Shown here piece after piece: positions 1 through 62,425 of a DNA stretch of 62,425 nt. The stretch is taken from positions 1 to 62,425 of the IMG/VR virus record IMGVR_UViG_3300000208_000001; one strand, given 5' to 3'. Both the position numbers and the translations under genes were made by a program. Numbering within the stretch: position 1 is the first letter of the stretch; each line of letters begins with the position of its first letter. The notes under the pieces were generated by a model. The model was not told the origin of the DNA. It did not search any database and saw nothing but the letters and a program-made list of their open reading frames with translations. This stretch comes from a virus (taxonomy: Duplodnaviria; Caudoviricetes).

Positions 1-58
1 CCAACCGTACCCATAGGCGCTGGCTTCTATCGGCTCCCGCCGCTCCCCCAAGTGGGGA
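1..58. repeat. Left copy of 58-bp terminal direct repeat
   Basis: 1-58 matches 62368-62425 at 56/58 positions (differences at repeat positions 39 and 50). Confidence 0.95.
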
Positions 59-123
59 GTATGCCTGCCGGGTTCATCGGGTTGCCCTCCGCCGGTTCCG
101 TTTTCAACGTCCCTTGCAACTCT

Positions 124-152
124 AGAATAACACCCATGGGGTTGTAGGTCAA
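124..152 (-). promoter_or_regulatory. SigA-type promoter likely driving the leftward operon across the genome junction
   Basis: Minus strand TTGACC-17 bp-TATTCT with extended -10 TG, in an AT-rich patch. Confidence 0.6.
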
Positions 153-736
153 TAGGGTTCGAGTGATCTTCTCGAAAAAATTGAGTTTCACGGCGGGGAG
201 CGCCGAACGCGCCCAAACCAGCATCGCAACGGCGTTAGGGCCAAATTGTCGTAATTGCGCGGGGTATTGGTTGTCACAATCGAGTTGGGTATAATGGCCC
301 ACGAGGGCCGTACACGCCCGCGGGCCGACGCCCGGCAGGGCCGCCAGGCGGGCAGAGCGGGCCGATCCGCTCCAGCCCTCCTCCGAGGCGCGGCTGGTGG
401 CACCTGGCCGCGACCACGGACGCCGGGCGACGGCCCGACGTGGACAGGACGCAGCACCCGCGCCCCGTGGACACACCTGCATACCGAGAGGCGGATCACG
501 CACAGCGCCGCGACCCCAGCGTCACTACGGAGACGCGAGGGAGCGCGGCGTTTTCGCGCGTGCGCTGCGACCGGAGGGCAGACGGCGCGACGCGAGCCGC
601 ACCGCCGACAGGAGCGCCAGCGCGAGCCCGGCGGACGCCATACACGCGCGGACGCCGGGCGACGGCACGCGCACGGGGCGGAGCGCCGGAGCCCCGCGCA
701 CGGACGCGGCGGACGAGTGACGCAGGCGACTCGGGA

Positions 737-1032
737 GAGACGGCGGCTCCATCGCTCGAACCGCGCGGGACGAGATACGGAGGAGACGGGCGCAGGAGAC
801 GCGCCCGGGGAGAGACGAGGACGCAGCGAGAGACGGGCGCGCGAGGGACGACCCTCTCGCGAGACAGGCGCAGGGCGAGACGACAGGTGACGGACCATCG
901 CGACGACGAGCGCCGACAGCGAGACGACGGCGAGGTCGACGACGAGACGGAGCGAGAGACGCACTCTCGCGAGACAGGCGGGAGTGACGAGGGACGAGAG
1001 ACGATGGCGAGACTAGCACGGCCGCCGGAGAC
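737..1032 (+). repeat. T-poor array of 14 co-oriented GAGAC motifs
   Basis: GAGAC at 737, 783, 796, 812, 830, 861, 877, 921, 944, 956, 971, 998, 1009, 1028; the 17-mer CTCTCGCGAGACAGGCG occurs twice. Confidence 0.85.
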
Positions 1033-1079
1033 AGGCGACCACAGAGAGAGGATTTGAGAGAGGAGAGGAGGGGACGCGC

Positions 1080-1541
1080 GTGGCGGGACAGGACACGCGA
1101 AAAAAACGGAGGTACATGCCGCGACCGCTAGTGCTCCCGGCCGACGAGGTGTCCTGGCGACCGACGGGCGATTGGCCCGACGAGGTGCGCGAGTATCTGA
1201 TCGCGTACGCTAGGACCGGCAGCAGGTCCGGCGCGTGCCGACTCATCGGGCGCGGGACGGACTGGGCGTATCGACTCGAGGAGCAGTACGGTGACCGGCT
1301 CACCGAGGCCGAAAACGCGGCGTACATGAGCATCGTCGAGCGCATCGAGCAGACACTCGCCCAGCGCGCCACGGAGGAGCCCGGCATGCCGGGCGTGACG
1401 AGTGCGATTTTCCTGTTAAAAGGCGCGCGGCCAGAGAAATACGCCGAGCGGCGCGAGCTGAAACACTCGGGCAACATCGCGGTGGACTGGGTGTCCATGA
1501 TGCGCGAGGGCGTCGAGGAGGAGCCGGAGGGCGGCTCCTAA
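1080..1541 (+). CDS. terS: Terminase small subunit (probable)
   Basis: HTH-like AYARTGSRSGACRLIG and C-terminal SAIFLLKGARPEKYAERRELKHSG typical of TerS; strong RBS; upstream of terL. Confidence 0.7.
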   Translation: MAGQDTRKKRRYMPRPLVLPADEVSWRPTGDWPDEVREYLIAYARTGSRSGACRLIGRGTDWAYRLEEQYGDRLTEAENAAYMSIVERIEQTLAQRATEEPGMPGVTSAIFLLKGARPEKYAERRELKHSGNIAVDWVSMMREGVEEEPEGGS

Positions 1542-1942
1542 TTCCGACTAGGGCAATAGTCGGTATTAGACGCCAGATTTCGAGGAGCGGACGCGACCGC
1601 GCCATGCCCACGGGGCGACGACTAGACACGGGCGCGAGGGACGCGCCGCTCCTCGATCTTTCGCCCGCTAGGCGCGATGACAGCGACGACCGGGGATAGA
1701 CGCGAGACCGGGACACCGGGGCGCAGGCTCGACGGCGGCAGGGTCGACCGAGGGGAGCGGGACCGGAGGGCGGTTCTTCTTCCGGCCTGCCTCAGAAATT
1801 CTGGCTTTTTCGGAGGCCCCGGCCCGCCCGAATAGTCCACCTCCCCTGCACGTATGACACACCTTAGCGCCGTGCCTCATCTTTTATGGTGAGCTGGCTC
1901 GTCATCGCCGACGCCTGCACACATACGACAAATTGCAAAAGG

Positions 1943-1967
1943 GCCTCTCCTTCGGGAGGGGCTTTTT
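1943..1967 (+). terminator. Intrinsic terminator
   Basis: GCCTCTCC-TTCG-GGAGGGGC followed by T5. Confidence 0.7.
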
Positions 1968-2017
1968 CTCGTCCTGACAACCGCTCAAGTTTCCCCGCGT
2001 TCGGCGCGCGGGGTTAT

Positions 2018-2056
2018 GGGCGACAGCTTTCTCCCTTGGGCTGTCGCCCTTTCTTT
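2018..2056 (+). terminator. Intrinsic terminator
   Basis: GGGCGACAGC/GCTGTCGCCC stem followed by TTTCTTT. Confidence 0.65.
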
Positions 2057-2098
2057 ATGCCGACAAGGGAGCGAGATCAAGCCAAGGGAGCGATTCGC

Positions 2099-3379
2099 AT
2101 GGAGTTCCACGAAGTTGCCAACGTGTTTCCTCCGATGGGCGAAGAGGAGTATCGCCAACTACTTTCCGATATCGAGAAGAACGGCCTGAGAGAACCCATC
2201 TGGACGTATCAGGGGAAGATTATCGACGGGCGGCATCGCTATAAAGCGTGCGTCGAGCTCGGCATCGAGCCGCGCTTTCGAGAGTGGGACGGAAACGGAT
2301 CGCTTGTGCAGTTTGTAGTGTCTCTCAACCTGCACCGAAGACATTTAACGAGCAGCCAGAAAGCGGTTGTGGCACTTGATATTGAGCGGTTGTTGGCCGA
2401 AGAAGCTAAGGAGCGACAACGTCGTGCGGCGGCAGAGACTAATGCAAAACTGGGGCGTGGTGAGACGCTTCCGCAAAAAATTGCGGGAGCGTCAAGAGGG
2501 GAAGCTAGGGTTCAAGCGGCGGCTATCGTCGGGACCAATCGGCAGTACGTCTCTGACGCGAAACGCATTGCCAAGGAAGCCCCCGAAGTGCTTGAAAGGG
2601 TGCGCGAAGGGCGACTTTGCTTGCCCGAGGCGAAGGCCGTGGCCCGGTTGCCAGAGGAAGACCGTGCGACCGTTTTGCGGAAGATCGAGTCGGGGGAAGC
2701 CAAGACAGTCAAAGAAGCCAAGCGCGCCTTGGCGGCCGAGAAGAAGGCGATCGTGCCGCTGGCGCCAATGTCCGCTACCAACTACCGTTTGATACACGGT
2801 GACTTGGCTCAGGTTCACGCGGAGATTCCGGATAACAGCGTGGATGTGATCATTACCGACCCGCCGTATCTTGAAGAGTGCCTGCATACATATGAGACGC
2901 TGGCAAAGGTAGCCGCCAGGGTGTTGAAACCTGGCGGTTCTTGTTTGGCGATGGTTGGGCATCAGTGGTTGCCGCAGGTGCTGGAACTTATGCGCCCGCA
3001 CCTCGAGTACCACTGGACGCTGGCTTACGTCCAGCCTGGGGCCACGGCCCGGATCTGGAGCAAGAAAATCATCGTGGGCTGGAAACCCGTGCTCTGGTTC
3101 ACCAAGGGCCGATACGATGGTGATTTTGCATACGATGTAGTGAGGTCCGAAGACAGAGACAAGGAGTACCATGAATGGGGCCAGTCCGAGAGTGGCTTTG
3201 CCACGCTCGTTGAGCGTTTCAGCTATCCTGGCGACACCATTCTGGATCCGTTTCTTGGCGGCGGGACAACGGGCGTGGTCGCGTTGCGTTTGGGGCGGCG
3301 CTTCGTTGGCATCGACATTGACGCCACAGCCATTGAAACAACACGACGGCGGTTGGCCGAGATCCAAGGTGTTGCATAA
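2099..3379 (+). CDS. ParB/Srx N-terminal domain fused to an N6-A/N4-C DNA methyltransferase
   Basis: IEKNGLREPI...IIDGRHRY (ParB-like); ITDPPY and LDPFLGGGTT motifs; ATG 2099 with RBS. Confidence 0.85.
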   Translation: MEFHEVANVFPPMGEEEYRQLLSDIEKNGLREPIWTYQGKIIDGRHRYKACVELGIEPRFREWDGNGSLVQFVVSLNLHRRHLTSSQKAVVALDIERLLAEEAKERQRRAAAETNAKLGRGETLPQKIAGASRGEARVQAAAIVGTNRQYVSDAKRIAKEAPEVLERVREGRLCLPEAKAVARLPEEDRATVLRKIESGEAKTVKEAKRALAAEKKAIVPLAPMSATNYRLIHGDLAQVHAEIPDNSVDVIITDPPYLEECLHTYETLAKVAARVLKPGGSCLAMVGHQWLPQVLELMRPHLEYHWTLAYVQPGATARIWSKKIIVGWKPVLWFTKGRYDGDFAYDVVRSEDRDKEYHEWGQSESGFATLVERFSYPGDTILDPFLGGGTTGVVALRLGRRFVGIDIDATAIETTRRRLAEIQGVA

Positions 3380-3960
3380 TGGGTTGGGAACAGCGCCGCG
3401 GCGGCCATGATGCCGTCATGGAAGAATTCGACGCGTGGCTGGCGATGATGGGCTTCCTGGTCTTTGATGGCGGCATAGAAGTCAAACCCGAGCTGGCCGA
3501 ACTTCTGCGAACTCGTTATGACCCCACTTCGCGTATGTTACGCTATCGGCCGGACAGGATCCTGGTGGACGAAGCGGCAGGCAGCTTGTTACTTGAGTAC
3601 AAAACGGAGTCGGGGCGCTATCCCAACTTTGCCATAGAGATTGACTCGTATGCTGCGGCTTGTCAGTGGGCACGAGCAGGGGCGGCGGTGTTCTATATCT
3701 TCCATGCGCCTGGCGTTGTGCGCGCTTGCTGGAGCAACGAGATTCAGTTCGACACCATTTTCGTGCCCGACCGCTGGAGCGAAGATGTTGTGGACAGGAT
3801 GGCGAGGGAGTGGCCCGACAAGAACATCAAGCGTTCAAGATGGGGTGCCGGTGCCAGCGGCACCCCTTACTTCTTGGTGCCGAAAGAGGCACCATATCTC
3901 AAGCCATTACAAGGCTTCATTGAGCACGAAGTCCGTTCCTGCTGTTCGATGGTAGGTTGA
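3379..3960 (+). CDS. Putative PD-(D/E)xK nuclease
   Basis: RPDRILV...LLEYK motif; start overlaps the MTase stop. Confidence 0.5.
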   Translation: MGWEQRRGGHDAVMEEFDAWLAMMGFLVFDGGIEVKPELAELLRTRYDPTSRMLRYRPDRILVDEAAGSLLLEYKTESGRYPNFAIEIDSYAAACQWARAGAAVFYIFHAPGVVRACWSNEIQFDTIFVPDRWSEDVVDRMAREWPDKNIKRSRWGAGASGTPYFLVPKEAPYLKPLQGFIEHEVRSCCSMVG

Positions 3961-3986
3961 AAGCCGTCCCCACGGGCGGCTTTTTC
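3961..3986 (+). terminator. Intrinsic terminator
   Basis: AAGCCGTCC-CCAC-GGGCGGCTT followed by a T-run. Confidence 0.6.
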
Positions 3987-4001
3987 GCGTGAGGTGGTAC
4001 G

Positions 4002-4799
4002 ATGCCGACCTGGACGCTCTATGAGGGCGACTGCATCGAAGTGATGAAGGGTTTGCCCCAGGATAGTGTCGATGCGGTTGTTACGTCGCCGCCTTACGCG
4101 ATGCAACGGGTGAAGCTATACGGCGGCATTCCAGAAAGCGATTACCCCGCGTGGACAGTCGCATGGATGGAACAAGTGCGCCGCATTTTGAAGCCGCATG
4201 GGAGCGTGCTCATCAACATTCGGGAGCACATTCGCAACGGCGAGATGTCGGACTACGTGCACCGGACCCGTTTGGCGCTGCGTGAGGCGGGGTGGATCGA
4301 ATGCGATGAGTTGATTTGGGTGAAGCCTGACGCGCCTCCTGTTGGACACCCTGGCCGTCCACGCCGCTCGTGGGAACGCATTTTGTGGTTTGCGAAGGAA
4401 AGACGACCCTGGTGCGACCCTAAAGCAAATGGCATACCTTCAAAGTGGATCGGCGCGAATACCAGGAGCAAAGCGTGGCTCAAGTGGCTCAGTGGAAATG
4501 CCGAGTATTCGGAGGGTATCGCCCGATGCCGGGACTTGGTTTCTCTTCCAGTATGCGAAACTGACTCCCGCGGCCATCCCGCGGCATACCCTCGTGACTT
4601 GGCCGCTTGGATGATCCGCCTCGTGACGCCACCCGGAGGCACAGTCCTCGACCCCTTCGCAGGCTCCGGCACAACCCTCCTGGCAGCGATCCAGGAGGGT
4701 TTTTCGTGTATCGGGATCGAGCGTGAGCCGGAGTATTGCGAGATCATCCGTCGCCGGATGGCGGAGGTTCAACCCGCCCTGCCGTTGGAGGTGTCATAG
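4002..4799 (+). CDS. Beta-class DNA methyltransferase (N4-C/N6-A)
   Basis: GDCIEVM, VTSPPY, HPAAYP and VLDPFAGSGTT motifs. Confidence 0.9.
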   Translation: MPTWTLYEGDCIEVMKGLPQDSVDAVVTSPPYAMQRVKLYGGIPESDYPAWTVAWMEQVRRILKPHGSVLINIREHIRNGEMSDYVHRTRLALREAGWIECDELIWVKPDAPPVGHPGRPRRSWERILWFAKERRPWCDPKANGIPSKWIGANTRSKAWLKWLSGNAEYSEGIARCRDLVSLPVCETDSRGHPAAYPRDLAAWMIRLVTPPGGTVLDPFAGSGTTLLAAIQEGFSCIGIEREPEYCEIIRRRMAEVQPALPLEVS

Positions 4800-5072
4800 G
4801 TGGCAAAGCCGCGCGCCAACACGGAACAGCAAGTGGGCTCAACCCTCTCCTGCACCCGCGCCGCGCTCCCGTGCGGCCGCACGATCACCGTCACCCCGCG
4901 CCGTCCGGGCGCGTTTCAGCTTTACCGTCCGCTCGGGGAAGAGTGCGAGGGCTGCACCGTCGAGCTTGAACGCTGGCACGGTGCCCCCTTTCGACCGGAG
5001 TATACGAAAGAGTGGCCCACGGGCGCGCATGTGGGGCCAATTTGTAGACCGTGGGCATACAAGGAGGCGTGA
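4800..5072 (+). CDS. Hypothetical Cys-rich protein
   Basis: Abuts the previous stop and fills the operon gap; CxxC present. Confidence 0.5.
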   Translation: MAKPRANTEQQVGSTLSCTRAALPCGRTITVTPRRPGAFQLYRPLGEECEGCTVELERWHGAPFRPEYTKEWPTGAHVGPICRPWAYKEA

Positions 5073-5075
5073 TGC

Positions 5076-5633
5076 ATGATCCAAGACGTAATCGACGATA
5101 AAGTAACGAGAGCTAAGGCGATATTACGAACCGCACAAGAGAACCCGGCATGGTGGTGTGAAAAGGCGCTTGGCGTGACGCCAACTGATTTCGAACGTTT
5201 CTGCCTGGATAGTTGGAAGTCGGCCAAATCCCTGTCCTTTCGGCAGACAATCCCGCTCGGAGAAAGGCAAAGGGCCGCTGCTTTGATGCTTATGGCGTTC
5301 TTGCACCTTTGGCAAGACGCATTGGTAATCACGCTGGCTCCCAACAAGAGATTGCTAGGGACCGGACTTTGGCCGGAGGTGGAATCTCTTTACCGCGGCC
5401 AGAGGATCAACCTCGGTTCGATCATGGGGCCATACGAAGTAAGGTGTGGGCCAACCTGGTTTGCTAGGGGATTCGGCGGGGATAATCCGGCCCTACTCCA
5501 AGGATTCGTCCCGTCCGGTGACCATGTGTTGGTGATCGTCGAAAACGCAGCAAACGTTGATGCGAGGTCACTCGAACTCATGCGGGCCTTGACGGCGATT
5601 TCTCCGCATGGCTACTTCGTCGAAGTGTCCTGA
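5076..5633 (+). CDS. Degenerate paralogue of the terminase large-subunit ATPase domain
   Basis: Collinear similarity to the spliced TerL N-domain (ENPAWWCEKALGV vs ANPDKWLENAFGV; GPTWFARGFGGDNPALLQG vs GPGWYALGFATDDPGTIQG; LVIVENAA vs LIIVDESA); Walker A absent. Confidence 0.75.
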   Translation: MIQDVIDDKVTRAKAILRTAQENPAWWCEKALGVTPTDFERFCLDSWKSAKSLSFRQTIPLGERQRAAALMLMAFLHLWQDALVITLAPNKRLLGTGLWPEVESLYRGQRINLGSIMGPYEVRCGPTWFARGFGGDNPALLQGFVPSGDHVLVIVENAANVDARSLELMRALTAISPHGYFVEVS

Positions 5634-5652
5634 AGGGCAAGGAGGCTAAGAT

Positions 5653-6051
5653 TTGAACCGCATTTGTCTCATCGGTCGCCTTGTGGCCGATCCACAGTTG
5701 AGGTATTCGAGTTCCGGGACCGCTGTAACCACCTTCCGCATCGCAGTCGACCGCCCCTTCACCGCCAAGAATGGGGAGAAGGAGGCCGACTTCATCGACT
5801 GCATCGCATTCCGTAAGCTCGGAGAAGTCGTCGCCAACAACCTCGCCAAAGGCCGGCTCGTTGGCGTTGACGGGCGGCTCCAGATACGCGAGTACGAGCA
5901 CCAGGGGCAACGTCGGCGCGTCGCGGAGGTCGTCGCCGATACGGTGCAGTTCCTCGACAGGTCGAAGGAAGAGTCGTCGCCTTCTGGGCGAGGAACGAGG
6001 CGGCAGCAGGATGACGACGATGGGTTCAAACCCGACGACGTACCGTTCTAG
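5653..6051 (+). CDS. ssb: Single-stranded DNA-binding protein
   Basis: MNRICLIGRLVADPQLRY, EADFIDC, acidic C-terminal DDVPF. Confidence 0.95.
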   Translation: MNRICLIGRLVADPQLRYSSSGTAVTTFRIAVDRPFTAKNGEKEADFIDCIAFRKLGEVVANNLAKGRLVGVDGRLQIREYEHQGQRRRVAEVVADTVQFLDRSKEESSPSGRGTRRQQDDDDGFKPDDVPF

Positions 6052-6056
6052 CGCAC

Positions 6057-6084
6057 AGGGCCTCGCCTTCGGGCGGGGCCTTTT
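6057..6084 (+). terminator. Intrinsic terminator
   Basis: GGCCTCGCC-TTCG-GGCGGGGCC followed by TTTT. Confidence 0.65.
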
Positions 6085-6109
6085 CGCGCCCTAAGGAAGG
6101 AGGTGCCGC

Positions 6110-8719
6110 ATGCCAAGCGTCAAGCTCGACAAGCCCATCCCGATCAACCCGGCTAAGAACATCGGCAGGCCGCCGAAGCCTTCTACGATCATCCGCTATT
6201 ACCAGGCGAACCCCGACAAGTGGCTGGAGAACGCCTTCGGCGTGCAGCTTTGGGAGAAACAGCGCGAGATTCTGCACGACGTATGGAACAACCGTTACGT
6301 GGCGGTGCGGTCATGCTATGCAAGCGGGAAATGCCTAGCCGAAGACGAACTGGTCATGCTGTTGGACGGAACCATGGTCGAGGCTCGCGATCTGGTTGGC
6401 AGGCAATTCGACGTTTTAGCTTTCGACGAGAGGACCAAATCTCTGGTGCCGGCGAGAGCGTTTGCCACGGACAATGGTCACGAGGACGTGTGGAGGGTAA
6501 CGACGGCAAGCGGTCGTTCCGTAGTTAGAACGGGCAACCACCCGTTCTACGCAGTTCCTTATCGCAAGAACTCATATATCAGCGGAACTCGAAGTGAACC
6601 CTGCGGCGAACCTGTTTGGGTGAAGGTCAACGATTTGAAAAAGAACCACGCGATTCTGGCTCCCAAATCTCTTCCGGTTCTTGCCGTGGACCGGCAACCC
6701 GAAGATCACGTCAAGTTGGCTGCTTATCTTCTCGGCGACGGCGGTTTGACCACACCAACCATGACGTTTACACAGATGCCAGGGCCCGTCCTGGATGAGT
6801 TCTTGGAGATCGTCAAACGTTTGGGTTGTGAGACCATCCCCGTCACAAGCAATGAGCTGGGGCTGCGCATCGCGGGACGGAAAAAGGAGAATGGGGAACG
6901 ATACGCAGCACAGCATCATACGAACTGGATCTTGAATCTGGCACGCGAATGGGGCATTTGGGGGAAACGAGCCAACGAGAAGCGGTTCCCGTCTTGGGTT
7001 TGGAGACTGCCAGACGACCAAATGGCGTTGTTTTTGAATCGGTTGTTCGCCTGCGACGGATGGGCGTATGCGAGAGAAAGAGACCTCTCTAGGCCCAAGA
7101 CAGGCCACTTCACACAGATTGGGATCGCTTTGGCGTCGAAGGGAATGATCCAAGACATTGCTTGGGCGATGTGGCGGCTAGGCATTTGGGGTGTTGTTCG
7201 GCATCGCAAAGTGGCTGGCAAGTACGATGCTTGGGAGTGGTCCTGCAATCGGGCGGAGGACATCGTACGTTTCGCGGAGGTTGTTAGCATCTTCGGCAAG
7301 GAGCAAGCTCTTGAACACTGTGTTTGCGCTGCGACAAAGAAGAAGCAGAGAACCCGGTGGCTCGATCATCACGCTCCTGATGGCTTCGTTTGGGACCCGG
7401 TTAAGAAGGTCGAATTTGTAGGCAAGCGCCGGACTGTGTGCATCACGGTGCCGGGTTACGAAACGTTTGTGACCATGTTGGTTGAACACAACAGTTTCCT
7501 CGCTGCAAGCGCGGCGATGGCGTGGTCGCACCTCTTCAAAGACAGCATCGTTCTGACGACGGCCCGCTCGTTCCGGCAGGTTCGGGCCAACGTCTGGCAG
7601 GTGATCCATCAGCTCAAAGAACAGGCGCGCATCCCATTGGGTTCGGAGTTCTTGCAAACAGAGATTCGTCTTGGACCGGGATGGTACGCTCTTGGCTTTG
7701 CGACGGACGACCCTGGCACGATCCAGGGTATTCACGCGAAGTCGGGCCGTATCCTCATCATCGTGGACGAGTCGGCTGAGGTGGACGCCGCGATTCACGA
7801 ACGCCTGCTTGCGCTCATGACATCGGAGCACGCCCACATCCTGCATATCGGGAACCCCCTGGAGGTCGGCACCGTCTTCCACAGCTACTTCTCCGACCCC
7901 AAGTACGTGACGCATCGGATCAGCGCGTTCGATACGCCGAACGTCAAAGAGGGCCGGGAAGTCATCCCTGGTCTCGTCTCCAAGCAGTGGGTGGAGGAAC
8001 GCCGCCAGGAATGGGGCGAGGACAGCCCGCTTTGGTACTCGCAGGTGTTGGGCGAGTTCCCGCCGACCGGGAACGACACGCTCATTCCGCTCTCTTGGGT
8101 GCGGGCGGCGCAGGAGCGGTGGCATGACATGGCTCCAAGTGGCCGGGAAGTGGCGGGCGTGGACATTTCGAGGTACGGAAACGCCGAGAGTGTTTGCTGC
8201 ATCATTTCGGGCCGCTTCGTGCATCCGCTCAAAACATGGTCGCAGGCGTCCACGTCGGAGTCTGTCGGTTACATCCGCACCTACGCCGCGGGAGCGAAGA
8301 TCATCCGCATTGACGACATTGGCGTAGGCGGAGGCGTGGTGGACCAGGCGCGCCAGGAAGGCTTGCCGGTGGTCGGCGTCAACGTTCAGGTGAAGTCGTC
8401 GAAGCCCGATAAGTTCTTCAACCTGCGGTCGGAGCTGTACTGGAACCTGCGGGAGTTGCTAAACCCCGAGAATCCGAATGCGCTGGCGCTGCCGCCGGAC
8501 GATAAGTTGGCGGCGCAGTTGAGTTCGATCCGGTACAAAATTATCGACAGCGGCGGTCGCATCCAGGTTGAATCCAAGGATCAAATGAGGAGCCGCGGTT
8601 TGAAAAGTCCCGACCGCGCGGATGCCTTGTGTCTTGCGGCGGCAGGGACGATAGCAGGAGGTTTGACAGTCGCGCCGGTGATGATTGGTGTCGGGAGTTC
8701 CTATTGGAGCCAACTTTGA
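6110..8719 (+). CDS. terL: Terminase large subunit containing an intein
   Basis: Walker A SCYASGK/S, Walker B IIVDES, GNP coupling motif, nuclease domain AGVDIS...SPDRADA. Confidence 0.95.
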   Translation: MPSVKLDKPIPINPAKNIGRPPKPSTIIRYYQANPDKWLENAFGVQLWEKQREILHDVWNNRYVAVRSCYASGKCLAEDELVMLLDGTMVEARDLVGRQFDVLAFDERTKSLVPARAFATDNGHEDVWRVTTASGRSVVRTGNHPFYAVPYRKNSYISGTRSEPCGEPVWVKVNDLKKNHAILAPKSLPVLAVDRQPEDHVKLAAYLLGDGGLTTPTMTFTQMPGPVLDEFLEIVKRLGCETIPVTSNELGLRIAGRKKENGERYAAQHHTNWILNLAREWGIWGKRANEKRFPSWVWRLPDDQMALFLNRLFACDGWAYARERDLSRPKTGHFTQIGIALASKGMIQDIAWAMWRLGIWGVVRHRKVAGKYDAWEWSCNRAEDIVRFAEVVSIFGKEQALEHCVCAATKKKQRTRWLDHHAPDGFVWDPVKKVEFVGKRRTVCITVPGYETFVTMLVEHNSFLAASAAMAWSHLFKDSIVLTTARSFRQVRANVWQVIHQLKEQARIPLGSEFLQTEIRLGPGWYALGFATDDPGTIQGIHAKSGRILIIVDESAEVDAAIHERLLALMTSEHAHILHIGNPLEVGTVFHSYFSDPKYVTHRISAFDTPNVKEGREVIPGLVSKQWVEERRQEWGEDSPLWYSQVLGEFPPTGNDTLIPLSWVRAAQERWHDMAPSGREVAGVDISRYGNAESVCCIISGRFVHPLKTWSQASTSESVGYIRTYAAGAKIIRIDDIGVGGGVVDQARQEGLPVVGVNVQVKSSKPDKFFNLRSELYWNLRELLNPENPNALALPPDDKLAAQLSSIRYKIIDSGGRIQVESKDQMRSRGLKSPDRADALCLAAAGTIAGGLTVAPVMIGVGSSYWSQL
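6332..7492 (+). mobile_element. 387-aa intein with LAGLIDADG homing endonuclease
   Basis: Begins CLAEDELV, block B TGNHPF, LAGLIDADG-like AYLLGDG and NRLFACDG, ends VEHN/S. Confidence 0.92.
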
Positions 8720-8766
8720 CCTCGAATTGTGTAAAATTGTGCAGGGTATAGGTTAATGCGAACGGA

Positions 8767-8777
8767 TGTGCTATAAT
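8767..8777 (+). promoter_or_regulatory. Extended -10 promoter upstream of portal
   Basis: TGTG-C-TATAAT in an AT-rich intergenic region. Confidence 0.55.
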
Positions 8778-8811
8778 TGCCGTGAAGACGTACGTCCAGT
8801 ACGAAACGGAA

Positions 8812-8851
8812 CGGAACGTTCGGGCATCACCGAACGTTCCGCTTTTCTTTT
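8812..8851 (+). terminator. Terminator or attenuator hairpin before portal
   Basis: 12-bp stem CGGAACGTTCGG/CCGAACGTTCCG followed by CTTTTCTTTT. Confidence 0.65.
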
Positions 8852-8873
8852 GCCCGGGAGGAGGGGCGATTCC

Positions 8874-10229
8874 TTGAGTCAAGCAATTGAAAAGCAGGAC
8901 GCCCCTTCGGGCTCGGTATTCACCGAACTCGGAAGCACCGGGCTGAAAGTTTCGGGCGGCCAGGTCATCGAGGACTTTCTGCCGCAACTTAGGACGCTCC
9001 AGCAGCGGGTACGGGTATACGAGGAGATGCGCTCCGACCCCACGGTGGGTGCGGTGCTGTTTGCCATTGAACAATTCGTCCGCGGGGCGTCGTGGGCTGT
9101 GGAGGCGGCGGGGGAGTCGGACCAGGAGAAGCGCGACGCCGACTTCTTGCGAGAGATTGTGCACGGCATGTCGCACACTTGGTCTGATTTTGTGAACGAG
9201 GCCCTGACAATGCTTCCTTTCGGTTTCTCGGTCGCCGAAATCTGCTACAAGCGGGCACCGGACGGATCGATTCGATGGAAGAAGCTCCCCTTTAGAGCGC
9301 AGGAAACGATTTGGGAGTGGCTTTTTGACGAAGAAGGCGGCATCAAGGGGATCAAACAGAGTGCCGATTGGGCGCAAGGCAGGGCGGGATTTGTCGAAAT
9401 CCCGATTGAGAAACTGCTACTTTTTCGTACCACGAGCAACAAAGGTAATCCCGAGGGCCGTAGTGTGCTCCGGTCGGCATACAAACCGTGGTACTACAAA
9501 AAGCGCATCGAAATTATCGAGGCCATCGGAATCGAGCGGGATCTAGCAGGCTATCCGACGCTCTACGTCCCCGACGAGATTTTCATGGACAACGAAGAGG
9601 CAAAATCTAAGCTACAACTAGCCATCGAGATTGTGACCCGCATCCGAAAAGATGAGAACATGGGTGCGGTCATGCCCGCGTCGTGGAAACAGGCGGGCGG
9701 GCTTCAACTCCTCTCATCCGAAGGCTCGAAGACGATGGACACCGAGCGGGTGATTCAGCGTTACGACGCCCGGATCGCCATGTCGGTCCTCTCCGACATC
9801 ATCCTGATGGGACACGAGAACGCGGGATCCTACGCCTTGGCCGAAGTGAAGCGAAGTCTTCTTGGGCAGGCGATGATGACGTGGCTTGACATCATCGCCG
9901 AGGTGGTGAACCGCTACGCCGTGCCGCGGCTGTTTGCGCTCAACGGACGCGACCTGCCGCGCGAGCGCCTGCCCCGTTTCGTCCACGGCCCTGTGGTCAA
10001 CGTCGATCCGAAGACACTGGCCGACATCATCTTCCGGCTGGCGGGTGTGGACGCGCTCAGGACCGACCCTGAACTTCGCAAGTTCCTGCGTAAGTTCCTG
10101 GGGCTTCCCGAGGCGGAGTCGGACGAGATCGAGGAGTCGCAGGCGCTCTTGGAAGCCCGAGAACGAGACGCCATCGGCAGGGCTTTGGCCGGGAGGCGCG
10201 ACAATGAGACACGCCCACCTGCACTTTGA
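8874..10229 (+). CDS. Portal protein (DUF935/Mu gp29-like)
   Basis: YEEMRSDPTVG, GNPEGRSVLRSAY, GSYALAEV motifs; follows terL; TTG start after GGAGGAGG. Confidence 0.88.
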   Translation: MSQAIEKQDAPSGSVFTELGSTGLKVSGGQVIEDFLPQLRTLQQRVRVYEEMRSDPTVGAVLFAIEQFVRGASWAVEAAGESDQEKRDADFLREIVHGMSHTWSDFVNEALTMLPFGFSVAEICYKRAPDGSIRWKKLPFRAQETIWEWLFDEEGGIKGIKQSADWAQGRAGFVEIPIEKLLLFRTTSNKGNPEGRSVLRSAYKPWYYKKRIEIIEAIGIERDLAGYPTLYVPDEIFMDNEEAKSKLQLAIEIVTRIRKDENMGAVMPASWKQAGGLQLLSSEGSKTMDTERVIQRYDARIAMSVLSDIILMGHENAGSYALAEVKRSLLGQAMMTWLDIIAEVVNRYAVPRLFALNGRDLPRERLPRFVHGPVVNVDPKTLADIIFRLAGVDALRTDPELRKFLRKFLGLPEAESDEIEESQALLEARERDAIGRALAGRRDNETRPPAL

Positions 10230-11115
10230 GGACGTGCTGAAGCAGGAGGACGGGATCGCCCGCCTCGCTGACGCATTTCTTGCGAAGCAGGCGCTTCGCC
10301 CAGAACCTGCGTGGTATGCCGACCTCTTGGAGGAGCACCAGGCGGAAATCTCCGTCGCGGTGCTCCTTTGGTTTTCCGAGGTGCAGGATGCTTTGGCGGC
10401 TCGGGATTGGTTCGAATGGACTGATCCGTTCCTGTGGATCGCGCTCGAAGAAAGGCTTGCAGCGCTCCTTGCGCCCCGGCTACGGGAAGCTGCACGCGCC
10501 TCTGCTCGTCGCCAAGCCGTCGAAGAAGACGAACCGATCGCGCTCCGCCAAGCCGACCTCGAGATTGCATTGTGGGCGGGGTCCGAGGCCGCAAGGCAGG
10601 CACGTCTCATTGCCGAGGAAACGCGGCTTGCCGTGATCGAGTCGATGATGGCGCTCACCGATGCAGGGGCGGCGGAGACTCGGACGTTCAACGCTCTCCT
10701 CGGCTCCGGCCTGTTCGCCTTGAACCGACGTTTCGCCAGGGCCGTGGTTCGCCCCCTCCTTGTGGATGCGACGGAAGGGATCGCCGAGGCCGTTGAAAAC
10801 GCCCGCCGCCTGCTCGACGTGCGCCGCGTGATGATCGAGGAGCAAAACGCCGTGTCGAGCGTACTCCAAGGCGCGCTTATTGCGGGCCTTCTGTGGGAAC
10901 GGGACGGCAAGCTCGTCACCAAGACGTTCTTGACACAGGCGGACGAGAGGGTCTGTCCCCGTTGCGCCTCGATCCACGGGCAGGAACTCCCGCTACGTGG
11001 TCTGTTTGCCACGGAGGAAGGCGACTTGGTGAACGGGCCTCCTTTGCATCCACTGTGCCGATGCTTCCTGCGCGTTTCGGTGCGTCCCCTTGAAAACGGC
11101 CTGCTTGTTGCCTAG
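10204..11115 (+). CDS. Minor head morphogenesis protein (SPP1 gp7/Mu gpF-like)
   Basis: DERVCPRC...PPLHPLCRC. Confidence 0.85.
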   Translation: MRHAHLHFEDVLKQEDGIARLADAFLAKQALRPEPAWYADLLEEHQAEISVAVLLWFSEVQDALAARDWFEWTDPFLWIALEERLAALLAPRLREAARASARRQAVEEDEPIALRQADLEIALWAGSEAARQARLIAEETRLAVIESMMALTDAGAAETRTFNALLGSGLFALNRRFARAVVRPLLVDATEGIAEAVENARRLLDVRRVMIEEQNAVSSVLQGALIAGLLWERDGKLVTKTFLTQADERVCPRCASIHGQELPLRGLFATEEGDLVNGPPLHPLCRCFLRVSVRPLENGLLVA

Positions 11116-11131
11116 AGGGAGGTGATGCCTA

Positions 11132-11833
11132 TTGCCGTATGAGCGAAACGCCGACATTCCGAAGCCCGTCCGCGATGCGCTCCCTGCGGAAGCCCAAACG
11201 GTTTGGCGCAAAGCGTTCAACTCCATCGAAGCGGATACGGGCGACGAATCACGCGCGGCGGCAGGAGCATGGGCAGCGGTGCAACGCGCCGGTTGGACGA
11301 AGAACGAGGACGGGAAGTGGGTGAAGGTGACGAAACAGGGCCGATTCATCGCCAAGAGCGACAAGAAGCATTACACCCTTGGCATCGTCTACGAACCCGA
11401 CGAGGTGGATACCCAAGGCGACTTTACCGACGCCGCCGAGATCGAGAAGGCATGCTGGAACTTCATGCGCCGGCTGCAAGGACAGGACGCTTTGACCAAG
11501 ACCGCCTTGCGGGTGCTCGAAGAGGTTGTGAAGGCCGCGGAAAGCGGCAAGAGCTTGCGCCTTGACATCACCGACGCCTACGAAGAGGTGACGAAGCGCG
11601 GCCTGAACGACATGCACGTTTCGAGTGAGGACGACGAGAACCTCGGCACCATCGTCGAGTGTTACATTGCGCCGGCCGACTTCGAGATCAACGGCGAGAC
11701 GGTGAAGAAGGGCACCTGGCTTCTCGGGGTGGTATGGAATCCCGATTACTTTGCCAAGATCGAGAAGGGCGAGCGCACGGGTTTGAGCCTCGAAGGAACG
11801 GCCGTGCGCGTGGAGGTGAATGAAATTGCCTAG
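11132..11833 (+). CDS. ChaB domain fused to XkdF-like prohead serine protease
   Basis: MPY...VRDALPAEAQTVWRKAFN (ChaB-like); VYEPDEVDTQGD...GLSLEG (XkdF-like). Confidence 0.75.
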   Translation: MPYERNADIPKPVRDALPAEAQTVWRKAFNSIEADTGDESRAAAGAWAAVQRAGWTKNEDGKWVKVTKQGRFIAKSDKKHYTLGIVYEPDEVDTQGDFTDAAEIEKACWNFMRRLQGQDALTKTALRVLEEVVKAAESGKSLRLDITDAYEEVTKRGLNDMHVSSEDDENLGTIVECYIAPADFEINGETVKKGTWLLGVVWNPDYFAKIEKGERTGLSLEGTAVRVEVNEIA

Positions 11834-12728
11834 GAAGCTGGTGGATTTAGAGGTTCACGCGGTCGCTGGCGTCGACAAAGCGGCGAACCGCAGGCGATTT
11901 TTGGTAGTCAAGCGGGCCGAAGAATCGGAAGATGCGACAACCGCCGACCACGATGGTATCGCAAATGAAAAAGACCAATCCATCCTGAAGGCCGCTTGGA
12001 GCATCATCGCAAAGCACTTGGGACTTAGCGCCAAGGACGCGACGGTGCAGGAAGCCTCGCGGATCATTGAAGCGCTTCCCGAGGCCAAGGAGAAAGGAGA
12101 CACGAACATGGCACAGACCGGAACGCAGAACGTTGACCTGGACGCCATTCTGAAGGACGCGTCCGATGAGGTGAAGGCCGCGGTCAAGGCCGCTTTCGCC
12201 AAGCAGGAAGAAAAGCTGGCCGAGCTTCAGAAGCAAGTGGACGAACTCTCGAAGAAGGGTGAGGGTAACGCCGACGACATCAACAAGGCCGACCTCCCCG
12301 AGCACGTCCGCAAGCGCCTGGAGGATCTGGAGAAGAGGGCGAAGGAAGCCGAGGAGATCGCCAAGGCCGAGCGAGAGGCGCGCGTGAGGGCGGAAATCCG
12401 CAAGCGCGCCGAGGGCTATGCCAACGTCGGCGAGGTCGAGAAGATCGCCGAGGCCATCTACAAGGCCCAGAGCGTGTCGGCTGAGTTCGCGGAGCAGCTT
12501 GAGACGCTGTTGAAGAGTGCCCACGAGCGGATCGAGAAGGGTGATCTCTTCAAGGAGTTTGGTTCGGGAGCCGGTGACAGCGCCTCCACGGCCTGGGGCA
12601 AGATCGAAGCCGCGGCCGCCGAGATCATGAAGGCGACCCCCTCCATGACTCGTCCGCAGGCTATCGCGAAGGCGTTGGAAGCGAATCCGGAACTTGAGAA
12701 GGCATACTACGAGGAGGTGCGTCGGTAA
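11820..12728 (+). CDS. Capsid scaffolding protein (possible internal start at 12108)
   Basis: Coiled-coil, Ala/Glu/Lys-rich; precedes capsid genes; internal AAAGGAGA-ATG. Confidence 0.7.
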   Translation: MKLPRKLVDLEVHAVAGVDKAANRRRFLVVKRAEESEDATTADHDGIANEKDQSILKAAWSIIAKHLGLSAKDATVQEASRIIEALPEAKEKGDTNMAQTGTQNVDLDAILKDASDEVKAAVKAAFAKQEEKLAELQKQVDELSKKGEGNADDINKADLPEHVRKRLEDLEKRAKEAEEIAKAEREARVRAEIRKRAEGYANVGEVEKIAEAIYKAQSVSAEFAEQLETLLKSAHERIEKGDLFKEFGSGAGDSASTAWGKIEAAAAEIMKATPSMTRPQAIAKALEANPELEKAYYEEVRR

Positions 12729-13111
12729 TGGCGACTGAAGGGCGTCAGGACCTTTGGAGTTTCAGGGCCGCCGCGGACCTGAGCGCCAAGCAGTACCATA
12801 TCGTGAAGCTCGACGCGAACGGGGAACTGGTTCTTGCAGGTGCGGGCGACGAGGGGTTCGTCCTCGCGGACGATCCCAAGAGCGGCGAGTATGGCAGCGT
12901 TGTCGTCTCAGGGATCACGAAGGTCGTCGCAGGAACCGCCATCGCAGCGGGAGCGTATCTTTCGTCCGATGCGAACGGCAAGGCGGTTCCTGCGACCGAA
13001 ACAAACGTGACCGGAGGGACGACCGGCACGCACATCATCGGCCAGGCGCTTTCGTCCGCCTCCGGTGCGAATGAACTCGTGACCGTGGTTGTTGCACGCG
13101 GCCTGGCGTAA
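12728..13111 (+). CDS. Capsid decoration/cement protein (DUF2190-like)
   Basis: AAADLSAKQY...AIAAGAYLSSDANGKAV; position before the major capsid gene. Confidence 0.7.
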   Translation: MATEGRQDLWSFRAAADLSAKQYHIVKLDANGELVLAGAGDEGFVLADDPKSGEYGSVVVSGITKVVAGTAIAAGAYLSSDANGKAVPATETNVTGGTTGTHIIGQALSSASGANELVTVVVARGLA

Positions 13112-13139
13112 CGAGAAAAAACCTAGAAAACCATGGGTG

Positions 13140-13162
13140 ACGGCCCTTCCCGGCCGTTTTTT
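13140..13162 (+). terminator. Intrinsic terminator
   Basis: ACGGCC-CTTCCC-GGCCGT followed by a T-run. Confidence 0.55.
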
Positions 13163-13192
13163 ATTGCCCGAAAACGAAAGGAAGGATGAACG

Positions 13193-14176
13193 ATGCCTCA
13201 GCCGACTCCGGCACAGATGCATGTGGATCGCTACCTGACAAACCTGTCGGTGGCGTTTGTCCAACAATCTCGCAACTTCGTGGCCGACAAGGTGTTCCCG
13301 GTCGTTCCGGTCGCAAAACAGAGTGATCTCTACCCCGTCTACGACCGAGGGTACTTCTTCCGGGACGAGATGCGTCCCCGTCCTCTCGGTGGCGAAGCGG
13401 CCAAGGCTGGTTACAAGGTGACGAACCAGCGTTACCACTGCGAGGAATTCGCCCTCGCCCACACCATCGACGACCGGGTGCGGGCCAATGCTGACCAACC
13501 CCTGAACCCCGACCGGGCGGGGATGCGGCTTCTCACGACCCAGGCGATGATCCACCGGGATCGAGACTGGTCGAGCAAATACTTCAAGACAGGTGTGTGG
13601 ACGACAGACCTGACGGGTGTTGCGTCGAACCCAACCGGCAATCAGTTCCTCCAGTTCGACCAGAGTGGTTCGGACCCCATCGGCGTCGTCGATGCGGAGA
13701 AAGACCGGATCGCCGAGACCACCGGGTATGAGCCGAACGTCCTGGTGATTGGCCGGAAGGTCTACCGGACGCTCCGCAACCACCCCGACATCATCGACCG
13801 GGTGAAGTACACGCAGCGGGGAGTGATCGACACCGAGATTCTCGCCTCGCTGTTCGGCGTGGAGAGAGTCGTCGTCCCCGGTTCCGTGCAGAACACGGCG
13901 GTGGAAGGCGCGGCGGACAACTTCTCATTCATCGTCGCTTCCGACGACATGCTCCTGGTCTACGCCGCTCCCGAGCCCGCCCTTGAGCAACCGTCCGGCG
14001 GCTACATCTTCGCTTGGACGGGCCTCATCCCCGGAGAGACAAACGCTTTCGGCGGCGTGATCCAACGCATGAGGGATGAGAAGGCCCACTCCGATCACTT
14101 GGAGATCCGGGTTGCCTACGACATGCACGTCGTGGCTCCCGACCTTGGGGTCTTCTTCGATTCTTGTGTCGCTTAA
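13193..14176 (+). CDS. Major capsid protein
   Basis: HVDRYLTNLSVAF...FVADKVFPVVPV; 327 aa; position in head module. Confidence 0.88.
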   Translation: MPQPTPAQMHVDRYLTNLSVAFVQQSRNFVADKVFPVVPVAKQSDLYPVYDRGYFFRDEMRPRPLGGEAAKAGYKVTNQRYHCEEFALAHTIDDRVRANADQPLNPDRAGMRLLTTQAMIHRDRDWSSKYFKTGVWTTDLTGVASNPTGNQFLQFDQSGSDPIGVVDAEKDRIAETTGYEPNVLVIGRKVYRTLRNHPDIIDRVKYTQRGVIDTEILASLFGVERVVVPGSVQNTAVEGAADNFSFIVASDDMLLVYAAPEPALEQPSGGYIFAWTGLIPGETNAFGGVIQRMRDEKAHSDHLEIRVAYDMHVVAPDLGVFFDSCVA

Positions 14177-14190
14177 TGCGGGGTGATGAC

Positions 14191-14511
14191 ATGGCTTACG
14201 TCGCAGTCCATCGTCTCAAGTGGGGCGATGGCTGGATCGAACCGGGCGAGGCGGTGCCGGAGGGGGATCCGGGGCGTAACTATGCCCACCTGCTTCGCCT
14301 AGGGATGATCGAGAGGGTCGATGCTCCTGCGGCCACACCCTCATACGCGATCAGATTCGAAGAGGGCGAAGTCGATTGGGAGGAGCTGTCCAAACGATAC
14401 CACAAGGCGTTTGGGCGCTACGAGATCCCCGGCATCGGGGTCGTCCAAGGGAAAGAGGCGGCGATTGAGGCGCTGAAGCAACAAGCGAATCAACAGAGCC
14501 CGGAGGGGTGA
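14191..14511 (+). CDS. Hypothetical head-associated protein
   Basis: RBS and ATG after the major capsid gene; synteny. Confidence 0.6.
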   Translation: MAYVAVHRLKWGDGWIEPGEAVPEGDPGRNYAHLLRLGMIERVDAPAATPSYAIRFEEGEVDWEELSKRYHKAFGRYEIPGIGVVQGKEAAIEALKQQANQQSPEG

Positions 14512-14515
14512 TCGC

Positions 14516-14899
14516 ATGGCGTTTGCCACTCCCAGTGTTGACAACGTGCGCGAAGAACTCGGATCCCCCTCCACGGACGACCTCTCGGACGAGACGATTC
14601 AGCGCTTGATCGACGAGGAAGGGACGCTTTTCGGCGCGGCCTTCCGGGGCGCGGAGATCCTCGCCCGGAAGTACGCGTTCAAAGCCGACCTAGCCGTGGG
14701 CGACTACCGCGAAGACTTCTCGGCCATCGCCAAGCGGTGGCAGGAGCTGGCCGCGGAACTGCGCCGCAAGGTCGCTCTCTACGGGGCGAAGCCATACGCC
14801 GGCGGTATCTCGAAGTCGGACAAGAAACGGATCGAGTCCGACACCGACAGGCCCGAACCGGATTTCCGCAGGGGCATGTGGGACAACAATTACACCTGA
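14516..14899 (+). CDS. Head-tail adaptor
   Basis: VREELG...LSDETIQRLI; synteny. Confidence 0.65.
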   Translation: MAFATPSVDNVREELGSPSTDDLSDETIQRLIDEEGTLFGAAFRGAEILARKYAFKADLAVGDYREDFSAIAKRWQELAAELRRKVALYGAKPYAGGISKSDKKRIESDTDRPEPDFRRGMWDNNYT

Positions 14900-14918
14900 C
14901 GGATCGAGGTGAGATGCC

Positions 14919-15296
14919 GTGCCGTTCGAAGACGCTCTGAACACCCTCGTCTCCATCGGCAAACTCACCGAGACGCAGGACCCGAGTACCGGCGACCTCG
15001 TAACGGCGTGGACCACCTCGTATGAGGCGAGAGCTTATCGACGTACCCTGCGCGGCTTGCAGCGTATGAGCGCCGACACATCGCAGGTGTTCGCCACGGA
15101 TCGCCTCTACATGCCCTTGGTCGATCTCGCGGGCAACCCGATGGCGCTCGATGAGACCATGGAGGCGGTCGAGGCGGTTCCGTTCGACTACAGTACGCAA
15201 AAAGACCTGCCTCGTTACCGCTTCAAACTCGTTAGCAAGCCGCACAACCATCACTACGAGGTCGATGCACTGCGGATCGGCCCAGGGGGGAGCTAA
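14919..15296 (+). CDS. Head closure/stopper protein
   Basis: Size and synteny; QDPSTGDL...HHYEV. Confidence 0.55.
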   Translation: MPFEDALNTLVSIGKLTETQDPSTGDLVTAWTTSYEARAYRRTLRGLQRMSADTSQVFATDRLYMPLVDLAGNPMALDETMEAVEAVPFDYSTQKDLPRYRFKLVSKPHNHHYEVDALRIGPGGS

Positions 15297-15297
15297 G

Positions 15298-15759
15298 GTG
15301 TCCAAGGCGACATTCAAGAGCAACCTCGCGGCGGCGCAGGCGCACTTCATCGAGAAGATCACGGCAGGGATGCTGGCGGCGCAAGAAGAGTATGCGCGGG
15401 ACATGAAGGTGACGCTCTCCCAAGAACCGCATGGGCGCTACTACAAGAACGCGGGCACGCCGTTCTGGTACGAAGTGAGCGGTCCCGGCCCTGGCGTGCA
15501 TCGCGCTTCGGCGCCGGGTGAACCACCCGCAGCCCTGTCGGGATTCTTACGCGACTCGATCGACTCGGGCGTCGTGTCGGTGACGAGAACGCAATATAAG
15601 GGCGCGGTGTCGACCGGAGCACCATATGCGGCCGTTCTGGAGTTCGGAGGCGAGGAATCAGAGGGAAAGGTCATCGAACCGCGTCCCGCGTGGCTTCCGA
15701 CGCTCCTATTCAACCGGAAGAAGTACCTGGAAGCTATTCAACGGCGCGTAGGGAGGTGA
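15298..15759 (+). CDS. HK97 gp10-like neck/tail completion protein
   Basis: HRASAPGEPPA...LRDSI...YAAVLEFG...PRPAW. Confidence 0.75.
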   Translation: MSKATFKSNLAAAQAHFIEKITAGMLAAQEEYARDMKVTLSQEPHGRYYKNAGTPFWYEVSGPGPGVHRASAPGEPPAALSGFLRDSIDSGVVSVTRTQYKGAVSTGAPYAAVLEFGGEESEGKVIEPRPAWLPTLLFNRKKYLEAIQRRVGR

Positions 15760-15766
15760 TGCGTAG

Positions 15767-16189
15767 GTGTCGCTTTGGACGCCGCTTCAATCGGCGATCT
15801 TTCAGCGCCTTACGCAACATGCCGCGTTCCAAAGCTCGGGAGCGACGGCCTACTATGTCTCCGACATCCCCGCAAACGCCGTATACCCCTACGTCGCATC
15901 ACCCGGCGATTCTCTATCGCAGCCGTGGTATACCATGTCGGACTCCAAGGGAGAAGAACTCCTGTGGAGCTTCCATGTCTGGTGCGACAAGGACCACGGC
16001 GGGGCGGCAAAGACGCGGGTGGTTGGCGATGCCGTGATGGAAGCGATGGACGATGCGTTGGTTGTGGTGGCAGGATACCGGACGCTCATGTTCCGGCGCA
16101 TCCTTTCGACCCAGCCGATGCGCCAAGAGGGCGATCCAAACCTGTTTCAACAGGTCATCCGTTATCGGGTGATCTTAGAGAAGGCGTAG
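15767..16189 (+). CDS. Tail terminator (DUF3168-like)
   Basis: LQSAIFQRL...YPYV...HVW; synteny. Confidence 0.7.
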   Translation: MSLWTPLQSAIFQRLTQHAAFQSSGATAYYVSDIPANAVYPYVASPGDSLSQPWYTMSDSKGEELLWSFHVWCDKDHGGAAKTRVVGDAVMEAMDDALVVVAGYRTLMFRRILSTQPMRQEGDPNLFQQVIRYRVILEKA

Positions 16190-16217
16190 TCAGAAACAAG
16201 GAACCAAAGGTGCGTAA

Positions 16218-16248
16218 CGCGGCTCAGGCTCATGCTTGGGCCGCTTTT
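16218..16248 (+). terminator. Intrinsic terminator
   Basis: GCGGCTCAGGC-TCAT-GCTTGGGCCGC followed by TTTT. Confidence 0.55.
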
Positions 16249-16276
16249 CGCGCGCGAACAAAGGAGGAGGAAGAAC

Positions 16277-16681
16277 ATGGGCACTCCGGCCTATCAGAAG
16301 AAAGTGAAGGTCAGCACGGATGGCATTGCGTGGAACGACCTGCCCGCGACTACGTCATCCATGAACCACGGGGGCGACCTCCTGGACGACACGGAACTCG
16401 CGACGAACGCGGGATATCGGAGCCGCATCTACGGGCTTCGGGATTGGAGCGTCTCTGCGACCTGCAACTGGAAGAGCGGGGATGCGGCGCTGACGGCGGT
16501 TCGAAACGCGTGGCTGAATCGCACGGACCTCTTCGTTCAGTACCTTCCCGACGGCCAGGTGGCGAACGGCTTCGAAGGCCCCGTCCGCGTCGAGACGTTC
16601 AACATGTCGGGCGACGTTGGAGGACTCGAAACCGTCGAGATCAGCCTGCAAGCGGCGGGACCGTTGGGTCCGGCGTCGTAA
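16277..16681 (+). CDS. Tail tube protein 1
   Basis: DLLDDTE...YRSRIYGLRDWSVS; strong RBS. Confidence 0.75.
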   Translation: MGTPAYQKKVKVSTDGIAWNDLPATTSSMNHGGDLLDDTELATNAGYRSRIYGLRDWSVSATCNWKSGDAALTAVRNAWLNRTDLFVQYLPDGQVANGFEGPVRVETFNMSGDVGGLETVEISLQAAGPLGPAS

Positions 16682-16694
16682 GGAGGGGTGAGCG

Positions 16695-17339
16695 ATGGGC
16701 TCCCCTGGATGGAAGGCGACCGTCAAGCGAAGCGGCACGTCCACCCAATTCACGGACGAAGCCGCTTCGCTTGTTTCGGGGAAGACGTATCAAATCGACG
16801 ATGAGACAAAGCAGGTGTGGGACCGAGAACAACCCGTCACAGTCAAGGATAACGGCGTTTTGGTGGATAGCTCTAACATCGAGTTCATTGACTACCTCTT
16901 CGGCAAGGTGACGTTCACCGCCGGGTATACGGTGACGGGGCCAGTCACTGTGAGCGGGAGCTACCTTCCGATGCAAGCGGTGGCGGGGGCGAACGCCTAC
17001 AACCTGAACCATACGGGCGACCTTCTCGACGACACCGACTTCGAGGGAGCGCAGGCAAACGGGGGCTACCGGACGCGCCTCTACGGCCTTCGGGACGTGT
17101 CGGCGTCGATTACGCGATGGGACGATCTATCGAAGACGTTCGCCGACATCATCAAGAACCGAAGCGTCGTGGTCATCGAAATCCGCCCTGGAGGTGGGCC
17201 AGACGTATTCCGGGCGTTCATGGTCGCTGAGAGCGCAAACGAATCCGGCGACGTAGCGGCTCTGGAGTCCGAGGAAATCAGCTTCCAACTCGATGGTGAA
17301 GGCGTCGGCAAGGCGTTTAGTTGGGATACGGAAAGCTAA
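16695..17339 (+). CDS. Tail tube protein paralogue 2 with inserted beta domain
   Basis: C-terminal half NHTGDLLDDTDF...YRTRLYGLRDVSAS is paralogous to tube 1. Confidence 0.7.
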   Translation: MGSPGWKATVKRSGTSTQFTDEAASLVSGKTYQIDDETKQVWDREQPVTVKDNGVLVDSSNIEFIDYLFGKVTFTAGYTVTGPVTVSGSYLPMQAVAGANAYNLNHTGDLLDDTDFEGAQANGGYRTRLYGLRDVSASITRWDDLSKTFADIIKNRSVVVIEIRPGGGPDVFRAFMVAESANESGDVAALESEEISFQLDGEGVGKAFSWDTES

Positions 17340-17350
17340 GGAGGTTCGTT

Positions 17351-17755
17351 ATGGCTGCCAAGGAGCAGAGTTTGCGAGATAGGCTGCGTGCCAAGACCCT
17401 CGGTGCGGGTGGAAAGCGCAAAGAAGAAATCGTGGAGATCGACGGCGAGACGTTTATCGTGCGACAGCCCACAGTGGCCCAACGAAGCGACATCCTGAAG
17501 CGGAGCAAAGCGAACACCGGCGACACCGAGCGCGTCGACATCGGCGAGATGCAGGTGTGGGCGGTGATTCACTGCACCTACACTCCCGAAGGGGAGCAGG
17601 TGTTCGAGGAAGCGGACTATGACGCCCTCAAGAATCAGCCGACCGGCGGGTTCGTCGACCAACTCGGTGCGGCGGCGCTTAGGCTCATGAACGTCGCGGC
17701 GGTGGATGCAAAAAACTCCGAACCGACCACGAACGCCAACTCCTCTTCCGAATAG
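17351..17755 (+). CDS. Tail assembly chaperone (gpG-like)
   Basis: Precedes the tape measure gene; carries a slippery A_AAA_AAC. Confidence 0.8.
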   Translation: MAAKEQSLRDRLRAKTLGAGGKRKEEIVEIDGETFIVRQPTVAQRSDILKRSKANTGDTERVDIGEMQVWAVIHCTYTPEGEQVFEEADYDALKNQPTGGFVDQLGAAALRLMNVAAVDAKNSEPTTNANSSSE

Positions 17756-17904
17756 CGAAGGAGACGGGCACGTGGGACGTGGACGGCATGGCCGAGCGCA
17801 TGTCCACATCCCTCATGTTTGAGTGGGCCGAGTGGTTCCAGATGGAGCACGAAGCCGAGAAGAAAGCGCTCGAAAAGGCCAAAAGCAAGCCGAGAAGGCG
17901 GTAA
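17710..17904 (+). other. Programmed -1 frameshift extension (gpGT-like)
   Basis: In-frame A AAA AAC at 17710-17716; the -1 frame is open (LRTDHERQLLFRIAKETG...EWAEWF) to TAA 17904. Confidence 0.85.
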
Positions 17905-17948
17905 CGATCAAGCCCCGGCAAGGGGCTTTTCCCTTTTGATTTGAGGAG

Positions 17949-20900
17949 GTGACCCTGGTGCCTGGAGAGAGCGTCAGTTTGGGTGCGGCGCACGTCCAAT
18001 TCACTGGGGATTTCGCCGCCTTCATGGATGGGATGCGCCACGTTGTGAAGGTGGCCGTCGAGACGACCACCACGATCAACCTGGCTCTGAAGACGACCGA
18101 CAAACAGGTCGAGCGTAGCAACCGGAACATTATCCGCTCTTATGCGGAACTGAACCGCGAGGTGCGCCGCCATCTTCGGGGCATCACCTCTGAACTCGTC
18201 TTCCTCCAACTCGACATTGGGCACATCGCGAACCAAATCCAGCGCATGGCCGCGATCTCCGCGGCGGCGATGGGCGGCGCGGCGGCAGCTTCGATTTCCT
18301 TCGAGGATGCCTTCGCCAACGTCCGAAAGACCGTCGACGCGTCCGAGGCCGAATTCCGCCAACTGGAGCAAGAAGTCCGGCGCATGTCCACCCAGACGAG
18401 GACGAGCGCGAACGACCTCGCCGTCATCATGGGCGTGGCGGGGCAACTGGGCATCCGCGGCGTCGAGAACCTGACGGCCTTCACGCGCACCATCGACCAG
18501 CTTACCATCGCCACAAACCTGACGGGTGAACAGGGCGCGCAGGATCTCGCCCGGTTCATGAACATCATGCAGGAGTCGGTAGGCAATGTGGACCGGCTCG
18601 GGGCGTCCATCGTCGATCTCGGCAACAACTTCGCCACCACGGAGGCCGAGATCCTGAGCATGGCGACGCGCATCGCCGGCGCGGGCAAGACGGTAGGGCT
18701 TACGACCCAGGAAGTCCTGGCGCTTGCGACGGCCATGAGCTCCGTCGGCATCCGCCCCGAGATGGGCGGCTCGGCCATCAGCCGCGTCCTGATCGAGATG
18801 GCGAACGCGGTCGAGAAGGGTGGTGCGCGCCTGCGGGAGTTCGCCCGCGTCGCCAACATGTCGGCCCGTGAATTCGCGGACGCCTTCCGAAGCGATCCGA
18901 TTCAGGCGCTCCAAGCGTTCATTAACGGCCTCGAACGCCTTGACCGGCAGGGCGAGAATGTCTTCGTCATCCTTGAGTCGGTCGGCGCGTCTGAGATCCG
19001 CGTGAGGGACACGCTACTTCGTCTTTTCCAAGCCTCGGGACTCCTAACGGACGCCGTGCGGCGTTCGAACCGGGCGTGGGAAGAGAATGTCGCGCTCACC
19101 GAAGAGGTGGCAAAGCGCAACCAAACCGCGGCATCGCAGCTTCGCATCGCCATCAACAACCTCATCGAGAACGCGCGGGTCGTGGGGGATCAGTACAACC
19201 CGGCGATCAAGCAGGCGGCTGAATTCGTCACCGCCCTGTCGCAGGCGTTTCAGAAGATGACGCCCGAACAGCAGGCCGCGGCGGCGGAGTTCGTCGCGCT
19301 CTCGACGGCCATCCTGGGCGGCATTGCGGCGGCGCTCCTTGCGACCAAGGCGTTCATAACTTTCGGGACCGGCGTGATTCTCCTCACCCGTGCCGTCGCC
19401 GCGCTCCTTTCGCCGTGGGGCCTCGCGACGGTCGCCATTGTGACCGCAGCGGTGGTCATTGCGGCGAAGTGGGACGAGATCGTGAAAATGATCTCGGAGA
19501 GCGATTTGGGTCGGGCGGCGAAGGATGCATGGGAAAGCTTCAAGGCCGTATGGACGAGCGATGAACTGACGCTCCCCGAGAAGATCATCGAGACCGTGAA
19601 GATCACGGTGAAGACAATCACGGGACTTCTTGATTCGATCATCGACCTCTGGCTCAACATGGCTATTCCTCTTGCGGAACGGGGGGCAAAAATCCTTGGC
19701 CTGAACCCTGATACGGCTTGGCTCCCATCATTTTTGAAGAAACTCGACGAAATTTGGGAGAACGAGGAACTCTCGTTTTCGGAGAGGGTCATCGAAAGCA
19801 TTAAGATCACTGTCATGTCGGTATCGGGGCTCATCGACTCCATCCGTTCTTGGTGGCTCGGCCAGACCATTGAACTCGCGCGCAAGACCGTGAAGTTCCT
19901 TGGTCTTGACCCGGACGAGAATGCGCTAGTCCAGTTTCTCGAACGGATCAAGAAGTGGTGGGACGAACACGACGTCACGCTTGACGAGAAAGATGTCGAC
20001 GCTGCCATCGACTGGTCGAAGAAGACCATCGACGAGGCCAAACAGCGTCTTGCCGAGATCGGTCAAGAATTTGCGAGGACATGGCTGGAGAGCGCCAAGA
20101 CAGGGCGGTGGTTCGACCCGTTCACGGTCATTGTCGAAAGTGCGACCGAGGGAATCGCCGGAATTCGAGCTGCTCTCGCGCCCTTGCGCCTTTTCATGCG
20201 TGCGTGGGCAGAGGGAGTTTGGGGCGAAATCGGGCTTCTGGAAGCCTTCAATCGTGGCCTCGAAGGTGAACTTGGTGATGCAGGCCAGAAAGCATTCGCC
20301 TCGATCTTCGACGACGCCGCGAGAAAAGGGCTGAATTACGTCCGGTCCCTCTTGGATTTTGGGGTCGCCATTGGCAACCTCATCATGGAGGGTATCTTCC
20401 TAGCGTTTGACTTGGTTGATTTGATCAACCAAGCGATCATTGGCGCGACCGGGAAACTGCTCGGGCCGCTGTTTGAGACAGGCGCCGAGTGGGCTGGGGC
20501 GATGGTGGATGGTTTCCGGCGGGTATGGAACGAGTTGGCGGACTGGTTCAGGAATACTTGGCTCGGCAAGGTGCTCATCAATCTCGGTGTGATTGATGCG
20601 CCTCCAACTGATGCGCTCGAAGGTGTCGGTGCTACCGTCACACCTCCTGTACCATCCATTCCCGTGGTCCAGCGTCCGCAAGGCTTGCTTACGCGCGAAG
20701 AGAGTTTGCGCTTGGTGGAAGAGGCCATCCGTGGAAGCCAAACGGTGCGAGAGCAGATTGACGATGCAACCCTCGACCTTCTTGCTCGCCTAGCACAGGC
20801 GGAAGCCGGCGTGGACGGTTTTGAAGGGATGCTGGCTGTCGCAGCAGTCGTGCTGAACCGGGTGGCATCTGAGGAATTCCCGAATAGCATTCGGGATGTC

Positions 20901-22865
20901 ATTTATCAGACCAATCAATTCGAAGCCGTCCTGCGCGGAACTATCGACGAGATGGAAGCGAGCGCGGAGGCGCTGCGCGCGGTGCGAGAGGCGCTTGCGG
21001 GCGCAGATCCTACGGGAGGGGCGTTGTACTTCCGCAATCCCGACATCGCAACGTCCTCTTGGTTTGAACTCAGGGTCCAATCGGGGGAACTGATCCCGGT
21101 CAAGCGAATTGGCGGACACGAGTTCTATGTGCCCGGCTACAGAGAGGGCGTCATCCTCCCTGGCTTCGGCGGAGGTGACCGCATCCCGGCGCTCCTGGAA
21201 CCCGGCGAGGCGGTTGTGCCTGCGCGCGTCGTGCGGGGCGGCATTGGCGACATTGTGGCATGGTTCCGCGCGATGGGCGTCCGCAAGATGCAGGCGGGAG
21301 GCATCGCGGGGATCTCGACGCTTGCTGAGGCGGAAGCGCAGATCGGCGTGGTGTCGCAGGAGATGACGCAGTTCGCGAACACGCTCCTTACGGGCATCGA
21401 GCAGATCACGCAGTCCATGTCGGCGTTCATCTTCGGCGCGGCGCAGATGATCGTGGACGTGCTGAAAGCGCTGTTCCCTGATCACGCGGAGACGCTGCAG
21501 AAGGGCCTGGATGATCTCAAGGCGTGGTGGGAGAAGAACTTCGGACCGCAGCCAAGTCAGGGACCGAGTGCGCGCCTTCTCGTTCCTGTTACGCCGCCCA
21601 TGCCTACGCCCCCGGTTCCCAAGGAACGACCGAACCTGCTCAAGGAGCTCATTGATCAATTTCTCGACCTGTATCAGGCCGTGGGCGGCAACGTGAAACT
21701 GTTCACCGAACTCTCGACGCGACTTGAGGCGACCAACCCGCTCCTCGCCGGGTTTGCCCGCGCGCTCTCAAGTGGCTTTGCGGCGGAAAAAGGCGGCTTC
21801 GGCAAGGCGTTCTCGCAAAGCCTCATGGGGTTTGCGATCGGTTCGTTTGCCGGACTGATTGTGGATCTCTTCGCGCCAAGCACCGAAGCCATCCGAGAGG
21901 CCGCCGAGCTCCAGCGAGAACTCGCGCGGGCTGCGCGGCTCGGCACGGAAGAGGATGTCCTCGGCCTGTCGCAGCAGTTCGACTTCCTCCGAAACGAGCA
22001 GGCGAACCGCACTCTTCTCGCCGACCTCATGCGCGAGCGTTCCGCGGTACAAGCCGCAATCCGAGAGGCGCAAAACCCGGCGACCTTCCTCGGCATCCCG
22101 CTTGACCGCTTCGGGCTCAACGCCCAGGCCCGCGCGGCGTTTATCGCGGCTCAGGAGACCCGGCTTGCCGACCTGAATGAGTCGATTGCCGAACTCGAAA
22201 AGGCGATCAGCGCGGCGGCTCCGGCGGCACTGGCCGACGCCCTCGGCATCGCGGCGGACAACTTCGCCTCGGCCCTTCAGAGCGCGTTCGACTCCGTCAG
22301 CTTCTCGGAATTCGAGAAGAACTTCGAGTCGAGCGTGAACGAGATCATCCGCCAAGGGATGGTCCGCGAGTTCATCGCGAACGTGATCGGCCCGCAGATC
22401 GAAGACCTCGCGGAGAAGGTGCAGCAGTCGATCCTCTCGGGCAGCAGGCCGGAGATGGAACAGATTCGCGAGGTCGTCTCGGGGATCACTGAGGATTCCA
22501 AACCCTTCTTCGACCTCCTCGAAGAGATGGGCCTGCTTGCCGAGACGACGGAGCGCGTCAACAGCGCCCTCCGCAACGTGCCCGCAGGCTTCAAAATCGC
22601 GCTCACGCGATTCACCGTCGCAACGCCTGCGCCAGTGCCGACGTTCCACGATGGCGGCGTCATGCCATACGACGGCATTGCGAACCTACGGCGCGGCGAG
22701 GTCATCCTCACGCCGGAGCAAGCGCGGTTTGGAATGGGCGGCATCGTCGTCCACGTCAACGTGCAGGGCAACGTGTACGGCGAGGTCGATCTGGAGCGCA
22801 TTGCAACTCGGGCCGTCGGCAACGCACTGCGTCAGCGGAGCATGGCCGCATACGGGGTGACTTGA
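17949..22865 (+). CDS. Tape measure protein with internal SleB/Hydrolase_2 cell-wall hydrolase domain
   Basis: TP901-type N-terminus (FEDAFANVRKTVD); LARLAQAEA...VAAVVLNRV...QFEAV...DPTGGALYF...IGGHEF at about 20770-21130. Confidence 0.92.
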   Translation: MTLVPGESVSLGAAHVQFTGDFAAFMDGMRHVVKVAVETTTTINLALKTTDKQVERSNRNIIRSYAELNREVRRHLRGITSELVFLQLDIGHIANQIQRMAAISAAAMGGAAAASISFEDAFANVRKTVDASEAEFRQLEQEVRRMSTQTRTSANDLAVIMGVAGQLGIRGVENLTAFTRTIDQLTIATNLTGEQGAQDLARFMNIMQESVGNVDRLGASIVDLGNNFATTEAEILSMATRIAGAGKTVGLTTQEVLALATAMSSVGIRPEMGGSAISRVLIEMANAVEKGGARLREFARVANMSAREFADAFRSDPIQALQAFINGLERLDRQGENVFVILESVGASEIRVRDTLLRLFQASGLLTDAVRRSNRAWEENVALTEEVAKRNQTAASQLRIAINNLIENARVVGDQYNPAIKQAAEFVTALSQAFQKMTPEQQAAAAEFVALSTAILGGIAAALLATKAFITFGTGVILLTRAVAALLSPWGLATVAIVTAAVVIAAKWDEIVKMISESDLGRAAKDAWESFKAVWTSDELTLPEKIIETVKITVKTITGLLDSIIDLWLNMAIPLAERGAKILGLNPDTAWLPSFLKKLDEIWENEELSFSERVIESIKITVMSVSGLIDSIRSWWLGQTIELARKTVKFLGLDPDENALVQFLERIKKWWDEHDVTLDEKDVDAAIDWSKKTIDEAKQRLAEIGQEFARTWLESAKTGRWFDPFTVIVESATEGIAGIRAALAPLRLFMRAWAEGVWGEIGLLEAFNRGLEGELGDAGQKAFASIFDDAARKGLNYVRSLLDFGVAIGNLIMEGIFLAFDLVDLINQAIIGATGKLLGPLFETGAEWAGAMVDGFRRVWNELADWFRNTWLGKVLINLGVIDAPPTDALEGVGATVTPPVPSIPVVQRPQGLLTREESLRLVEEAIRGSQTVREQIDDATLDLLARLAQAEAGVDGFEGMLAVAAVVLNRVASEEFPNSIRDVIYQTNQFEAVLRGTIDEMEASAEALRAVREALAGADPTGGALYFRNPDIATSSWFELRVQSGELIPVKRIGGHEFYVPGYREGVILPGFGGGDRIPALLEPGEAVVPARVVRGGIGDIVAWFRAMGVRKMQAGGIAGISTLAEAEAQIGVVSQEMTQFANTLLTGIEQITQSMSAFIFGAAQMIVDVLKALFPDHAETLQKGLDDLKAWWEKNFGPQPSQGPSARLLVPVTPPMPTPPVPKERPNLLKELIDQFLDLYQAVGGNVKLFTELSTRLEATNPLLAGFARALSSGFAAEKGGFGKAFSQSLMGFAIGSFAGLIVDLFAPSTEAIREAAELQRELARAARLGTEEDVLGLSQQFDFLRNEQANRTLLADLMRERSAVQAAIREAQNPATFLGIPLDRFGLNAQARAAFIAAQETRLADLNESIAELEKAISAAAPAALADALGIAADNFASALQSAFDSVSFSEFEKNFESSVNEIIRQGMVREFIANVIGPQIEDLAEKVQQSILSGSRPEMEQIREVVSGITEDSKPFFDLLEEMGLLAETTERVNSALRNVPAGFKIALTRFTVATPAPVPTFHDGGVMPYDGIANLRRGEVILTPEQARFGMGGIVVHVNVQGNVYGEVDLERIATRAVGNALRQRSMAAYGVT

Positions 22866-22868
22866 GAT

Positions 22869-23210
22869 ATGGCCTGGGCGACGTTCGACGGATACGAAAT
22901 CAAAGTGCGGTCGATCCGTGGCACGCGCGAGGACATTTCCGACACAGGCCGCACCGCGGGTGCTAAAGAGCGGCGCGACGCTGTGACCGTCAAGCGTGCG
23001 TGGGAGGTGGATACACCTCCCGTACCAGTGTCCGAGATCACGACCCTCGAAGCGCACCTGGATGCAATAGGATGGGGCTACGGTAACTGGTGGCATGCTC
23101 ACCTGTCTGCTCCAGTGCGCGCTAGGATCGACGCGGCAAGCTGGACAAAGATCACGGTGGAGGGCGTGCCGGACTACGTGCAGGTGTCTTTCCGCGTCAT
23201 CGAACAGTAG
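22869..23210 (+). CDS. Distal tail (Dit-like) protein
   Basis: Immediately follows the tape measure; size; ends VSFRVIEQ. Confidence 0.55.
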   Translation: MAWATFDGYEIKVRSIRGTREDISDTGRTAGAKERRDAVTVKRAWEVDTPPVPVSEITTLEAHLDAIGWGYGNWWHAHLSAPVRARIDAASWTKITVEGVPDYVQVSFRVIEQ

Positions 23211-23223
23211 GGAGGGGTGTTAT

Positions 23224-23739
23224 TTGCGGACGGTCAGCCTATATGCTTCGCGGTCCTCTCCCATCGGCAAAACAGCGTATTGGCGGGATCATTCTGTTTC
23301 TGGCGAGCGTGTTCTCGTGGGTGAGAACGCTCGCCGAGGTGCCGAGCGCGACTGGATGAAGGACCTGCTCGATGATGCCGGCCTACCAATTGTCGGCCTC
23401 GTCTGGGAGGTGAGTCGTGCAGTGGCGACCGTCCAGCGTTTCGAGATGTACGAGGGCGACTCGCTCTCGATCCTGGTGCAAGCGGGCGACATCCCGCTTG
23501 ACGGAGCAGAGATCACGTATCAGATCGACCTCCCCGGCAGAAACATCGTCAAGCGGGTTGGTGACGGAATCGTTGTGCGGCCTGACGACGGCACTTTTGA
23601 GGTCGTCTTGACCCCAGCAGACACCGATGGGCGTGCCGGAGTTTTTCGCCAGCAGGCGAGGGTCGTGGATGCTGTGGGGCAAGCATCTGTAGTGCTTGAC
23701 GGTTACGTGACGGTTAAGCGTCGAATTCGAGAGGAGTGA
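23224..23739 (+). CDS. BppU-like baseplate protein (possible second start at 23422)
   Basis: EMYEGDS...GTFEVVLTPADT; two in-frame starts each preceded by an RBS. Confidence 0.55.
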   Translation: MRTVSLYASRSSPIGKTAYWRDHSVSGERVLVGENARRGAERDWMKDLLDDAGLPIVGLVWEVSRAVATVQRFEMYEGDSLSILVQAGDIPLDGAEITYQIDLPGRNIVKRVGDGIVVRPDDGTFEVVLTPADTDGRAGVFRQQARVVDAVGQASVVLDGYVTVKRRIREE

Positions 23740-23743
23740 GACC

Positions 23744-24460
23744 ATGGCAGACATTCGCAACGATCAATACCTACACCGTCCCGGCGCAGGACGGGGGGCC
23801 GTTACGCCGACCGATCCGATGGAGGCGCGGCTCTACGACGATGATGGCAACCCGGTTAATCCGGCGACAGAGGAAACGTTGGACAATATCCTAGACGCGG
23901 TGGGAGCACCGGGCGACAGTGCTCAGACCGACCCCGCACAGAGTGCGAGTCAGATCGCGCTCCTGAAGGGCCTGCTGAGCGTGATCCTTTCCATCAAGGG
24001 CACAGACGGGATCAAGAAGATCGTCGACGCGGTGACGGTCAGCGGCCTGAGCGAACTCGCCAAGGAGACCACCCTCGGGGCCGTCAAAAGCGCGGTCGAC
24101 TCCATCGCCGGCGAAGATTTCGCGACTGAGGAGACACTCGCGGCGACCAAGGGCGTCCTGGATACGATCTCCTCCGGCGTCGCCAAAGAGACCACGCTCG
24201 GCGACGTGAAAACCGCAGTCGCGGCACTGGCGGCGTTGATCAGTGACGGTCGCCTGAAGACGGAAGCTGCACTATCGGGCAGTACAGTGGAAATCGACGG
24301 AAAGACATACCAAGTGACGAACGGCTACGTACTGCGTGGTCTGTCGACCGACAAACCCGACGCTGCAGACGCCCATGCCGCCATACCGAACTGCGTTTAC
24401 TGGTCGGTCGACACGGGTGACATTGAAGTCACGGACGGCAACCAGTGGATGGAGGTGTGA
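23744..24460 (+). CDS. Tail/fibre structural protein with A(T/K)E(E/T)TL repeats
   Basis: Four ATEETL/AKETTL motifs; tail module. Confidence 0.55.
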   Translation: MADIRNDQYLHRPGAGRGAVTPTDPMEARLYDDDGNPVNPATEETLDNILDAVGAPGDSAQTDPAQSASQIALLKGLLSVILSIKGTDGIKKIVDAVTVSGLSELAKETTLGAVKSAVDSIAGEDFATEETLAATKGVLDTISSGVAKETTLGDVKTAVAALAALISDGRLKTEAALSGSTVEIDGKTYQVTNGYVLRGLSTDKPDAADAHAAIPNCVYWSVDTGDIEVTDGNQWMEV

Positions 24461-24463
24461 GGG

Positions 24464-25942
24464 GTGGACCCCGTAACGTTTGCAAAAACCAAATCGTGGG
24501 TCAACAGCGCTGTACCTATCCGTCAGAAGCTCATTGGCCGAGCGCCGTTCCCTCTCGATATCCCCACCTATGACGGAAACCCGAACGTGACCCATCCCGA
24601 TGTTGTGTACGTTCCCGAGGGTTGGAACGGTTACAAGTATTGGATGGCGTACACGCCATACCCCGAATTCACACGTGAAAACCCATCCATTCTGTGCAGC
24701 AACGACGGGCTTCATTGGCGAGTGCCCTCGGGACTCACCAATCCGATCGCTAAGCCGGGGGATACCACCGAAAGCATACTCTCGGACCCGGATATGCTGC
24801 TGGTCAACGGTGAGATGTGGGTCTATTTCCGAGGCTACGCCGGCAACGTTCGTGAGCGCATCTACCTCACAAAATCCTCGGATGGGGTCACCTGGAGTTT
24901 CCCCACTATGGTCATCGACCAGAGTGGGGCAGGCAAAAGCGACATAACATTATCTCCAGCCGTCGTGTGGGACGAGGCACTGGAGAAGTTTGTCATGTTC
25001 ACCGTGAGTCGTGCCGCACCATCGTCGATCCAAAGGCGTGTGTCAGATGATGGTGCAGTATGGGGAGAGCCCACAAACTGCGCCGTAAGCTTCCCTGTCG
25101 GTGTGTCGCCTTGGCATATCGACGTGCAGTACGCGGACGGAAAGTACCATGCTCTCCTGAACACGCAAACCAACAACGGCATCGGCATGCGTTTGTATTA
25201 TCTCTCGTCGGATGATGGACTGACCTGGGCGATGAGTTCTCAGCCTGTCGTCTCCCTTGGCGACGACCCTGACGATTGGGATAGATCGGGACACTACCGC
25301 TCGGCGCTCACTTACCTAGAAGACGGTAAGTTCGGCATTTGGGCGTGCGGAGTCAATTCACCGGCGCCTAACGGGTATGTCTACCAAAACGGCTCACGGT
25401 GGCGCATCGGGTACGTCGAGGCAATTCTTGACGAGAATGGCGATCTTCAGGTACATTACCCGTTCGCCCATGTGGACAGCATTCAGGTTAGAGACACCCG
25501 GCTCTTTGGTAGAAGGCACAGCGAGCGCCTCTATCCAGTCGTTTTCGCATCTCATGCTGGGTCGCAGACGCTCACCGCCAATGAGTGGAACAAGATCGCC
25601 TACACCGATCGTCATGTCGACCCCGAGGGCGTCTACGACTCCGCCAACTCACAGTTCATGCCCCGAGAGGGCGGAATTTATCTCATCGAGGCCGCTACCC
25701 GGTTGGTATCGTTCACCGCTCCGCTCACTGTACGTATGATACTCCGGGTAAACGGTAATGACTACTCCGAGCTGTTCCAGGGAACAGCCACCGGTGGTAC
25801 AGAGTGGACGGTTGGCGGCGTGACACTGGCATCGCTGAACGCCGGGGATGTGGTGGAGGTTTACATTAATCCTTCAGCGCAAGTGGCGACACAAAACCAG
25901 GTGCAACACACGAAACGGTTTCGGATCGTCAAGATTCTGTAG
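24464..25942 (+). CDS. Putative receptor-binding glycoside hydrolase (beta-propeller, Asp-box) with C1q-like C-terminus
   Basis: THPDVV...WNGYKYWMAYTPY, repeated SxDGxTW Asp-boxes, C-terminal F.PREGGIYLI...LNAGDVVEVY. Confidence 0.65.
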   Translation: MDPVTFAKTKSWVNSAVPIRQKLIGRAPFPLDIPTYDGNPNVTHPDVVYVPEGWNGYKYWMAYTPYPEFTRENPSILCSNDGLHWRVPSGLTNPIAKPGDTTESILSDPDMLLVNGEMWVYFRGYAGNVRERIYLTKSSDGVTWSFPTMVIDQSGAGKSDITLSPAVVWDEALEKFVMFTVSRAAPSSIQRRVSDDGAVWGEPTNCAVSFPVGVSPWHIDVQYADGKYHALLNTQTNNGIGMRLYYLSSDDGLTWAMSSQPVVSLGDDPDDWDRSGHYRSALTYLEDGKFGIWACGVNSPAPNGYVYQNGSRWRIGYVEAILDENGDLQVHYPFAHVDSIQVRDTRLFGRRHSERLYPVVFASHAGSQTLTANEWNKIAYTDRHVDPEGVYDSANSQFMPREGGIYLIEAATRLVSFTAPLTVRMILRVNGNDYSELFQGTATGGTEWTVGGVTLASLNAGDVVEVYINPSAQVATQNQVQHTKRFRIVKIL

Positions 25943-26031
25943 TGACGCAGTAGCGCACGATAGCTTCATTTCGCGCGTAACGGGAGCCGCCCCGTCGTGG
26001 GGCGGCCTTCTCGTGTTCGGGAGGTGATCGC

Positions 26032-26751
26032 ATGGCATGGCATAGCGCAAAGCCTGCGGACAACGATTTTCTATCGGCGTCTGTTCAGCACATTCGCGAG
26101 AACTTTGCGGAGTTGGAACCTCTCCAACCCCACGTCGCGGAGCTTGTCGATCTCACGACACTGCAACCCCACGTCGCGGAGCTTGTCGATCTCACGACAC
26201 TGCATCCCCACGTCGCGGAGCTTGTCGATCTCACGGCGCTGCATCCCCACGTCGCGGAGCTTGTCGATCTCACGGCGCTGCATCCCCACGTCGCGGAGCT
26301 TGTCGATCTCACGGCGCTGCATCCGCACATTACAGAGCTTACCGACCTCACGGCTCTGCATCCGCACATCGCCGCACTTGTCTCCTCCCGCATCGTCGAA
26401 CACAACCTGGACTTGGCCGATCCGTCGAACGGCTACTACGTGCGGTGGGAGAATGGGCTGCAGGTGTGTTGGAAGACGGGATTGCTCGCGCAATACAACA
26501 ATTCCAACCGGCTCGCCACAGGGTGGGTCTTTCCCGCCGAGTTCGCTGATGCAGATTACTCGCTTTCGTTGATGCCAGTTTGGGTATCCGGCGACATGGC
26601 CACCTATTCCACTGTAGGAAGAGGTTTCTACATCGACTCAACGGCCAAGAACACCGACGGGGTTGGGATCTGGGTCCTTGTTTCGAGCGCGAACAGTGGA
26701 GATACGATCCATGTCGATGCGCTTGCAGTCGGGAGGTGGGCCGAATCGTGA
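26032..26751 (+). CDS. Tail fibre with 13-aa tandem repeats and gp53-like C-terminus
   Basis: L(Q/H)PHVAELVDLT(T/A) repeats; NGYYVRWENGLQVCW...AVGRW. Confidence 0.75.
   Translation: MAWHSAKPADNDFLSASVQHIRENFAELEPLQPHVAELVDLTTLQPHVAELVDLTTLHPHVAELVDLTALHPHVAELVDLTALHPHVAELVDLTALHPHITELTDLTALHPHIAALVSSRIVEHNLDLADPSNGYYVRWENGLQVCWKTGLLAQYNNSNRLATGWVFPAEFADADYSLSLMPVWVSGDMATYSTVGRGFYIDSTAKNTDGVGIWVLVSSANSGDTIHVDALAVGRWAES
26122..26382 (+). repeat. 39-bp tandem repeat, 6 full copies plus 1 partial
   Basis: Unit CTGCATCCCCACGTCGCGGAGCTTGTCGATCTCACGGCG, with no spacers. Confidence 0.95.
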
Positions 26752-27053
26752 TAGTGACCTACGTTCCCCAGCGCACAGATCGGTCGGTGAGGTACTCAAT
26801 CAGTGATGAGGTCGTCACGGCTACAATCGGCGGTGTAAGCGACACGTTCGATTTCTCGGAGCTCCCCGACGGCGAGGCGGCGGGCATCATCTCCACCCTC
26901 GACCCGTGCCCGGTGCTCTCGGCGCGTCGAGTGGACGGTGAGCTGCACGTGACGCTCCTGCGGACCATCGGACCACGGCCCACGGACCCCGATGAGTTGG
27001 AGGCGTGGAAATCTCTGTGGACCGACGTGGAGGAGGTGGTCTCCGGTGGCTGA
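26748..27053 (+). CDS. Tail fibre-associated protein
   Basis: Overlapping GTG start; FDFSELPDG...RVDGELHVTLL. Confidence 0.6.
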   Translation: MIVTYVPQRTDRSVRYSISDEVVTATIGGVSDTFDFSELPDGEAAGIISTLDPCPVLSARRVDGELHVTLLRTIGPRPTDPDELEAWKSLWTDVEEVVSGG

Positions 27054-27297
27054 CATTATATGGCGAACCAAAGCAGAAATCGAAGCGGAGAAAGAGGCCC
27101 GTGCGTGGGCCTCTCTTCGCACTGAGCGGGATCGGCGACTGGCCGCTACCGACTGGACCCAGCTCCCCGATGTGCCCCTCACGGCAGAGCAGCGCGCCGC
27201 GTGGCAGCAGTACCGCCAAGCCCTCCGCGACGTGCCTGAGCAACCCGGCGCGCCGTGGGACGTGGTGTGGCCGGAACCGCCCCAGAGCGAGGGATAG
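27046..27297 (+). CDS. Tail fibre assembly chaperone
   Basis: RTERDRRLAATDWTQLPD...YRQALRDVP...WP. Confidence 0.85.
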   Translation: MADIIWRTKAEIEAEKEARAWASLRTERDRRLAATDWTQLPDVPLTAEQRAAWQQYRQALRDVPEQPGAPWDVVWPEPPQSEG

Positions 27298-27300
27298 ACG

Positions 27301-29919
27301 GTGCCGACGATTGCGCCAGAGCGACAAATCTATGCAGACCTGCTCGTTGGACGCCCTGACGGCGTGACGTGGGAGTCACTGCGCGAGTACCTCGCGTCTG
27401 TGACCGTCGAGCTTGGTGACATCTCCGGCATCGGCACGGGGCAGTCAGGGGTGGATGGTGTAGTCCGTCGCGCGAACTTCGTCCTGCGGAATGACCGCAC
27501 GCTCTCTGTACTCATCTGGCCTGCCGACGGCATTGTGTCCGGCGACCGGGTACTCGCTGGCGACGACACGGTAGACGGCGCGGCGACGGACGGCTCATGG
27601 CTCGCGCGCCTCCTCGATCAGACGCCCGACTACTACGGTGACTCATTTGCGCCGCGGGATCGGTTGAGTGCTTGGAACCAATTCGATGTCGATGGCGACG
27701 GGACGCCAGAGTATGCGCCCCTGCTATGGCCTAACCGAGAGGTCATTCTACTGGTCCGCATCGACGGCCCCGCAGGGCAGGGGACGACCGCCGTAGTCGA
27801 CGATTTCGGCATGGCGGACGGCGCGACCAGGACGTTCGCGTTGTCAAAACGCCCGGTCGCTGAATCGTCGGAGACGGTGACGCAAAAGCTTCCGTATCGC
27901 TGGACGGACTACGCCGACAAGACGTGGGCCGAGCTCACCGACAGAACATGGGTGGATATCAAAGAGGAGCAAGAGCTCGCGCGCGGTGTTGACTACACCA
28001 TCGACTACGAGGCGGGCACTATCACGTTTGCGACGACGCCTGAGGCGGGCGTGTTCCTCGAAGCCATCTACGCGTATTGGGTGACGCTGTTCCACGGCCT
28101 TCTCGGCGACAGCATCCGCACGAGCGGCCCGACGGTCGAATGCGACGCGCGCGACCTCGCGAAGCGGCTGCAGGATACATACATTCTGACGCCTCGCGAG
28201 TACGGCAGCGAGGCCGGGACGCCTGCGGAGGACGTGATCCAGCAGATCATCGACGACAACCTGGGCCCGGGCGAGGTGACGCTCTATTTCCCGAGTGGCA
28301 CGGCGTCCGATCCGCGTCCCATCGCCGAGTCTCCCGGTTTCATGGTGACGCCGTACCAGGTCGAGTACATGAGCGTGTGGGACGCCATTCAGCAGGTCGC
28401 GGCGCAATTCGGCTGGTTTCTGGGCTACCGCTGGCATCCGAACACGGGGCGGATGCAGCTCATTCTGATGGAGCCGCCGCGCAACAAGGACGCGTCGACC
28501 GCCGACTTCTACCTGTCGTGGGAGGACGACATCTACACGCAGGACCTGGAGATCACCGACCGCGACATTCGCAACGTCGTCACCGTCACCTATCGCAACG
28601 CGGCGACGGGCGACCGCGAGAGCGTGACCGTGCAGGACACCGACTCCATCGCCACATACGGCCCGCGCGCCATGCAGATCGAGGAGGGCGACGCGTCGCT
28701 CATCGACACGCCGGAGGAGGCGCAGAGGCTTGCAAATGCGGCGCTCGCCGACCTTAAGGACATGACGGCGACGACGCAGTTGCAAATGCCGCTCCTTCCG
28801 ACGCTCGATGTGTTCAGCGGTATCGTCGTGACCGATCCGCGCCTGTCGAGCACGGACGATTTCTTCGGCGTCGAGACTGTACGACACACACTCGACTTCG
28901 AGGCGCGCCAATTCCGCACGGAGGCCGTCGCTGCCGGACGCGTGATCGGCGGGCATCATCGTTGGCTGCGGATGCAGACGAGGCCGGGGCAAGCGGCGCC
29001 GCCGTCGCCGGAGCGTGTTGTGGGTGGCGGTCGCGTGCTTCCGAAGCCGACAGGTCTTGTGGCGCGCGGTATCCTGCGCGGTGTGGCGCTCGACGTGCCT
29101 GTGCCGCCCGTCAACGTCAATCGCTGGGCTGCGACGGAGGTGCATCTGTCGGAGACGCAAGGGTTCACGCCCTCTGATGCTACCCGAGTGGCAAGCGGGC
29201 GGGAGACGCATTTTGAGATCATGAGCGGCCTGGCAGCAGGGACGACGTACTACCTGCGGGCGTTTTATGTAGATCTCAAGGGCAACAAGAGCCTGGCGAG
29301 CGACGAGGTAAGCGCGTTGGCGGGACACGTTACGCCGATAGACATAAACCCGGCCCGCAACGTCCTGCCCTTCGTTTATGTGGATTCTCTGGACGCGTCG
29401 ACGCCGATGACATGCGTTTTCTATATGCCGCAAAATGTGATCAGCATCAACTCCATCAAGATGCAGATACGCGGTTTGAACTTCCGGGCATATTCCAAGA
29501 GTGCTATCGGCGGTGCCCATGAACACGATGTGATGATGCCATTCCATACCCATAGTGTGAGCGGACAAACAAGCTTGGAGGATGGTAGCAGCGGTCTCCA
29601 CCGTCACTTGATCAATCTGACCACAGGTGGGGCGTTAGGGTTCACGGATACAACAGACGCAACTCCTCATTCCCACGACATCGACTACGGGATTTTCGAG
29701 GACACAGACCCCACCAACGTCAGCTATCGCACCAGCGACAACGACGGGAGCACGTGGGGGAATTGGACCGGGAACTACACAAGCCCCGTATCACAGGTCG
29801 TGGACCTTACGAGTGCCTTTACGACGACCGCAGGATTCAAACGCGTGCAGCTTGATTCGAGTAGACGAGGTCGAATTGCGGTGGTTATCGTGGTCGATGT
29901 GAATGTCACATCTGTGTGA
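27301..29919 (+). CDS. Tail tip/central fibre protein with FN3-like domain
   Basis: Tal-like IRNVVTV region; PTGLVARG...GTTYYLRAFYVDLKGNKS (FN3-like). Confidence 0.7.
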   Translation: MPTIAPERQIYADLLVGRPDGVTWESLREYLASVTVELGDISGIGTGQSGVDGVVRRANFVLRNDRTLSVLIWPADGIVSGDRVLAGDDTVDGAATDGSWLARLLDQTPDYYGDSFAPRDRLSAWNQFDVDGDGTPEYAPLLWPNREVILLVRIDGPAGQGTTAVVDDFGMADGATRTFALSKRPVAESSETVTQKLPYRWTDYADKTWAELTDRTWVDIKEEQELARGVDYTIDYEAGTITFATTPEAGVFLEAIYAYWVTLFHGLLGDSIRTSGPTVECDARDLAKRLQDTYILTPREYGSEAGTPAEDVIQQIIDDNLGPGEVTLYFPSGTASDPRPIAESPGFMVTPYQVEYMSVWDAIQQVAAQFGWFLGYRWHPNTGRMQLILMEPPRNKDASTADFYLSWEDDIYTQDLEITDRDIRNVVTVTYRNAATGDRESVTVQDTDSIATYGPRAMQIEEGDASLIDTPEEAQRLANAALADLKDMTATTQLQMPLLPTLDVFSGIVVTDPRLSSTDDFFGVETVRHTLDFEARQFRTEAVAAGRVIGGHHRWLRMQTRPGQAAPPSPERVVGGGRVLPKPTGLVARGILRGVALDVPVPPVNVNRWAATEVHLSETQGFTPSDATRVASGRETHFEIMSGLAAGTTYYLRAFYVDLKGNKSLASDEVSALAGHVTPIDINPARNVLPFVYVDSLDASTPMTCVFYMPQNVISINSIKMQIRGLNFRAYSKSAIGGAHEHDVMMPFHTHSVSGQTSLEDGSSGLHRHLINLTTGGALGFTDTTDATPHSHDIDYGIFEDTDPTNVSYRTSDNDGSTWGNWTGNYTSPVSQVVDLTSAFTTTAGFKRVQLDSSRRGRIAVVIVVDVNVTSV

Positions 29920-29934
29920 TAGGGAGAGGGAACA

Positions 29935-30159
29935 ATGCAAAGTTGCAGAAAAAACTTCAGTGCGGTATGTGGAGATGGGTGTATCACCATCACAGAGGTT
30001 ACTGAGACAACACGGAGGATTACGTTGGCGGGGATCGAGGGGCATGTGCAGACGTTGCGCCAAACGCGCGAACTCCTCCTTGCGCGCCTGAGTGCGATTG
30101 ACGAGGAAATCGCGCTCCTCGAACAGCATATCCCGCCAAAGAAGACATCGGGGGGATAG
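29935..30159 (+). CDS. Small coiled-coil protein
   Basis: RBS and ATG; heptad-rich C-terminus. Confidence 0.5.
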   Translation: MQSCRKNFSAVCGDGCITITEVTETTRRITLAGIEGHVQTLRQTRELLLARLSAIDEEIALLEQHIPPKKTSGG

Positions 30160-30776
30160 TGGCGATGGGGCGACGACTGCGCGTATTGGTTGCTGGTCTT
30201 TGCGCCGTGATTGCGATGGCGACGGCTGCGAATGCCATGGAAGCGGAGTTTGCGGTCGGGGTTGGCGAGCGTTCGGCGTTATCGGCGCGCTTGGACCGCA
30301 TTTTCTCCACTCTTAATATCGGAGTTTTGATGTACCAAGAGTCCTTGCGAATGTCGTCACCCGGGCCGGATGTTTCTGTCGATCCAATCCGCCACTTGCA
30401 CCAATTGGACGCGGTCTACTACTCTTCTGAGGCTGGCGGGATCGAATGGGCTGCCGGCGTTGCCAGGGTGCATAGGTCGCAGAGGGGAGCGGTTTTCCGC
30501 GATCAGGACAACGACGGCATTGAAGAAAAGCATCAGGTCATCATTCTGCGCGACTCCAAGCTAAGCCCTTACGCGCGCATCGGCGTCACGATCGAAAGCG
30601 GGGGCTGGGTGGCAAGGGGCGAAGTCGAAGCGACCAGTCTGGGAGCAGGCTTTCACATCTTTGGAGGGAGACAACTCGAATACCTGACTCTGGGAATCGG
30701 GTATCGCTCCTTGCCCGATCCCGCATGGAGAAGTGGGGCGTTTGTTGCGGCCACGTTAGACATCTTGAGTTTCTGA
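30159..30776 (+). CDS. Exported, putative outer-membrane beta-barrel protein
   Basis: Signal peptide ending ANA, amphipathic beta strands, terminal Phe. Confidence 0.55.
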   Translation: MAMGRRLRVLVAGLCAVIAMATAANAMEAEFAVGVGERSALSARLDRIFSTLNIGVLMYQESLRMSSPGPDVSVDPIRHLHQLDAVYYSSEAGGIEWAAGVARVHRSQRGAVFRDQDNDGIEEKHQVIILRDSKLSPYARIGVTIESGGWVARGEVEATSLGAGFHIFGGRQLEYLTLGIGYRSLPDPAWRSGAFVAATLDILSF

Positions 30777-30927
30777 TTCGCTAATAGGGTTCCCAATGAT
30801 CGCCGCCGCTCCTCACGGGGCGGCTTTTTCGCGCAAAACGCAAGCCCCCCGGACCATGCTCCGGAGGCTACGCGCTTTCGCCCGCCTCGGCGGGCTTTTT
30901 TCATGCCATCAGCGGGGGCGTGATTCG

Positions 30928-31344
30928 ATGGACGAGCAGCAGACGGGGCTATTGAAGCTGGTCCTTACCCTGGCCGGCACGGCGGCCACCTATCTGTGGG
31001 GAGGAATGGACGCCGTGCTCACGGCTCTGGTGGTCCTGGCATGCATCGACTACGCCAGCGGGTGGGCCGCCGCCTGGGCGGGGCGGCGCCTCTCGTCCGA
31101 GGTGGGGCGCCGGGGGATCGCCCGCAAGGCGGGGATGTTCGCCGTCGTGGCGTTGTGCAACGTGATAGACCAGGTGGGAGGCTTGGGCGATCCGATCCTG
31201 CGGACCATGGCCGCATGGTGGTACATAGGCAACGAGTCGCTCTCAATCGTTGAGAACCTCGGCGAGATCGGGGTACCAATCCCGGGTCGCCTCCGTCAGG
31301 CGCTGGCGGTGCTCCGGGATCGAGAGGAGAGGATGCCGCCGTGA
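30928..31344 (+). CDS. Holin (phage holin family 4)
   Basis: GGMD...IDYASG...SSEVGRRGIARK...NESLSIVENLGEIGVPIP. Confidence 0.9.
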   Translation: MDEQQTGLLKLVLTLAGTAATYLWGGMDAVLTALVVLACIDYASGWAAAWAGRRLSSEVGRRGIARKAGMFAVVALCNVIDQVGGLGDPILRTMAAWWYIGNESLSIVENLGEIGVPIPGRLRQALAVLRDREERMPP

Positions 31345-31444
31345 GACGCGTGCAGTTCGTCGTTCGCCGCATCGCCTCGGCCGTCGCCGAGGCTTTTTCG
31401 CGCTTCGGGCCCGCGGTTCTCGAGGTGTGGGAGAGGGTGGTGCC

Positions 31445-31948
31445 GTGGTGAGTCCGGAGGAGCGTTTCAGGCACGCCGTGGAGGTCGTGCTGCGCCACGA
31501 GGGCGGCTACGTCAACGACCCTGCCGACCCGGGAGGAGAGACCAAGTACGGGATCTCCAAGCGGGCGTATCCGCACCTCGACATCGCGGGCCTCACCCGA
31601 GAGCAAGCGATCGAGATCTACCGCCGGGACTGGTGGGATCGGTACGGCTACGACCGGATCCGGTCGCTGGACGTGGCGACCAAGGTGTTCGACCTGGCCG
31701 TGAACATGGGGCCAGCGGCGGCGCACCGGTGTCTCCAGCGGGCTCTACACGCGTGCGGGTATCGCCTCGTCACGGTCGACGGCGTGATCGGACCGCAGAC
31801 CATCAATGCAGCGAACGCCGTCAGGCCCAAGGCGATGCTCTTGGCCGCGCTCCGGGCGGAGGCGGCCGCCTACTACCGGTCGCTGGCGGAGAGGCGACCG
31901 GAGCTCAAACGGTACGAGCAGGGTTGGCTGAACAGAGCGTACGCGTAG
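31445..31948 (+). CDS. Endolysin, GH108 with peptidoglycan-binding domain
   Basis: HEGGYVNDPADPGGETKYGI; FDLAVNMG; VDGVIGPQT; GWLNRA. Confidence 0.92.
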   Translation: MVSPEERFRHAVEVVLRHEGGYVNDPADPGGETKYGISKRAYPHLDIAGLTREQAIEIYRRDWWDRYGYDRIRSLDVATKVFDLAVNMGPAAAHRCLQRALHACGYRLVTVDGVIGPQTINAANAVRPKAMLLAALRAEAAAYYRSLAERRPELKRYEQGWLNRAYA

Positions 31949-31963
31949 GGAGGATGATCGACC

Positions 31964-32431
31964 ATGATGGACATGTTGACGGGAGCCGTTCAGGAGGTCC
32001 TGGTGACCGTACTGCTAGCGGCGCTGTCGCTCGCCTCGGTCTATGCGGTCTCCTGGATCCGGCGACAGCAGGCGGCGCTGCAGGCCCGCACCGACGCCGA
32101 GCTGGGTGACCGCATGATCGCCCGCGCGGCGGCGCTCGCGGAATCGACGGTGCTGGCGCTGGAGAGCACGGTCGCCAAGAAGGTGCGCGAGGCCGTGAAA
32201 GACGGTCGGGCCGATCGGTCGGAGCTCCTGGCCCTCGGCTCCCAGGCCGTCGACGATGTGCTCCGGCACCTTGGCGAGGAGGGACGGCGGCTACTGGAAG
32301 AACAGGTGGGCGACGTCCGAGATTTCGTGCGGGACCTCGTGGAGGCCCAGGTCGAGCGCCTGAAACAGGGGGCGCTCGTCGCAATCACGGAGCAGGTCGT
32401 CCCAAACTCCTCGGGCCCGGCGGCATCCTAG
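31964..32431 (+). CDS. Membrane-anchored lysis-module protein (LL-H-holin-like)
   Basis: Single N-terminal TM segment followed by a helical domain; follows the lysin. Confidence 0.55.
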   Translation: MMDMLTGAVQEVLVTVLLAALSLASVYAVSWIRRQQAALQARTDAELGDRMIARAAALAESTVLALESTVAKKVREAVKDGRADRSELLALGSQAVDDVLRHLGEEGRRLLEEQVGDVRDFVRDLVEAQVERLKQGALVAITEQVVPNSSGPAAS

Positions 32432-32569
32432 CTGAGCCGGGCTGGGTCAAACTCGTGCGGCCGTTTGTGACGGGGACGGCCGACACGCCCGAAAACCAAG
32501 CGAGAATTCGACATCACATCAGGCGGCGGTGAGCCGCTTATTTTGTGCGGAATGGAGGATATAGACTTG

Positions 32570-32992
32570 ATGGGAGATTATGATCGACTGTTCAGGGACG
32601 CTTTCAGGTCGCTTGTCGTGATGGTCATCATCGCGCTCATTGTGGCCCTTGCGACCGGATTCTTCGTCGGGAGAGCGTGGGGGGCCGAACTCACCGGCTC
32701 CCGCGTGCTCACCATTGAGCGCTCGGACGACGGCGAGCTGTACGCCGCGCTGTCGATTGTGCTCGAGGCGGCGCTATCCGATACGTGGGCGATCGTCGCC
32801 ATGCACGATCAGGCGGCAACGTGGGCCCCGGGGCTCGAGGAGATGATCGAGCGACGCACCGAGTGGGACGTCGCCCTCGCCTGGCGGCCCTTGGGTGGTT
32901 GGTCGATCAGCGCCGGCCGGCGGTGGCGCGTGGGGCTGCCTCCGGATTACGGAGGGCCATGGACGTACGTGCAGGTGTGGTATGCGTTGTAG
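32570..32992 (+). CDS. N-terminal TM/signal segment plus beta-rich domain, possibly an outer-membrane protein
   Basis: Hydrophobic helix, then Trp-rich amphipathic strands ending YVQVWYAL. Confidence 0.5.
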   Translation: MGDYDRLFRDAFRSLVVMVIIALIVALATGFFVGRAWGAELTGSRVLTIERSDDGELYAALSIVLEAALSDTWAIVAMHDQAATWAPGLEEMIERRTEWDVALAWRPLGGWSISAGRRWRVGLPPDYGGPWTYVQVWYAL

Positions 32993-33107
32993 TATTGGAC
33001 CGTTACCTCAGGCGCGAAGCTGCGAATTTGTTAAGTTCGGAAGGATTTCTCTGGTAATTGTCAAAACTGCTGTTCGCAATCTCGTTATCCTGGGGTGGGG
33101 GGTCAAC

Positions 33108-34238
33108 GTGAACAGGCCTGAAGACTTGATTTTCCCGCACGATACAATTCGACTTCCCAAGAGTGTGCTTGCAGACCTTTGTCGAGAATACGAGCTTGAG
33201 GTTGGGTCGGACAATCTGGGGGGGTATAATCAAGCTATCTGGAGATACATTAACTCGACAAATGACCAAGGTCCCCTATCTCTCGTGTTGAACCGAATTT
33301 TCGCGGGTCAGATTGCCGTCGTATGGTTCAGACCAAGCGATCCTGGTTTAGTACGTCGGGCCGCTGAGATGTTGCGCAGGGGACGGACGAACTACTTCGA
33401 ACACGTAATAAACATCCCGGCCGAAGAGATGGACGAGGATCGCGCCTACGTCGTCGGAGCCGCTCGGGCAACTTTAGCGGGAGAAACGGTCGAGTTAGTC
33501 CGACTTCGAACGAGGTCCGGGCTGACGAGAGAGTCTGACGGGATTGAGGTATACTGGCGGCCGACTATTTCCACAGCGACGATGATCTTTAACACCGAGG
33601 GAGGATACATCGAACTTAGGTCAAACAGTGCCAGTGTGCCCCGTGTGTTAGATCGAATCGAACCAATAATTGGGATTCCCGAAACCGTACTTAAACCGCA
33701 GCTAATTGCGCCGTTTGCGGAGAATCTCGAACAGGTTGCGGACGCACTTGGAGGTACCGCTATCAGGGCGGATAGCAGGCCTGACGCTTTTCTCAGACGT
33801 ATCACACCCGAGCAAGTACAGGCCGTAATGGGCATATTGGACGCGGTGTCCTCCGCACTTCGTGATCCCGACGCCATTGACCTTGAAGACGAGATCGATC
33901 AGTTCCGTGAACGCCTTGTTGGCGACGTAGATCTCACCGCGGTGCCACTTTCGGTCCTTATGTTGGCGGGATTCCAGCAAATCGGCGTTACGGCCGATTC
34001 TGGTCGTGATGTTCGAGAAGCTGCCTTTTATCAGCTCATGCGCGAAAGTGTTCACCATCATGGAGGATATATAAGCTTCCCGGTTACGGAGGACGACGGG
34101 TCTCGAAGGGATCACACGATCCGTCTTGGCGCAACAACAAATAGTGTTGCGTTCAGCACAAAAGCAACCGAAGCCGCAATTCGCACAGTTCGGCGTGTGC
34201 TTTTCGATCTCGACGAGGAGAATCGAGAGGCGATTTAA
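33108..34238 (+). CDS. Moron gene A, unknown function
   Basis: Long ORF with lower GC than flanks; GTG start after a G-rich RBS. Confidence 0.7.
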   Translation: MNRPEDLIFPHDTIRLPKSVLADLCREYELEVGSDNLGGYNQAIWRYINSTNDQGPLSLVLNRIFAGQIAVVWFRPSDPGLVRRAAEMLRRGRTNYFEHVINIPAEEMDEDRAYVVGAARATLAGETVELVRLRTRSGLTRESDGIEVYWRPTISTATMIFNTEGGYIELRSNSASVPRVLDRIEPIIGIPETVLKPQLIAPFAENLEQVADALGGTAIRADSRPDAFLRRITPEQVQAVMGILDAVSSALRDPDAIDLEDEIDQFRERLVGDVDLTAVPLSVLMLAGFQQIGVTADSGRDVREAAFYQLMRESVHHHGGYISFPVTEDDGSRRDHTIRLGATTNSVAFSTKATEAAIRTVRRVLFDLDEENREAI

Positions 34239-34240
34239 TT

Positions 34241-34951
34241 ATGCGAATCAACGACGTTGACGACTGGGTCCAGTCTGTCGGGCTCATTGTCGACCGATTT
34301 TACCCTATGGCAGCCGCCAAGGCTACTGGCCTTCCATTGGTGGCGGTCTTTCGCCAGCTCGTTGGGCTCTCGCACATTGGTTGGCTGGAATTGGCCTACG
34401 AAGTGCGGTGCAACGCGTGCAATGTGTCAATTGCAATTGAAAAAGTTGTTGATCCGACTACTCTGTACGAGAACGATTACTCGTGCCATCTGTGCGGCGA
34501 CGAAGTTGAGATCACAGCAGAGAATGTATTCCCCATCTTTCTCGTTCGTGAGGAGTGGAGCTCTGGTCTAAAAAAAGCGCCCGCCGCCAATGGGCGGATA
34601 ACCTCTCCCATTGGCGGCGAGCCCGCTTCTCTAGGTCACCTTAACCTTGATACAGGCATCAGATGGTCCGATGCGTTACTCCCAGGCGAACACATCGAGA
34701 CACTTCGCGAGATCGCACGGATCTCTCCGGAGATAAAGAAGCTGGTGGACGTCCTCGAAGGGAAGTTTCCAGGGAACTCAGGTGAGAGGAGAAGCAAGCT
34801 CGCAACCATCAAGGAGATTGGAGAGACTGCAGATGTGTGGGCGGACGTCTTCATGAAGGCTGGCGTGGCCGCCGCTCCGTATATATTGGCCAGCTGGCCG
34901 GCGGTTCAAGCATCCATCTTACGAGCCCTATCAGCAATCGGAGTGATTTGA
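34241..34951 (+). CDS. Moron gene B: wHTH plus Zn-ribbon with hydrophobic C-terminal tail
   Basis: FYPMAAAKATG (wHTH-like), CNAC...CHLC; starts 2 bp after gene A stop. Confidence 0.7.
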   Translation: MRINDVDDWVQSVGLIVDRFYPMAAAKATGLPLVAVFRQLVGLSHIGWLELAYEVRCNACNVSIAIEKVVDPTTLYENDYSCHLCGDEVEITAENVFPIFLVREEWSSGLKKAPAANGRITSPIGGEPASLGHLNLDTGIRWSDALLPGEHIETLREIARISPEIKKLVDVLEGKFPGNSGERRSKLATIKEIGETADVWADVFMKAGVAAAPYILASWPAVQASILRALSAIGVI

Positions 34952-35133
34952 TTTAATCAAACCTCCGGCCGCGCCGATCCCCAGCGGCCGGCTTCTTGTC
35001 CCGGTCCGAGAGCAGCGTCAACTCGCCTCCGTCTTGCCGCGCTCAGTGGTTATGCGGACAGGGCGAGTATCGGTCGACTTCGTGTCAGCAACGAACGCGA
35101 GTCGCGACAACCACGGGAACCAACCAAGAACTA

Positions 35134-35469
35134 CTAGTCCAGGTTGATCTCTTCCCCTGACCGGAGCTTCTCGACTTCGACAAGCATGATCTTGGACGAA
35201 GCGTTCCACACATTCAGCCGTTCCGCGGGAGGACCAAGGGTGTTGCGCTCGTCTTTAATCTTGGTGGCGCACAGGGCTATGCCCGCGAGTTCCTCCGTCC
35301 AGCCTCTCTCGAAGGTTTGGTTCAGGAAGGTAGCAATCGTGGAGCGGCCGCATCCCACTTCATGCTCACTGGTTCGGTCGCCAATGCGAAGACGAAATCG
35401 GTGTGTGACGCCGTCTTGGTCGGCGGGACTTGTCTCGCCAATCCACTTCAGACGCCAGTCGGGGCGCAT
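35134..35469 (-). CDS. Hypothetical protein
   Basis: GGAGG RBS and ATG; 111 aa. Confidence 0.55.
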   Translation of the reverse strand: MRPDWRLKWIGETSPADQDGVTHRFRLRIGDRTSEHEVGCGRSTIATFLNQTFERGWTEELAGIALCATKIKDERNTLGPPAERLNVWNASSKIMLVEVEKLRSGEEINLD

Positions 35470-35627
35470 GTGGTCCGAGCCTCCTTAAGCGACATCCATC
35501 ACAGCCGGCAACAGCTCTCAATTGGTGCTCCCCTTTGATGCTGTTTTCCTGGCCCTCCACCAATTCCTGCACTTTGTTGCGACTGTCCCCAGATACTGAC
35601 TACTTGCGATCGTGCTACAATGTGCCC

Positions 35628-35835
35628 ATGGACCTACCGTCCGCGAAGCTCCGCATGCTCAACCAACCCCGCCCAATCCGCGTCCAGTCCGACGCCCAGG
35701 GCCGCCCCATTGCTGTGCGCACCCGGAGCATGGCGCACCGCGTCGCCCGGATCGCTGACCAATGGCGATTGGATGACGAGTGGTGGCGGGAGGAGCCGAT
35801 CAGCCGCATGTACTTCGACGTGGAACTGGTGGGCA
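35628..35835 (+). pseudogene. DUF6504-like (ImuB C-terminal-like) 5' gene fragment next to the integrase
   Basis: LNQPRPIRV...VARIADQWRLDDEWW...RMYFDV; similarity ends about 35835 and the frame runs on antisense to the integrase. Confidence 0.5.
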
Positions 35836-35887
35836 AGGCCGAAACTTATGAAATTGGGTCCCGTCATGGGCACGAGGGGGGCAAATG

Positions 35888-37387
35888 TTATACGTTTATC
35901 CTCGCCCATCGTGCGGGCAGTCGGCTCGTCGCAGGCGGCAGATGCGGGTCGGTCCAATGGATCGCCACGTCCTCACCCGCCACCACGAGACGCTTCGCGA
36001 GGATGCGGATTCCCTCCCGCTTCTCCTCGACGGTCATCGCGTTCCAGTTGGACGCCACATTCCGCATCAGCGCCCGCGTGACCTCCGGCGAGGTGGCGCG
36101 GGCGTCCTCTTCGGCTTGCTCCAGGCGACGCATCTCGGCCTCTATCTGCTGTCTCTCGCGGTTAAGTTGGGCTAAACGTGGCCTGATGGTGGCGGCAAGT
36201 TCGCCCTCCTCCAGCGCCGTCACGAGGTTGTCGATGCGCCGCAGGATGCTCGACCTCTGCCCTTCGAGCCGTGCGAGGGTGTCTGCTGCGGACGGCCGCG
36301 CCTTCGCGTGGGCTGCGCGCGCCTTCTCTGCGGCCGTCCAGAATGATGGCGTGTCCACGACGCGTTGGAGTTGGGCGAGAAACACAAACTCTAGCGCCTC
36401 ATGTCGTACCGGACGCTGATCGCAGCGATGGTCGACGTGGCGACGGTCGCAACGGTAGTACATGCGATACGGTTCATTGGGGCCGCCGCCTCCCGATCCG
36501 GCGAGGCGCATGGCGTTCTCGCACCGGCCGCATACCACGAGGCGCGAGAACAGGTGCCCGCTGCGGTTCCGGGGGCCAGTCCCCAGGGTGTTGCGCTTTC
36601 GAACCTCTACAGCCCTCCAGAACGCCTCCTCGTCAATGATCGCCTCGTGGTCCCCGGGCGCGATGATCCAGTCGTCCATCTTCTCGACGGAGATGTGATT
36701 GCTGCCCCGACGTTTCGTATAGGCGATTTTGCCGGTGTAGGTGGGATTGAGGAGGATGCGCCGCACCCGGTTCGCGGACATCCCCACTCTGCGGGCAATC
36801 GCAACGTCGCCGTATTGCCCGGTGAGGTAGAGCCGAAATATCTCCCGTACCACATCGGCCTCCTCGGGCACGACCACGAGGCGGGCGTTGGCACGTTCTC
36901 CGACTTTGCGATAACCGAACGGCGGCTCCCATCCGAGGTAGCGCCCGCCCGCCGCGAGGCGCCTCTTGCCTTCGGTCGACCGTTCGGCGATCAACTCTCG
37001 CTCGAAATTCGCAAAGTCAATGAGGATGTTGCGGAGGAGCCGCCCGGTGGGAGACGACGTGTCGATGTTCTGAGTCACACTTACGATAGCGACGCCCTTC
37101 GACTCCAACTCGTCGGCCAGCTCGTGGAAGTCCCGCACCGAGCGCGTGAGGCGGTCGAGTTTGTAGACTAGGACGGCCTGGAAACGGCCCCGCTTCGCAT
37201 CCTCCATCATGCGCTGAAACGCAGGGCGGTCGGTGGTGCTACCCGAGAGTCCTGCGTCTTCGTAGCGTTCGACGACCTCCCAGCCTTGAGAAGCGGCATA
37301 GGCGCGCAGGCGCTCCTCCTGAAGTTGGAGGGAGATGCCATCTACTTGCACGGAGGATGAGACGCGAAGGTAGATGCAGACGTTCAT
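35888..37387 (-). CDS. Large serine integrase
   Basis: YLRVSS, EDAGLSG, KLDRLTRS, PPFGY, NPTYTG, HEAII, Zn-ribbon and coiled coil. Confidence 0.95.
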   Translation of the reverse strand: MNVCIYLRVSSSVQVDGISLQLQEERLRAYAASQGWEVVERYEDAGLSGSTTDRPAFQRMMEDAKRGRFQAVLVYKLDRLTRSVRDFHELADELESKGVAIVSVTQNIDTSSPTGRLLRNILIDFANFERELIAERSTEGKRRLAAGGRYLGWEPPFGYRKVGERANARLVVVPEEADVVREIFRLYLTGQYGDVAIARRVGMSANRVRRILLNPTYTGKIAYTKRRGSNHISVEKMDDWIIAPGDHEAIIDEEAFWRAVEVRKRNTLGTGPRNRSGHLFSRLVVCGRCENAMRLAGSGGGGPNEPYRMYYRCDRRHVDHRCDQRPVRHEALEFVFLAQLQRVVDTPSFWTAAEKARAAHAKARPSAADTLARLEGQRSSILRRIDNLVTALEEGELAATIRPRLAQLNRERQQIEAEMRRLEQAEEDARATSPEVTRALMRNVASNWNAMTVEEKREGIRILAKRLVVAGEDVAIHWTDPHLPPATSRLPARWARINV

Positions 37388-37395
37388 TGGATCAC

Positions 37396-37989
37396 CTAGA
37401 GATCTCTAACGGTTTCATACATTGCGAACCCTGCGTTGAGTAGGTCCATTGTCTTGTACCGCGACAGGTATACGTGCCGCCAGGGATCAACCGGGCCACT
37501 AACCGTCACATAGACGTCGTCGCACTTCCAACGAAAGTCGCGATCAAAAGCGCATTCCTGTCGCTTGTCAGTCACAGGGCCAATGGTATGTGTGCTGAAG
37601 TAAATCTCCAAACCGATCTCAGTGGGAAGTCGCGTCTGTTCCTTGTCTCCTTCTGCGCCAACGATTCCCTGGACGGAAGGCCAGTATGCTTCTCGGATGG
37701 AACGAATGATATAGTCTATTGATCGTTCCCTTGAAAAGCTACCTTGCCATTCGAATACAAAAACAAGTGTATCGGAGTGCTCTAGGAACTGCACGTTGTA
37801 GAATGGGGACTTAAAAACCGCGTCCTCGCCGAACTTCTCCGCAACGCCTCTTAGAACGCCAAGTGAGAGCTCGGTGTATGCCTCAGGTACATTTGGGGCT
37901 ATCCGGTGAACGAAACGATCTTCGTTTGACGCACATCCAGCTAGTACCGAGACACTAATCAATAGGCCCATACTGAATAACCGCCGCAT
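37396..37989 (-). CDS. Lipoprotein, candidate superinfection exclusion
   Basis: Lipobox LAG-C; lies between repressor and integrase. Confidence 0.65.
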   Translation of the reverse strand: MRRLFSMGLLISVSVLAGCASNEDRFVHRIAPNVPEAYTELSLGVLRGVAEKFGEDAVFKSPFYNVQFLEHSDTLVFVFEWQGSFSRERSIDYIIRSIREAYWPSVQGIVGAEGDKEQTRLPTEIGLEIYFSTHTIGPVTDKRQECAFDRDFRWKCDDVYVTVSGPVDPWRHVYLSRYKTMDLLNAGFAMYETVRDL

Positions 37990-38054
37990 TAGAACATGCA
38001 CCTCCCGTTTTCTCCCCAGCGCGGGACATGTTTGTCCACACCATATTTACCGTC

Positions 38055-38113
38055 TTGCCATCCCATCCCCCCAGTAGTATATTGGAAACCCAAACATACC
38101 GAACTCGTGTTCT
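38055..38113 (+). promoter_or_regulatory. SigA promoter with downstream LexA (Cheo) box
   Basis: TTGCCA-17 bp-TATATT; CGAAC-TCGT-GTTCT at 38100-38113. Confidence 0.6.
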
Positions 38114-38239
38114 ATCGTCCTTGTATGTCTATTGACATCTTTGTGACTCAGGTCCTAGTTTTTAGAGAGAGGATGTTTCTACCTGGTATACAGGAAGGTG
38201 TTACCAGGTAGAAACAAACAAATCCAAGGAGGGCGAACA

Positions 38240-38437
38240 ATGCTGCGGCCGGTCGTCGAAGAAGCAGAATTTCGTTGCAACGTGTGCGGTGAGCTTATGT
38301 GCTTTTTTGTCCCTCCTCTACACTGTGAACACTGTGCATCGCCCGTTCCCCTAGAATCTCCTCCAACGTTACATATTCCTTTGACCAAAACGTCGGACGA
38401 GCACATTCTTCGCAATATACAGCGTCTGGTAAGTTGA
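38240..38437 (+). CDS. Small Zn-finger protein antisense to the repressor (candidate antirepressor)
   Basis: AGGAGGG RBS; CNVC...CEHC; overlaps the repressor 3' end. Confidence 0.6.
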   Translation: MLRPVVEEAEFRCNVCGELMCFFVPPLHCEHCASPVPLESPPTLHIPLTKTSDEHILRNIQRLVS

Positions 38438-38855
38438 TATGGCGCGAATCCATGTCGGGGTGCACGCAGAAGTTGTATAGTGGAAACGCGCATTGGCGGC
38501 AATAGCGAGCCTTGTCGCTGAAGTCTGTCGCCCCGCACCTGGGGCATTCCAGCGCCATGTATTTCTCGTTTGTAGGAACCTCGAGATACGGCCCGGCAGT
38601 CAACCGTCGGGCCGTGTTGATGCGCCTAGACTCGTCTCCCTCAGGGAGCCAGTCAGCGTCCCAGAACTGTTCCTCACTGACCCCCAGTGCCTCGTAGATT
38701 TCGGGCAGGCGAGACATGGGTGTGCCGCTTGCACTTGTCTCCCATCTGCTGACGGTCCGCTTGGTTACCCCTAAGATCTCACCGAGTTGCTCCTGAGTCA
38801 ACCTCCGAGCCTCTCTTAGCTCCGTCAGGCGTCGGTGAAAAAGCACCTTCCTCAC
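38295..38855 (-). CDS. CI-like XRE repressor with C-terminal double zinc ribbon
   Basis: LTQEQLGEILGVTKRTVSRWE; CPRC/CRQC/C..H/CEEC; no S24 peptidase domain. Confidence 0.88.
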   Translation of the reverse strand: MRKVLFHRRLTELREARRLTQEQLGEILGVTKRTVSRWETSASGTPMSRLPEIYEALGVSEEQFWDADWLPEGDESRRINTARRLTAGPYLEVPTNEKYMALECPRCGATDFSDKARYCRQCAFPLYNFCVHPDMDSRHINLPDAVYCEECARPTFWSKEYVTLEEILGERAMHSVHSVEEGQKST

Positions 38856-38889
38856 CGGATCACCTCCAAAGAACCCCTAACTCATAATG

Positions 38890-39051
38890 GGACACTTTTT
38901 GGCCCGTCTCAAGAGAGAATTTCTGTCATCACTAGAGGACGGTATATGTCCTCTTACAAGGCGATTGGATTGCCGAACATTAGGTTCTTGGGACGTTTTG
39001 AGTATTGAGGTCAAAAAACGTCTTGACAGGGGGACAGTAGTTGTCTACAAT
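38890..39051 (+). promoter_or_regulatory. Immunity region: GGAC-N7-GTCC operators and lytic promoter
   Basis: Operators at 38890, 38934 (AGAGGAC-N7-GTCCTCT) and 39032; TTGACA-17 bp-TACAAT at 39023-39051. Confidence 0.75.
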
Positions 39052-39083
39052 AGGGCCAAGGAGCTGATAACGACATGCATGAT

Positions 39084-39644
39084 ATGCCAGTTTTCGCCGC
39101 AGATCTGAAGGAAAAAGTCGCTTCCCGCGGATGGACGCAGGACGAATTCGCGGCTCGCTATCCCAACAACCCGGAGCACACCAAGAAGGTTGTCCGAGGA
39201 GGAAGACCGATTACACTCTCCTTCGCTCTGGAATGCGTTCGGGAGTTCGGCAGCATCACAGTCAAGCAAGGCGAGCAGCACTACATGATTTTTCCTGTAA
39301 CCAAGAACCACCCTGACCCTAACAACATCCCCGACGACGAGGAGTTGCACGACCTCACGGACGCCGAGCACAACCTCAACGTCATGCAACAGGCCGAGGA
39401 TGTGGTCAAGGCCATGCAGCGGCTCGTATCAAGCCCACTGCTACTCCGTAGCGACAGCGAACTGAGCGACGCTCTGCGGGTCACTAAGTACAAGGAGCTT
39501 CACGAACTCGACTGGGCGCTTCGTGGCCGTATCAGAGAGGGGATGCAACTGCATCCGCACCTTGTGGAGGAGGGGCTGCGCCAAGCCCTTGCGGAGCGAC
39601 CGGGATGTGTGAAGGAGGGCGACGCCGTTGGAACGGCAGCCTGA
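39084..39644 (+). CDS. Cro-like HTH protein
   Basis: RGWTQDEFAA; first gene divergent from the repressor. Confidence 0.6.
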   Translation: MPVFAADLKEKVASRGWTQDEFAARYPNNPEHTKKVVRGGRPITLSFALECVREFGSITVKQGEQHYMIFPVTKNHPDPNNIPDDEELHDLTDAEHNLNVMQQAEDVVKAMQRLVSSPLLLRSDSELSDALRVTKYKELHELDWALRGRIREGMQLHPHLVEEGLRQALAERPGCVKEGDAVGTAA

Positions 39645-39787
39645 CCAAACCTTGAAAGACCCCGAGATCATCCGCCGAGCCGCCGAGTGGTACGGCCGGT
39701 GTGTCGCCCGGATTGAGCGGGATATACAACAGAAGGCGGCCCGCGAGCGAATCGGCGTCGCGGAAGCACAGAAAGGAGCGTGACGTG

Positions 39788-40045
39788 ATGCCGAAGCGGA
39801 CGCAGACTCCCCCCACCCTCGACGACGCCGCCCTCATGGCGCTGGACGAGGCGCTGTCTGAGGCCGGGTACGCGCCGGTCGCGGATCAGCCCGTCGCCTG
39901 CGACGATCTGGAGGACGCGCTCCTGGACGCCCTCTGGAACAACGACATGACGCTCCAGGAGGCGGCCCGGTCGGCGGTGCGGCGGTGCGAGAAGAGGCTC
40001 GTGAGGGAGGCGGTGATCGAATGGGGCGGGCGTGGCGTCGCGTGA
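39788..40045 (+). CDS. Hypothetical protein
   Basis: AAGGAG RBS; early operon. Confidence 0.5.
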   Translation: MPKRTQTPPTLDDAALMALDEALSEAGYAPVADQPVACDDLEDALLDALWNNDMTLQEAARSAVRRCEKRLVREAVIEWGGRGVA

Positions 40046-40160
40046 TGTGTTGGCTGCGGGGCGGGCACGACGCTCGGAGGCTGCGGTTCGCAGCGGACGG
40101 CACCGTGGTCCGCATCCTGCCGGGAAAGACCTGCAGGCGGTGCGGCGCGGTGGTGAGGTC

Positions 40161-40340
40161 GTGAAACTGCTGGACGTTGACGAGCACGACGTCGCAGCGG
40201 CGGCGGCAGACCTGGCGGCGATGGGGTTCGCGTACACGCAGGACGAGGAGCTGGCGCAGGCGCTCAAGGCGATCTGCCCGGATGCTCGGATCGAGCGGCG
40301 ACCGGGCGGATGGTTTCGGATCGAGCGGAAGGGGAGGTGA
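40161..40340 (+). CDS. Hypothetical protein
   Basis: GAGG RBS and GTG start. Confidence 0.4.
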   Translation: MKLLDVDEHDVAAAAADLAAMGFAYTQDEELAQALKAICPDARIERRPGGWFRIERKGR

Positions 40341-40347
40341 CGCAGAC

Positions 40348-40590
40348 ATGACGAGCGTGAACATCGGGGCGTACCGGAAGCGGGACACCGTGATCGCCGC
40401 AGACGCCGCGACCACCAGGTTACGGGAGACGGGCATCGACGTGCTCCTGAGGATTGACTGCGAGGCGTACGTGTCGGTGCTCCTGACGCGGGAGCAGGCG
40501 GAGAGCATCGTCGCCAAACTGCAGGCGGCGTGCAGGGAGTTGGACGAAAAGGCCCCGGCTGTGGGAACCGGGGCGGGCAGGGCTGGTTGA
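40348..40590 (+). CDS. Hypothetical protein
   Basis: GGAGGTG RBS and ATG. Confidence 0.55.
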   Translation: MTSVNIGAYRKRDTVIAADAATTRLRETGIDVLLRIDCEAYVSVLLTREQAESIVAKLQAACRELDEKAPAVGTGAGRAG

Positions 40591-40673
40591 GGAGCACGTG
40601 GACAAATCAAGGCGCCCCTCGCTGCTCATTGTAGCACGGGCGGCGAGGCGGCGCAACCTGGAGGGTTGGAACG

Positions 40674-41147
40674 ATGCGAGTTACAGACGCAAAGCACACG
40701 CCGGAGCCGTGGGAGCACCGGGAGGCGGGTCGTGGCGATGATGGCGCGGAGCGATGGGATGTAGTGCAGAGTCCCGATGCTCCCGATGCGGAAAAACCAC
40801 AGCGCGTTATAGCTATTTGCTGGGACACGGGCGATCATGAAACTCTCCGACGCGATGCGCGGTCTAACGCTCGACGCATCGTCGCTGCGGTAAACGCCTG
40901 CGAGGGCATCCCGACCGAGGCGCTGGAGTCGGGCGTGGTGCGGGAGATGGTTGAGGCGCTTGTTCTGCATCAGTTTGACACTCCCGGTTATCGGCACAAG
41001 CTGGCCGTCGAGAAGACCCGAGCCGTGCTTCGCAAGCTGCTGGGCGAGGCGTCCTCACCCGCTACAAATCACGACGAGGAGTATGAGGAGTGGCTTCGTC
41101 GGGCCGAAGAGGAGCGCTACTACAACGAGTACGGGAGGGAGGCGTAG
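40674..41147 (+). CDS. Conserved phage protein (KHTPEPW...NARRIVAAVNACEG family)
   Basis: Recognisable phage motif; RBS. Confidence 0.65.
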   Translation: MRVTDAKHTPEPWEHREAGRGDDGAERWDVVQSPDAPDAEKPQRVIAICWDTGDHETLRRDARSNARRIVAAVNACEGIPTEALESGVVREMVEALVLHQFDTPGYRHKLAVEKTRAVLRKLLGEASSPATNHDEEYEEWLRRAEEERYYNEYGREA

Positions 41148-41149
41148 CC

Positions 41150-41344
41150 GTGAGCATCGGCACGGTGTCGCGTACGAGCCCCGGCTTCCGACTCGTCGGC
41201 TGGATCGCCATCTGCACCTGTGGGGCGATGCACACCGACCGCCGAGGGATGCAGGAGCTTGCGAACGAGATCACCCGGATGGGCTGGCGCTACGAGAATC
41301 GCCGGTGGCGCTGTGCACAGTGTGCGAGGAGGGGTGGGGCGTGA
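41150..41344 (+). CDS. Small Zn-binding protein
   Basis: CTC...CAQC; coupled stop/start. Confidence 0.5.
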   Translation: MSIGTVSRTSPGFRLVGWIAICTCGAMHTDRRGMQELANEITRMGWRYENRRWRCAQCARRGGA

Positions 41345-42294
41345 GCGTGGTTCTGGACCGTCTGGTTGAACAGCAGGACGTGACGCACGACCTTCCTGCG
41401 GATATCACCTACAGCCTTATGGCTGTCGCCAAGGACTGTCCAAGGAAGCTGTATCTGCGCTACGTCCGCTGTCTGGATCTCAAGAACAAGAAGCCGTCGC
41501 TTACTCTGGGCTCCGCGGTACACAAGTTCGTCGAGACCGGCGACATTGATCAAGCGTTGGCACTCTACGACGACGTGTTGCCGCAGACGCCGGAACAGGC
41601 AGACAGGATGGCAATCGACATGGCGACGGTCCAGGCAATCGCCGAGCAATACCCGCGATTCTATCGGCCCCTAGACATCCGACCCGAAGTGAAGTTCCGC
41701 GTGCCGATCCTGAATCCCGACACCGGGGCGAAATCCCGCAGATTTCACCTGTCGGGGAAGGCTGATGGGATCGTACTGGATGACGGCAAGTGGTGGCTGT
41801 TCGAGCTGAAGACCGCCAGCCAGATCACCGAGACGTACATCGAACGCCTGCGCCTGAACTTGCAGATCACGACGTACATCTACGCCCTCCAGAGACAGTT
41901 TGGCATCCACTTCGAGGGCGTGATCTACCGAATCATTCGCAAACCCCAGATCAAACAGCGCAGGGACGAGTCGCTGCAGCAGTTCTGCGAGCGGATCAAA
42001 GAGGACTACCGGCAGCGACCGGAGTGGTACTTCGTCGAGCAGACCGTCACCCGCACGCAGGACGACCTGGATCAATTCGAGCGGGAGCTGTGGCACTTTA
42101 CGCAAGTGCTCCTCTTCCGCCGGCGCAACGACTTCTGGGAGCGGAACACGAGCAAGTGCGGCGAGTGGGGAGGGTGCGCCTTCATCCCCATCTGCCTCGG
42201 GTACGAAGGCGCGGAGGCATTCTACGACATCGTACCGCCCAACGTCGAGTTGGAGGACTACAACGAGGGGGTTGAGATTCATGGCCTTGCCTAA
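41341..42294 (+). CDS. PD-(D/E)xK (RecB/Cas4-like) exonuclease
   Basis: CPRKLY, GSAVH, GKADG, ELKT, QITTY, C-terminal Cys cluster. Confidence 0.85.
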   Translation: MSVVLDRLVEQQDVTHDLPADITYSLMAVAKDCPRKLYLRYVRCLDLKNKKPSLTLGSAVHKFVETGDIDQALALYDDVLPQTPEQADRMAIDMATVQAIAEQYPRFYRPLDIRPEVKFRVPILNPDTGAKSRRFHLSGKADGIVLDDGKWWLFELKTASQITETYIERLRLNLQITTYIYALQRQFGIHFEGVIYRIIRKPQIKQRRDESLQQFCERIKEDYRQRPEWYFVEQTVTRTQDDLDQFERELWHFTQVLLFRRRNDFWERNTSKCGEWGGCAFIPICLGYEGAEAFYDIVPPNVELEDYNEGVEIHGLA

Positions 42295-43009
42295 GGAGAA
42301 GCGTCAGCCTAAGCGTCGGATTGAGGAGTACACGCACCTGATCTTCGGGCCGCCCAAGATCGGGAAGACAACCTTCTGCTCGCAGATGGACAATCCGCTG
42401 TTCCTGGCGACGGAGGCCGGGACAAACGCCCTGGAGGTGTACGAGGTTCCGATCACCGGCTGGACCGAGTTCCTGGAAACGGCGGCAGAACTTGCCAAGG
42501 GAGATCATCCGTTCAAGACCATCGTGATCGACACAGCCGACAATCTCTGGAAGTTCTGCTCCGACTACATCTGCAAGAAGATGAAGATCACCCACGAGAG
42601 CGACCTGGAGTGGGGCAAGGGGTGGAGCCTGGTGCGGGACGAGTTTCTCCGGGCCGTAACCAAACTCAGCCTCCTGCCTTATGGTTTGGTGTTCATCTCT
42701 CACGCCGACGAGAAAGAGTTCAAGACCCGCACGGGCACCATCACCAAGTCGGTGTGTTCGTTACCCAAGGGCGGTCGGGAAGTGCTCCTGGGCATGGTGG
42801 ACATGATCCTCTTCGCCACGTCCGAGCTTACCAAAGAGGGTGAGAAGCGCCTGCTTCGGACCCAACCCTCGGAGAACTACGAGGCGGGTGGACGGATTTC
42901 GCTTCCCGATCCTCTCCCGCTCGATTTCCCGACCTACCGAAAGGCGTTTGAAGCGGCGTTGCTTGCCAACACGAACGGAAAAGCCCGCCAGGAGGTGCTC
43001 TTGTCGTGA
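42281..43009 (+). CDS. Sak4-like AAA_24 ATPase/recombinase
   Basis: GPPKIGKTT, TIVIDT, FISH. Confidence 0.85.
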   Translation: MALPKEKRQPKRRIEEYTHLIFGPPKIGKTTFCSQMDNPLFLATEAGTNALEVYEVPITGWTEFLETAAELAKGDHPFKTIVIDTADNLWKFCSDYICKKMKITHESDLEWGKGWSLVRDEFLRAVTKLSLLPYGLVFISHADEKEFKTRTGTITKSVCSLPKGGREVLLGMVDMILFATSELTKEGEKRLLRTQPSENYEAGGRISLPDPLPLDFPTYRKAFEAALLANTNGKARQEVLLS

Positions 43010-43464
43010 GTCGTTACAAGTCGGAACTTGCCGAACTTGACGAGGTTTGGTTCAACATCGAACCCGACGATCCCAATAGCTTTGATGATCTCCCTGATGG
43101 GAAGTACGCCTGCCGGATTGATCGGGTCGAGGTCAAGCCGTCGAAAACCAGCGGCCGATTGCAGCTCGTCTGGGAGTTCGTAGTCGAGGAAGGCGATTAC
43201 GAGGGTCGACGCATCTGGAAGTACAGCGGCCTCGAAAACGCCGAGAACCTGAAGTTCCTCAAAAACGAACTTTGGCGTATCGGTTTGCAACTCCAGCTCA
43301 TTTCGCAGATCGAGGAACATCTGACCGAATTGCTCGATCTGATCGTCGAGGTCCAGATCAAGACCAAGAAAAAAGGCGATCAGGAGTTCCGCAACGTGTA
43401 TGTCAACAAACGGCTAGATGTGTCGGGAACTGACGACTTCAAGCCCGACGACGTGCCGTTTTGA
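43006..43464 (+). CDS. DUF669-type SSB
   Basis: LPDGKY...GDYEGRRIW; acidic DDVPF tail; follows Sak4-like gene. Confidence 0.8.
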   Translation: MSRYKSELAELDEVWFNIEPDDPNSFDDLPDGKYACRIDRVEVKPSKTSGRLQLVWEFVVEEGDYEGRRIWKYSGLENAENLKFLKNELWRIGLQLQLISQIEEHLTELLDLIVEVQIKTKKKGDQEFRNVYVNKRLDVSGTDDFKPDDVPF

Positions 43465-43802
43465 GGCAGAGGTGAGCGGGGGGTGGCGACTATGAGGCGC
43501 TCGCCCGATGACGGTCGGAAAAACCGGCCTGAGTCGACGCCGGGGACGCAATAGGTGCCACAACTTCACACGGCCATCACCGGGCATCGGGATGGTCGCC
43601 ACAATGTTGAGCCGCCGCGGGGAGCGTGAGACCCGCCGCTTTCGCAGGCTGAGCGTATCAACCTGCGACCACAGGCGCACAGGGCGCAAGGGTAGCATGC
43701 CCATGCGGGGGCGGATATGCGGGAGGTGGGACGATGGCAAGCGGAAAGCCAGAACTGCGACGGCCGGAGCCCGAGGCGGCGACGGTGGGGAGGGTGGAGT
43801 AA

Positions 43803-44621
43803 GTGCAGCACGTTGTCATGTTTAGCGGCGGCGTGGGCTCCTGGGCTGCGGCCAAGCGTGTTGCCGAGAAGCACGGAACAGACAACCTCATTCTCCTGTT
43901 CGCGGACACGCTGATAGAAGACGAGGACCTGTACCGGTTTCTCGACGAGGCGGCGGCGAATGTCGGCGGCCGACTCGTTAAAGTCGCCGAAGGAAGGGAT
44001 CCGTGGCAAGTCTTCTTCGACGTGCGTTTTCTCGGAAATAGCCGCGTGGACCCGTGCAGCCGGATCCTCAAGCGCGAGTTCCTGCGCCGTTGGCTCGACG
44101 AGCACTGCGATCCCGCGTCGACCACAGTATACCTCGGTATCGACTGGACGGAAGCTCATCGATTCGAGCGGGCGCAACGTTATTGGCATCCCTGGCGCTG
44201 CGAAGCGCCACTATGCTCTCCGCCATACTTGACCAAGGACGACATCATTTCGGCGCTTCGCAAAGAGGGTATCAGGCCGCCTCGTCTATACGAGCTAGGC
44301 TTCCCTCATAATAACTGCGGAGGCTTCTGCATCAAAGCCGGGCAGGCACACTTTGCCCTGTTGCTGCGGACGCTGCCTGACCGCTACGCATACCACGAAA
44401 AGCGCGAACAGGAGATCAGAGAGTACTTGGGCCGAGACGTGTCCATCCTACGGGACCGCACCGGGGGGACGACGCGGCCGATGACGCTCCGGGAGTTCCG
44501 GGAGCGTCTAGAGGCCAACGACAAGCAGCTTGACTTGTTTGAGTGGGGCGGGTGTGGCTGCTTCTCTGGTGATGACGACTTTTCGCTTGGCGGCGCCCAG
44601 CGCGCAGGGTCCGCATCGTGA
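43803..44621 (+). CDS. PAPS-reductase-like PP-loop protein
   Basis: VMFSGGVGSW, FADT, YLGID, HNNCGGFCIKAG. Confidence 0.8.
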   Translation: MQHVVMFSGGVGSWAAAKRVAEKHGTDNLILLFADTLIEDEDLYRFLDEAAANVGGRLVKVAEGRDPWQVFFDVRFLGNSRVDPCSRILKREFLRRWLDEHCDPASTTVYLGIDWTEAHRFERAQRYWHPWRCEAPLCSPPYLTKDDIISALRKEGIRPPRLYELGFPHNNCGGFCIKAGQAHFALLLRTLPDRYAYHEKREQEIREYLGRDVSILRDRTGGTTRPMTLREFRERLEANDKQLDLFEWGGCGCFSGDDDFSLGGAQRAGSAS

Positions 44622-44660
44622 GCGTGCCCATGCGGGGCGGATTTCATACGTGAGGTGACG

Positions 44661-45338
44661 ATGGTGACGGTTGCGACCATGCCACGACATCCTGCCAAGT
44701 ACACTGACGTGCTCCTGCCTGTCTTCGCCCGTATCCTTCGGGAACACGGGGCGCAGAGCGTCCTCGACCCTATGGCAGGCGTCGGGAAGATCGGCCTGCT
44801 GCGCGACTACGGTTTCACGGGTCGCATCGTCGCCAACGAGATCGAACCCGAGTGGGCCGCACAAGCCCCCGCGCACGTCGAGATGCACATCGGAGACGCG
44901 GCGGCTATGACGTGGGCGGCGGACGGTGAGTTCGACGCTATCGTGGTCAGCCCCACCTACGCCAATAGGATGGCCGACCATCACAACGCCCGCGACGGGT
45001 CGAGGCGCTACACCTATCGTCACTCGCTCGGACGACCCCTGCACGAGGCCAATACGGGGCAGATGCAGTGGGGCGAAGCGTACCGAGAGGCGCACCGCCG
45101 CATTTGGGGCGAGTGCATCCGGGTGCTACGAAGCGGCGGTGTGTTCGTGCTCAACTGCAAGAACCACGTCCGCCGGGGTGAGATCGTGCGGGTGTCGGAG
45201 TGGCACGCTGACGAGCTTCAGAGACAGGGGTTGCGTCTCGTGGAGCGGGTGCGGGTCGAGTGCCCAGGGATGCGTAACGGGGCTAATGCCCGGCTGCGCG
45301 TGGATCACGAGGACGTGTGGGTGTTGAGGAAGCCGTAG
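44661..45338 (+). CDS. SAM-dependent amino-methyltransferase (DNA MTase-like)
   Basis: HPAKY, LDPMAGVG, VVSPTY (SPPY variant). Confidence 0.7.
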   Translation: MVTVATMPRHPAKYTDVLLPVFARILREHGAQSVLDPMAGVGKIGLLRDYGFTGRIVANEIEPEWAAQAPAHVEMHIGDAAAMTWAADGEFDAIVVSPTYANRMADHHNARDGSRRYTYRHSLGRPLHEANTGQMQWGEAYREAHRRIWGECIRVLRSGGVFVLNCKNHVRRGEIVRVSEWHADELQRQGLRLVERVRVECPGMRNGANARLRVDHEDVWVLRKP

Positions 45339-45351
45339 GGAGGCGATAGCG

Positions 45352-45534
45352 ATGGCGAAACGCATCAACAGGTGGCGCATGTATCTGCTATGTCTCGCCG
45401 CCGACATGCGAGACGCCGGACTGATCGACCAGGCGCGATACCGACGGATCGTGGGGCGGCTGGATGAGATGGACGCGCGCGATATGGTGCGGGTGTTGGA
45501 GGAGATGGTGGTAATTTCCGAGGCAAGGAGGTGA
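45352..45534 (+). CDS. Hypothetical protein
   Basis: GGAGG RBS. Confidence 0.5.
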   Translation: MAKRINRWRMYLLCLAADMRDAGLIDQARYRRIVGRLDEMDARDMVRVLEEMVVISEARR

Positions 45535-46298
45535 GGATGATGGCGGGCGTCTTCGAGACGAAAACAAACGACTATCTGAAGCGCCTGAAAGACGGGGAAC
45601 AAAACCCATGGCTCATTTACGAACTGTGCCGTAAATGGCGTCCTTCCTCTTCCCTTCGTCTTTGGAAACAACTAGACGACTTTGGGGTAGATCTCCCCTT
45701 TGACTTTGTGGCCGAAGTCTTCGTCGAATGGCAAGAAGCTCAGGTCAAGCGTTTCGATGATGAGGTTGCATTTCGAAACGAAGTTGCAAAGGCGCTTCGC
45801 CGCCACGGCCATCTCGTCTACTTCCACGAAGGCGACGAGTCTAAGTTTTCGATTTCCAACTCCCTGAACGGGTATGTTGATCTCTACGTTCAAACGGCGT
45901 CCCACTGGGAGTATCACGACACCATCCCCGTGATCGGCATTGAAACCAAGTTGGCTGAAAAAGGGTTCGGTTGGCTTCGTAAGGCGATGGATCAAATCGC
46001 GGGGTATGAAGCGGACACATCCGCACGCTACTTCATCGGCACGGCAGAGGTGCCAAAGCCCAGTCTCTTTCTGCTTGCTACCGACCACAGTGTGTACGGC
46101 GATCACCTTTACCGGTGGCAACTCCCCGGAATCGACAAGGCCGAGTTGACTGCAGGCTGGGTTATGCTCACCGAAGCGTTTGATCGCCTCTTGTGGGAGA
46201 GGGGCGTCTGCCTGCTACGCAAGGGCTATTTCTACACGAACAAGTTTGGCGCTCCAAAGCGCTACGACCTATCAGAGAAAAAGGCCCAATCGGCTTAG
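45531..46298 (+). CDS. Hypothetical protein, possible PD-(D/E)xK nuclease
   Basis: YVDLYV...GIETK; lower GC. Confidence 0.5.
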   Translation: MRMMAGVFETKTNDYLKRLKDGEQNPWLIYELCRKWRPSSSLRLWKQLDDFGVDLPFDFVAEVFVEWQEAQVKRFDDEVAFRNEVAKALRRHGHLVYFHEGDESKFSISNSLNGYVDLYVQTASHWEYHDTIPVIGIETKLAEKGFGWLRKAMDQIAGYEADTSARYFIGTAEVPKPSLFLLATDHSVYGDHLYRWQLPGIDKAELTAGWVMLTEAFDRLLWERGVCLLRKGYFYTNKFGAPKRYDLSEKKAQSA

Positions 46299-46304
46299 TC
46301 GGAG

Positions 46305-47099
46305 GTGGCGCCTTTGGCGTGGGTGCGCCTTTACACAGAAACCAAGAACGACCGCAAGATTCGCAGGCTCGACCCAGCGCATCGGTGGCTATGGTGCGTA
46401 CTGCTCATGATGGCGAAAGAATCGCCGGTCGAGGGATGGCTCTACATCGCCGAGGGAGAACCGGCGACCATCGACGACATCGCCGACGAAGCCAACCTCC
46501 CCATTGATGTTGTCGGGAACGGTTTGGGAACGTTCCGGGAACTGTCGTTCATCGAAGAAGTTGACGGCGTCTTTCATCTCATCAATTGGGAAAAACGACA
46601 ATTCAAGAGTGACATCTCCACTTCTAGAACAAGGAAGCACCGTGAACAACACGCTGAGCAGGGGAAAGAAAATGACGGCGTTCCGGAAACGTCGGAAGAA
46701 CGTTCCGGGGAACGGTCTGGGAACGTTCCGGGAACGCCCCCAGAGTACAGAGTACAGAGTAATAATATAACCCCCCCTATAGTCCCCCCCTACGCCGAGA
46801 TCGTGTCGTACCTGAACGAGAAAGCGGGCACGTCCTACCGGGCGGCGTCCAAGAAGACGCAGCGGCACATCAACGCGCGATGGTGTGAGGGTTATCGTCT
46901 CGACGACTTCCGCACCGTCATCGACAAGAAAGTTGCCGAGTGGAAAGACGACCCCAAGATGGCGGCTTACTTGCGCCCTGAGACGCTCTTTGGCAGCAAG
47001 TTTGAGTCGTACCTCAACCAGCCGTGGCCGCCTCGAGCCTCGCCCGAGAAGCCTACCTACCTGCTCTTCAACGATGACAACGAGGAGGTATCGGCATGA
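46305..47099 (+). CDS. Replication initiator/replisome organiser with conserved phage C-terminal domain
   Basis: WVRLY...DRKIRRL; INWEKRQ; YLRPETLFGSKFESYLNQ. Confidence 0.85.
   Translation: MAPLAWVRLYTETKNDRKIRRLDPAHRWLWCVLLMMAKESPVEGWLYIAEGEPATIDDIADEANLPIDVVGNGLGTFRELSFIEEVDGVFHLINWEKRQFKSDISTSRTRKHREQHAEQGKENDGVPETSEERSGERSGNVPGTPPEYRVQSNNITPPIVPPYAEIVSYLNEKAGTSYRAASKKTQRHINARWCEGYRLDDFRTVIDKKVAEWKDDPKMAAYLRPETLFGSKFESYLNQPWPPRASPEKPTYLLFNDDNEEVSA
46515..46761. repeat. Iteron-like repeats, probable replication origin
   Basis: 28-bp GGGAACGGT(T/C)TGGGAACGTTCCGGGAAC at 46515 and 46708, additional GAACGTTCC, then (CAGAGTA)x3 and an AT-rich patch. Confidence 0.75.
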
Positions 47100-49015
47100 G
47101 GTTCCCGGATTTCTGCTGGATCGATGTTGCGCTTGGCGGCGCGAGCAAGCGCAACAACCTGACGGACATTCGCAAGTTCAAACTTCCCGCGGACGATACG
47201 CCCGACTGCTACCGGACGGTGTTTCGATACCCCGACGAGTTTGCGGAGTACTTCCGGCAAAATGGCGGGACGGTGAAGGGGTACAAGGGGCCTGTCTACG
47301 CAGACTTTTTCCCCATCGACGTAGACGATGCCGAAGACGTTGGCAGAAGCCTCGCACAAGCCCGCGAAGTTCTAAACGTCCTGCGCGAGCGGTACGATCT
47401 CGAACTCGCCCACGTGCGGTGCTTCTTCTCGGGTGCCAAGGGTTTTCACATCATGATCCCTGATTCCGTGTTCGGATGGGAGCCGTGCATCGAGATGCCC
47501 GACGTGTTCAAAGCGATGGTGCAGGAGATGGTTGGGGATCTCGTCCGAGTGGACACGTCTGTCTATGATCGGGTGAGACTGTTCAGGCTCTCGAACACGA
47601 TCAACTCGAAGTCGGGGCTGTACAAGATCCCGCTTGAGCCGTCAGAACTGCTGCAGATGTCGATTGAAGAGATTCTTGAGCTTGCCAAACATCCGAGGGC
47701 TGTCGTTATTACCGAGGAGCCGGAACTCAACGGCGCCCTTGCTCGGTTGTATCGAAGCACCCTCGAAGCCGTGCGGAGTAAGCGAGTGGCGCGTCTGGAG
47801 CGCAAGGGAGCGCTTGGGGCTGAAGTGCCAAAGGACCAAAAACTCTGCTACCTGACGCTTTCCCGTGGGATTGGCGAGGGAGCGCGAAACGAAGCAGGGC
47901 TTAGACTCGCTACACACTGGCGCAAGATGGGCTTCGACGAGGACATGGTGAGCCAGATGATGCTGGCTTGGAACGCTCGCAACAACCCGCCAATGGACGA
48001 GAACGAGGTTATGAAGATCGTTCATCAGGCTTTTTCCAGCGACTACGACTACGGCTGCTGGGATCATCTGCTTGATGCCGTGTGTGATCAACGCTGCTAC
48101 CTGTGGAGGGCAAAACAAAAGCTTCCCAAGACAGAAGGGCGAGTGTCGGTCGACAGGATCTACTCGATGGCCGAGGCGGCTCAGAAGTACGTCGAGTATG
48201 CGTCCAAGATCGAGACGGCGCTCATCAAGACAGGTTTTGACAAGCTGGACAAGCAGCTCCGTGGCATCGCCCCAGGCGAGGTCATGGAGATCATGGCCCG
48301 ATCTGGCGTGGGGAAGACGGCACTTCTCATCAACATCATCCGCTCGGTGGCCGTGAACCAGAAGGTGCCTATTCTGTTTTTCTCGCTCGAACAGCCGGTG
48401 GTTCAGATTTGGGAGCGGGCGGCACAGATTTCGTCCGGGCGAAGTGGAGTTGAGATCGAGCAGTGGGTGCGCTCGGGAGGAGAGAGTGCGGCTGAGATCA
48501 TTCAAACCGTGAACCGGCAGTTTCCGGGTGTGTACATCGTTGAGGAGGACTTTCTCACCTATGAGGAGCTTGTTAAGTTCATTCATCTTGCGACGGAGCA
48601 GAAGATCGGCAAGAAACCGGGACTCGTGGCGATTGACTACCTGGGACGGATGCAGGGGAACGCTCGAAGCGCCTACGAGATCACAAGCCAACTCGCCAAG
48701 CAGATGAAGCACCTCGCAAAAGAGATGGACTTGCCCCTGATCTACCTGCACCAGACGAGCCGGGCGGGAAAGGACGGGAGCGAGGAGATCACGCTCGACA
48801 TGGGGCGCGACAGCGGTGTGACCGAAGAAGCGGCGGACTTTGTGATCGCCTTGTGGAGGCCGGATATGAAGAATCCGGGGCAAGCGGCTCAAAAGGACAC
48901 GGAAACGCTGATGCTTCGAGTTCTCAAGAACCGGAAAGGTCCGGTCGGAGAGTACAAACTGACATTTGCTAAGAAGCAGCTATGGATCGGAGATCGCAAC
49001 CTCGCGGCAGTCTGA
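47096..49015 (+). CDS. AEP primase-polymerase / PriCT / DnaB-like helicase fusion
   Basis: IDVD, FSGAKGFH, EGARNE, ARSGVGKT, FSLE, IDYL, KNRKGP. Confidence 0.88.
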   Translation: MRFPDFCWIDVALGGASKRNNLTDIRKFKLPADDTPDCYRTVFRYPDEFAEYFRQNGGTVKGYKGPVYADFFPIDVDDAEDVGRSLAQAREVLNVLRERYDLELAHVRCFFSGAKGFHIMIPDSVFGWEPCIEMPDVFKAMVQEMVGDLVRVDTSVYDRVRLFRLSNTINSKSGLYKIPLEPSELLQMSIEEILELAKHPRAVVITEEPELNGALARLYRSTLEAVRSKRVARLERKGALGAEVPKDQKLCYLTLSRGIGEGARNEAGLRLATHWRKMGFDEDMVSQMMLAWNARNNPPMDENEVMKIVHQAFSSDYDYGCWDHLLDAVCDQRCYLWRAKQKLPKTEGRVSVDRIYSMAEAAQKYVEYASKIETALIKTGFDKLDKQLRGIAPGEVMEIMARSGVGKTALLINIIRSVAVNQKVPILFFSLEQPVVQIWERAAQISSGRSGVEIEQWVRSGGESAAEIIQTVNRQFPGVYIVEEDFLTYEELVKFIHLATEQKIGKKPGLVAIDYLGRMQGNARSAYEITSQLAKQMKHLAKEMDLPLIYLHQTSRAGKDGSEEITLDMGRDSGVTEEAADFVIALWRPDMKNPGQAAQKDTETLMLRVLKNRKGPVGEYKLTFAKKQLWIGDRNLAAV

Positions 49016-49030
49016 GAGGAGGACCTCAAA

Positions 49031-49378
49031 GTGTCGCTCGATCCGACCCGAACCAAACACGGCATCCTGCCGATAACCGGGCGCTGCTACAACTGCGGCG
49101 TTCGTCTGCGCTACACGGGCGAGGGTGCGAAGGATCGTAAGTATTACTGCAGCGTGGACTGTATGCGTCGCCGCCCGCCAAAGATGGTGCTGGCAGAAAT
49201 GGCGTGGGGCGAGAGTTTCGAGTCGCTGGCGCTGCGCCACCTGAACGCCGGCGGGAGTGTCCAGGCGCTTGCCGATATGTGCGGTGTACACAAGCAGGCG
49301 GTCTTACAGTGGCTCAGGGTGCGAGGGATCGAGAGGCATGTGATGTGGCGTAAGCGTGGAGAGGAAGCCACAGCATGA
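49031..49378 (+). CDS. Zn-finger plus HTH protein
   Basis: CYNC...YCSVDC; C-terminal HTH. Confidence 0.6.
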   Translation: MSLDPTRTKHGILPITGRCYNCGVRLRYTGEGAKDRKYYCSVDCMRRRPPKMVLAEMAWGESFESLALRHLNAGGSVQALADMCGVHKQAVLQWLRVRGIERHVMWRKRGEEATA

Positions 49379-49692
49379 CGCAGAGCGAGAGGAGGCTGAT
49401 GAGCGTGGGTGAGTTGACACCGGATCGGTTGCGGGAGTTGCGGCGGATCGCGGAGGCAGGCCCCGCGGGCGACTGGGACATGATCGAACTGGAGCACAGC
49501 ACAGTCCTGGCGATGCTGGACGAGATCGAGCGGCTGCGCGAGATGCTGTTTCGGCTTTACCAAGACACTGTGTCGGGTGCGTATTGCCATCGGTGCAGCC
49601 TTTCGGCGGGCGATCACGACGAGACGTGTGCGATGGCTGAGGTAGAGGCGCTGTTGGGGCTGGAGTTTGAGAGGGGCGTTCGCGATGAGTGA
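49375..49692 (+). CDS. Hypothetical phage protein
   Basis: VLAMLDEIERLR motif; coupled start. Confidence 0.55.
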   Translation: MTQSERRLMSVGELTPDRLRELRRIAEAGPAGDWDMIELEHSTVLAMLDEIERLREMLFRLYQDTVSGAYCHRCSLSAGDHDETCAMAEVEALLGLEFERGVRDE

Positions 49693-50059
49693 GAGGATTA
49701 CGCTTGTCAACCCCTACGTGGTCTACGAATGTCCCGACTGCGGGGTGAGGGTGGCGACGGATTCGCCCGATTCGGTGCCGGATTGTCCGGATTGCGGTCT
49801 TCTCGGTGTGGCCCTAGAGTTTGTGGGCCTTGGAGAGTTCATCTCAGCCGAGTCTAAGGCGGAGATCGAGCGCCTGCGGCGGGAGCGGGAGATGCTGGCG
49901 GCTGGCCTGATCGACTCCGAAGAGTGTGTGAAGGTGCTCCTGGACCTGTTCCCGGATGACGTGCGACCCGGAGTTGCGGGCGTGGTTGACAGGATGGGAA
50001 GAAGGCGTCGGACCGCCCTCGCCCTCCTCGACGGCGAGAAGGACGGTGTCGTGGAATGA
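49685..50059 (+). CDS. Hypothetical Zn-ribbon protein
   Basis: CPDC twice. Confidence 0.55.
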   Translation: MSERITLVNPYVVYECPDCGVRVATDSPDSVPDCPDCGLLGVALEFVGLGEFISAESKAEIERLRREREMLAAGLIDSEECVKVLLDLFPDDVRPGVAGVVDRMGRRRRTALALLDGEKDGVVE

Positions 50060-50289
50060 TTCGGCAAGCCCCCGGAAGTAAGGGTCAGGTTCCCGGTTGT
50101 TGCACGAGACCTGCGCTGCGGAGGGCCTGGGTTCCTTGTTGGCCGTTTGAGGCGGCATGGTGCGAAAACTGCGGAGACGTGATGTCGCTCTGGGGCTGGT
50201 TCAGGAATCTTTTGTGGACGCTGTTCGTATGGCCGGTTTGGAATGGGACTATTCGGGTTGAGAAATCGAAAGGCGGTGGCGGGGCGTGA
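50056..50289 (+). CDS. Hypothetical protein
   Basis: Coupled ATGA start. Confidence 0.45.
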   Translation: MIRQAPGSKGQVPGCCTRPALRRAWVPCWPFEAAWCENCGDVMSLWGWFRNLLWTLFVWPVWNGTIRVEKSKGGGGA

Positions 50290-50436
50290 GTGAGGGCCGT
50301 TGGCACGCTGTGTTAGTCCTGATTGCCTTGTGGTTTTGGACATACGCGACCGGTTGGCGGCCAGAGCCGACCAGTTATCTAACGGGGGCAGCATTGGTTG
50401 CGGTGATGGGCGTTTTCGAGAAGTGGAGGGGCGGAT

Positions 50437-50790
50437 GTGACGATGAGTGACGACCTGCGCTCGTGGCTGGAGGCTCGCAAACGCGCCGCCGAGGTGCCGC
50501 ACCGCCACGGGCTGACGCTCGCGGAGGCTGAGGCTGTGAGGCGGCGGGAACGGGAGTACATCGGCGTGATTGAGAGTTTGGCAGGCGAGTTGCGCCATGC
50601 GGTCGCTCGCAACGTGATCCCGAGCGAGGCCCTATGCGCCTGCCGATACCACCGCGATTGGACCGATGACGACCGGTGCGTTGATTGCGGCAGACCGATC
50701 GGCGACACGGTGCGACTGGCATCGGAGGACATCGAAAGAGCGTCAAAGAGGGGGCGAGGATTAGATGACGACCGGGCGATTTGGGGATGA
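50437..50790 (+). CDS. Hypothetical protein
   Basis: RBS; CxxC. Confidence 0.5.
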   Translation: MTMSDDLRSWLEARKRAAEVPHRHGLTLAEAEAVRRREREYIGVIESLAGELRHAVARNVIPSEALCACRYHRDWTDDDRCVDCGRPIGDTVRLASEDIERASKRGRGLDDDRAIWG

Positions 50791-51421
50791 CGAGCTGATC
50801 CCCAGCGAGGCCATCACGGCCGGGGCGATTCGGCAGAGCATCGGGGAGAAACAGTGCCCATTCTGCGGGGCGCCGTTCCGACGTCGTATGCGAGGCTTGG
50901 ACTACTACACGTGCGGAACGGCACGGAACGTCAGCGGGGCGAGCCCTTCGAAACGGTGTTTGCGGGCCAGCTACGCTCAAGCCCGAGAGCGTCTGCGCGC
51001 CGCCCTTGCGCGGGAGGCGAGGTTTCGGCGGGTGTTGGAGCAGGTAGAGTGGGAACAAAGCCCTGCGAATTGCCCCATTTGCGATGGGTACAAGTCTCAT
51101 GGCCACACCCCTGACTGCGAACTCGCCGCCGCCCTCTCCTCCGCGCAGGCGAACCCGTATGCGGCGGTGGTGGAGGCGGCGTGGGATGTGTGGCTCCAAA
51201 GGGCCGACAGTGGCGAATGGGGCCGCGTGGTCACGTCAGAGAAGGCGATGGAGAGGCTCGGCGAGGCACTCGCGCAACTTAAGGCCCCTCTGAGCCATTC
51301 TGAGGCCCCTCAGAGCCGCGCACACCCCGGCATGGGTGATACGACCTGTGGCGAGGGGGCGGCTCCTCCTGCGGCCCAGGAGAGGCCAGAACGGGCGTTT
51401 GGGGGGGAGGGGCGGGAGTGA
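50765..51421 (+). CDS. Hypothetical Zn-binding protein
   Basis: CPFC, CPIC...GHTPDC. Confidence 0.5.
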   Translation: MTTGRFGDDELIPSEAITAGAIRQSIGEKQCPFCGAPFRRRMRGLDYYTCGTARNVSGASPSKRCLRASYAQARERLRAALAREARFRRVLEQVEWEQSPANCPICDGYKSHGHTPDCELAAALSSAQANPYAAVVEAAWDVWLQRADSGEWGRVVTSEKAMERLGEALAQLKAPLSHSEAPQSRAHPGMGDTTCGEGAAPPAAQERPERAFGGEGRE

Positions 51422-51584
51422 AGCGCGAGTGGTGGTTGATGCGTCAAACGCCCGGCTCCGACAGCCCGATGTTCGACACGGTGATCGCCACCTATCGCTG
51501 GCGCTGGCAAGCGCGGTGGGCGTTGAGACGAGCGGTGCGACGAGGCGGGAGTGGGTACTACGTCGCTGAAATGGAGGTGCGGGA

Positions 51585-51785
51585 GTGATTATGTTTCTCT
51601 TGGTGGTCGGCGTCGCGAATCTGGTCGGCCTCATTCTCACTCTTCGCCTCCTTGTGAACATCGGGCACAACGTTGCGGTACTGGACCGTTACCTGCGCCG
51701 TCAGGGTATTAGGATGTGCTACCGGGACGCAGAGGACTTGAAGAGGGAGTTTGGCCGGAAGGAGGGATCGCGGTGCGCTTCGTGA
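51585..51785 (+). CDS. Small membrane protein
   Basis: Hydrophobic N-terminus; RBS. Confidence 0.45.
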   Translation: MIMFLLVVGVANLVGLILTLRLLVNIGHNVAVLDRYLRRQGIRMCYRDAEDLKREFGRKEGSRCAS

Positions 51786-51898
51786 TTCCCGGTCGCCCTC
51801 ACGGCAAGCGCCGCCCCCGCGTGGCCCTGCGCCGCGGCAAGCGCGTCGTCACGTACACGCCGAGAGAGACACGAGAGTATGAGGAGGTGGCGCAATGA
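51773..51898 (+). pseudogene. rusA 5' remnant
   Basis: VRFVIPGRPHGKRRPRV...YTPRETREYE, then truncated. Confidence 0.65.
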
Positions 51899-52677
51899 AT
51901 GCGTCTATAGGTTCCTGCAAGATGGGTTCAGACATAGATAAGGGTTTGGCCCTTTTTCGTGTATTGTGTCCTCATTCCGAACTCATGAACTGCTTGGTGG
52001 TGGAAGGTGAACCTCCGTCAAAGGCGAGACCAAGGTTTTCGAGCCGCGGACGGGTTTACACTCCTAAGAAGCAGGTGGAAGCGGAAAGATACCTTTCCTG
52101 GCGATTGAAGCAAGCGTTTAAGGAGCCTCTTGAGGGCAACATTGCAGTCGGTTGCGTTTTCTACCGTAGCACCCATCAACGAATTGATGTCGACAACATG
52201 ATGAAACACGTCTTGGATGCGGCAAATGGAGTGTGTTGGATAGACGACTCTCAAGTCACCGCAATCTTAGGTACCATCGAGTTTGACCCGGATCACCCGC
52301 GGACAATCATCATGATTGGTCGGCACGATAGCAGCATGGTTCGGGAAGGCCGTCGCGAAGCGTTATGTGCTTACTGCGGAAAGCCGTTCGACCCTCGCCT
52401 GAGACGAGGGGATCCAAGACGTTCAAAGTTTTGCTCCAGAGTCTGCGCATCCAGAAGCCGCGGAGAAGACTTGAGGCAAACTGTGCCTTGTGCTTACTGC
52501 GGAAGACATTTTCGAAGGCGTACGGCTGGACAACGGCTTTGCTCTGAAGAGTGCCGACGGGCGAACTTGCGGCGGAGCAGAGAAAAACCTCCAGCGCTAT
52601 GTTCGGATTGCGGAAAACCATTGAGCAAACGAGGTTACAAGAGATGTCGAGAATGCTGGCTACAGATTCACAAATAG
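51895..52677 (+). CDS. rusA: RusA Holliday-junction resolvase fused to tandem Zn fingers
   Basis: GEPPSKARPR, DVDNMMK..LDAANG..WIDDSQV; CAYC...CS..C repeats. Confidence 0.85.
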   Translation: MNASIGSCKMGSDIDKGLALFRVLCPHSELMNCLVVEGEPPSKARPRFSSRGRVYTPKKQVEAERYLSWRLKQAFKEPLEGNIAVGCVFYRSTHQRIDVDNMMKHVLDAANGVCWIDDSQVTAILGTIEFDPDHPRTIIMIGRHDSSMVREGRREALCAYCGKPFDPRLRRGDPRRSKFCSRVCASRSRGEDLRQTVPCAYCGRHFRRRTAGQRLCSEECRRANLRRSREKPPALCSDCGKPLSKRGYKRCRECWLQIHK

Positions 52678-52686
52678 GGACCCCGA

Positions 52687-52776
52687 CAGGTCGTGGCGCT
52701 GCATGTGTATGCAATTACGGGTACGCCGGAGCGGGTAGAGGTCGAGATCACCGAGGCGAGGAGTGAGAGCGCGTGA
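52687..52776 (+). pseudogene. rusA 3' remnant
   Basis: QVVALHVYAITGTPERVEVEITE resembles a RusA C-terminus. Confidence 0.55.
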
Positions 52777-52937
52777 GGGTGTTTCTCAGCAACACTGTGT
52801 GCCGCCTATTTGGTCATTGGGGAGTCGTTATCCTGGCGCCGCTTGCGATCCGAAACCGACTCTACAGGTGCAGGCTCTGCGGGCTGGTCTATTGGGATTC
52901 GGACAAGCCGATCCCGAGAGAGGAGGCAGCGGGTTAG

Positions 52938-53180
52938 ATGACGTGGTTCGACGCAGCCGCTATCTGGCTCATGAAAGCAAGCGGTGTGATGGTTCTCGGC
53001 TTGGTTTTTGTATGGGTTGCATGGCAATTTACGAGGCACATCGGGGCTTTGTTCAAAGTCTGGACCAGGATGTTGGTCTGGTACTTATATCGGACACGTT
53101 GCACATGCGATGCTAGCGACCCAGTGAAGCGCGGGTTGAGAGAACGGAAGCCGAAACGGTTGATTTCGTGGCTCATATGA
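52938..53180 (+). CDS. Small membrane protein
   Basis: Hydrophobic segment; RBS. Confidence 0.45.
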   Translation: MTWFDAAAIWLMKASGVMVLGLVFVWVAWQFTRHIGALFKVWTRMLVWYLYRTRCTCDASDPVKRGLRERKPKRLISWLI

Positions 53181-53360
53181 GGAGTGAGAGCGCATGACGA
53201 TCATGATCGAGATCCAGCGAGGATGCGGCTGGGGATTCGACTGGTGGCAGTACGTGCGCGGCTTCCGCCTCGGATGGGTCTCTGTGCATTGGGTGAGGGC
53301 CGACGGGTACGAGCTCGCCGAGATGATCGTGAGGGCGAAGGCGAAGGAGGCGGCTGTGTG

Positions 53361-53630
53361 ATGAAGATCAAGGACGTGACGTACAAGAACGACGGCAAAG
53401 TCGAGACGAGGTTGCGGTTTGGGGACAACCTGGCATTGGTCGTTTCGGCTCCGGTGCGAGTCGCCATTGAGGGGGACACATCGGGGCTTGACGAGGAAAA
53501 GTTGAACAAACTGTGCCGGGAACTGGAACAGGGAATTGCGCGCGAGCTCGACTTCCGCCTCTTGGAATTGTGCGTCAAGATAATCCGAGCCGCGGGAGCA
53601 ATCGCAGAGGCGAAGGAGGAGAGCGCGTGA
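53361..53630 (+). CDS. Hypothetical protein
   Basis: AGGAGG RBS. Confidence 0.5.
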   Translation: MKIKDVTYKNDGKVETRLRFGDNLALVVSAPVRVAIEGDTSGLDEEKLNKLCRELEQGIARELDFRLLELCVKIIRAAGAIAEAKEESA

Positions 53631-53757
53631 CATTCCTACTCGGCGCATGGGTCGGCTGCATCGTGGGCGTGCTGGTCGTTGCGCTGTGTCATGCGGCGGG
53701 GATAGCGGATGACGCGGCGCATCAGGCACTATACCTGACACGAAAGGAGGTCAAGCA

Positions 53758-54024
53758 ATGAGCATGACGCGCACCTGCGCGCTGTGCGAGCGCGAGCTCG
53801 CGCCGACTGCGCCCGGAACTGCCCGCTTTTGCCGAGCCTGCGGCTGGCACTGGAAACGCGCACTCCGAGCGTGCGAGGAGAGCGTAACGGAGTATCCACT
53901 GTACCAGGTGGCGATGCGGGCGCGCTATGGTCCGGGCCCGTGGCGACCGGGCAAGATTCGGCCCGAGCATCGCTGGCGGGTGTGGTCGGAACAGCAGAGG
54001 ATGGAGGAGGCGCAGGCGTCGTGA
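53758..54024 (+). CDS. Zn-finger protein
   Basis: CALC...CRAC; RBS. Confidence 0.5.
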   Translation: MSMTRTCALCERELAPTAPGTARFCRACGWHWKRALRACEESVTEYPLYQVAMRARYGPGPWRPGKIRPEHRWRVWSEQQRMEEAQAS

Positions 54025-54536
54025 GCCAGTCGGAGGAGTGGATTACGATCTACGAGGCGGCCCGGCGCTATCCAGTTGCGGAGAACACCCTGTACTTGCG
54101 GGTGAAGCGGGGCTGGATGGAATTCAAGACGGTGCGGCGCCCGAGTCCACTTGGCGTCGTCCGGGAGGTTTGGGTCGTTCGGGCACGCGACGTAGAGCAG
54201 TACCTCCGCGACCGCGCGGAAGGCCGGATTACGTCGCGGCCCAAGACACCGCCGCAGCCGTTCGTTTTGGGGATCTCGAAGGAGGAGCGTAGGATCCCTC
54301 CGCACTTATTGCCCGCCTTCCACCTCTACGTTCGGGCCGTCGCCGCAGGGGTCGACCTGGGGATCGGCGCCGGATCGAACGCTGGCGGCACCCTTATTGC
54401 ACGGGCTGCCGAGCGTATCACGCTCGTGGAGACGGAGGCCGAGGCGGAGGCGCGGATGATCGCCCAGCAATCGGCGGCGGGTACGGTCGAGTACGACGCG
54501 GCGAGAGGCATTTGGGCACAGAGGAGGGCGGTATGA
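54021..54536 (+). CDS. Excisionase-like HTH protein
   Basis: WITIYEAARRYPVAENTLY..VKRG. Confidence 0.55.
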   Translation: MSQSEEWITIYEAARRYPVAENTLYLRVKRGWMEFKTVRRPSPLGVVREVWVVRARDVEQYLRDRAEGRITSRPKTPPQPFVLGISKEERRIPPHLLPAFHLYVRAVAAGVDLGIGAGSNAGGTLIARAAERITLVETEAEAEARMIAQQSAAGTVEYDAARGIWAQRRAV

Positions 54537-54838
54537 GGATGGACGAGCAGGTGAGAGAGTCGCTGCGTCGGCTGGCGGCGGAGTGCCACGAGTTGGCGGT
54601 GGCGCGTGGGAAGTATCCGTCCGTATGGACGCCGATTCACGGTTGCGTCGCCATCGAGCGAGAGGTGGAGGAGTGGTGGCGGGAGGCTGGTGACGACCCG
54701 GAGCGAGAGGCCCAGGAGATGGGCGACGTGATCGCGACCGTCCTCTCCATCGCCCACCATCGGGGGATCGACCCCGCGGCGGCGTTGGAGGGCGCGATTC
54801 GGCGGAATCGGGAGCGGGCGGGGAGGGGTGATGCGTGA
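54533..54838 (+). CDS. MazG-like nucleotide pyrophosphohydrolase
   Basis: EVEE...EMGDVI...GIDPAAAL...NRER. Confidence 0.65.
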   Translation: MRMDEQVRESLRRLAAECHELAVARGKYPSVWTPIHGCVAIEREVEEWWREAGDDPEREAQEMGDVIATVLSIAHHRGIDPAAALEGAIRRNRERAGRGDA

Positions 54839-55245
54839 TGACGCGTGACGACGTGATGCGGTTGATCGGGCGGGAGCTTGACGCGGCGGTGGCGGCGATG
54901 GTGTTCGGGCTCAGGGTTGTCGAGTGCGATCCAGTTGACGGCCGATATGGCCCGTACACTGCGCGAGAGGAGCACTGGACGCGAGTCAACGGCGAGACGT
55001 ACCCTCTGCTTGATCTCTTGCCTGAGTACAGCACCGACATCGCCGCGGCGTGGGAGGTCGTGCAGCACCTCGCGACGCCTGACGAAGCCCTCACGATCAC
55101 CTACGCCAAGGGCACGTGGGTCGTCGCCGTCGGCAGCGTCGAGGTGTCGGCGACGAGTGAGAGTGCGCCCGAGTCTATATGCCGCGCGGCGTTGTTGGCG
55201 GCGCTCAAACGTTCTGAGGCGAAAAACGGAGGTGGCGAGGCGTGA
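54835..55245 (+). CDS. Phage ABA-sandwich (BC1872-like) protein
   Basis: GRELDAAVA...YSTDIAAAWEVV...APESICRAAL. Confidence 0.75.
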   Translation: MMTRDDVMRLIGRELDAAVAAMVFGLRVVECDPVDGRYGPYTAREEHWTRVNGETYPLLDLLPEYSTDIAAAWEVVQHLATPDEALTITYAKGTWVVAVGSVEVSATSESAPESICRAALLAALKRSEAKNGGGEA

Positions 55246-55454
55246 GCGTGCAGATCGGCGACCGCGTGGAGGTAGTCGTGCATCTGGCAGCGATGGGCAA
55301 GCGCACGGACAGGCGCGATGTGCGGACGACACGCCAGCGCATGCGCGGCCGCGTCATGTGGACAGGCCCGCGGTTTGCGACGGTGGAGTTGGACGCGGGC
55401 TATCGGGAGACGTTTGGGTACGAAGAGTTGAGGGTCGTCAGGAGAGCGATTTAG
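55242..55454 (+). CDS. Small SH3-like protein
   Basis: IGDRVEV...GYRETF. Confidence 0.5.
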   Translation: MSVQIGDRVEVVVHLAAMGKRTDRRDVRTTRQRMRGRVMWTGPRFATVELDAGYRETFGYEELRVVRRAI

Positions 55455-55489
55455 GAGGCGTACCCGTGGCGAACGACCGAGAGACGCAA

Positions 55490-55624
55490 ATGTCCAAGCA
55501 GGAAGCCCTAAAACGCGTCGCCCACGCCCTGGACACAATTCGCTACGGCGAGATCGTCATAAGGGTTCACGATGGACGTGTGATGTACGTCGATAAGATG
55601 GAGCGCGAACGAATACAAAACTGA
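55490..55624 (+). CDS. YezD/DUF2292 family protein
   Basis: LDTIRYGEIVIRVHDGRVMYVDKMERER. Confidence 0.75.
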   Translation: MSKQEALKRVAHALDTIRYGEIVIRVHDGRVMYVDKMERERIQN

Positions 55625-55662
55625 AAACCATCACGATTGATCAAGGCCGACCGAAAAAACGG

Positions 55663-55710
55663 AGGCCGGTTCAAGGTTCGATGTATGTCGAGCCTTGTGC
55701 CGGCCTTTTT
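55663..55710 (+). terminator. Terminator overlapped by an upstream hairpin
   Basis: AGGCCGG..CAAGGTTCGA/TCGAGCCTTG..CCGGCCT followed by TTTT. Confidence 0.65.
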
Positions 55711-55726
55711 CATTCCCCGGGGAGGT

Positions 55727-56086
55727 ATGAGCATGGCACGGATCATGGAACGAGCGCCGGAGCGTTGGAACACAAGTAGTCCGTGGACAGCCTTAGCTCT
55801 CGCGGTTGTGTTTCAAGCCAAGAAGGATGTTCGCTGCGGGGCCAAATTCGCGCGGACACTTCTTTCACGCCACGCGAGTGTTGAGGAAAAAAAGAGGGCG
55901 ATTTCGGGACTGACTTCGTGTCGAGCTGCCAGTGCCGCTGCGTTCTTCGAATCCCGTCTGTGGCGCATGATATGTGGTATGACGGATAGCGGCACGGTGA
56001 TGTTACCTGCGTCGATGGTCCGAGACATGAGAGCGATTAAGCACGCATTGCAGAGGATCGAACGAGACGAGCGAAAGGCGGGCTAG
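55727..56086 (+). CDS. Hypothetical phage protein
   Basis: LALAVVFQAKKD...FFES motif; RBS. Confidence 0.55.
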   Translation: MSMARIMERAPERWNTSSPWTALALAVVFQAKKDVRCGAKFARTLLSRHASVEEKKRAISGLTSCRAASAAAFFESRLWRMICGMTDSGTVMLPASMVRDMRAIKHALQRIERDERKAG

Positions 56087-56089
56087 ACG

Positions 56090-56638
56090 GTGCTCGATGT
56101 GGTTGAGAAACATGTCGCGATGTGGAAGAAAAGCCGGCTGAGTCCGCTATTGCGGGAACTCGCGGTGTCGGTGGTCCGCCGGGCGGCGCAAGGAATGGAT
56201 GACCGGCTCATCTGGATGTACCTCGATCACCGGATGCGCGGCCTCGATCCCGAAAGTGCCGAATGGAAAGCTGTTTTCAACACGAAGATGGCGCTGTTGC
56301 GCGCTGATTCTCGACTGAGCCAGGATGTGCGCCGGATTCGGGAGGAACTCGCGCGGATCGAACTGGAGCGGCAGGCGTCGGGGGACACTGTGCCGCCCCT
56401 GGAGAGGCAGGAAGCGCTGGCGAGGCAGGAAACAGTAGAAAATGGGGCTATGTGGGCTTGGAGGGATGAACTGCGCTACAAGAACAGCCTCATTCCACCG
56501 GGGGCGCGAGGAGGCCGTACCGGTCGCCGGAGGAAGAAGGAGCCGAAACGGGCGCAGATCAGGAGGGCCTACATCGACGCCGTGATGCGGCGGCATGATG
56601 AGGCGATGATGCGGAAGAAGGCGAAGGGGAGAGTTTAA
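56090..56638 (+). CDS. Hypothetical protein
   Basis: 182-aa ORF in operon. Confidence 0.5.
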   Translation: MLDVVEKHVAMWKKSRLSPLLRELAVSVVRRAAQGMDDRLIWMYLDHRMRGLDPESAEWKAVFNTKMALLRADSRLSQDVRRIREELARIELERQASGDTVPPLERQEALARQETVENGAMWAWRDELRYKNSLIPPGARGGRTGRRRKKEPKRAQIRRAYIDAVMRRHDEAMMRKKAKGRV

Positions 56639-56757
56639 TGCGGCAATCATTCGATGTGTTCTTGTGGGTCTTGTTCGCCGTTCTCGTGAGTCTCTCGGCG
56701 GCGCAATTCATCATGCTCGGCTTCTTCCTGTGCAAGCTATTGTTCGGGGAGGTGTAG
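56638..56757 (+). CDS. 39-aa membrane peptide
   Basis: TAATG coupling; hydrophobic. Confidence 0.4.
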   Translation: MRQSFDVFLWVLFAVLVSLSAAQFIMLGFFLCKLLFGEV

Positions 56758-56787
56758 AGAGGCGGACGCGGTAGTCCCGCCTCTCTA
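56755..56787. terminator. Hairpin between convergent transcription units
   Basis: TAGAGAGGCGG/CCGCCTCTCTA. Confidence 0.55.
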
Positions 56788-57744
56788 TACCTTGACCTTG
56801 ATTGCCTCCGCCACGTTGTTTTCGCGCCGGTCCACAATGTGGGCATATCGACTCGTCGTCCGCGGGTTTCTATGTCCAAGCAACTCCTGCACAGCCCGCA
56901 GGTCCCGAGTCGCCGCATAGGCCGCCGTCGCCGCGCTGTGTCGCAAAGCGTGCCCACTCAGCCTGGGCCGCTTCAGCCCCGCCTTCTCCAAGTACCCATC
57001 CACCACCAACCGAATTCCCCGTCTTCCCATGCGCTTCCCTCCGGCCCGGTTCCCCACGGCGACGAAGAGCGGCGTCCCCATGTCGTCCGGCACGACGCGG
57101 CCACGCCTGGCGATGTACTCGTCGAACAGGGCGCGCACGTCCTTACGGAGTTGGATCACCGTATCGTGATACTTCCCATGTACGAGCATCGAGCCATCGG
57201 GCCGTATGTCCTCGACGCTGGCTCTATGTGCTTCGATTTGCCGGCGCGCTTGCAAGCCCAAGAAGGCGAGGAGGGCTAGGTCGCGAAGCGACGCCTCCTT
57301 CCCGTCCCGCGGCACGGCGGCGAGGAGCCGAGCGAGTTCCTCCTCCGAGAGATAGGGGATGTCGTCCTCGGCGGATCGGTCCCGCGGCGGCTTCACGCCC
57401 GCGGCCGGGTTGTCGGTGCGGAGTCCCCGGTCGCGCGCCGCCTCGTAGAACCTGCGTATCACCGTCAGCTTGTGGGCGATGGTGCCGGGCTCGTAGTCCT
57501 GTTCGACGAGGTACTGCCGATATCTCTTGATGTCGTCCTCCGTCGCCCGCGCCGGCTCGACTCCCGCTTCCCGGCACCAGTCGACGTACTGTTCCACCTG
57601 AGAGAAGTAGCCGCGCACGGTATCCTCCGACGCATCGCCGTTGGCTACATCGAGATGGACGAAGACGGCGAAGGCGTCGAGCAGACTGTCGGTGGAAACC
57701 GCCGCTTCTTCGGGTTTTGCAAGTCCGAATAGTCTTGAAGGCAT
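56785..57744 (-). CDS. Tyrosine recombinase (XerC/D-like)
   Basis: SAM-like N-domain, HGK, GHALRHS, VQELLGH..PRTTSRY. Confidence 0.92.
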   Translation of the reverse strand: MPSRLFGLAKPEEAAVSTDSLLDAFAVFVHLDVANGDASEDTVRGYFSQVEQYVDWCREAGVEPARATEDDIKRYRQYLVEQDYEPGTIAHKLTVIRRFYEAARDRGLRTDNPAAGVKPPRDRSAEDDIPYLSEEELARLLAAVPRDGKEASLRDLALLAFLGLQARRQIEAHRASVEDIRPDGSMLVHGKYHDTVIQLRKDVRALFDEYIARRGRVVPDDMGTPLFVAVGNRAGGKRMGRRGIRLVVDGYLEKAGLKRPRLSGHALRHSAATAAYAATRDLRAVQELLGHRNPRTTSRYAHIVDRRENNVAEAIKVKV

Positions 57745-57759
57745 GTCGTTGCCTCCTCT

Positions 57760-57852
57760 CTAACTGAACGCATAACGCAGCGCCGCCGCCACCAACCGGA
57801 ACACGATCACGGCGACGATGGCCTGCACGATGTACGCCCGTATCACCTTCAC
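57760..57852 (-). CDS. 30-aa membrane peptide
   Basis: Coupled GTG start; hydrophobic. Confidence 0.35.
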   Translation of the reverse strand: MKVIRAYIVQAIVAVIVFRLVAAALRYAFS

Positions 57853-58166
57853 GGAGCGCCCGCCTCCTCGCGCTCGACGTGGCGATAGGCGGCGGTCATG
57901 TAGACCTTGTTGGCACTGGTGCCGCGCTCGCCGGCGAGGCGCTTCACGGCTTTGTGAAGGTCGACCGGGAGCCACAGTTTGCGCCGCGTGAGCTTGCCCT
58001 CGTATGTCGGCGTCGGATCGGCCGCGCCGTCTGCGATGTACCGCTCAACGGCGAAGCACAGCTCGCCGGTGAACTCACGCCAGTTGCGCTTCGCCAAGCG
58101 GTCCATGCGGTCGAACAGTTCTTGGGGGAATCGTATATCGAATTGGGTTTGTCCTGGCCTAGTCAC
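57849..58166 (-). CDS. Tandem ribbon-helix-helix regulator
   Basis: QFDIRFPQELFDRMDRLA and KLWLPVDLHKAVKRLAGERGTSAN. Confidence 0.7.
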   Translation of the reverse strand: MTRPGQTQFDIRFPQELFDRMDRLAKRNWREFTGELCFAVERYIADGAADPTPTYEGKLTRRKLWLPVDLHKAVKRLAGERGTSANKVYMTAAYRHVEREEAGAP

Positions 58167-58761
58167 GGGGAACGTCCTTCCGTGCGTCTCTGTTTCTCTC
58201 GTACATGAACACAGAATCATGCAGCCCCCACCATTGAGGAATGCGTACTTCGCGGACGAGCCTCCATCCCGTTTCAATCAAGTCGAAGAAGCGGTCATTC
58301 GCACAACAGCCCCCGCACCATTCGCCGATATAGACGAGTCGTTCTCCACGGTAAGCTAGGAGCGCCCTTTCCGCCATCTCGTCGTCGTATGGCGGCCAGC
58401 ACAGGAATAGTGTGCGGTCACTATGTTCGCTTGCCTTCTCCGGCCCGCCTATGGCAACGGGGAAGTACAGATTCGCATCGCACCATCGGTTCCGACCGGG
58501 CGCAATATCATAGGCGACGAGATCGGCACCTTTGAGTGTGAGCAGATAAGCCCAATAACCAGTTCCCGCACCGATTTCGACTATAGGCGACCATTCAGCA
58601 ATTGCATTAAGCGCCTCATCGTTCGGAATCGCCCATGCGTAGCGTTTCACGAGTTCTCGGCGAGCTGCGAAGGCGTCGATATTCGACGACGGCAAGCGCC
58701 AAGAATCGGCGGATATGATGTCCGGGTCGACCTTGAGCGCCTCCTCAAGCAAGGGGTTCAC
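58159..58761 (-). CDS. Class I SAM-dependent methyltransferase-like protein
   Basis: YAWAIP...IVEIGAGTGYW...LFLCWPPY. Confidence 0.75.
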   Translation of the reverse strand: MNPLLEEALKVDPDIISADSWRLPSSNIDAFAARRELVKRYAWAIPNDEALNAIAEWSPIVEIGAGTGYWAYLLTLKGADLVAYDIAPGRNRWCDANLYFPVAIGGPEKASEHSDRTLFLCWPPYDDEMAERALLAYRGERLVYIGEWCGGCCANDRFFDLIETGWRLVREVRIPQWWGLHDSVFMYERNRDARKDVPRD

Positions 58762-59800
58762 GGCGTTCCTCCTTTCTCGGTTTCACGCTTCGGACGGTCG
58801 GCGCGATGTCATCCAGGTCGCCGACGTTTACCGGGATCGGCGGGAGCCAGTGGAGCACGACGCGGCGTTTCGCCGGTTCGCTCCTCGGCCCCGTCCAATA
58901 GGCGTGCCAATGGGCGCATCGGATATGCGGTCTTGGCGATCTGCGGTCCGTCGTCTCGCCTTCGTCGGACGAACGCCGCCGTTCGTTCTCGGCCCGTCGC
59001 AGCGCCGCCCCAATGCGAAAGCCTGTCTGCCACACCGTGGGCTGATCAGGCGGGAAGATGCGCGGGCCGCGCTTCGTCCGCACAGGACGAGGGTATGTGG
59101 GGCGGCGGTCGCCGATGTACTCGGCCGCCGTCGAACATAGATAGAGCACGAGCGAGACGAGTGGAGTGACATAGGGCACCATTTGGCCAGGGGCGGTGAA
59201 CGCCTCCGGCGGAATCTCCATCCCCGCGCGCTCGGCCTGCCTGTTTGCCTCCTCCGCCATCGCCGCGAGCGATGCGGCGACATCGCCCGACATGTGGAGG
59301 GGGAGCGGTAGAAGGTCATCGAGGTCATCGCCGAAGTCGAGCAGGAAGCGCAGCTCGATCCGCCTGTCGTTCGCATCATGTTCGAGATGGGCGAAGAAGC
59401 CATGTAATGGGTCTGCCCCGAACATGTATCCCGGCGTCTCGATGTAAACGCACCACTCCGGCAGGCGCAGGATAATGTCCACTGGCAGGTCGCCTTCAAC
59501 GGGCGTTCCGCGCAATGCACGGTATAGGTCTGGGTCGAAGCGGTAGATTCCCTGGGTGACACGCCACGCCGCCAGTGCCGCCACTCGGGCGATGTCCTCA
59601 ATTTCGGGATCAAGCGGCGAAAGCATCCGCCCCCGGCTCACGATGGCATATGCGCCAGCCGCAGGAAGGAAACACCACTCGGGCCAGTCCGGGAGTCTCG
59701 TGCCCCGGTCGGCGCGCATCTCGTCGACCAGGCGCCATGCGTCCGGGTAGCGGCGCGACATGGCAATAAGGTGGCGCTTGGGACGGGGGATGTCAGACAC
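58745..59800 (-). CDS. acrVA2: AcrVA2/FinQ-family anti-CRISPR-like protein
   Basis: AWRVTQGIY, LPEWCVY, LYLC, RPHIRCAHWHAYWTG and WLPPIPVN match AcrVA2 family blocks as recalled. Confidence 0.75.
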   Translation of the reverse strand: MSDIPRPKRHLIAMSRRYPDAWRLVDEMRADRGTRLPDWPEWCFLPAAGAYAIVSRGRMLSPLDPEIEDIARVAALAAWRVTQGIYRFDPDLYRALRGTPVEGDLPVDIILRLPEWCVYIETPGYMFGADPLHGFFAHLEHDANDRRIELRFLLDFGDDLDDLLPLPLHMSGDVAASLAAMAEEANRQAERAGMEIPPEAFTAPGQMVPYVTPLVSLVLYLCSTAAEYIGDRRPTYPRPVRTKRGPRIFPPDQPTVWQTGFRIGAALRRAENERRRSSDEGETTDRRSPRPHIRCAHWHAYWTGPRSEPAKRRVVLHWLPPIPVNVGDLDDIAPTVRSVKPRKEERREPLA

Positions 59801-59839
59801 GGGATCACTCCTTCCGTGCCGATCATGCCGAACACAATG

Positions 59840-59890
59840 TCAGTTTTCGTCGGGCATCATCACCGTGATGACGGGCTCTAGGTTGTCACC
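59840..59890 (-). pseudogene. 3' relic of a DUF6573-like gene
   Basis: GDNLEPVITVMMPDEN* with no upstream gene body. Confidence 0.45.
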
Positions 59891-59968
59891 GGTCGATGTG
59901 TCGCGGAGGGTCCGCGGCGTGGTACAATAGCCGAGGACCCTCCGGGTTTCGCAGGCCGTCTCCTCCCC

Positions 59969-60463
59969 TCATGCCGTGAAGCGCCTCACAGCGACGATAC
60001 GCCCCGCGTCGTCGCGGATCGCAGACTCCGGCCCGGTGTCAGGAGCCACCACGTCTACGCGGCCTGAGCCGCGTAGAGCCGCAAGAACGAGCGCGGACAC
60101 GATGTACACGGTATCGCGTTCTGGATCGGGTAACCCCTCGACAGCCCCATACGTCTGTCGGACAGTGGGGACTCCGTGGGGCGTGTCAACGGGTTCTGTA
60201 ACAGTCGTCACCCGAGCGACAGTACCAGACGGCGGCACGGTGAGCTCATAGCCGTCGAATCGAATCGTCACCGCGTGGGGCGTCAGGTTGATGAAGCGGG
60301 TGTACCACCGTGTAATGTGGCTCGCGCCGTCGTCAAACGCCCCCAAACCGCCCTCGTACTCGGCCAGCGGACCGGCGTAGACAACCACCGGCCCGTGATC
60401 CTCGCCATGAGGACCATAAGCGTGGGCCTCGCGAGTCACAACACCATAGCCTTCCAGTTTCAT
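59969..60463 (-). CDS. Conserved phage hypothetical protein
   Basis: INLTPH...PPSGTVARV...GLP...YIVS motif; AGGAGG RBS. Confidence 0.7.
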   Translation of the reverse strand: MKLEGYGVVTREAHAYGPHGEDHGPVVVYAGPLAEYEGGLGAFDDGASHITRWYTRFINLTPHAVTIRFDGYELTVPPSGTVARVTTVTEPVDTPHGVPTVRQTYGAVEGLPDPERDTVYIVSALVLAALRGSGRVDVVAPDTGPESAIRDDAGRIVAVRRFTA

Positions 60464-60507
60464 CGCGCGCACCTCCTGTTGTGTTTGCGCCGCTCTTCGT
60501 CGGTGGC

Positions 60508-61059
60508 TCAGACCTCCACGGGGAGGTCCGGGTCCACCGGCTCGGACTCGGTGGGACGATGATCCTCCGGCCATGAGAACACTGGCCGCCCGTTCTCATC
60601 CCACTCCATGACCACTGGCACCAACCAGGCCGCGTACAAGAGCGGCGATTCCGGCCACTCGGAGCCGATCAAGCCGTAGTCGCGGGCGCACCGCAGGATG
60701 CCGCGCAATAGCGGCAGCGTAGAAGGCACCGGTTCGCACACCCAGTCCGCCCAGGGGCCATCCCAGCCTAGCAGGCTCCCCTCGAACGGACGACCATCGC
60801 GTCCGATGGCCTCCGTGGCTTGCCCCACTGCCTCTTCGGACAGTCCCACAAGCAGGATCTTGCGGTAGTTGGCGGCGACGATGACGCCTTCCGGCGCGAT
60901 CGGCGCGATCTGCTCATATGCCACCCCGCGCCGGGAGGCGTAAGGTGAGCACTGCCGGGACAGCGTCACCTTCACATACCCGTTTGCCAGCACCAAGTCG
61001 GTGCTGGAATTAAGACTTTCCAATGCCCCCTGCAAGTATCGAAAATCCACTTCGCGCAC
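60508..61059 (-). CDS. Hypothetical protein
   Basis: GGAGGGG RBS and GTG start. Confidence 0.55.
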   Translation of the reverse strand: MREVDFRYLQGALESLNSSTDLVLANGYVKVTLSRQCSPYASRRGVAYEQIAPIAPEGVIVAANYRKILLVGLSEEAVGQATEAIGRDGRPFEGSLLGWDGPWADWVCEPVPSTLPLLRGILRCARDYGLIGSEWPESPLLYAAWLVPVVMEWDENGRPVFSWPEDHRPTESEPVDPDLPVEV

Positions 61060-61164
61060 TGACGTCCCCTCCCTGTGGATGTTGTGCCGCTCTTCGCCAC
61101 GCCTGTCGGCGTGCCCACCCCGCGCCACGTGGAGGCGGCGGCTGTGCGGGGCATAACGCGGGGA

Positions 61165-61527
61165 TCACTCCCCGCAGGTATGACCGAACCGCTCCCGCAG
61201 GAACTCTGCGACGGCCCGCGGCGTCCACTCGGACGGATCGGAAGCGCCAGGGCCAATAGCGCGCTCCAGGTCGTCGGCAACCATCTCGAACCGGGCGCCA
61301 CAGTAGGCGCACCACAGCGGGCGGCGCACCATGTGCCACCCGTGGCGGATCACGGCTTCAGCCATTTCGTCCAACTCCTCCTGCGTCAGTGAGCACTCAC
61401 CGAACATCGCCTCGATGTTCTCGACCGTGAAATATGCGCGCACCTGCGCTTCCGACTGGAACAGATCGCCCGCATCGAAATTGGTGGCCTCGTGAATCCG
61501 CTCCCGCGTCCATGCCATGTGTGTCAT
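61165..61527 (-). CDS. Small acidic hypothetical protein
   Basis: GAGGAGG RBS. Confidence 0.65.
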   Translation of the reverse strand: MTHMAWTRERIHEATNFDAGDLFQSEAQVRAYFTVENIEAMFGECSLTQEELDEMAEAVIRHGWHMVRRPLWCAYCGARFEMVADDLERAIGPGASDPSEWTPRAVAEFLRERFGHTCGE

Positions 61528-61566
61528 CCTCCTCTGCCGCTCCCGGCGGCGTGGTGTGTGCGGTCT

Positions 61567-61626
61567 CCCGCGACCCTGGCGATGCCAGGGTTTCGGCCGC
61601 GGACCAGGCGGCCATCGTCAGGCGGG
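61567..61626 (-). ncRNA. Type I hammerhead ribozyme
   Basis: Minus strand CCCGC-CUGACGA-U-GGCCGC(CUGGUCC)GCGGCC-GAAAC-CCUGGC(AUC)GCCAGG-GUC^GCGGG: complete core and three fully paired stems. Confidence 0.9.
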
Positions 61627-61830
61627 CTGCAGGTCGATCAAATGCGCTACCTGCTCGATCCTGCACAGGTAGCGCCCGCACCTCCGGCCCTTGTTGGGGC
61701 CGGCAACTTCGACCACGTTCGTAACCGGCGCCCAATACACGTCGCCGTTCGGGTAGGCGAAAACCTCCATCCTGCCCCCTTCGAGACTCTCGCTGTACCC
61801 GAGGTGACCCAGGGACTTTTGGGTGTGCAT
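61618..61830 (-). CDS. 70-aa hypothetical protein
   Basis: AGGAGG RBS; its stop codon is the UGA of the ribozyme core. Confidence 0.65.
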   Translation of the reverse strand: MHTQKSLGHLGYSESLEGGRMEVFAYPNGDVYWAPVTNVVEVAGPNKGRRCGRYLCRIEQVAHLIDLQPA

Positions 61831-61964
61831 GTTGGCATCCTCCTTTTCGTGTACCTGTATTCGGGCTGCGCCCTTGAGCGTAGCGGGGGAGGGGATGGAC
61901 CTCCCCCGGCCCAGACCTTCCCAGGGCTGTACCTAGCGGACGTATTCGAGGACCGGCGGACTCG

Positions 61965-62210
61965 TCAGGCGGGGGCGGGCACGGCGGGTCCGACGAGGTA
62001 CCATCCGTGCCGGGTCTCGGCGACCATCGCGGTGTCGATCCATGCCAGAGCGTGCATCGCCCGGATCGCCGCCGTCAGTATGGCATCATCCTCCGCAGTG
62101 TGTCGATGCCGCCGCCCGAGGATGTGCTCGACATGCGCCCAGGTGAGCTGCACTGCCTCATGCTCGATCCCTCGATGGTCTGTGTACGTCGTCGTGAGCA
62201 GGTCGCTCAT
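61965..62210 (-). CDS. 81-aa hypothetical protein
   Basis: GAGGAGG RBS. Confidence 0.65.
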   Translation of the reverse strand: MSDLLTTTYTDHRGIEHEAVQLTWAHVEHILGRRHRHTAEDDAILTAAIRAMHALAWIDTAMVAETRHGWYLVGPAVPAPA

Positions 62211-62226
62211 CGTGTATCCTCCTCTC

Positions 62227-62280
62227 GGGTTTCGGCGGCCTTACCGCCATCATCAGCAGGGCTGTAGCTCCCTGGACCCC
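62227..62280 (-). ncRNA. Type III hammerhead ribozyme
   Basis: Minus strand GGGGUC^CAGGG(AGCUACAG)CCCUG-CUGAUGA-U-GGCGG(UAAGG)CCGCC-GAAACCC. Confidence 0.85.
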
Positions 62281-62367
62281 TAGCGCCTACTCTCTGACTC
62301 GGCCCGTCCACCGGCTCCCGCTCCCGCTCACATCGGTCTCCATGCGATCTCCGCCCGGTGCGCTCCG

Positions 62368-62425
62368 CCAACCGTACCCATAGGCGCTGGCTTCTATCGG
62401 CTCCCCCCGCTCCCCCCAGTGGGGA
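62368..62425. repeat. Right copy of 58-bp terminal direct repeat
   Basis: Matches 1-58 with 2 mismatches; suggests a circular or circularly permuted complete genome. Confidence 0.95.

Follow-up and report, generated by a model that had tools for sequence, protein, structure and literature searches.

Two different hammerhead ribozyme motifs bracket a pair of small genes in the leftward gene block of a phage

Results

The window, meaning the whole stretch of phage DNA of 62,425 nucleotides that was analysed, carries on its minus strand a leftward block of genes in which two hammerhead motifs of different type are embedded. The last gene of this block, which was not named in the original prediction, encodes a tyrosine integrase (Table 1).

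Table 1. Features of the leftward block and of its upstream region, from upstream to downstream.
Feature	Position	Strand	Description
Sigma-70-like promoter of the leftward operon	124..152	-	TTGACC, 17 nt, TATTCT with TG
Terminal overlap	1..58		repeats 62368-62425, 97%
Leader, 3' part	62276..62425	-	upstream extension: window 59 to about 117
Hammerhead 1	62227..62279	-	type III, open at stem III; predicted cut after C62275; GUC site
ORF 81 aa	61965..62210	-	orphan; RBS-led
Third-hammerhead relic	61951..61973	-	stem I 5' strand, CUGACGA core, stem II 5' half
ORF 70 aa	61618..61830	-	orphan; RBS-led; TGA stop inside CUGACGA core of hammerhead 2
Hammerhead 2	61562..61626	-	type I, open at stem I; predicted cut after C61572
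ORF 120 aa	61165..61527	-	first gene of the proposed distal RNA piece; no known function
ORF 206 aa	60508..61128	-	no known function; 61% identity in L127
ORF up to 201 aa	59969..60574	-	PHROGs without known function; phrog_30542, E 8e-27
AcrVA2-family homologue, 351 aa	58745..59800	-	PDB 7ci1 AcrVA2, E 3.6e-18; phrog_6160, E 3e-54
ORF 200 aa	58159..58761	-	phrog_19090 (no known function); weak methyltransferase-like match
Arc-like / ribbon-helix-helix protein, 142 aa	57849..58277	-	Arc-like/RHH PHROGs, E 1e-4 to 4e-5
Tyrosine integrase	56785..57744	-	Phage_integrase PF00589, E 2.4e-22; phrog_1, E 1.9e-38

The promoter reads into position 62425 across the circular junction. The terminal overlap points to a genome that is circular or circularly permuted, and alignments to a relative (L126) bridge the two ends (L126 2-390 to window 376->2; L126 337-540 to window 62424->62218), so that the end and the start of the window are contiguous. 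L126 keeps the promoter (TTGACA-17-TATTAT). Between promoter and hammerhead 1 lies a leader of ~210 nt, 5' of the predicted cut; its 3' part (62276-62425) is 88% identical to L126 337-540 and has a GC pattern by codon position that is not gene-like. No minus-strand terminator was predicted in 55500-62425. Exact metatranscriptome contigs from two libraries cover the 70-aa, 81-aa and 206/201-aa ORFs; with DNA carry-over possible and RNA ends not readable from contigs, they give weak support for transcription of the block.

Two different minus-strand hammerheads, with cuts after 62275 and 61572, had been predicted at this locus, and our own descriptor scan agreed. The descriptor (CUGANGA, 0-1 extra nt, stem II hairpin, GAAA, stems I and III required) returned exactly two matches over both strands of the whole window, both on the minus strand, which is the coding strand of the leftward block, and none in 100 dinucleotide-preserving shuffles of the window. 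Hammerhead 1 has the core CUGAUGA plus an extra U, GAAA, and stems I/II/III of 5/6/4 bp; hammerhead 2 has the core CUGACGA and stems of 5/6/8 bp. Both carry the extra U after A9, and 703 nt separate the two cuts. Covariance models trained on other viral contigs and excluding the window recovered hammerhead 1 as type III (42.4 bits, E 1.6e-10; best background 12.7 bits) and hammerhead 2 as type I (67.3 bits, E 9e-20; background 12.3 bits). The hammerhead fold lies close to the minimum free energy in both cases (-21.8 vs -22.0 kcal/mol locally for hammerhead 1, a gap of 0.2; -35.1 vs -36.4 kcal/mol for hammerhead 2, a gap of 1.3). The proposed check with the Rfam hammerhead models reported neither site, neither over the whole window at gathering score nor in 61300-62425 at E<=10. 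As a control, the same models at gathering score found a single one among 31 type I/III descriptor hammerheads plus 3 of type II from 8 viral loci; the null result thus shows that the library covers this class poorly and is not counter-evidence. By sequence, fold and comparison both hammerheads are real, and cleavage at both would be expected. Hammerhead 1 could be slow owing to its 4-bp stem III and to a Watson-Crick contact between loops I and II (2-3 bp) that is not convincing.

Using a 20-base partial pattern that required the extra U, we collected the class from at least 115 viral stretches. Among the matches listed, the complete hammerhead fold was present in 107 of 115, and in the type I alignment of 114 distinct sequences bases are paired in 95.4% of cells, compensatory change is seen at 14 of 17 pairs and the covariation score is 0.505 vs 0.123 (none of 500 shuffles as high). 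A pseudoknot between loop II and the 3' tail also covaries among these listed matches (77.8% paired vs 55.7%; 0/500 shuffles), and hammerhead 2 can form it by pairing its 3' tail GACC (61565-61562) with GGUC of loop II (61605-61602). The extra U after A9 occurs in 132 of the 151 descriptor matches listed, a count biased by the pattern, which demanded U. A natural hammerhead is described as tolerating an extra nucleotide between A9 and G10.1 (PMC1636495). Judged from their sequences, both window hammerheads belong to this extra-U class, which is abundant in phages. The listed matches from other phages include neighbouring hammerhead pairs (n=44) with a median spacing of 690 nt, compared with 703 nt here, and 68 ORFs between hammerheads with a median length of 88 aa, almost all without known function.

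Between the two cuts lie exactly two small RBS-led ORFs, of 81 and 70 aa, each behind a GGAGGA-type Shine-Dalgarno sequence, as the original prediction had stated. Their GC content at codon positions 1/2/3 (0.71/0.49/0.79, integrase-like, for the 81-aa ORF; 0.62/0.42/0.83 for the 70-aa ORF) resembles that of the confirmed genes. Neither ORF matched a Pfam or PHROG family, and the 81-aa ORF had no usable Atlas match. The relic of a third hammerhead begins within the 81-aa ORF's stop codon and is a weak model match (10.4 bits, E 0.5). In a DNA contig from run X1, positions 61575-61951 are swapped for 23 letters which, read by hand, complete the relic into an intact type I hammerhead.

Relatives of the 120-aa ORF, whose start is probably the second ATG (MAWTR), were found in L126, L127 and L128 (86, 80 and 75% identity). 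L126 has both ribozymes, ~700 nt apart (51.0 and 65.7 bits). Relative to the window, their core is unchanged and all three stems (I, II and III) show compensatory changes; the orthologue of hammerhead 1 has five compensatory pair changes, and in that of hammerhead 2 stem III is changed in a compensatory way. L126 shares with the window the promoter, leader and hammerhead 1 (window 62424->62218, 88%) as well as hammerhead 2 and the 120-aa ORF (window 61627->61087, 87%). Homology ends 9 nt past hammerhead 1 and restarts 1 nt before hammerhead 2, and the 590 nt between (window 62217-61628 vs L126 541-1129) are unrelated and encode in L126 two small proteins different from those of the window. What is new here is this unrelated cargo between the same two ribozymes, with promoter and leader kept. 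In L127 the 120-aa ORF is present and no hammerhead was found in the 826 nt upstream, which indicates that the ribozyme is not required for this gene.

Three further predictions concerned the genes downstream. The AcrVA2-like gene was borne out: the match to 7ci1 spans query residues 70-328, and the 351-aa ORF is by homology a true AcrVA2 homologue and a putative anti-CRISPR, with GenBank relatives in very diverse phages, all annotated as hypothetical protein. The RHH regulator likewise corresponds to the 142-aa ORF. The supposed MTase gene is present as the 200-aa ORF and does give a methyltransferase-like match, but a sub-threshold one (Methyltransf_23, E 0.0019, 18.4 bits vs a cut-off of 27). 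No promoter was predicted in the 168-nt gap upstream of the AcrVA2 homologue, which may nevertheless have its own there. The claimed link between the hammerheads and counter-defence proved weak, as none of six viral loci with AcrVA2 homologues had a hammerhead and no AcrVA2 homologue was present in the sequence retrieved around the 115 hammerhead loci among the matches listed. There is no general association between hammerheads and AcrVA2 homologues.

Discussion

Self-processing of the transcript, as first proposed, is the natural reading of two motifs on the coding strand of a block with no predicted terminator, but its circular mRNA part is not supported. We consider segmentation or insulation of the mRNA the most likely function and a good deal more probable than not: starting from the motifs, their fold, conservation and covariation and the layout of the genes, we infer cleavage, transcription of the entire block as one unit and any consequence for stability. 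The promoter (window 152-124), upstream across the circular junction, would drive the leftward block of a temperate phage, and both hammerheads would cut the transcript during its synthesis. Hammerhead 1 would remove the ~210-nt leader, and hammerhead 2, which begins within the 70-aa ORF's stop codon, would split a 703-nt two-gene mRNA from a distal mRNA whose genes extend from the 120-aa ORF past the AcrVA2 homologue to the integrase. With type III first and type I second, the middle RNA would retain both ribozyme bodies, a folded hammerhead with a 5'-OH at its 5' end and another with a 2',3'-cyclic phosphate at its 3' end; the distal piece would begin with a 5'-OH ~45 nt upstream of its first start codon. 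Each of these separate pieces would acquire a defined end, and what lies upstream would no longer affect how stable it is or how it is translated. Whether a 5'-OH stabilises or destabilises RNA depends on the RNases of the host. If this is true, a polycistronic message is both insulated and segmented.

Compatible with segmentation, and adding to it, is the more tentative idea that the hammerheads, as part of the conserved backbone, delimit an exchangeable gene slot, in which the conserved 60 nt of ribozyme DNA may serve as recombination homology and any cargo would be expressed independently of context, the RNA being cut on both sides. The swap of 590 nt in L126 between kept ribozymes and flanks suggests as much, as do the X1 contig, which lacks the 70-aa ORF and has its breakpoints (61951 and 61575, read by hand) inside hammerheads, a second X1 contig joining 61627 to 62227, where the letters between the two sides are not in the data, and the 68 ORFs listed between hammerheads elsewhere, which are small and almost all without known function. 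Over the 115 loci among the matches listed, 81 of 803 internal homology breakpoints fall within 10 nt of a hammerhead vs 9.9 ± 3.2 at random. Partner homology ends at 39 of 59 informative hammerhead sites vs 125 of 438 other same-strand ORF junctions among the same listed matches, but a single family of 43 loci accounts for this enrichment (36/42 sites), the six comparable families give one higher, two lower and three ties, the ORF junctions are crudely called and sites of the same family do not count as independent. Moreover, accessory genes change fast next to conserved elements of every kind, and a selected RNA motif can thus coincide with a breakpoint without being the cause of the exchange.

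That the hammerheads are decaying passengers, inactive or irrelevant remnants in shuffled DNA, would account for the truncated relic (61973-61951) behind the 81-aa ORF and for L127, which lacks a hammerhead upstream of the same 120-aa gene; we regard it as improbable, given the perfect core of both complete ribozymes, the retention of both in L126 with compensatory changes and the class pseudoknot kept in hammerhead 2.

The ends of hammerhead products (5'-OH and 2',3'-cyclic phosphate) suit RtcB-type ligases, and such an enzyme of the host, or the ribozyme reaction run in reverse, could be imagined to close the 703-nt RNA into a translatable mRNA circle. The 3' product ends in the five letters GGGUC, identical to the substrate strand of hammerhead 1, which could in principle pair with that end, and retrozymes form circles of similar size (PMC7229834, PMC5680766). 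Nevertheless, a circle is very improbable indeed. Retrozymes and viroids repeat one ribozyme, whereas the pair here is unlike in both type and sequence, so that no single ribozyme is rebuilt across the junction. The type I ribozyme holds the 3' end fast within its 8-bp stem III, and in the minimum-energy fold of the 703-nt RNA the first 40 nt do not pair with the last 60 (summed pair probability 1.8). The presence of RtcB depends on the host, and Perreault et al. report having sought circular or spliced cluster products and detected none (PMC3088659).

The bracketing arrangement itself is already known from prophages, in which Perreault et al. (2011) described clustered hammerheads flanking short gene blocks, cleaved in vitro and for one set in vivo, and proposed processing into gene-length mRNAs, with circular or spliced RNA raised as an alternative (PMC3088659). 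As in those clusters, e.g. the triple arrangement around ardA of Agrobacterium tumefaciens, close hammerheads on the same strand flank one or more genes, types I, II and III are mixed, an integrase is near and a counter-defence gene lies in the neighbourhood (PMC3088659). In contrast to the ardA case, the gene nearby is an AcrVA2 homologue, situated beyond the segment between the hammerheads; the order type III then type I, with a middle RNA predicted to carry both bodies, also differs, and section 8 of that article does not mention the extra U after A9 (PMC3088659).

Retrozymes and viroid-like circular RNAs share with the window a unit of 600-1000 nt between two hammerhead cuts and ligatable ends. 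They repeat the same ribozyme, their ends rebuild it, they are non-coding, their rod folds pair the ends, and they depend on reverse transcription or RNA replication, whereas the window has two different ribozymes, codes for two proteins and shows no predicted end pairing. An extra nucleotide between A9 and G10.1 is also found in the (+) hammerhead of chrysanthemum chlorotic mottle viroid, where this A10 is described as only moderately lowering activity (PMC1636495, citing De la Pena and Flores 2001). In the window the extra nucleotide is U and not A, and it is a class-wide trait of ribozymes of DNA phages. Between AcrVA2 (PDB 7ci1/7ci2) and the 351-aa ORF homology extends over ~260 residues at low identity, and anti-Cas12a activity of this protein is putative. 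In synthetic insulators of the RiboJ type, a hammerhead before the RBS trims the leader, making expression independent of promoter context; RiboJ is an engineered part, and the window hammerheads would play such an insulating role naturally.

Two hammerheads on the coding strand of the leftward operon

Both strands of the window were scanned with a descriptor comprising CUGANGA, 0-1 extra nucleotide, the stem II hairpin, GAAA, and stems I and III. Exactly two sites were recovered in the whole window, hammerheads 1 and 2, whose predicted cuts lie 703 nt apart, and 100 dinucleotide-preserving shuffles of the window gave 0 hits. A type II descriptor run over the window found no site. Both sites have the hammerhead core (CUGAYGA, GAAA, the A15.1-U16.1 pair and a GUC cut site) and depart from it solely by an additional U between A9 and G10.1, a trait of most of the phage class. 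In a viroid hammerhead, a further nucleotide inserted here is described as tolerated, the rate being only moderately lowered (PMC1636495). Three helices are formed in each case, stem II being closed by the G10.1-C11.1 pair, with stems I, II and III of 5, 6 and 4 bp in hammerhead 1 and of 5, 6 and 8 bp in hammerhead 2. In tight stretches the hammerhead folds were within 0.2 and 1.3 kcal/mol, respectively, of the local minimum free energy; in longer stretches minimum-energy folding preferred other folds. Hammerhead 2 has a 4-bp pseudoknot, GGUC (61605-61602) with GACC (61565-61562), at columns which covary in the class, and a loop-loop contact in hammerhead 1 would involve only 2-3 possible Watson-Crick pairs.

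Viral contigs were searched with a pattern that fixed 20 bases (the core including U, the stem II base and GAAACC), and at least 115 viral stretches matched. Among the matches listed, the flanks completed a descriptor hammerhead in 107 of 115, and the 151 descriptor hits were of type I with U (120) or lacking it (13) and of type III with U (12) or lacking it (6), shares that are biased because the pattern itself required the U. A type I covariance model built from 58 examples, the window being left out, scored the window site at 67.3 bits (E 9e-20) against 12.3 bits for the best unrelated match; this site ranked 17th of 125 matches in 100 sources, among the matches listed. The type III model (16 examples) gave 42.4 bits (E 1.6e-10) against a background of 12.7 bits. 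Direct reading, the descriptor scan and the independent models agree on two hammerheads on the coding strand of the leftward operon, as the original prediction had proposed.

In 114 distinct type I sequences among the matches listed, 95.4% of cells were paired against 72.6% after shuffling, with changes on both sides in 14 of 17 pairs, in an alignment that leans towards the structure because it was fitted to the model. The type I covariation score was 0.505 against 0.123, with 0/500 shuffles as high and slid controls at or below 0.081. The pseudoknot of the class, formed by loop II with the 4-5 nt after stem I, was paired in 77.8% against 55.7%, and its covariation was 0.313 against 0.094 (0/500 shuffles as high; slid controls at or below 0.074). 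A metagenome contig related to the window, L126, carries both a type III and a type I hammerhead. Relative to the window, both-sided changes were seen in three stem I pairs and two stem II pairs of the type III site and in three stem III pairs of the type I site, the core and pseudoknot letters being identical. Taken over its two sites, L126 has compensatory changes in stems I, II and III alike. Loop I is also identical in hammerhead 1 and in L126, which hints at a possible non-canonical tertiary contact.

A stricter exact pattern of the class matched 66 stretches in species-representative genomes (L129-L194). By record title, Bacillota made up most of these, chiefly Clostridia and including Paenibacillus, next to 3 Amycolatopsis and 1 Synergistaceae; this distribution gives a hint of which hosts the class may occupy.

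Sensitivity of the Rfam models

The original prediction had named an Rfam search as a check, and neither site was reported by it: the Rfam 15 hammerhead models matched nothing in the whole window at gathering score, and nothing in the region when the limit was relaxed to E<=10. The same models were run on eight viral loci (L015, L035, L041, L047, L056, L074, L101 and L108) in which the descriptor identified 34 hammerheads, 31 of type I/III and 3 of type II. At gathering score a single one, a type II, was recovered (1/34). This test thus has little power for the class, and the silence of Rfam was rejected as counter-evidence to the window sites. In practical terms, Rfam 15 overlooks an abundant class of phage hammerheads, many members of which have the extra U after A9.

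Genome layout and gene content of the operon

Nucleotides 1-58 of the window are 97% identical to its last 58 (62368-62425), and positions 2-540 of L126 bridge the two ends unbroken, as the equivalent of window 376 to 2 continuing into 62424 to 62218. Because of this overlap and bridging, the genome is circular or circularly permuted, despite its class in the record. The minus-strand block at the right end consequently runs upstream into the left end, which places the operon promoter at the opposite end of the window. Nearly all large ORFs of the window are on the plus strand, and a small-terminase-like gene and a ParB/methyltransferase gene come after the junction. Minus-strand coding is confined to 56785-62425, where GC skew also goes negative. 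Given the predicted promoter, the leader before the first predicted cut would be about 210 nt long; no minus-strand terminator was predicted over 55500-62425.

Coordinates and assignments of the features in the window and in the related contig L126
Feature	Position	Strand	Description
Virus record	1-62,425		complete IMG/VR record classed linear
Predicted promoter	152-124	-	sigma-70-like; conserved in L126
Hammerhead 1	62279-62227	-	type III; predicted cut after C62275; direct reading and descriptor
81-aa ORF	61965-62210	-	GGAGGA-type ribosome binding site
70-aa ORF	61618-61830	-	GGAGGA-type ribosome binding site
Hammerhead 2	61626-61567	-	type I; predicted cut after C61572; direct reading and descriptor
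Distal genes 1-3		-	ORFs of 120, 206 and 201 aa; no function assigned
Distal gene 4		-	351-aa AcrVA2 homologue, whose residues 70-328 match 7ci1 chain A at E 3.6e-18
Distal gene 5		-	200-aa ORF; methyltransferase match below threshold
Distal gene 6		-	Arc-like protein
Distal gene 7		-	tyrosine integrase, in the same block as the hammerheads
L126 type III hammerhead	477-535		51.0 bits
L126 type I hammerhead	1131-1198		65.7 bits

The segment of about 703 nt contains exactly two small ORFs led by ribosome binding sites, as first described, on which the coordinates and the GC pattern agree: GC1/GC2/GC3 of the pair resembles that of the integrase and the AcrVA2 homologue, and that of the leader differs. 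No Pfam or PHROG family and no usable Atlas match was found for either protein, and their structural neighbours (TM 0.32-0.54) named no family. Among the genes expected downstream, the AcrVA2-like and the Arc-like genes were recovered, and the methyltransferase assignment stayed below threshold. By homology, the 351-aa product is a predicted member of the AcrVA2 family.

The leader has a conserved Shine-Dalgarno sequence and ATG, at window 75-77 (-) and continuing past the junction, and at about 313-825 in L126. The frame runs for 16 codons only in the window and differs by a 1-nt indel in L126, where no stop interrupts it across the hammerhead and as far as the following ORF; by codon-position GC, the leader is not coding-like. 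The 70-aa ORF ends at a TGA within the CUGACGA core of hammerhead 2. Among the matches listed, the core TGA was the upstream stop codon in 40/126 cases, compared with 28 and 23 for the two remaining frames, a modest excess, and a regular use of the core as the stop of the upstream gene was rejected as a rule.

Three further strings resemble parts of a hammerhead. At 53424-53467 (-), opposite plus-strand genes, a partial type I match (10.5 bits, E 0.45) has stem II, GAAA and stem III without the CUGANGA core. Ahead of the AcrVA2 homologue, in the interval that follows the 201-aa ORF, at about 59928-59955 (-), GAAA, a short hairpin and UC look like the 3' half of a hammerhead; this string has no CUGANGA core and is matched by neither model. 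A degenerate string is found at window about 300-376 (-) and L126 27-90, with the core CUAACGA and 11.5 bits in L126; it lies upstream of the leftward promoter and no minus-strand gene precedes it.

Exchange of the sequence between the hammerheads

A metagenome scan with the 120-aa ORF led to the recovery of the window's own contig and three relatives, L126, L127 and L128; viral contigs gave no relative of this ORF, and megablast of 56785-62425 against GenBank phages gave no match. L126 encodes a homologue with 86% amino-acid identity, and its nucleotide homology is limited to window 62424 to 62218 (88%) and 61627 to 61087 (87%). It stops 9 nt past hammerhead 1 and restarts 1 nt ahead of hammerhead 2. 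The intervening 590 nt of the window are unrelated to L126 541-1129, which encodes 91-aa and 90-aa proteins dissimilar to the window's pair and without a PHROG family. What appears to be new here, from this comparison of sequences, is that the cargo between the ribozymes has been swapped within the window's family, the ribozymes, promoter and leader being kept. L127 has a homologue of the 120-aa ORF (80%) and no hammerhead within 826 nt upstream. In L128 both a type I hammerhead (70.1 bits) and a relative of the 81-aa ORF (48%) occur, each at a different place. Among viral contigs a single locus, L003, gave a weak match to the 81-aa ORF (39% across 31 residues); it has no hammerheads.

A truncated hammerhead (10.4 bits) with a stem I strand, the core and half of stem II lies at 61973-61951 (-) and begins inside the stop codon of the 81-aa ORF. 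In a DNA sequencing run, X1, one contig has 23 other letters in place of window 61575-61951, and the 70-aa ORF is missing. Read by hand on the minus strand, these letters complete the truncated copy into a type I hammerhead without the extra U, which uses the last nucleotides of hammerhead 2. A second X1 contig connects 61627 with 62227; the letters between are not known and the shorter side is 30 letters long. This join fits an L126-like cargo swap. Two other joints, 57488/61594 and 57941/60510 (21-letter side), were discounted, since they probably match other organisms.

Two RNA libraries have contigs identical to the window over the 70-aa ORF, over some of the 81-aa ORF and over the 206- and 201-aa ORFs; the four runs consist of contigs only, which carry no RNA ends, strand or level, and the RNA contigs prove no transcription. 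Both hammerheads fall in stretches without RNA-library cover, and such stretches carry no information.

Hammerhead clusters in other phages

Across the 115 loci, among the matches listed, two to six hammerheads were present on 26 of 107 hammerhead-bearing locus-strands and never on both strands of a locus. The median spacing between neighbours was 690 nt (n=44, other phages, among the matches listed), compared with 703 nt in the window. Among the matches listed, 68 ORFs lie between hammerheads, with a median of 88 aa; their matches comprise 19 PHROG families, just one of which is named (anti-restriction protein), and three Pfam domains to which no function is assigned. L047, L074, L056, L108, L035 and L101 each carry an array of four to six hammerheads, all on the same strand and spaced 170-980 nt apart. 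Stem I is identical (CCCGC/GCGGG) in most type I members of these arrays, so an excised piece could pair through its 5' end with its own 3'-end ribozyme. The L101 array consists of three type II and two type III hammerheads.

As a check, the original prediction had named a survey of related phages for hammerhead-bracketed ORFs near acr genes. Hammerheads were found in 0/6 viral loci with an AcrVA2 homologue, and an AcrVA2 homologue in 0/115 hammerhead loci (in the stretches covered, among the matches listed). Hammerheads and AcrVA2 homologues are generally not linked. A limited literature search found no paper linking hammerheads to anti-CRISPR, or to mosaicism or cassettes.

Homology breakpoints were also compared across the 115 loci. 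Among the matches listed, 81/803 lay at most 10 nt from a hammerhead, against 9.9 ± 3.2 at random, and a break was found at 39/59 informative hammerhead sites against 125/438 other ORF junctions. The excess stems from one 43-locus family unrelated to that of the window, among the matches listed; in the six comparable families, again among the matches listed, hammerhead breaks were higher in one, lower in two and tied in three.

Possible roles of the hammerhead pair

The best reading of the locus is that co-transcriptional cutting divides the transcript in three, giving the leader, a two-gene mRNA and a distal mRNA. The two-gene mRNA would retain both folded ribozymes, one at each end, the distal mRNA would start with a 5'-OH, and cutting would uncouple the stability and translation of the pieces. 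Self-processing of the transcript, as originally suggested, is thereby retained. The circular mRNA that went with it is unsupported, since hammerheads 1 and 2 are unlike each other, an 8-bp hairpin holds the 3' end, and no end-to-end pairing of the 703-nt RNA is predicted, unlike in retrozyme or viroid-like RNA.

A more speculative view, which we consider improbable, is that the ribozyme pair belongs to the conserved backbone and, by cutting the RNA on either side, forms a slot for small accessory genes whose expression would be independent of context, the conserved ribozyme DNA serving as the seam for swaps between phages; in its boldest form, the excised RNA, its ends being ligatable, would itself be a circle intermediate. 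From the window's own family, the unrelated cargo of L126 and the X1 variant breakpoints inside the hammerheads speak for such a slot. As the breakpoint excess comes from one family, this cassette idea rests on the 43-locus family together with the window's own. If the slot exists, any new cargo placed between the ribozymes would be expressed whatever its context.

Under three-piece cutting, the two-gene piece would retain both ribozymes, and the AcrVA2 homologue and integrase would fall on the distal piece. The locus is compact, with a single promoter and two dissimilar ribozymes whose conservation includes compensatory changes, and is thus suited to asking whether cutting sets the relative output of early accessory versus lysogeny genes. 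In the window's family, the replacement of cargo between persisting ribozymes suggests that their role is modular, a point open to computational survey.

Comparison with known hammerhead systems

Retrozymes and viroid-like circular RNAs have the same ribozyme repeated at either end, so that joining restores it, and rod-like paired ends, whereas the pair in the window differs in type and sequence. A closer likeness is found in bacterial hammerheads. Perreault et al. 2011 (PMC3088659) described hundreds of them, many near prophage integrases and one set flanking the anti-restriction gene ardA. In that work, cleavage of three tandem arrangements was obtained in vitro and of one in vivo; circular or spliced RNAs were looked for and, according to that report, not detected. 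The role proposed there is the processing of long transcripts into gene-length mRNAs, and the reviews PMC6765202 and PMC6155905 describe the role of phage and prophage hammerheads as still open. Like those clusters, the window has at least two hammerheads on one strand, flanking a short gene block, with an integrase in the block. By these likenesses the locus is a further case of the known clustered prophage hammerheads, to which it adds a testable feature, conserved ribozymes around exchangeable cargo.

Follow-up and report, generated by a model that had tools for sequence, protein, structure and literature searches.

To our knowledge, no proteins other than those of the AcrVA2/FinQ family shut off one chosen gene through recognition of a nascent peptide, and the targets of almost all members of this family are still to be found. 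As the family has well over 1,000 relatives, a lone new member adds little, and it is the setting of such a gene that may be informative. In the accessible part of bioRxiv 10.1101/2022.11.29.518452, experiments are described for AcrVA2, AcrVA2.1 and FinQ only; mutation of W79, D89, H286, R288 and H291 weakens AcrVA2, and FinQ counteracts a rival plasmid rather than a defence system. About 1,800 AcrVA2 orthologues are collected in Supplementary Table 2 of the same preprint, as it is described there, and close relatives of the protein presented here may be among them. For the ring nuclease Crn4a, His15 and Arg112 are given as essential in the available text of bioRxiv 10.1101/2025.07.17.665281, where some phage and plasmid Crn4 orthologues are said to carry N-terminal extensions of 60-80 aa. 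Ribozyme-flanked gene arrays in prophages are also already known, with hammerheads near integrase genes, from the consulted portion of Perreault et al. 2011 (PMC3088659).

We analysed a stretch of viral DNA of 62,425 nucleotides (IMG/VR record IMGVR_UViG_3300000208_000001; hereafter, the window), which is probably the complete and circularly joined genome of a temperate tailed phage. An array of at least ten genes occupies the minus strand at its right end (Table 1). The reading that we favour, and consider reasonably probable as a whole, is that of a temperate-phage array with a conserved backbone, an exchangeable counter-defence cargo that includes an AcrVA2-like silencer, and a transcript cut by ribozymes. 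What the data show is the membership of protein families, folds, conserved residues, the order of the genes with its changes from relative to relative, and RNA structures with covariation; all activities, the target and what the RHH protein does are inferred from these. Among deposited phages, no DNA relatives were detected except for a 113-nt methyltransferase stretch. A Bacillota host is only hinted at: the three named relatives of the portal protein, among 120 listed, are all from Bacillota, and the capsid matches, at around 40%, come in part from Arthrobacter phages, in part from Roseobacter phages and in part from others.

Because the ends of the record overlap, the region upstream of the array continues at window position 59 onward, and only for this reason does a promoter-like site at 152-124 (minus strand) lie upstream of the array. 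In one relative (L019), a match to window 112-68 is found upstream of a match to window 61939-61864. A minus-strand ORF at 188-964 was considered as an ArdC-like gene and discarded, as it showed no such similarity.

Table 1. Features at the right end of the window, in the order of transcription.
Feature	Window positions	Strand	Remarks
Terminal overlap with window 1-58	62368-62425		56/58 bases
o81	61965-62210	-	52% identical in L019; RBS
Decayed twister-sister-like remnant, o81/o70 gap	61860-61942	-	76% identical to L019 twister-sister copies
o70	61618-61830	-	ORF and RBS
Type I hammerhead ribozyme candidate	61567-61626	-	Predicted cleavage after C at 61572
o117	61165-61518	-	ORF and RBS
HDV-like self-cleaving ribozyme candidate	61083-61154	-	Predicted cleavage between 61153 and 61152
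o183, conserved anchor upstream of the variable slot	60508-61059	-	64-65% identical in L019 and L020
Predicted Crn4b-like ring nuclease, 164 aa	59969-60463	-	ATG behind AGGAGG; 55-aa N-terminal extension; PADLOC Unk_01 E=5.2e-19
168-nt gap	59801-59968	-	15-bp-arm hairpin 59904-59944; 15-bp palindrome 59857-59871
AcrVA2/FinQ-family protein, 351 aa	58745-59800	-	GTG start, GGAAGGAG just ahead
Predicted class I SAM-methyltransferase-fold protein, 200 aa	58159-58761	-	17-nt overlap with AcrVA2-like gene
Probable tandem ribbon-helix-helix (RHH) DNA-binding protein, 105 aa	57849-58166	-	GTG overlaps methyltransferase-like stop by 8 nt
30-aa hydrophobic (membrane) peptide ORF	57760-57852	-	Start GTG shares bases with the RHH stop (GTGA)
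XerC/D-like tyrosine recombinase, 319 aa, last gene of the array	56785-57744	-	Pfam Phage_integrase E=2.4e-22

The AcrVA2/FinQ-family gene

A first-pass annotation had described an AcrVA2-like anti-CRISPR gene in this region, with methyltransferase-like and RHH partners, as the mark of an anti-defence island, and all the ORFs that it named were present on the minus strand at the positions given. The ORF at 58745-59800 is a genuine full-length member of the AcrVA2/FinQ family. Residues 14-326 of its product matched PHROG 6160 (E=3.2e-54), and AcrVA2 itself (chain 7ci1_A) was the sole PDB sequence match at E<=10 (phmmer E=3.6e-18), in an alignment of query residues 70-328 with residues 71-320 of the 323 in the chain. 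In tblastn searches, residues 73-332 matched finQ-annotated genes on plasmids of E. coli, Salmonella and Shigella at E=1e-12; in total 542 plasmid records were matched, with a finQ annotation in 22 of 25 among the matches listed. The label PF26125.1 was attached to all of the at least 120 listed relatives of the protein, which had no match in NCBIfam, PADLOC or a copy of Pfam that lacks the PF26125 model. With a structure model of the protein (pLDDT 90.2), Foldseek returned AcrVA2 chains only, over 343-347 columns (E=6.8e-17 to 8e-15, TM 0.59-0.70). The best fold match was 7ci2_A (E=6.8e-17, TM 0.59/0.66), the next fold match having an E value of 0.16, and identity to AcrVA2 in the fold alignment was 22-23%. 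Hence the family assignment, for which comparison with AcrVA2 by HMM and by structure had been named as the decisive check, stands on both, and the PDB sequence match and the FinQ match agree with it.

The variant reading P-H-I-R-C-A-H-W-H of the AcrVA2 motif PHIRRGHWH, also noticed in the first-pass annotation, was confirmed at residues 291-299. Cys295 was seen in none of the 58 aligned relatives otherwise, 52 of which have Arg at this position. Residues W79, D89, H292, R294 and H297 align with W79, D89, H286, R288 and H291 of AcrVA2, so all five are kept; W79, H292, R294 and H297 are invariant in 58/58 relatives and D89 is found in 51/58. As the large family has already been described, the protein is an ordinary added member of it in an instructive setting.

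By homology, the AcrVA2-like protein would most likely recognise one particular target protein by its nascent N-terminal peptide, and binding to this peptide would lead to loss of the target's mRNA via the conserved C-terminal His292, Arg294 and His297. In AcrVA2, inactive variants of these residues remain bound to the target. It is plausible that the target here need not be Cas12a. A true anti-Cas12a anti-CRISPR, working just as AcrVA2 does on a type V-A system in the host, would be in keeping with the family, fold and functional residues common to both proteins and with an adjoining gene from another anti-CRISPR family (Crn4-like). We nevertheless regard it as unlikely, given the low identity to AcrVA2 in the fold alignment and the description of orthologues, in the accessible part of bioRxiv 10.1101/2022.11.29.518452, as being 'typically in the absence of Cas12a' and as having diverging N-terminal parts.

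A second alternative is that the protein serves competition between elements in the style of FinQ instead of escape from immunity, by silencing a gene that belongs to a rival phage or plasmid, such as for superinfection exclusion by a lysogen. FinQ, the second studied member, lowers the tra mRNA of a rival plasmid (F-plasmid transfer), as far as the same part of bioRxiv 10.1101/2022.11.29.518452 reports, and annotated finQ genes are among the matches described above. Moreover, the phage is temperate and has a serine integrase, so the AcrVA2-like gene could be expressed from the prophage. The neighbours, however, resemble counter-defence families (Crn4-like in the window, ArdC-like in one relative) and not exclusion systems, and we consider this alternative possible though doubtful.

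The variable slot and its neighbours

Comparison with the related loci L019, L020 and L022 separated a conserved backbone, formed by o81, o183, the tandem RHH gene, the 30-aa membrane peptide and the XerC/D-like tyrosine recombinase, from a variable slot located between o183 and the RHH gene. In the window, this slot contains the Crn4b-like, AcrVA2/FinQ-family and class I methyltransferase genes, whereas in L019 o183 is followed by two small ORFs and then by the RHH gene, the peptide and the recombinase (82% identical), and in L020 by four other ORFs and then a Crn4-like gene. The three slot genes of the window are independent cargo.

The proposal of an anti-defence island gained support from the gene next upstream of the AcrVA2-like gene, which encodes the Crn4b-like protein, and from the ArdC-like gene with which the array of L019 begins (ArdC N-terminal domain, 25.4 bits against a Pfam cut-off of 22.6). 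The ORFs between 59969 and 62210 had been presented as unknown, and as candidates for new anti-defence proteins; the ORF at 59969-60463 proved not to be unknown, and its similarity to Crn4b fits the candidate role. The Crn4-like protein matched Crn4b (9r7b, E=3.9e-8), Crn4a (9sma, E=7.2e-5) and 9qs9 (E=0.0027) in the PDB. Its I-N-L-T-P-H aligns with L-I-N-L-T-P-H of Crn4b and its I-R-D with V-R-D, so that the Thr, the catalytic His and the Arg are kept. If active, the protein would degrade the cyclic oligoadenylate alarm signals of type III CRISPR systems and possibly the cA3 of CBASS. No locus of this gene was found in viral contigs.

The other genes upstream of the slot gave no such clue. 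For o183 there was no family (Pfam, PHROG), PDB or Atlas match, for o117 no significant family match (Pfam, PHROG) and no meaningful PDB match, and neither these two nor o81 and o70 matched anything known; therefore, the anti-defence label of the whole array depends on two of its genes and on one from a relative. In RNA libraries, contigs identical to the window covered parts of the Crn4-like gene, o183 and o70 only, the one for o70 being identical over 61617-61854, and carry-over of DNA is possible in all of them.

The gene downstream of the AcrVA2-like gene encodes a protein with a predicted class I methyltransferase fold. It matched PHROG 19090 at E=3.7e-46, while its matches to Pfam Methyltransf_23 (18.4 bits, cut-off 27) and in NCBIfam (E>=0.009) remained under the respective cut-offs, the latter far under. 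With a model of pLDDT 92.8, 470 PDB fold matches were obtained at E<=0.001, and among the matches listed nearly all were methyltransferases (class I SAM, generic) with TM values of at most 0.49. The family has 1075 relatives, including proteins of haloarchaeal viruses and jumbo phages. In 56 sequences, E62-x-G-A-G-x-G68 (the Gly-rich SAM loop) and D85 are invariant; C121-W122 is likewise invariant in the family and P123-P124 nearly so. Amino-methyltransferases of DNA, RNA or protein have a motif IV of the form D/N/S-P-P-Y/F. This protein has C-W-P-P-Y instead, with no Asp, Asn or Ser ahead of P-P-Y, and is therefore not filed as a DNA methyltransferase.

The first-pass annotation had linked the methyltransferase-like gene to its two neighbours by overlaps, and these are real: 17 nt with the AcrVA2-like gene, and 8 nt with the RHH gene from the likelier of its two starts (119 nt with its longest ORF, 57849-58277). 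The likelier start is the GTG at 58166, which is preceded by GGAAGGA. The head-to-tail overlaps of 17 and 8 nt suggest translational coupling, and so could point to one functional unit in which the methyltransferase would be a working partner of the AcrVA2-like protein and the RHH protein its dedicated Aca repressor. The RHH gene also comes after the cargo in the direction of transcription, like an aca gene, and the same order is found in L031, a 100%-identical piece from another assembly. Yet the methyltransferase-like gene was missing beside 36/36 non-identical AcrVA2-like loci (15 plus 21, several being redundant copies of one element), and its family has the relatives of its own mentioned above. 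In the related phage L022, the RHH and recombinase genes come immediately after an AcrVA2-like gene of 75% identity, with no methyltransferase-like gene in between, which speaks against the partnership that had been claimed. L019, in turn, retains the RHH and recombinase genes without any AcrVA2-like gene. Searches with the eight other island proteins gave no match in the 15 loci, and in the 21 further loci only in L022 (RHH, recombinase), the identical piece L031 and L027/L028 (a distant integrase). A single functional unit is thus improbable, and we keep to the reading of independent cargo.

Evidence for the RHH protein differs between its two halves. The first motif had weak Arc-like matches (PHROG, E=4e-5 to 8e-4; Arc repressor chains, E=0.025-0.1), and for the second half, three orthologues show the beta-alpha-alpha pattern and phrog_9151 matches weakly (E=0.009). 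BLASTP between the two halves detected no similarity and no internal repeat. The gene holds an Aca-like position, conserved beside changing cargo, although most known Aca proteins are of the helix-turn-helix type, matches to DNA-binding domains are weak, and in L019 the gene accompanies the tyrosine recombinase where no AcrVA2-like gene is present. Orthologues adjoin the recombinase in both L019 (42%) and L022 (30%); the recombinase itself is 82% identical in the former and 79% in the latter, and in L019 a 45%-identical peptide is found at the same place as the 30-aa ORF.

On another reading, which we rate as somewhat less likely than not, the RHH protein would be part of the recombinase's own module, acting in directionality or regulation, or would be an antitoxin-like partner of the 30-aa peptide, in either case with no control over the cargo. 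In L019 the RHH gene, the peptide and the recombinase are kept as a block, as are the RHH and recombinase genes in L022, while the upstream cargo changes; a HicB-like antitoxin family gave a weak match (E=0.009), and this and the overlap of the peptide ORF with the RHH stop point the same way. Against this, a conserved regulator downstream of changing cargo is the classic acr-aca pattern as well. The analysis turned up no operator that would fit one role or the other: the palindrome in the gap upstream of the AcrVA2-like gene, which occurs once in the window, was matched in 20/100 shuffles and is thus not significant alone, and it is absent upstream of the AcrVA2-like gene of L022. No sigma-70 promoter was found in this gap (59801-59968), which separates the ribozyme-punctuated genes from the tightly coupled sub-operon of the AcrVA2-like gene.

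The recombinase matched the XerC model at E=2.1e-40, under the cut-off of that model. An integron-like organisation was considered and rejected, as the integron-integrase model matched residues 253-313 only (55.7 bits against a cut-off of 265), the recombinase is downstream of the cargo and co-directional with it, and the repeated elements in the gaps are ribozymes.

Self-cleaving ribozyme candidates between the cargo genes

Upstream of the slot, the gaps between genes contain ribozyme candidates of two classes and a decayed remnant of a third. The HDV-like candidate scored 41.8 bits with RF00094, under the gathering threshold of 50 (E=0.0014 in 6.9 kb, 0.012 in the whole 62-kb window). The full model was aligned, with P1 (including a G-U at the cleavage site), P1.1, P2, P3, P4 and the C in J4/2, and the nested double pseudoknot is formed; the P2 pseudoknot is present and falls outside the scoring of the model. 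Related copies were found in L019 and L020. In an alignment of four sequences with 20 pairs, 98.7% of 79 cells pair, compared to 30-53% when partners were slid, and four pairs, in P1, P2, P3 and P4, change on both sides, three of the four coming from a single sequence (L020 8102).

The type I hammerhead candidate has the core C-U-G-A-N-G-A, the G-A-A, the A15.1-U16.1 pair, H17 and three stems. A descriptor search produced six matches (one in the window, three in L019 and two in L020); 39 other loci and 50 shuffles yielded nothing. The Rfam hammerhead models gave no match, even at E<=10 in 481 bases. Stems II and III differ between the six descriptor matches, five of which have one extra base between the core and stem II, and pairing in them is partly by construction, as the descriptor demands it. 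Two pairs of stem III differ from L019 with pairing kept. The CUGA of the hammerhead core contains the UGA stop of o70. The twister-sister-like remnant had no Rfam match in the window; further ribozyme copies, and twister-sister ribozymes in L019, were found in the relatives.

In run X3, other contigs cease to match the window at 61152/61153 and 61626, where the 5' edges of the two candidates are predicted, with a summed depth of 1090 at these points against 2.7-94 in other bins. All the runs compared with the window consist of contigs, and joints such as that from 57941 to 60510 (X1, X2) were set aside for their 21-letter sides.

The hammerhead and HDV-like ribozymes and decayed remnants of others separate the upstream cargo genes, and would cut a long transcript into gene-length mRNAs. 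It is possible, if speculative, that they also mark the borders of swappable counter-defence cassettes, free gene-length mRNAs with protected ends and serve as sites of exchange, with the AcrVA2-like protein silencing a defence protein other than Cas12a. If this were true, new anti-defence genes could generally be recognised by the ribozymes that flank them, with o81, o70, o117 and o183 as four examples. In any case, the ribozyme-separated cargo sharpens a testable idea on the purpose of self-cleaving ribozymes in bacteria and phages. In this setting the AcrVA2-like gene stands by itself as cargo, in a defined slot and next to a gene for a Crn4-type ring nuclease, and this phage could therefore serve in the search for a target other than Cas12a.

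Comparison with known systems

The protein closest in structure, AcrVA2 from a Moraxella bovoculi prophage (PDB 7CI1/7CI2), is similar in length (322 aa, 351 here) and aligns over the whole fold. W79, D89 and the C-terminal H-x-R-x-x-H are kept, and both are genes of temperate phages that adjoin a gene of another anti-CRISPR family. The differences lie in the low identity, in the Cys in place of the second Arg of the motif, in a host that is possibly Gram-positive, in having no known Cas12a link here, and in the neighbourhood: AcrVA1 in the case of AcrVA2, according to the accessible part of bioRxiv 10.1101/2022.11.29.518452, and Crn4-like, methyltransferase, RHH and recombinase genes here. 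FinQ, of IncI and F-like plasmids, is of the same family, and like the gene described here is a single-gene cargo of a mobile element; identity is about 25%, and FinQ, as described in that part of the preprint, sits on enterobacterial conjugative plasmids and hits the transfer genes of rival plasmids.

Among the Crn4 ring nucleases, the Crn4b orthologues of phages and plasmids have been proposed as anti-CRISPRs; the protein described here keeps the catalytic residues of Crn4 and, like some of the phage orthologues, has an N-terminal extension. The extension differs in being of 55 aa as compared to the stated 60-80, and the L020 copy has none. No phage copy is known to be active, and the gene in the window encodes a candidate ring nuclease. 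Operons of the acr-aca type likewise have variable cargo upstream of a conserved gene for a small DNA-binding protein in one transcription unit. Here the regulator is of the RHH type and is followed by a recombinase, and the likeness seen is one of position.

The arrays in the consulted portion of PMC3088659, including that around ardA in Agrobacterium tumefaciens, have the same ribozyme-flanked single genes that change between relatives, the same location beside a gene of an integrase family, and counter-defence cargo. The array described here differs from them in mixing three ribozyme classes within one lineage (hammerhead and HDV-like here, twister-sister in L019), in several gaps with decayed remnants, and in the presence of anti-CRISPR-family genes in the cargo. 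The old example of ardA is thus extended, among ribozyme-separated cargo, by two anti-CRISPR-family genes and by an ArdC-like gene in a relative.

The AcrVA2-like protein and its target

Profile and structure comparisons confirmed the proposal of the first-pass annotation that the array encodes a member of the AcrVA2 family. The protein matched PHROG 6160 at E=3.2e-54, AcrVA2 (7ci1) was its sole match among all PDB sequences (E=3.6e-18, residues 70-328), and a structure model built on 58 relatives (pLDDT 90.2) gave full-length fold matches to three AcrVA2 chains only (E=6.8e-17 to 8e-15, TM 0.59-0.70), the best non-AcrVA2 fold match standing at E=0.16. In AcrVA2, the substitutions W79A and D89A are reported to weaken activity, and H286A, R288A and H291A to largely abolish it (bioRxiv 10.1101/2022.11.29.518452). 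These residues align with W79, D89, H292, R294 and H297 of the AcrVA2-like protein; D89 is kept in 51 of the 58 relatives and the other four are invariant in all 58. The motif had been read correctly as P-H-I-R-C-A-H-W-H; its Cys was found in no other aligned sequence, Arg occupying that position in 52/58 relatives. A word-indexed search, with 8000 candidates scored, returned at least 1305 relatives at E<=0.001, and all 120 among the matches listed carry the precomputed label PF26125.1. The protein is a genuine new member of a known family, and an ordinary one.

If it works as its homologues do, the AcrVA2-like protein would recognise a single target by its nascent N-terminal peptide and lead to loss of the mRNA of that target. 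That this target is Cas12a is possible but unlikely; mobile elements are reported to carry about 1,800 AcrVA2 orthologues, "typically in the absence of Cas12a" (bioRxiv 10.1101/2022.11.29.518452). A serious alternative is that the target, like that of FinQ, belongs to a rival mobile element, and finQ-annotated genes on enterobacterial plasmids match the AcrVA2-like protein at E=1e-12.

Backbone and cargo of the array

The locus was compared with 37 other AcrVA2-like loci and with contigs of related phages. In one such contig, L022, a 75%-identical AcrVA2-like gene is followed directly by the RHH gene (30%) and the recombinase gene (79%), with no methyltransferase. The array of a second, L019, holds o81 and o183, a pair of small ORFs, and the genes for RHH (42%), peptide and recombinase (82%), with no Crn4-like, AcrVA2-like or MTase-like gene; in a third, L020, four other ORFs separate o183 from a Crn4-like gene. 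Because of these gene orders, we conclude that o183 and the RHH-peptide-recombinase block form the backbone of the array, with interchangeable cargo genes in between.

Coordinates of array genes and ribozyme candidates in the window and in contigs L019 and L020 of related phages
Feature	Position	Strand	Remarks
o81	window 61965-62210	-	
o70	window 61618-61830	-	
o117	window 61165-61518	-	
o183	window 60508-61059	-	
Crn4-like gene	window 59969-60463	-	ATG behind AGGAGG
AcrVA2-like ORF	window 58745-59800	-	351 aa, GTG start behind GGAAGGAG
MTase-like gene	window 58159-58761	-	200 aa, 17-nt overlap with AcrVA2-like gene
HDV-like ribozyme candidate	window 61083-61154	-	o117/o183 gap, full-length match
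HDV-like copies	L019 4509-4582, about 5907-6000; L020 7602-7671, 8102-8182		one L019 copy upstream of o183
Type I hammerhead candidate	window 61567-61626	-	o70/o117 gap; core includes o70 stop codon
Hammerhead candidates	L019 1048-1105, 1599-1656, 1969-2028; L020 6533-6591, 6940-6999		own descriptor
Twister-sister ribozyme matches	L019 331-405, 692-769, 3724-3795		above gathering score

The MTase-like gene had been taken for a partner of the AcrVA2-like gene. This reading was rejected, as L031, a fragment of the same phage from another assembly with 100% identity, is the sole one of the 37 loci in which the two stand side by side, and L022 joins the AcrVA2-like gene straight to RHH; the methyltransferase gene belongs to the cargo as well. 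Its family comprises at least 1075 proteins, in which the loop E-x-G-A-G-x-G and the Asp after strand 2 do not vary and which have a C-W-P-P-Y motif; haloarchaeal viruses and jumbo phages are among the carriers of relatives. The model (pLDDT 92.8) adopts a class I methyltransferase fold without a close structural relative (TM <=0.49), and in profile searches the protein fell below every curated family threshold. The RHH gene downstream, most likely starting at the GTG at 58166 with an 8-nt overlap with the MTase stop, is followed by an ORF for a 30-aa hydrophobic peptide and then by the XerC/D-like tyrosine recombinase. The RHH protein may be an Aca-like repressor or, alternatively, a factor linked to the recombinase. 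All refined gene starts lie behind strong AGGAGG-like sites. At its contig end (8450-8545), L019 carries a long perfect hairpin, a reverse copy of the recombinase gene 3' end, which is probably an assembly artefact.

The ORFs at 59969-62210 had been put forward as new anti-defence genes, and for one of them this view gained support. The PADLOC model "Unk_01, sometimes fused to CARF" matched the Crn4-like protein (E=5.2e-19), as did two ring nucleases of solved structure, Crn4b (E=3.9e-8) and Crn4a (E=7.2e-5). Unk01, renamed Crn4, is reported to cleave cA3, cA4 and cA6, with His15 and Arg112 essential, copies in 11 of 28,137 phage genomes and N-terminal extensions on some (bioRxiv 10.1101/2025.07.17.665281). 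In the Crn4-like protein, Thr, His and Arg all align with Crn4, and the extension is 55 aa; the enzyme would destroy cyclic oligoadenylate signals. As for o81, o70, o117 and o183, family-profile searches, extended to the PDB for o117 and o183 and to a protein atlas for o183, matched them to nothing known. Near the head of the L019 array, a 291-aa protein (2117-2992, +) has an ArdC N-terminal domain (25.4 bits vs a Pfam cut-off of 22.6) and also a weak zincin peptidase match. The Crn4-like neighbour and the ArdC-like gene of L019 thus strengthen, independently, the idea of an anti-defence island.

Genome ends and the region upstream of the array

The record (62,425 bases) is classed as linear and ~78% complete; it encodes a terminase, a Mu gp29-like portal, a major capsid protein, a tail protein, a large serine integrase and a primase-helicase, and no tRNA genes were found in the window. 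Positions 62368-62425 repeat positions 1-58 with 56/58 bases matching, and L019 spans the junction, its match to window 112-68 sitting upstream of its match to window 61939-61864. On the basis of this repeat and this order, the ends are most likely joined and the genome near-complete, the window probably being a complete, circularly joined genome of ~62,367 bases. As the minus-strand cargo array runs off the right end, its upstream region is window 59 onward. Two overlapping, divergent sigma-70-like promoter sites, 124-152 (-) and 101-128 (+), were predicted in an AT-richer stretch there (2 found vs 0.2 expected), and the 124-152 (-) site would serve the cargo array across the junction. The 45 nt directly downstream of it (window 112-68) are 91% identical in L019. 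Parts of o183, o70 and the Crn4-like gene are matched by RNA-library contigs identical to the window (5 pieces, 0 differences), possibly as DNA carry-over; the RNA-library pieces that aligned over the AcrVA2-like gene were all diverged.

A weak hint of a Bacillota host comes from the portal: of 120 relatives listed, the three that carry names are two from Alicyclobacillus and one from a Clostridia bacterium, at 44-50% identity. The phage has both the large serine integrase (35888-37387, -) and the XerC/D-like tyrosine recombinase (56785-57744, -), the latter of which might act in dimer resolution or serve the cargo region. Near the packaging genes, a 497-aa protein (1886-3379, +) combines ParB-like and DNA-methyltransferase matches and may represent a separate anti-restriction function. 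An anti-hemB sRNA match in Rfam at 30800-30904 (+) was below threshold (30.7 vs 49.5 bits; E=0.0031, whole window).

Ribozyme candidates between cargo genes

The HDV-like element of the window scored 41.8 bits vs an Rfam gathering score of 50 (E=0.012 when the window was searched whole, 0.0014 in 6.9 kb). All helices are present, together with a five-pair P2 pseudoknot left unscored by the model; the cleavage site has a G-U pair, and J4/2 a C. When four sequences were aligned, 98.7% of 79 cells paired, vs 30-53% with slid partners, and both sides change at one pair each in P1, P2, P3 and P4. The HDV-like candidates of the window, L019 and L020 score under the Rfam gathering threshold; each sits directly upstream of a cargo gene's ribosome-binding site. 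In the window, the leader and 3' part of the HDV-like element (61072-61096) are repeated at 60475-60499 (80%), directly upstream of the Crn4-like gene, where an Rfam search found no full ribozyme.

The hammerhead descriptor matched six times (window 1, L019 3, L020 2), with none in 39 other loci or in 50 shuffles. The candidates have stem I and the core in common and differ in stems II and III; stem III of the window candidate differs from an L019 copy at two pairs, with pairing kept. Rfam hammerhead models gave no match at the window candidate. The o81/o70 gap of the window holds only a decayed twister-sister copy (61860-61942, -). Further hammerhead-like remnants were seen by eye at about 62226-62260, upstream of o81, and within the hairpin region at 59904-59957.

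In the DNA run X3, whose contigs were aligned to the window, other contigs cease matching at 61152/61153 and 61626, the predicted ribozyme 5' edges, with loose ends at 61145, 61152, 61153 and 61626. Summed contig depth in the bin over the HDV-like element, 61093-61283, reached 1090 vs 2.7-94 in the other 29 bins, and the ribozyme sequences are common to many other contigs of this metagenome at >=90%.

Our literature search found no paper tying ribozyme-flanked arrays to anti-CRISPR genes. Ribozyme-flanked prophage arrays are themselves already known: hammerheads are reported on either side of individual prophage genes close to integrases, among them the anti-restriction gene ardA (Perreault et al. 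2011, PMC3088659).

Follow-up and report, generated by a model that had tools for sequence, protein, structure and literature searches.

Bioinformatic analysis of a 62,425-base IMG/VR virus record (IMGVR_UViG_3300000208_000001), linear, estimated to be 78% complete and referred to here, over its whole length, as the window, identified near its right end an RNA element that we consider, with good confidence, to be a genuine and probably active type I hammerhead ribozyme of the clustered phage class (hammerhead 1), situated in a leftward operon of small genes whose transcript it would cut into separate messages. On the evidence of its sequence and of its relatives, hammerhead 1 is a member of the class of clustered phage and prophage hammerheads described by Perreault et al. 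(2011, PLoS Comput Biol, PMC3088659), in which ribozymes flanking single genes cleave in vitro and in E. coli. From this sequence we infer catalytic activity, co-transcriptional processing of the operon RNA and the consequences of that processing.

Judging from its gene content, the window encodes a temperate tailed phage: a portal of Mu type, a capsid protein, a DnaB-type helicase-primase, two recombinases and a 1,638-aa ORF of tape-measure size are present. In tblastn searches, the portal showed ~41% identity to Arthrobacter phages, which is too distant for the naming of a host. Leftward transcription extends across the final 5 kb of the window, and the small-gene operon lies at the right end of the phage genome. 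A BLAST search against deposited phages returned no match for the 901-nt region or for the 74-nt ribozyme, and a scan of positions 59500-62425 for promoters and terminators found no minus-strand terminator and a single weak promoter-like site, within the 81-aa gene. Contigs from RNA runs X3 and X12 lie over 61617-61854 and 62011-62201, contigs that show neither transcript ends nor strand.

As the original prediction had proposed, a type I hammerhead occupies positions 61626-61567 of the minus strand, and all of its parts are present, including the core CUGACGA, the GAAA, the UC cleavage site and three helices (Table 1). The sequence carries every core residue required of a hammerhead (C3 U4 G5 A6 N7 G8 A9, G12 A13 A14, and an H17 that is not G), with the G10.1-C11.1 pair (G61613-C61595) closing helix II and the A15.1-U16.1 pair formed by A61591 and U61573, and the predicted cut falls between 61572 and 61571. 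The minimum free energy (MFE) structure of the 60-nt sequence is the exact three-way junction (-33.8 kcal/mol, z = -2.41), and 2 of 200 shuffled sequences were equally good. In the MFE fold of a 181-nt context, which ignores the pseudoknot described below, helices II and III are kept and the 5-bp helix I is lost, its 3' strand being able to form a small hairpin with the tail instead; helix I is thus likely to need the pseudoknot for its folding and to be affected by whatever occupies the upstream strand. A type III reading of the same sequence was rejected, as it leaves helices I and III of just 3 bp and is weaker than the type I reading. It should be noted that, once cleaved, the downstream RNA would begin with GCGG GAGA CCGC (61560-61571, minus), 12 nt able to fold into a hairpin of 4 bp and a GNRA-type loop; this hairpin is present in the 181-nt MFE fold and was not seen in the other tails of the family.

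Table 1. Position and strand of the ribozyme parts and small genes at the right end of the window.
Feature	Position	Strand	Evidence or remarks
Hammerhead 1, type I, complete	61561-61626	minus	sequence, MFE fold, descriptor, model R2, covariation
Helix I, 5' strand CCCGC	61626-61622	minus	
Core C3-A9, CUGACGA	61621-61615	minus	
Shared UGA (core U4-G5-A6 and stop codon)	61618-61620	minus	
Extra U after A9	61614	minus	
Helix II, 6 bp	61613-61608 with 61600-61595	minus	
Loop II, 7 nt	61607-61601	minus	
G12 A13 A14	61594-61592	minus	
Helix III, 8 bp	61591-61584 with 61580-61573	minus	first pair A15.1-U16.1
C17	61572	minus	
Helix I, 3' strand GCGGG	61571-61567	minus	
Pseudoknot tail	61565-61561	minus	pairs with loop II (predicted)
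120-aa gene, downstream	61165-61527	minus	codon GC 0.65/0.48/0.79
70-aa gene, single LGFP-repeat-like unit	61618-61830	minus	codon GC, Shine-Dalgarno, homologues
Relic, 5' half of a type I hammerhead	61951-61973	minus	12-mer identical to hammerhead 1, alignment; R1 7.5 bits
81-aa gene between the ribozymes	61965-62210	minus	codon GC 0.71/0.50/0.79; ends CCC GCC TGA
Hammerhead 2, type III	62227-62279	minus	descriptor, MFE, X1 variants, type III relatives
Hammerhead 2, helix III GGGU/ACCC, 4 bp		minus	
Hammerhead 2, C17	62275	minus	predicted cut between 62275 and 62274
Hammerhead 2, helix I, 5-bp hairpin	62274-62270 with 62261-62257	minus	
Hammerhead 2, core CUGAUGA	62256-62250	minus	extra U at 62249
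Hammerhead 2, helix II, 5-6 bp	62248-62244 with 62238-62234	minus	
Hammerhead 2, GAAA	62233-62230	minus	

A U inserted between A9 and G10.1 occurs naturally and is tolerated (PMC3705267, after De la Pena and Flores, 2001). The plus-strand hammerhead of CChMVd likewise has one extra residue at this place (De la Pena and Flores, 2001, PMC3705267), as do the hammerheads of Penelope-like elements (PMC4209133), and a U here raised trans-cleavage by the viroid ribozyme 3-4 fold (PMC3705267). Those ribozymes belong to a viroid or to retroelements, whereas phage genomes mix copies with and without the extra U, both kinds occurring together in the same genome.

Loop II of hammerhead 1 contains the sequence UGGUC (61606-61602), which is complementary to the tail GACCG that begins one base past helix I, giving a predicted pseudoknot of 5 bp. 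Since loop II pairs with this 3' tail, the element extends to 61561, beyond position 61567. The pairing recurs across the family: of 102 distinct loop/tail combinations, 58 can form at least 4 bp, whereas 500 permutations of the tails gave 28.2 on average (maximum 38); at least 5 bp are reached in 31 of the 102, against a mean of 11.4 (maximum 18) with permuted tails. Altogether 35 different pseudoknot duplexes were found, and loop and tail covary (for example, UGGCU/AGCCA, UGGUU/AACCA, UAGUU/AACUA, UGAUU/AAUCA, GGAUA/UAUCC, and UGAGC/GCUCG). The tertiary contact between helix I and helix II that characterizes hammerheads is thus found here as a covarying predicted pseudoknot. Perreault et al. 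(PMC3088659) showed that hammerheads of each of the three types have such pseudoknots and that rapid cleavage at 0.5 mM Mg2+ depends on them.

To estimate how often such an element would arise by chance, we used a strict descriptor that requires the core together with three helices, of no fewer than 4, 4, and 3 bp, applied to types I and III on both strands. It was satisfied twice in the window, at minus-strand sites within 700 nt of each other, against a mean of 0.01 in 200 dinucleotide shuffles, of which two held at least one site and none held two or more. A loose core pattern lacking the helices gave 6 matches against 8.5 expected, that is, no enrichment.

The family itself was retrieved with a pattern taken from the window that fixes the core and parts of helices II and III, which matched in 103 stretches of IMG/VR contigs. 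Within the stored viral loci, 98 of the 109 pattern matches are complete hammerheads (78 of type I and 20 of type III), which provides an independent check on the helices; many loci carry two to seven copies on one strand within a few kb, and a helix I of 4-6 bp is the rule. Across 45 aligned copies, 95.1% of the cells pair, against 73.1% after shuffling and at most 45.4% with slid partners, a percentage that is high partly by construction because the rows had been chosen with a pairing descriptor; the variety of pair types is free of this effect, with double-sided changes in 13 of the 16 pairs and an observed value reached by none of 500 shuffles. A covariance model built from 44 relatives with the window left out (R2) scored hammerhead 1 at 64.6 bits (E = 3.3e-18), and the second-ranking site of the window was the hammerhead 2 core, with 18.1 bits.

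Rfam gave a different picture. No match reached the gathering score anywhere in the window, and a search of 61450-61750 at E<=10 returned no hammerhead and four weak matches to unrelated families, which we attribute to chance. When ten related loci were scanned with Rfam release 15 at the gathering score, none of the 33 type I copies found by the descriptor (in L005, L007, L010, L011, L033, L045, L046, L091, and L102) was reported, and only two type II copies were (in L027 and L091). Since the same models missed 33 of 33 type I relatives, their silence on hammerhead 1 says little. The Rfam hammerhead families, including RF02276 and RF00163 (which we take to be Hammerhead_1, type I), share with hammerhead 1 the ribozyme class and the core; compared with these models, the phage copies have an open helix I of 4-6 bp and a pseudoknot with the tail, and they frequently contain the additional U that follows A9. 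Because the Rfam models miss this abundant subclass of type I, with its short helix I and tail pseudoknot, phage annotation pipelines will overlook it as well.

It is very improbable that hammerhead 1 is an inactive look-alike or a decayed copy. A partial copy of this kind, the relic at 61973-61951, does lie 350 nt away, hammerhead-like RNAs that are inactive are on record (Perreault et al., PMC3088659, legend of Figure S7), and the helix I of hammerhead 1 has just the 5 bp that disappear in the longer fold; a helix this short is nevertheless normal in the family, all invariant core positions are intact, and so are the three helices and the pseudoknot, as expressed in the score against the family consensus.

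The original prediction had further noted that the UGA of the core doubles as the stop codon of a 70-aa ORF, and this proved correct: the UGA at 61620-61618 ends that ORF and at the same time provides U4-G5-A6 of the core. The 5' strand of helix I is likewise coding, as had been claimed, with the last two codons (CCC GCC) supplying this strand and C3. The 70-aa ORF is very probably a real gene, as suggested by its sequence properties. Its GC content by codon position (0.62/0.44/0.83) resembles that of the integrase (0.70/0.45/0.78) and also fits the tape-measure ORF, and this pattern is absent from the overlapping alternative frames; in addition, a Shine-Dalgarno sequence, AAGGAGGA, lies 7 nt upstream of its ATG. 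A word-based protein search with the 70-aa protein retrieved the query alone. When the search was made exhaustive, 26 library proteins matched with E<=0.001, among them homologues of 77, 80, 83, and 153 aa with 37-48% identity in the alignment. The match to the LGFP repeat is weak (E = 0.064), and the larger matches are multi-repeat LGFP-repeat proteins, the free-standing homologues having 77-83 aa. The conserved block of the protein ends near residue 56. Past this residue both the length and the sequence of the tail are variable, so that the two codons contributed by helix I cost the protein nothing, and because the cut lies 46 nt 3' of the stop, cleavage would spare the stop codon.

A locus search guided by the 70-aa gene gave one weak locus (L002), which has no hammerhead, and one guided by the downstream 120-aa gene found no locus. 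For this latter gene, an ATG at 61518 is better spaced to GAGGAGGA and would give a protein of 117 aa.

To place the overlap in context, we surveyed 126 type I copies, no two of them identical, for which 200 nt or more of upstream sequence was present. The upstream stop falls on the core UGA in 30 of them, inside helix I in 5, 0-2 nt before helix I in 40, 3-5 nt before it in 20, 6-10 nt before it in 6 and further away in 20; the remaining 5 have no upstream ORF of at least 40 aa. The stop thus lies inside the ribozyme or within 5 nt of helix I in 95 copies, and 65 have a stop of their own within helix I or 0-5 nt before it, besides those that use the core UGA. Clustering of the upstream 100 nt at 70% identity reduced the set to 103 independent contexts, of which 21 use the core UGA as stop, 22 have their own stop in frame with the core UGA, 39 have a stop in another frame, 17 have a distant stop and 4 have no ORF. 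Downstream, the median distance from the cut to the next start codon is 39 nt among the 97 of 122 copies with a recognisable start, compared with 44 nt in the window; the ribozyme thus occupies a gap of minimal size between two genes.

The core UGA shares its frame with 43 of the 82 nearby stops, the other two phases having 25 and 14 (binomial p = 3.9e-4), a count in which the lineages are not independent. Pure chance does not fully describe the reading phase of the nearby stops, and part of the in-frame excess arises because stops abut a 5-bp helix I (offset -8, 16 cases). The overlap is common, at about one context in five, and its frequency and the in-frame excess are small additions to what is known of the class. 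Since just 21 contexts use the core UGA, the overlap appears to be one interchangeable layout rather than a special device, and on this sequence evidence it is best explained as a by-product of tight gene-ribozyme-gene packing, in which genes that happen to be in frame with the invariant UGA would run two codons into helix I and stop there.

These counts also bear on the coupling of cleavage to translation that the original prediction suggested. In such a gated mechanism, a terminating ribosome would unfold helix I and the core, so that cutting would occur only or mainly on untranslated RNA or in gaps between ribosomes and the fate of the downstream message would be coupled to translation of the 70-aa gene. 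The geometry fits, as stop and core share the same three nucleotides and the final two codons form the 5' strand of helix I; the upstream gene looks real and has a strong Shine-Dalgarno; more than one third of nearby stops are in frame; and a second gene in the window ends on the CCC GCC UGA of a hammerhead relic. The idea is therefore physically reasonable, but it is not favoured, and we consider it decidedly unlikely. The overlap itself is not conserved, other upstream genes stopping a few nt earlier, and the phase excess can come from stops abutting helix I. Termination is presumably brief compared with ribozyme half-lives of tens of seconds, and occlusion would be partial. By virtue of the ribosome footprint, moreover, a ribosome terminating 0-5 nt before helix I would also reach into the ribozyme. 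Since 95 of the 126 copies have the upstream stop inside the ribozyme or no more than 5 nt from it, any coupling would be a property of the whole family and not of the coincidence between CUGA and stop. A kobs of >1.2 per min has been reported for a pseudoknotted phage-type hammerhead (PMC3088659).

The literature search for hammerheads together with stop codons and phages or ribosomes found no mention of gating and no paper on the overlap in DNA phages. The term "stop codon" has no occurrence in the main text of PMC3088659, the supplements of which may hold similar alignments, or in a 2019 review (PMC6765202). If the two functions are to be separated, a change of the UGA to UAA should keep termination yet destroy core G5, so that ribozyme and translation would be separable by one base.

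Hammerhead 1 is not alone in the operon. A second, type III ribozyme (hammerhead 2) lies upstream of the 81-aa gene, its end separated by 3 nt from the Shine-Dalgarno of this gene. Its MFE structure is a three-way junction, with a weak z score (-0.83), and several of the 20 type III relatives in the stored loci share its 4-bp helix III. Natural variation was found in DNA run X1, in which 69% of the sampled words are present and which may be the window's own source sample. One X1 variant has three compensatory changes in helix I of hammerhead 2 (62274/62257, 62273/62258, and 62272/62259), and a second has a different yet complementary helix II and lacks the extra U. Two complete hammerheads ~650 nt apart, together with a relic, thus flank the 81-aa and 70-aa genes, the arrangement that is characteristic of the clustered class. 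In searches of metagenome contigs, the 81-aa protein had, beyond its own contig, one 42%-identical relative (L107), with no hammerhead beside it.

The relic comprises a helix I 5' strand, CUGACGA, a helix II 5' strand and part of loop II, with the 3' half missing, and it overlaps the stop of the 81-aa gene, again as CCC GCC UGA. We do not count CUGACGAG at 61968-61961 as a third working ribozyme, since in the window it is followed by neither a helix II 3' strand nor a GAAA nor a helix III. As a further observation, positions 61915-61945, after the relic, resemble the 5' flank and loop I of hammerhead 2, with UACAGCCCUG in common.

In one X1 contig (depth 12.2), which lacks the 70-aa gene, 23 letters stand in place of 61576-61950; manual reading across the join shows the relic made whole again, as a type I hammerhead with a helix II of GUCCG/CGGAC, a GAAA and a 6-bp helix III, sharing helix I and tail with hammerhead 1. 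A second X1 contig joins 62227 to 61627. The relic and these variants indicate that two genes of this lineage end on a hammerhead UGA and that a cassette comes and goes at the ribozyme.

Such observations raise the question of whether the hammerheads are, in addition to sites of RNA processing, portable gene-end modules and recombination junctions, the ribozyme supplying the upstream gene with a stop and a processing site and offering homology for swaps of single-gene cassettes. Besides the two X1 contigs and the shared CCC GCC UGA ends of both small genes, this possibility, which we regard as unlikely, draws on the distribution of homology breakpoints in the stored IMG/VR loci (L003-L105): of 312 breakpoints, 63 are no more than 30 nt from a hammerhead, and random placement gives 14.6 +/- 3.7 (maximum 25 in 300 trials), although the loci are interrelated and the counts not independent. 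A breakpoint was likewise present at 24 of the 52 gene boundaries that have a hammerhead and at 103 of the 527 that do not (odds ratio 3.5, p = 6e-5), a comparison inflated by hammerhead gaps being about twice as wide as plain gaps and based on gene calls made by greedy longest-ORF tiling. Small early genes are, in any case, mosaic hot spots, and the X1 variants come from a manual reading of contig tables for a run that is perhaps the window's own source sample. The breakpoint enrichment at hammerheads is only suggestive.

An extended form of this idea adds to the processing site and the exchange homology that the module provides an in-frame or back-up stop and that termination near the core tunes the timing of the cut. 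The 43 in-frame stops, the two CCC GCC UGA gene ends and the X1 variant without the cassette would all follow from it, and we nonetheless judge it unlikely. If both the in-frame bias and the breakpoint enrichment hold, hammerheads would be repeated regulatory elements shaping phage mosaicism.

The most likely role of hammerhead 1 is the cutting of an early polycistronic RNA into separate messages. During transcription of the operon, the RNA would fold into the three-way junction, be locked by the 5-bp pseudoknot between loop II and the tail, and cut itself after C61572. The 5' product would contain the whole 70-aa gene with its stop and would end in the ribozyme body with a 2',3'-cyclic phosphate, and the 3' product would be the message for the 120-aa gene, with a leader some 44-53 nt long that begins with a 5'-OH at G61571. 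Hammerhead 2 would cut upstream of the 81-aa gene, its body staying on the 5' end, and both cuts together would release a two-gene RNA (81 aa and 70 aa) with a ribozyme body at each end. The separate pieces could then differ in stability and translation. The end chemistry (2',3'-cyclic phosphate and 5'-OH) and a resulting effect on stability would be expected from the behaviour of hammerheads and of RNA decay in bacteria.

A comparable layout is found in phage T7, where RNase III sites form structured RNA between the early genes and the polycistronic early transcript is cut there into single messages. The T7 sites need a host enzyme and leave different ends, whereas a hammerhead cuts itself, leaving a 2',3'-cyclic phosphate and a 5'-OH. 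These two ends would also suit joining into a circular RNA, and the released 81-aa/70-aa segment, flanked by two ribozymes on one strand, might have its ends joined by a ribozyme or by a host ligase of RtcB type. Although Perreault et al. raised this possibility, their own search for spliced or circular RNAs was negative (data not shown; PMC3088659), and the RNA runs, available here as contigs, held no back-joined contig; excision and circularisation are, in our view, extremely improbable.

The processing role favoured here is the one proposed for the clustered hammerheads of Perreault et al., the cutting of long phage transcripts into gene-length mRNAs. These resemble the window also in their canonical core, in types I and III lying side by side on one strand and flanking one or two variable small genes, and in a pseudoknot that links the regions of helices I and II; we see no essential difference between them and the window. 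The role of bacterial and phage hammerheads is still described as undefined in the 2019 review (PMC6765202), and a 2026 paper on RNA-virus ribozymes sets DNA-phage matches aside as known (PMC13725137). The window adds a well-supported new example, with a natural broken copy and compensatory variants, to a class whose biological role is open.

Two further features of this phage may be mentioned. It carries both a large serine recombinase (35888-37387, minus) and a tyrosine integrase (56785-57744, minus). In addition, an 869-aa ORF adjoining the portal gene (6110-8719, plus) has weak matches to intein-splicing and LAGLIDADG domains and possibly encodes an intein-bearing large protein.
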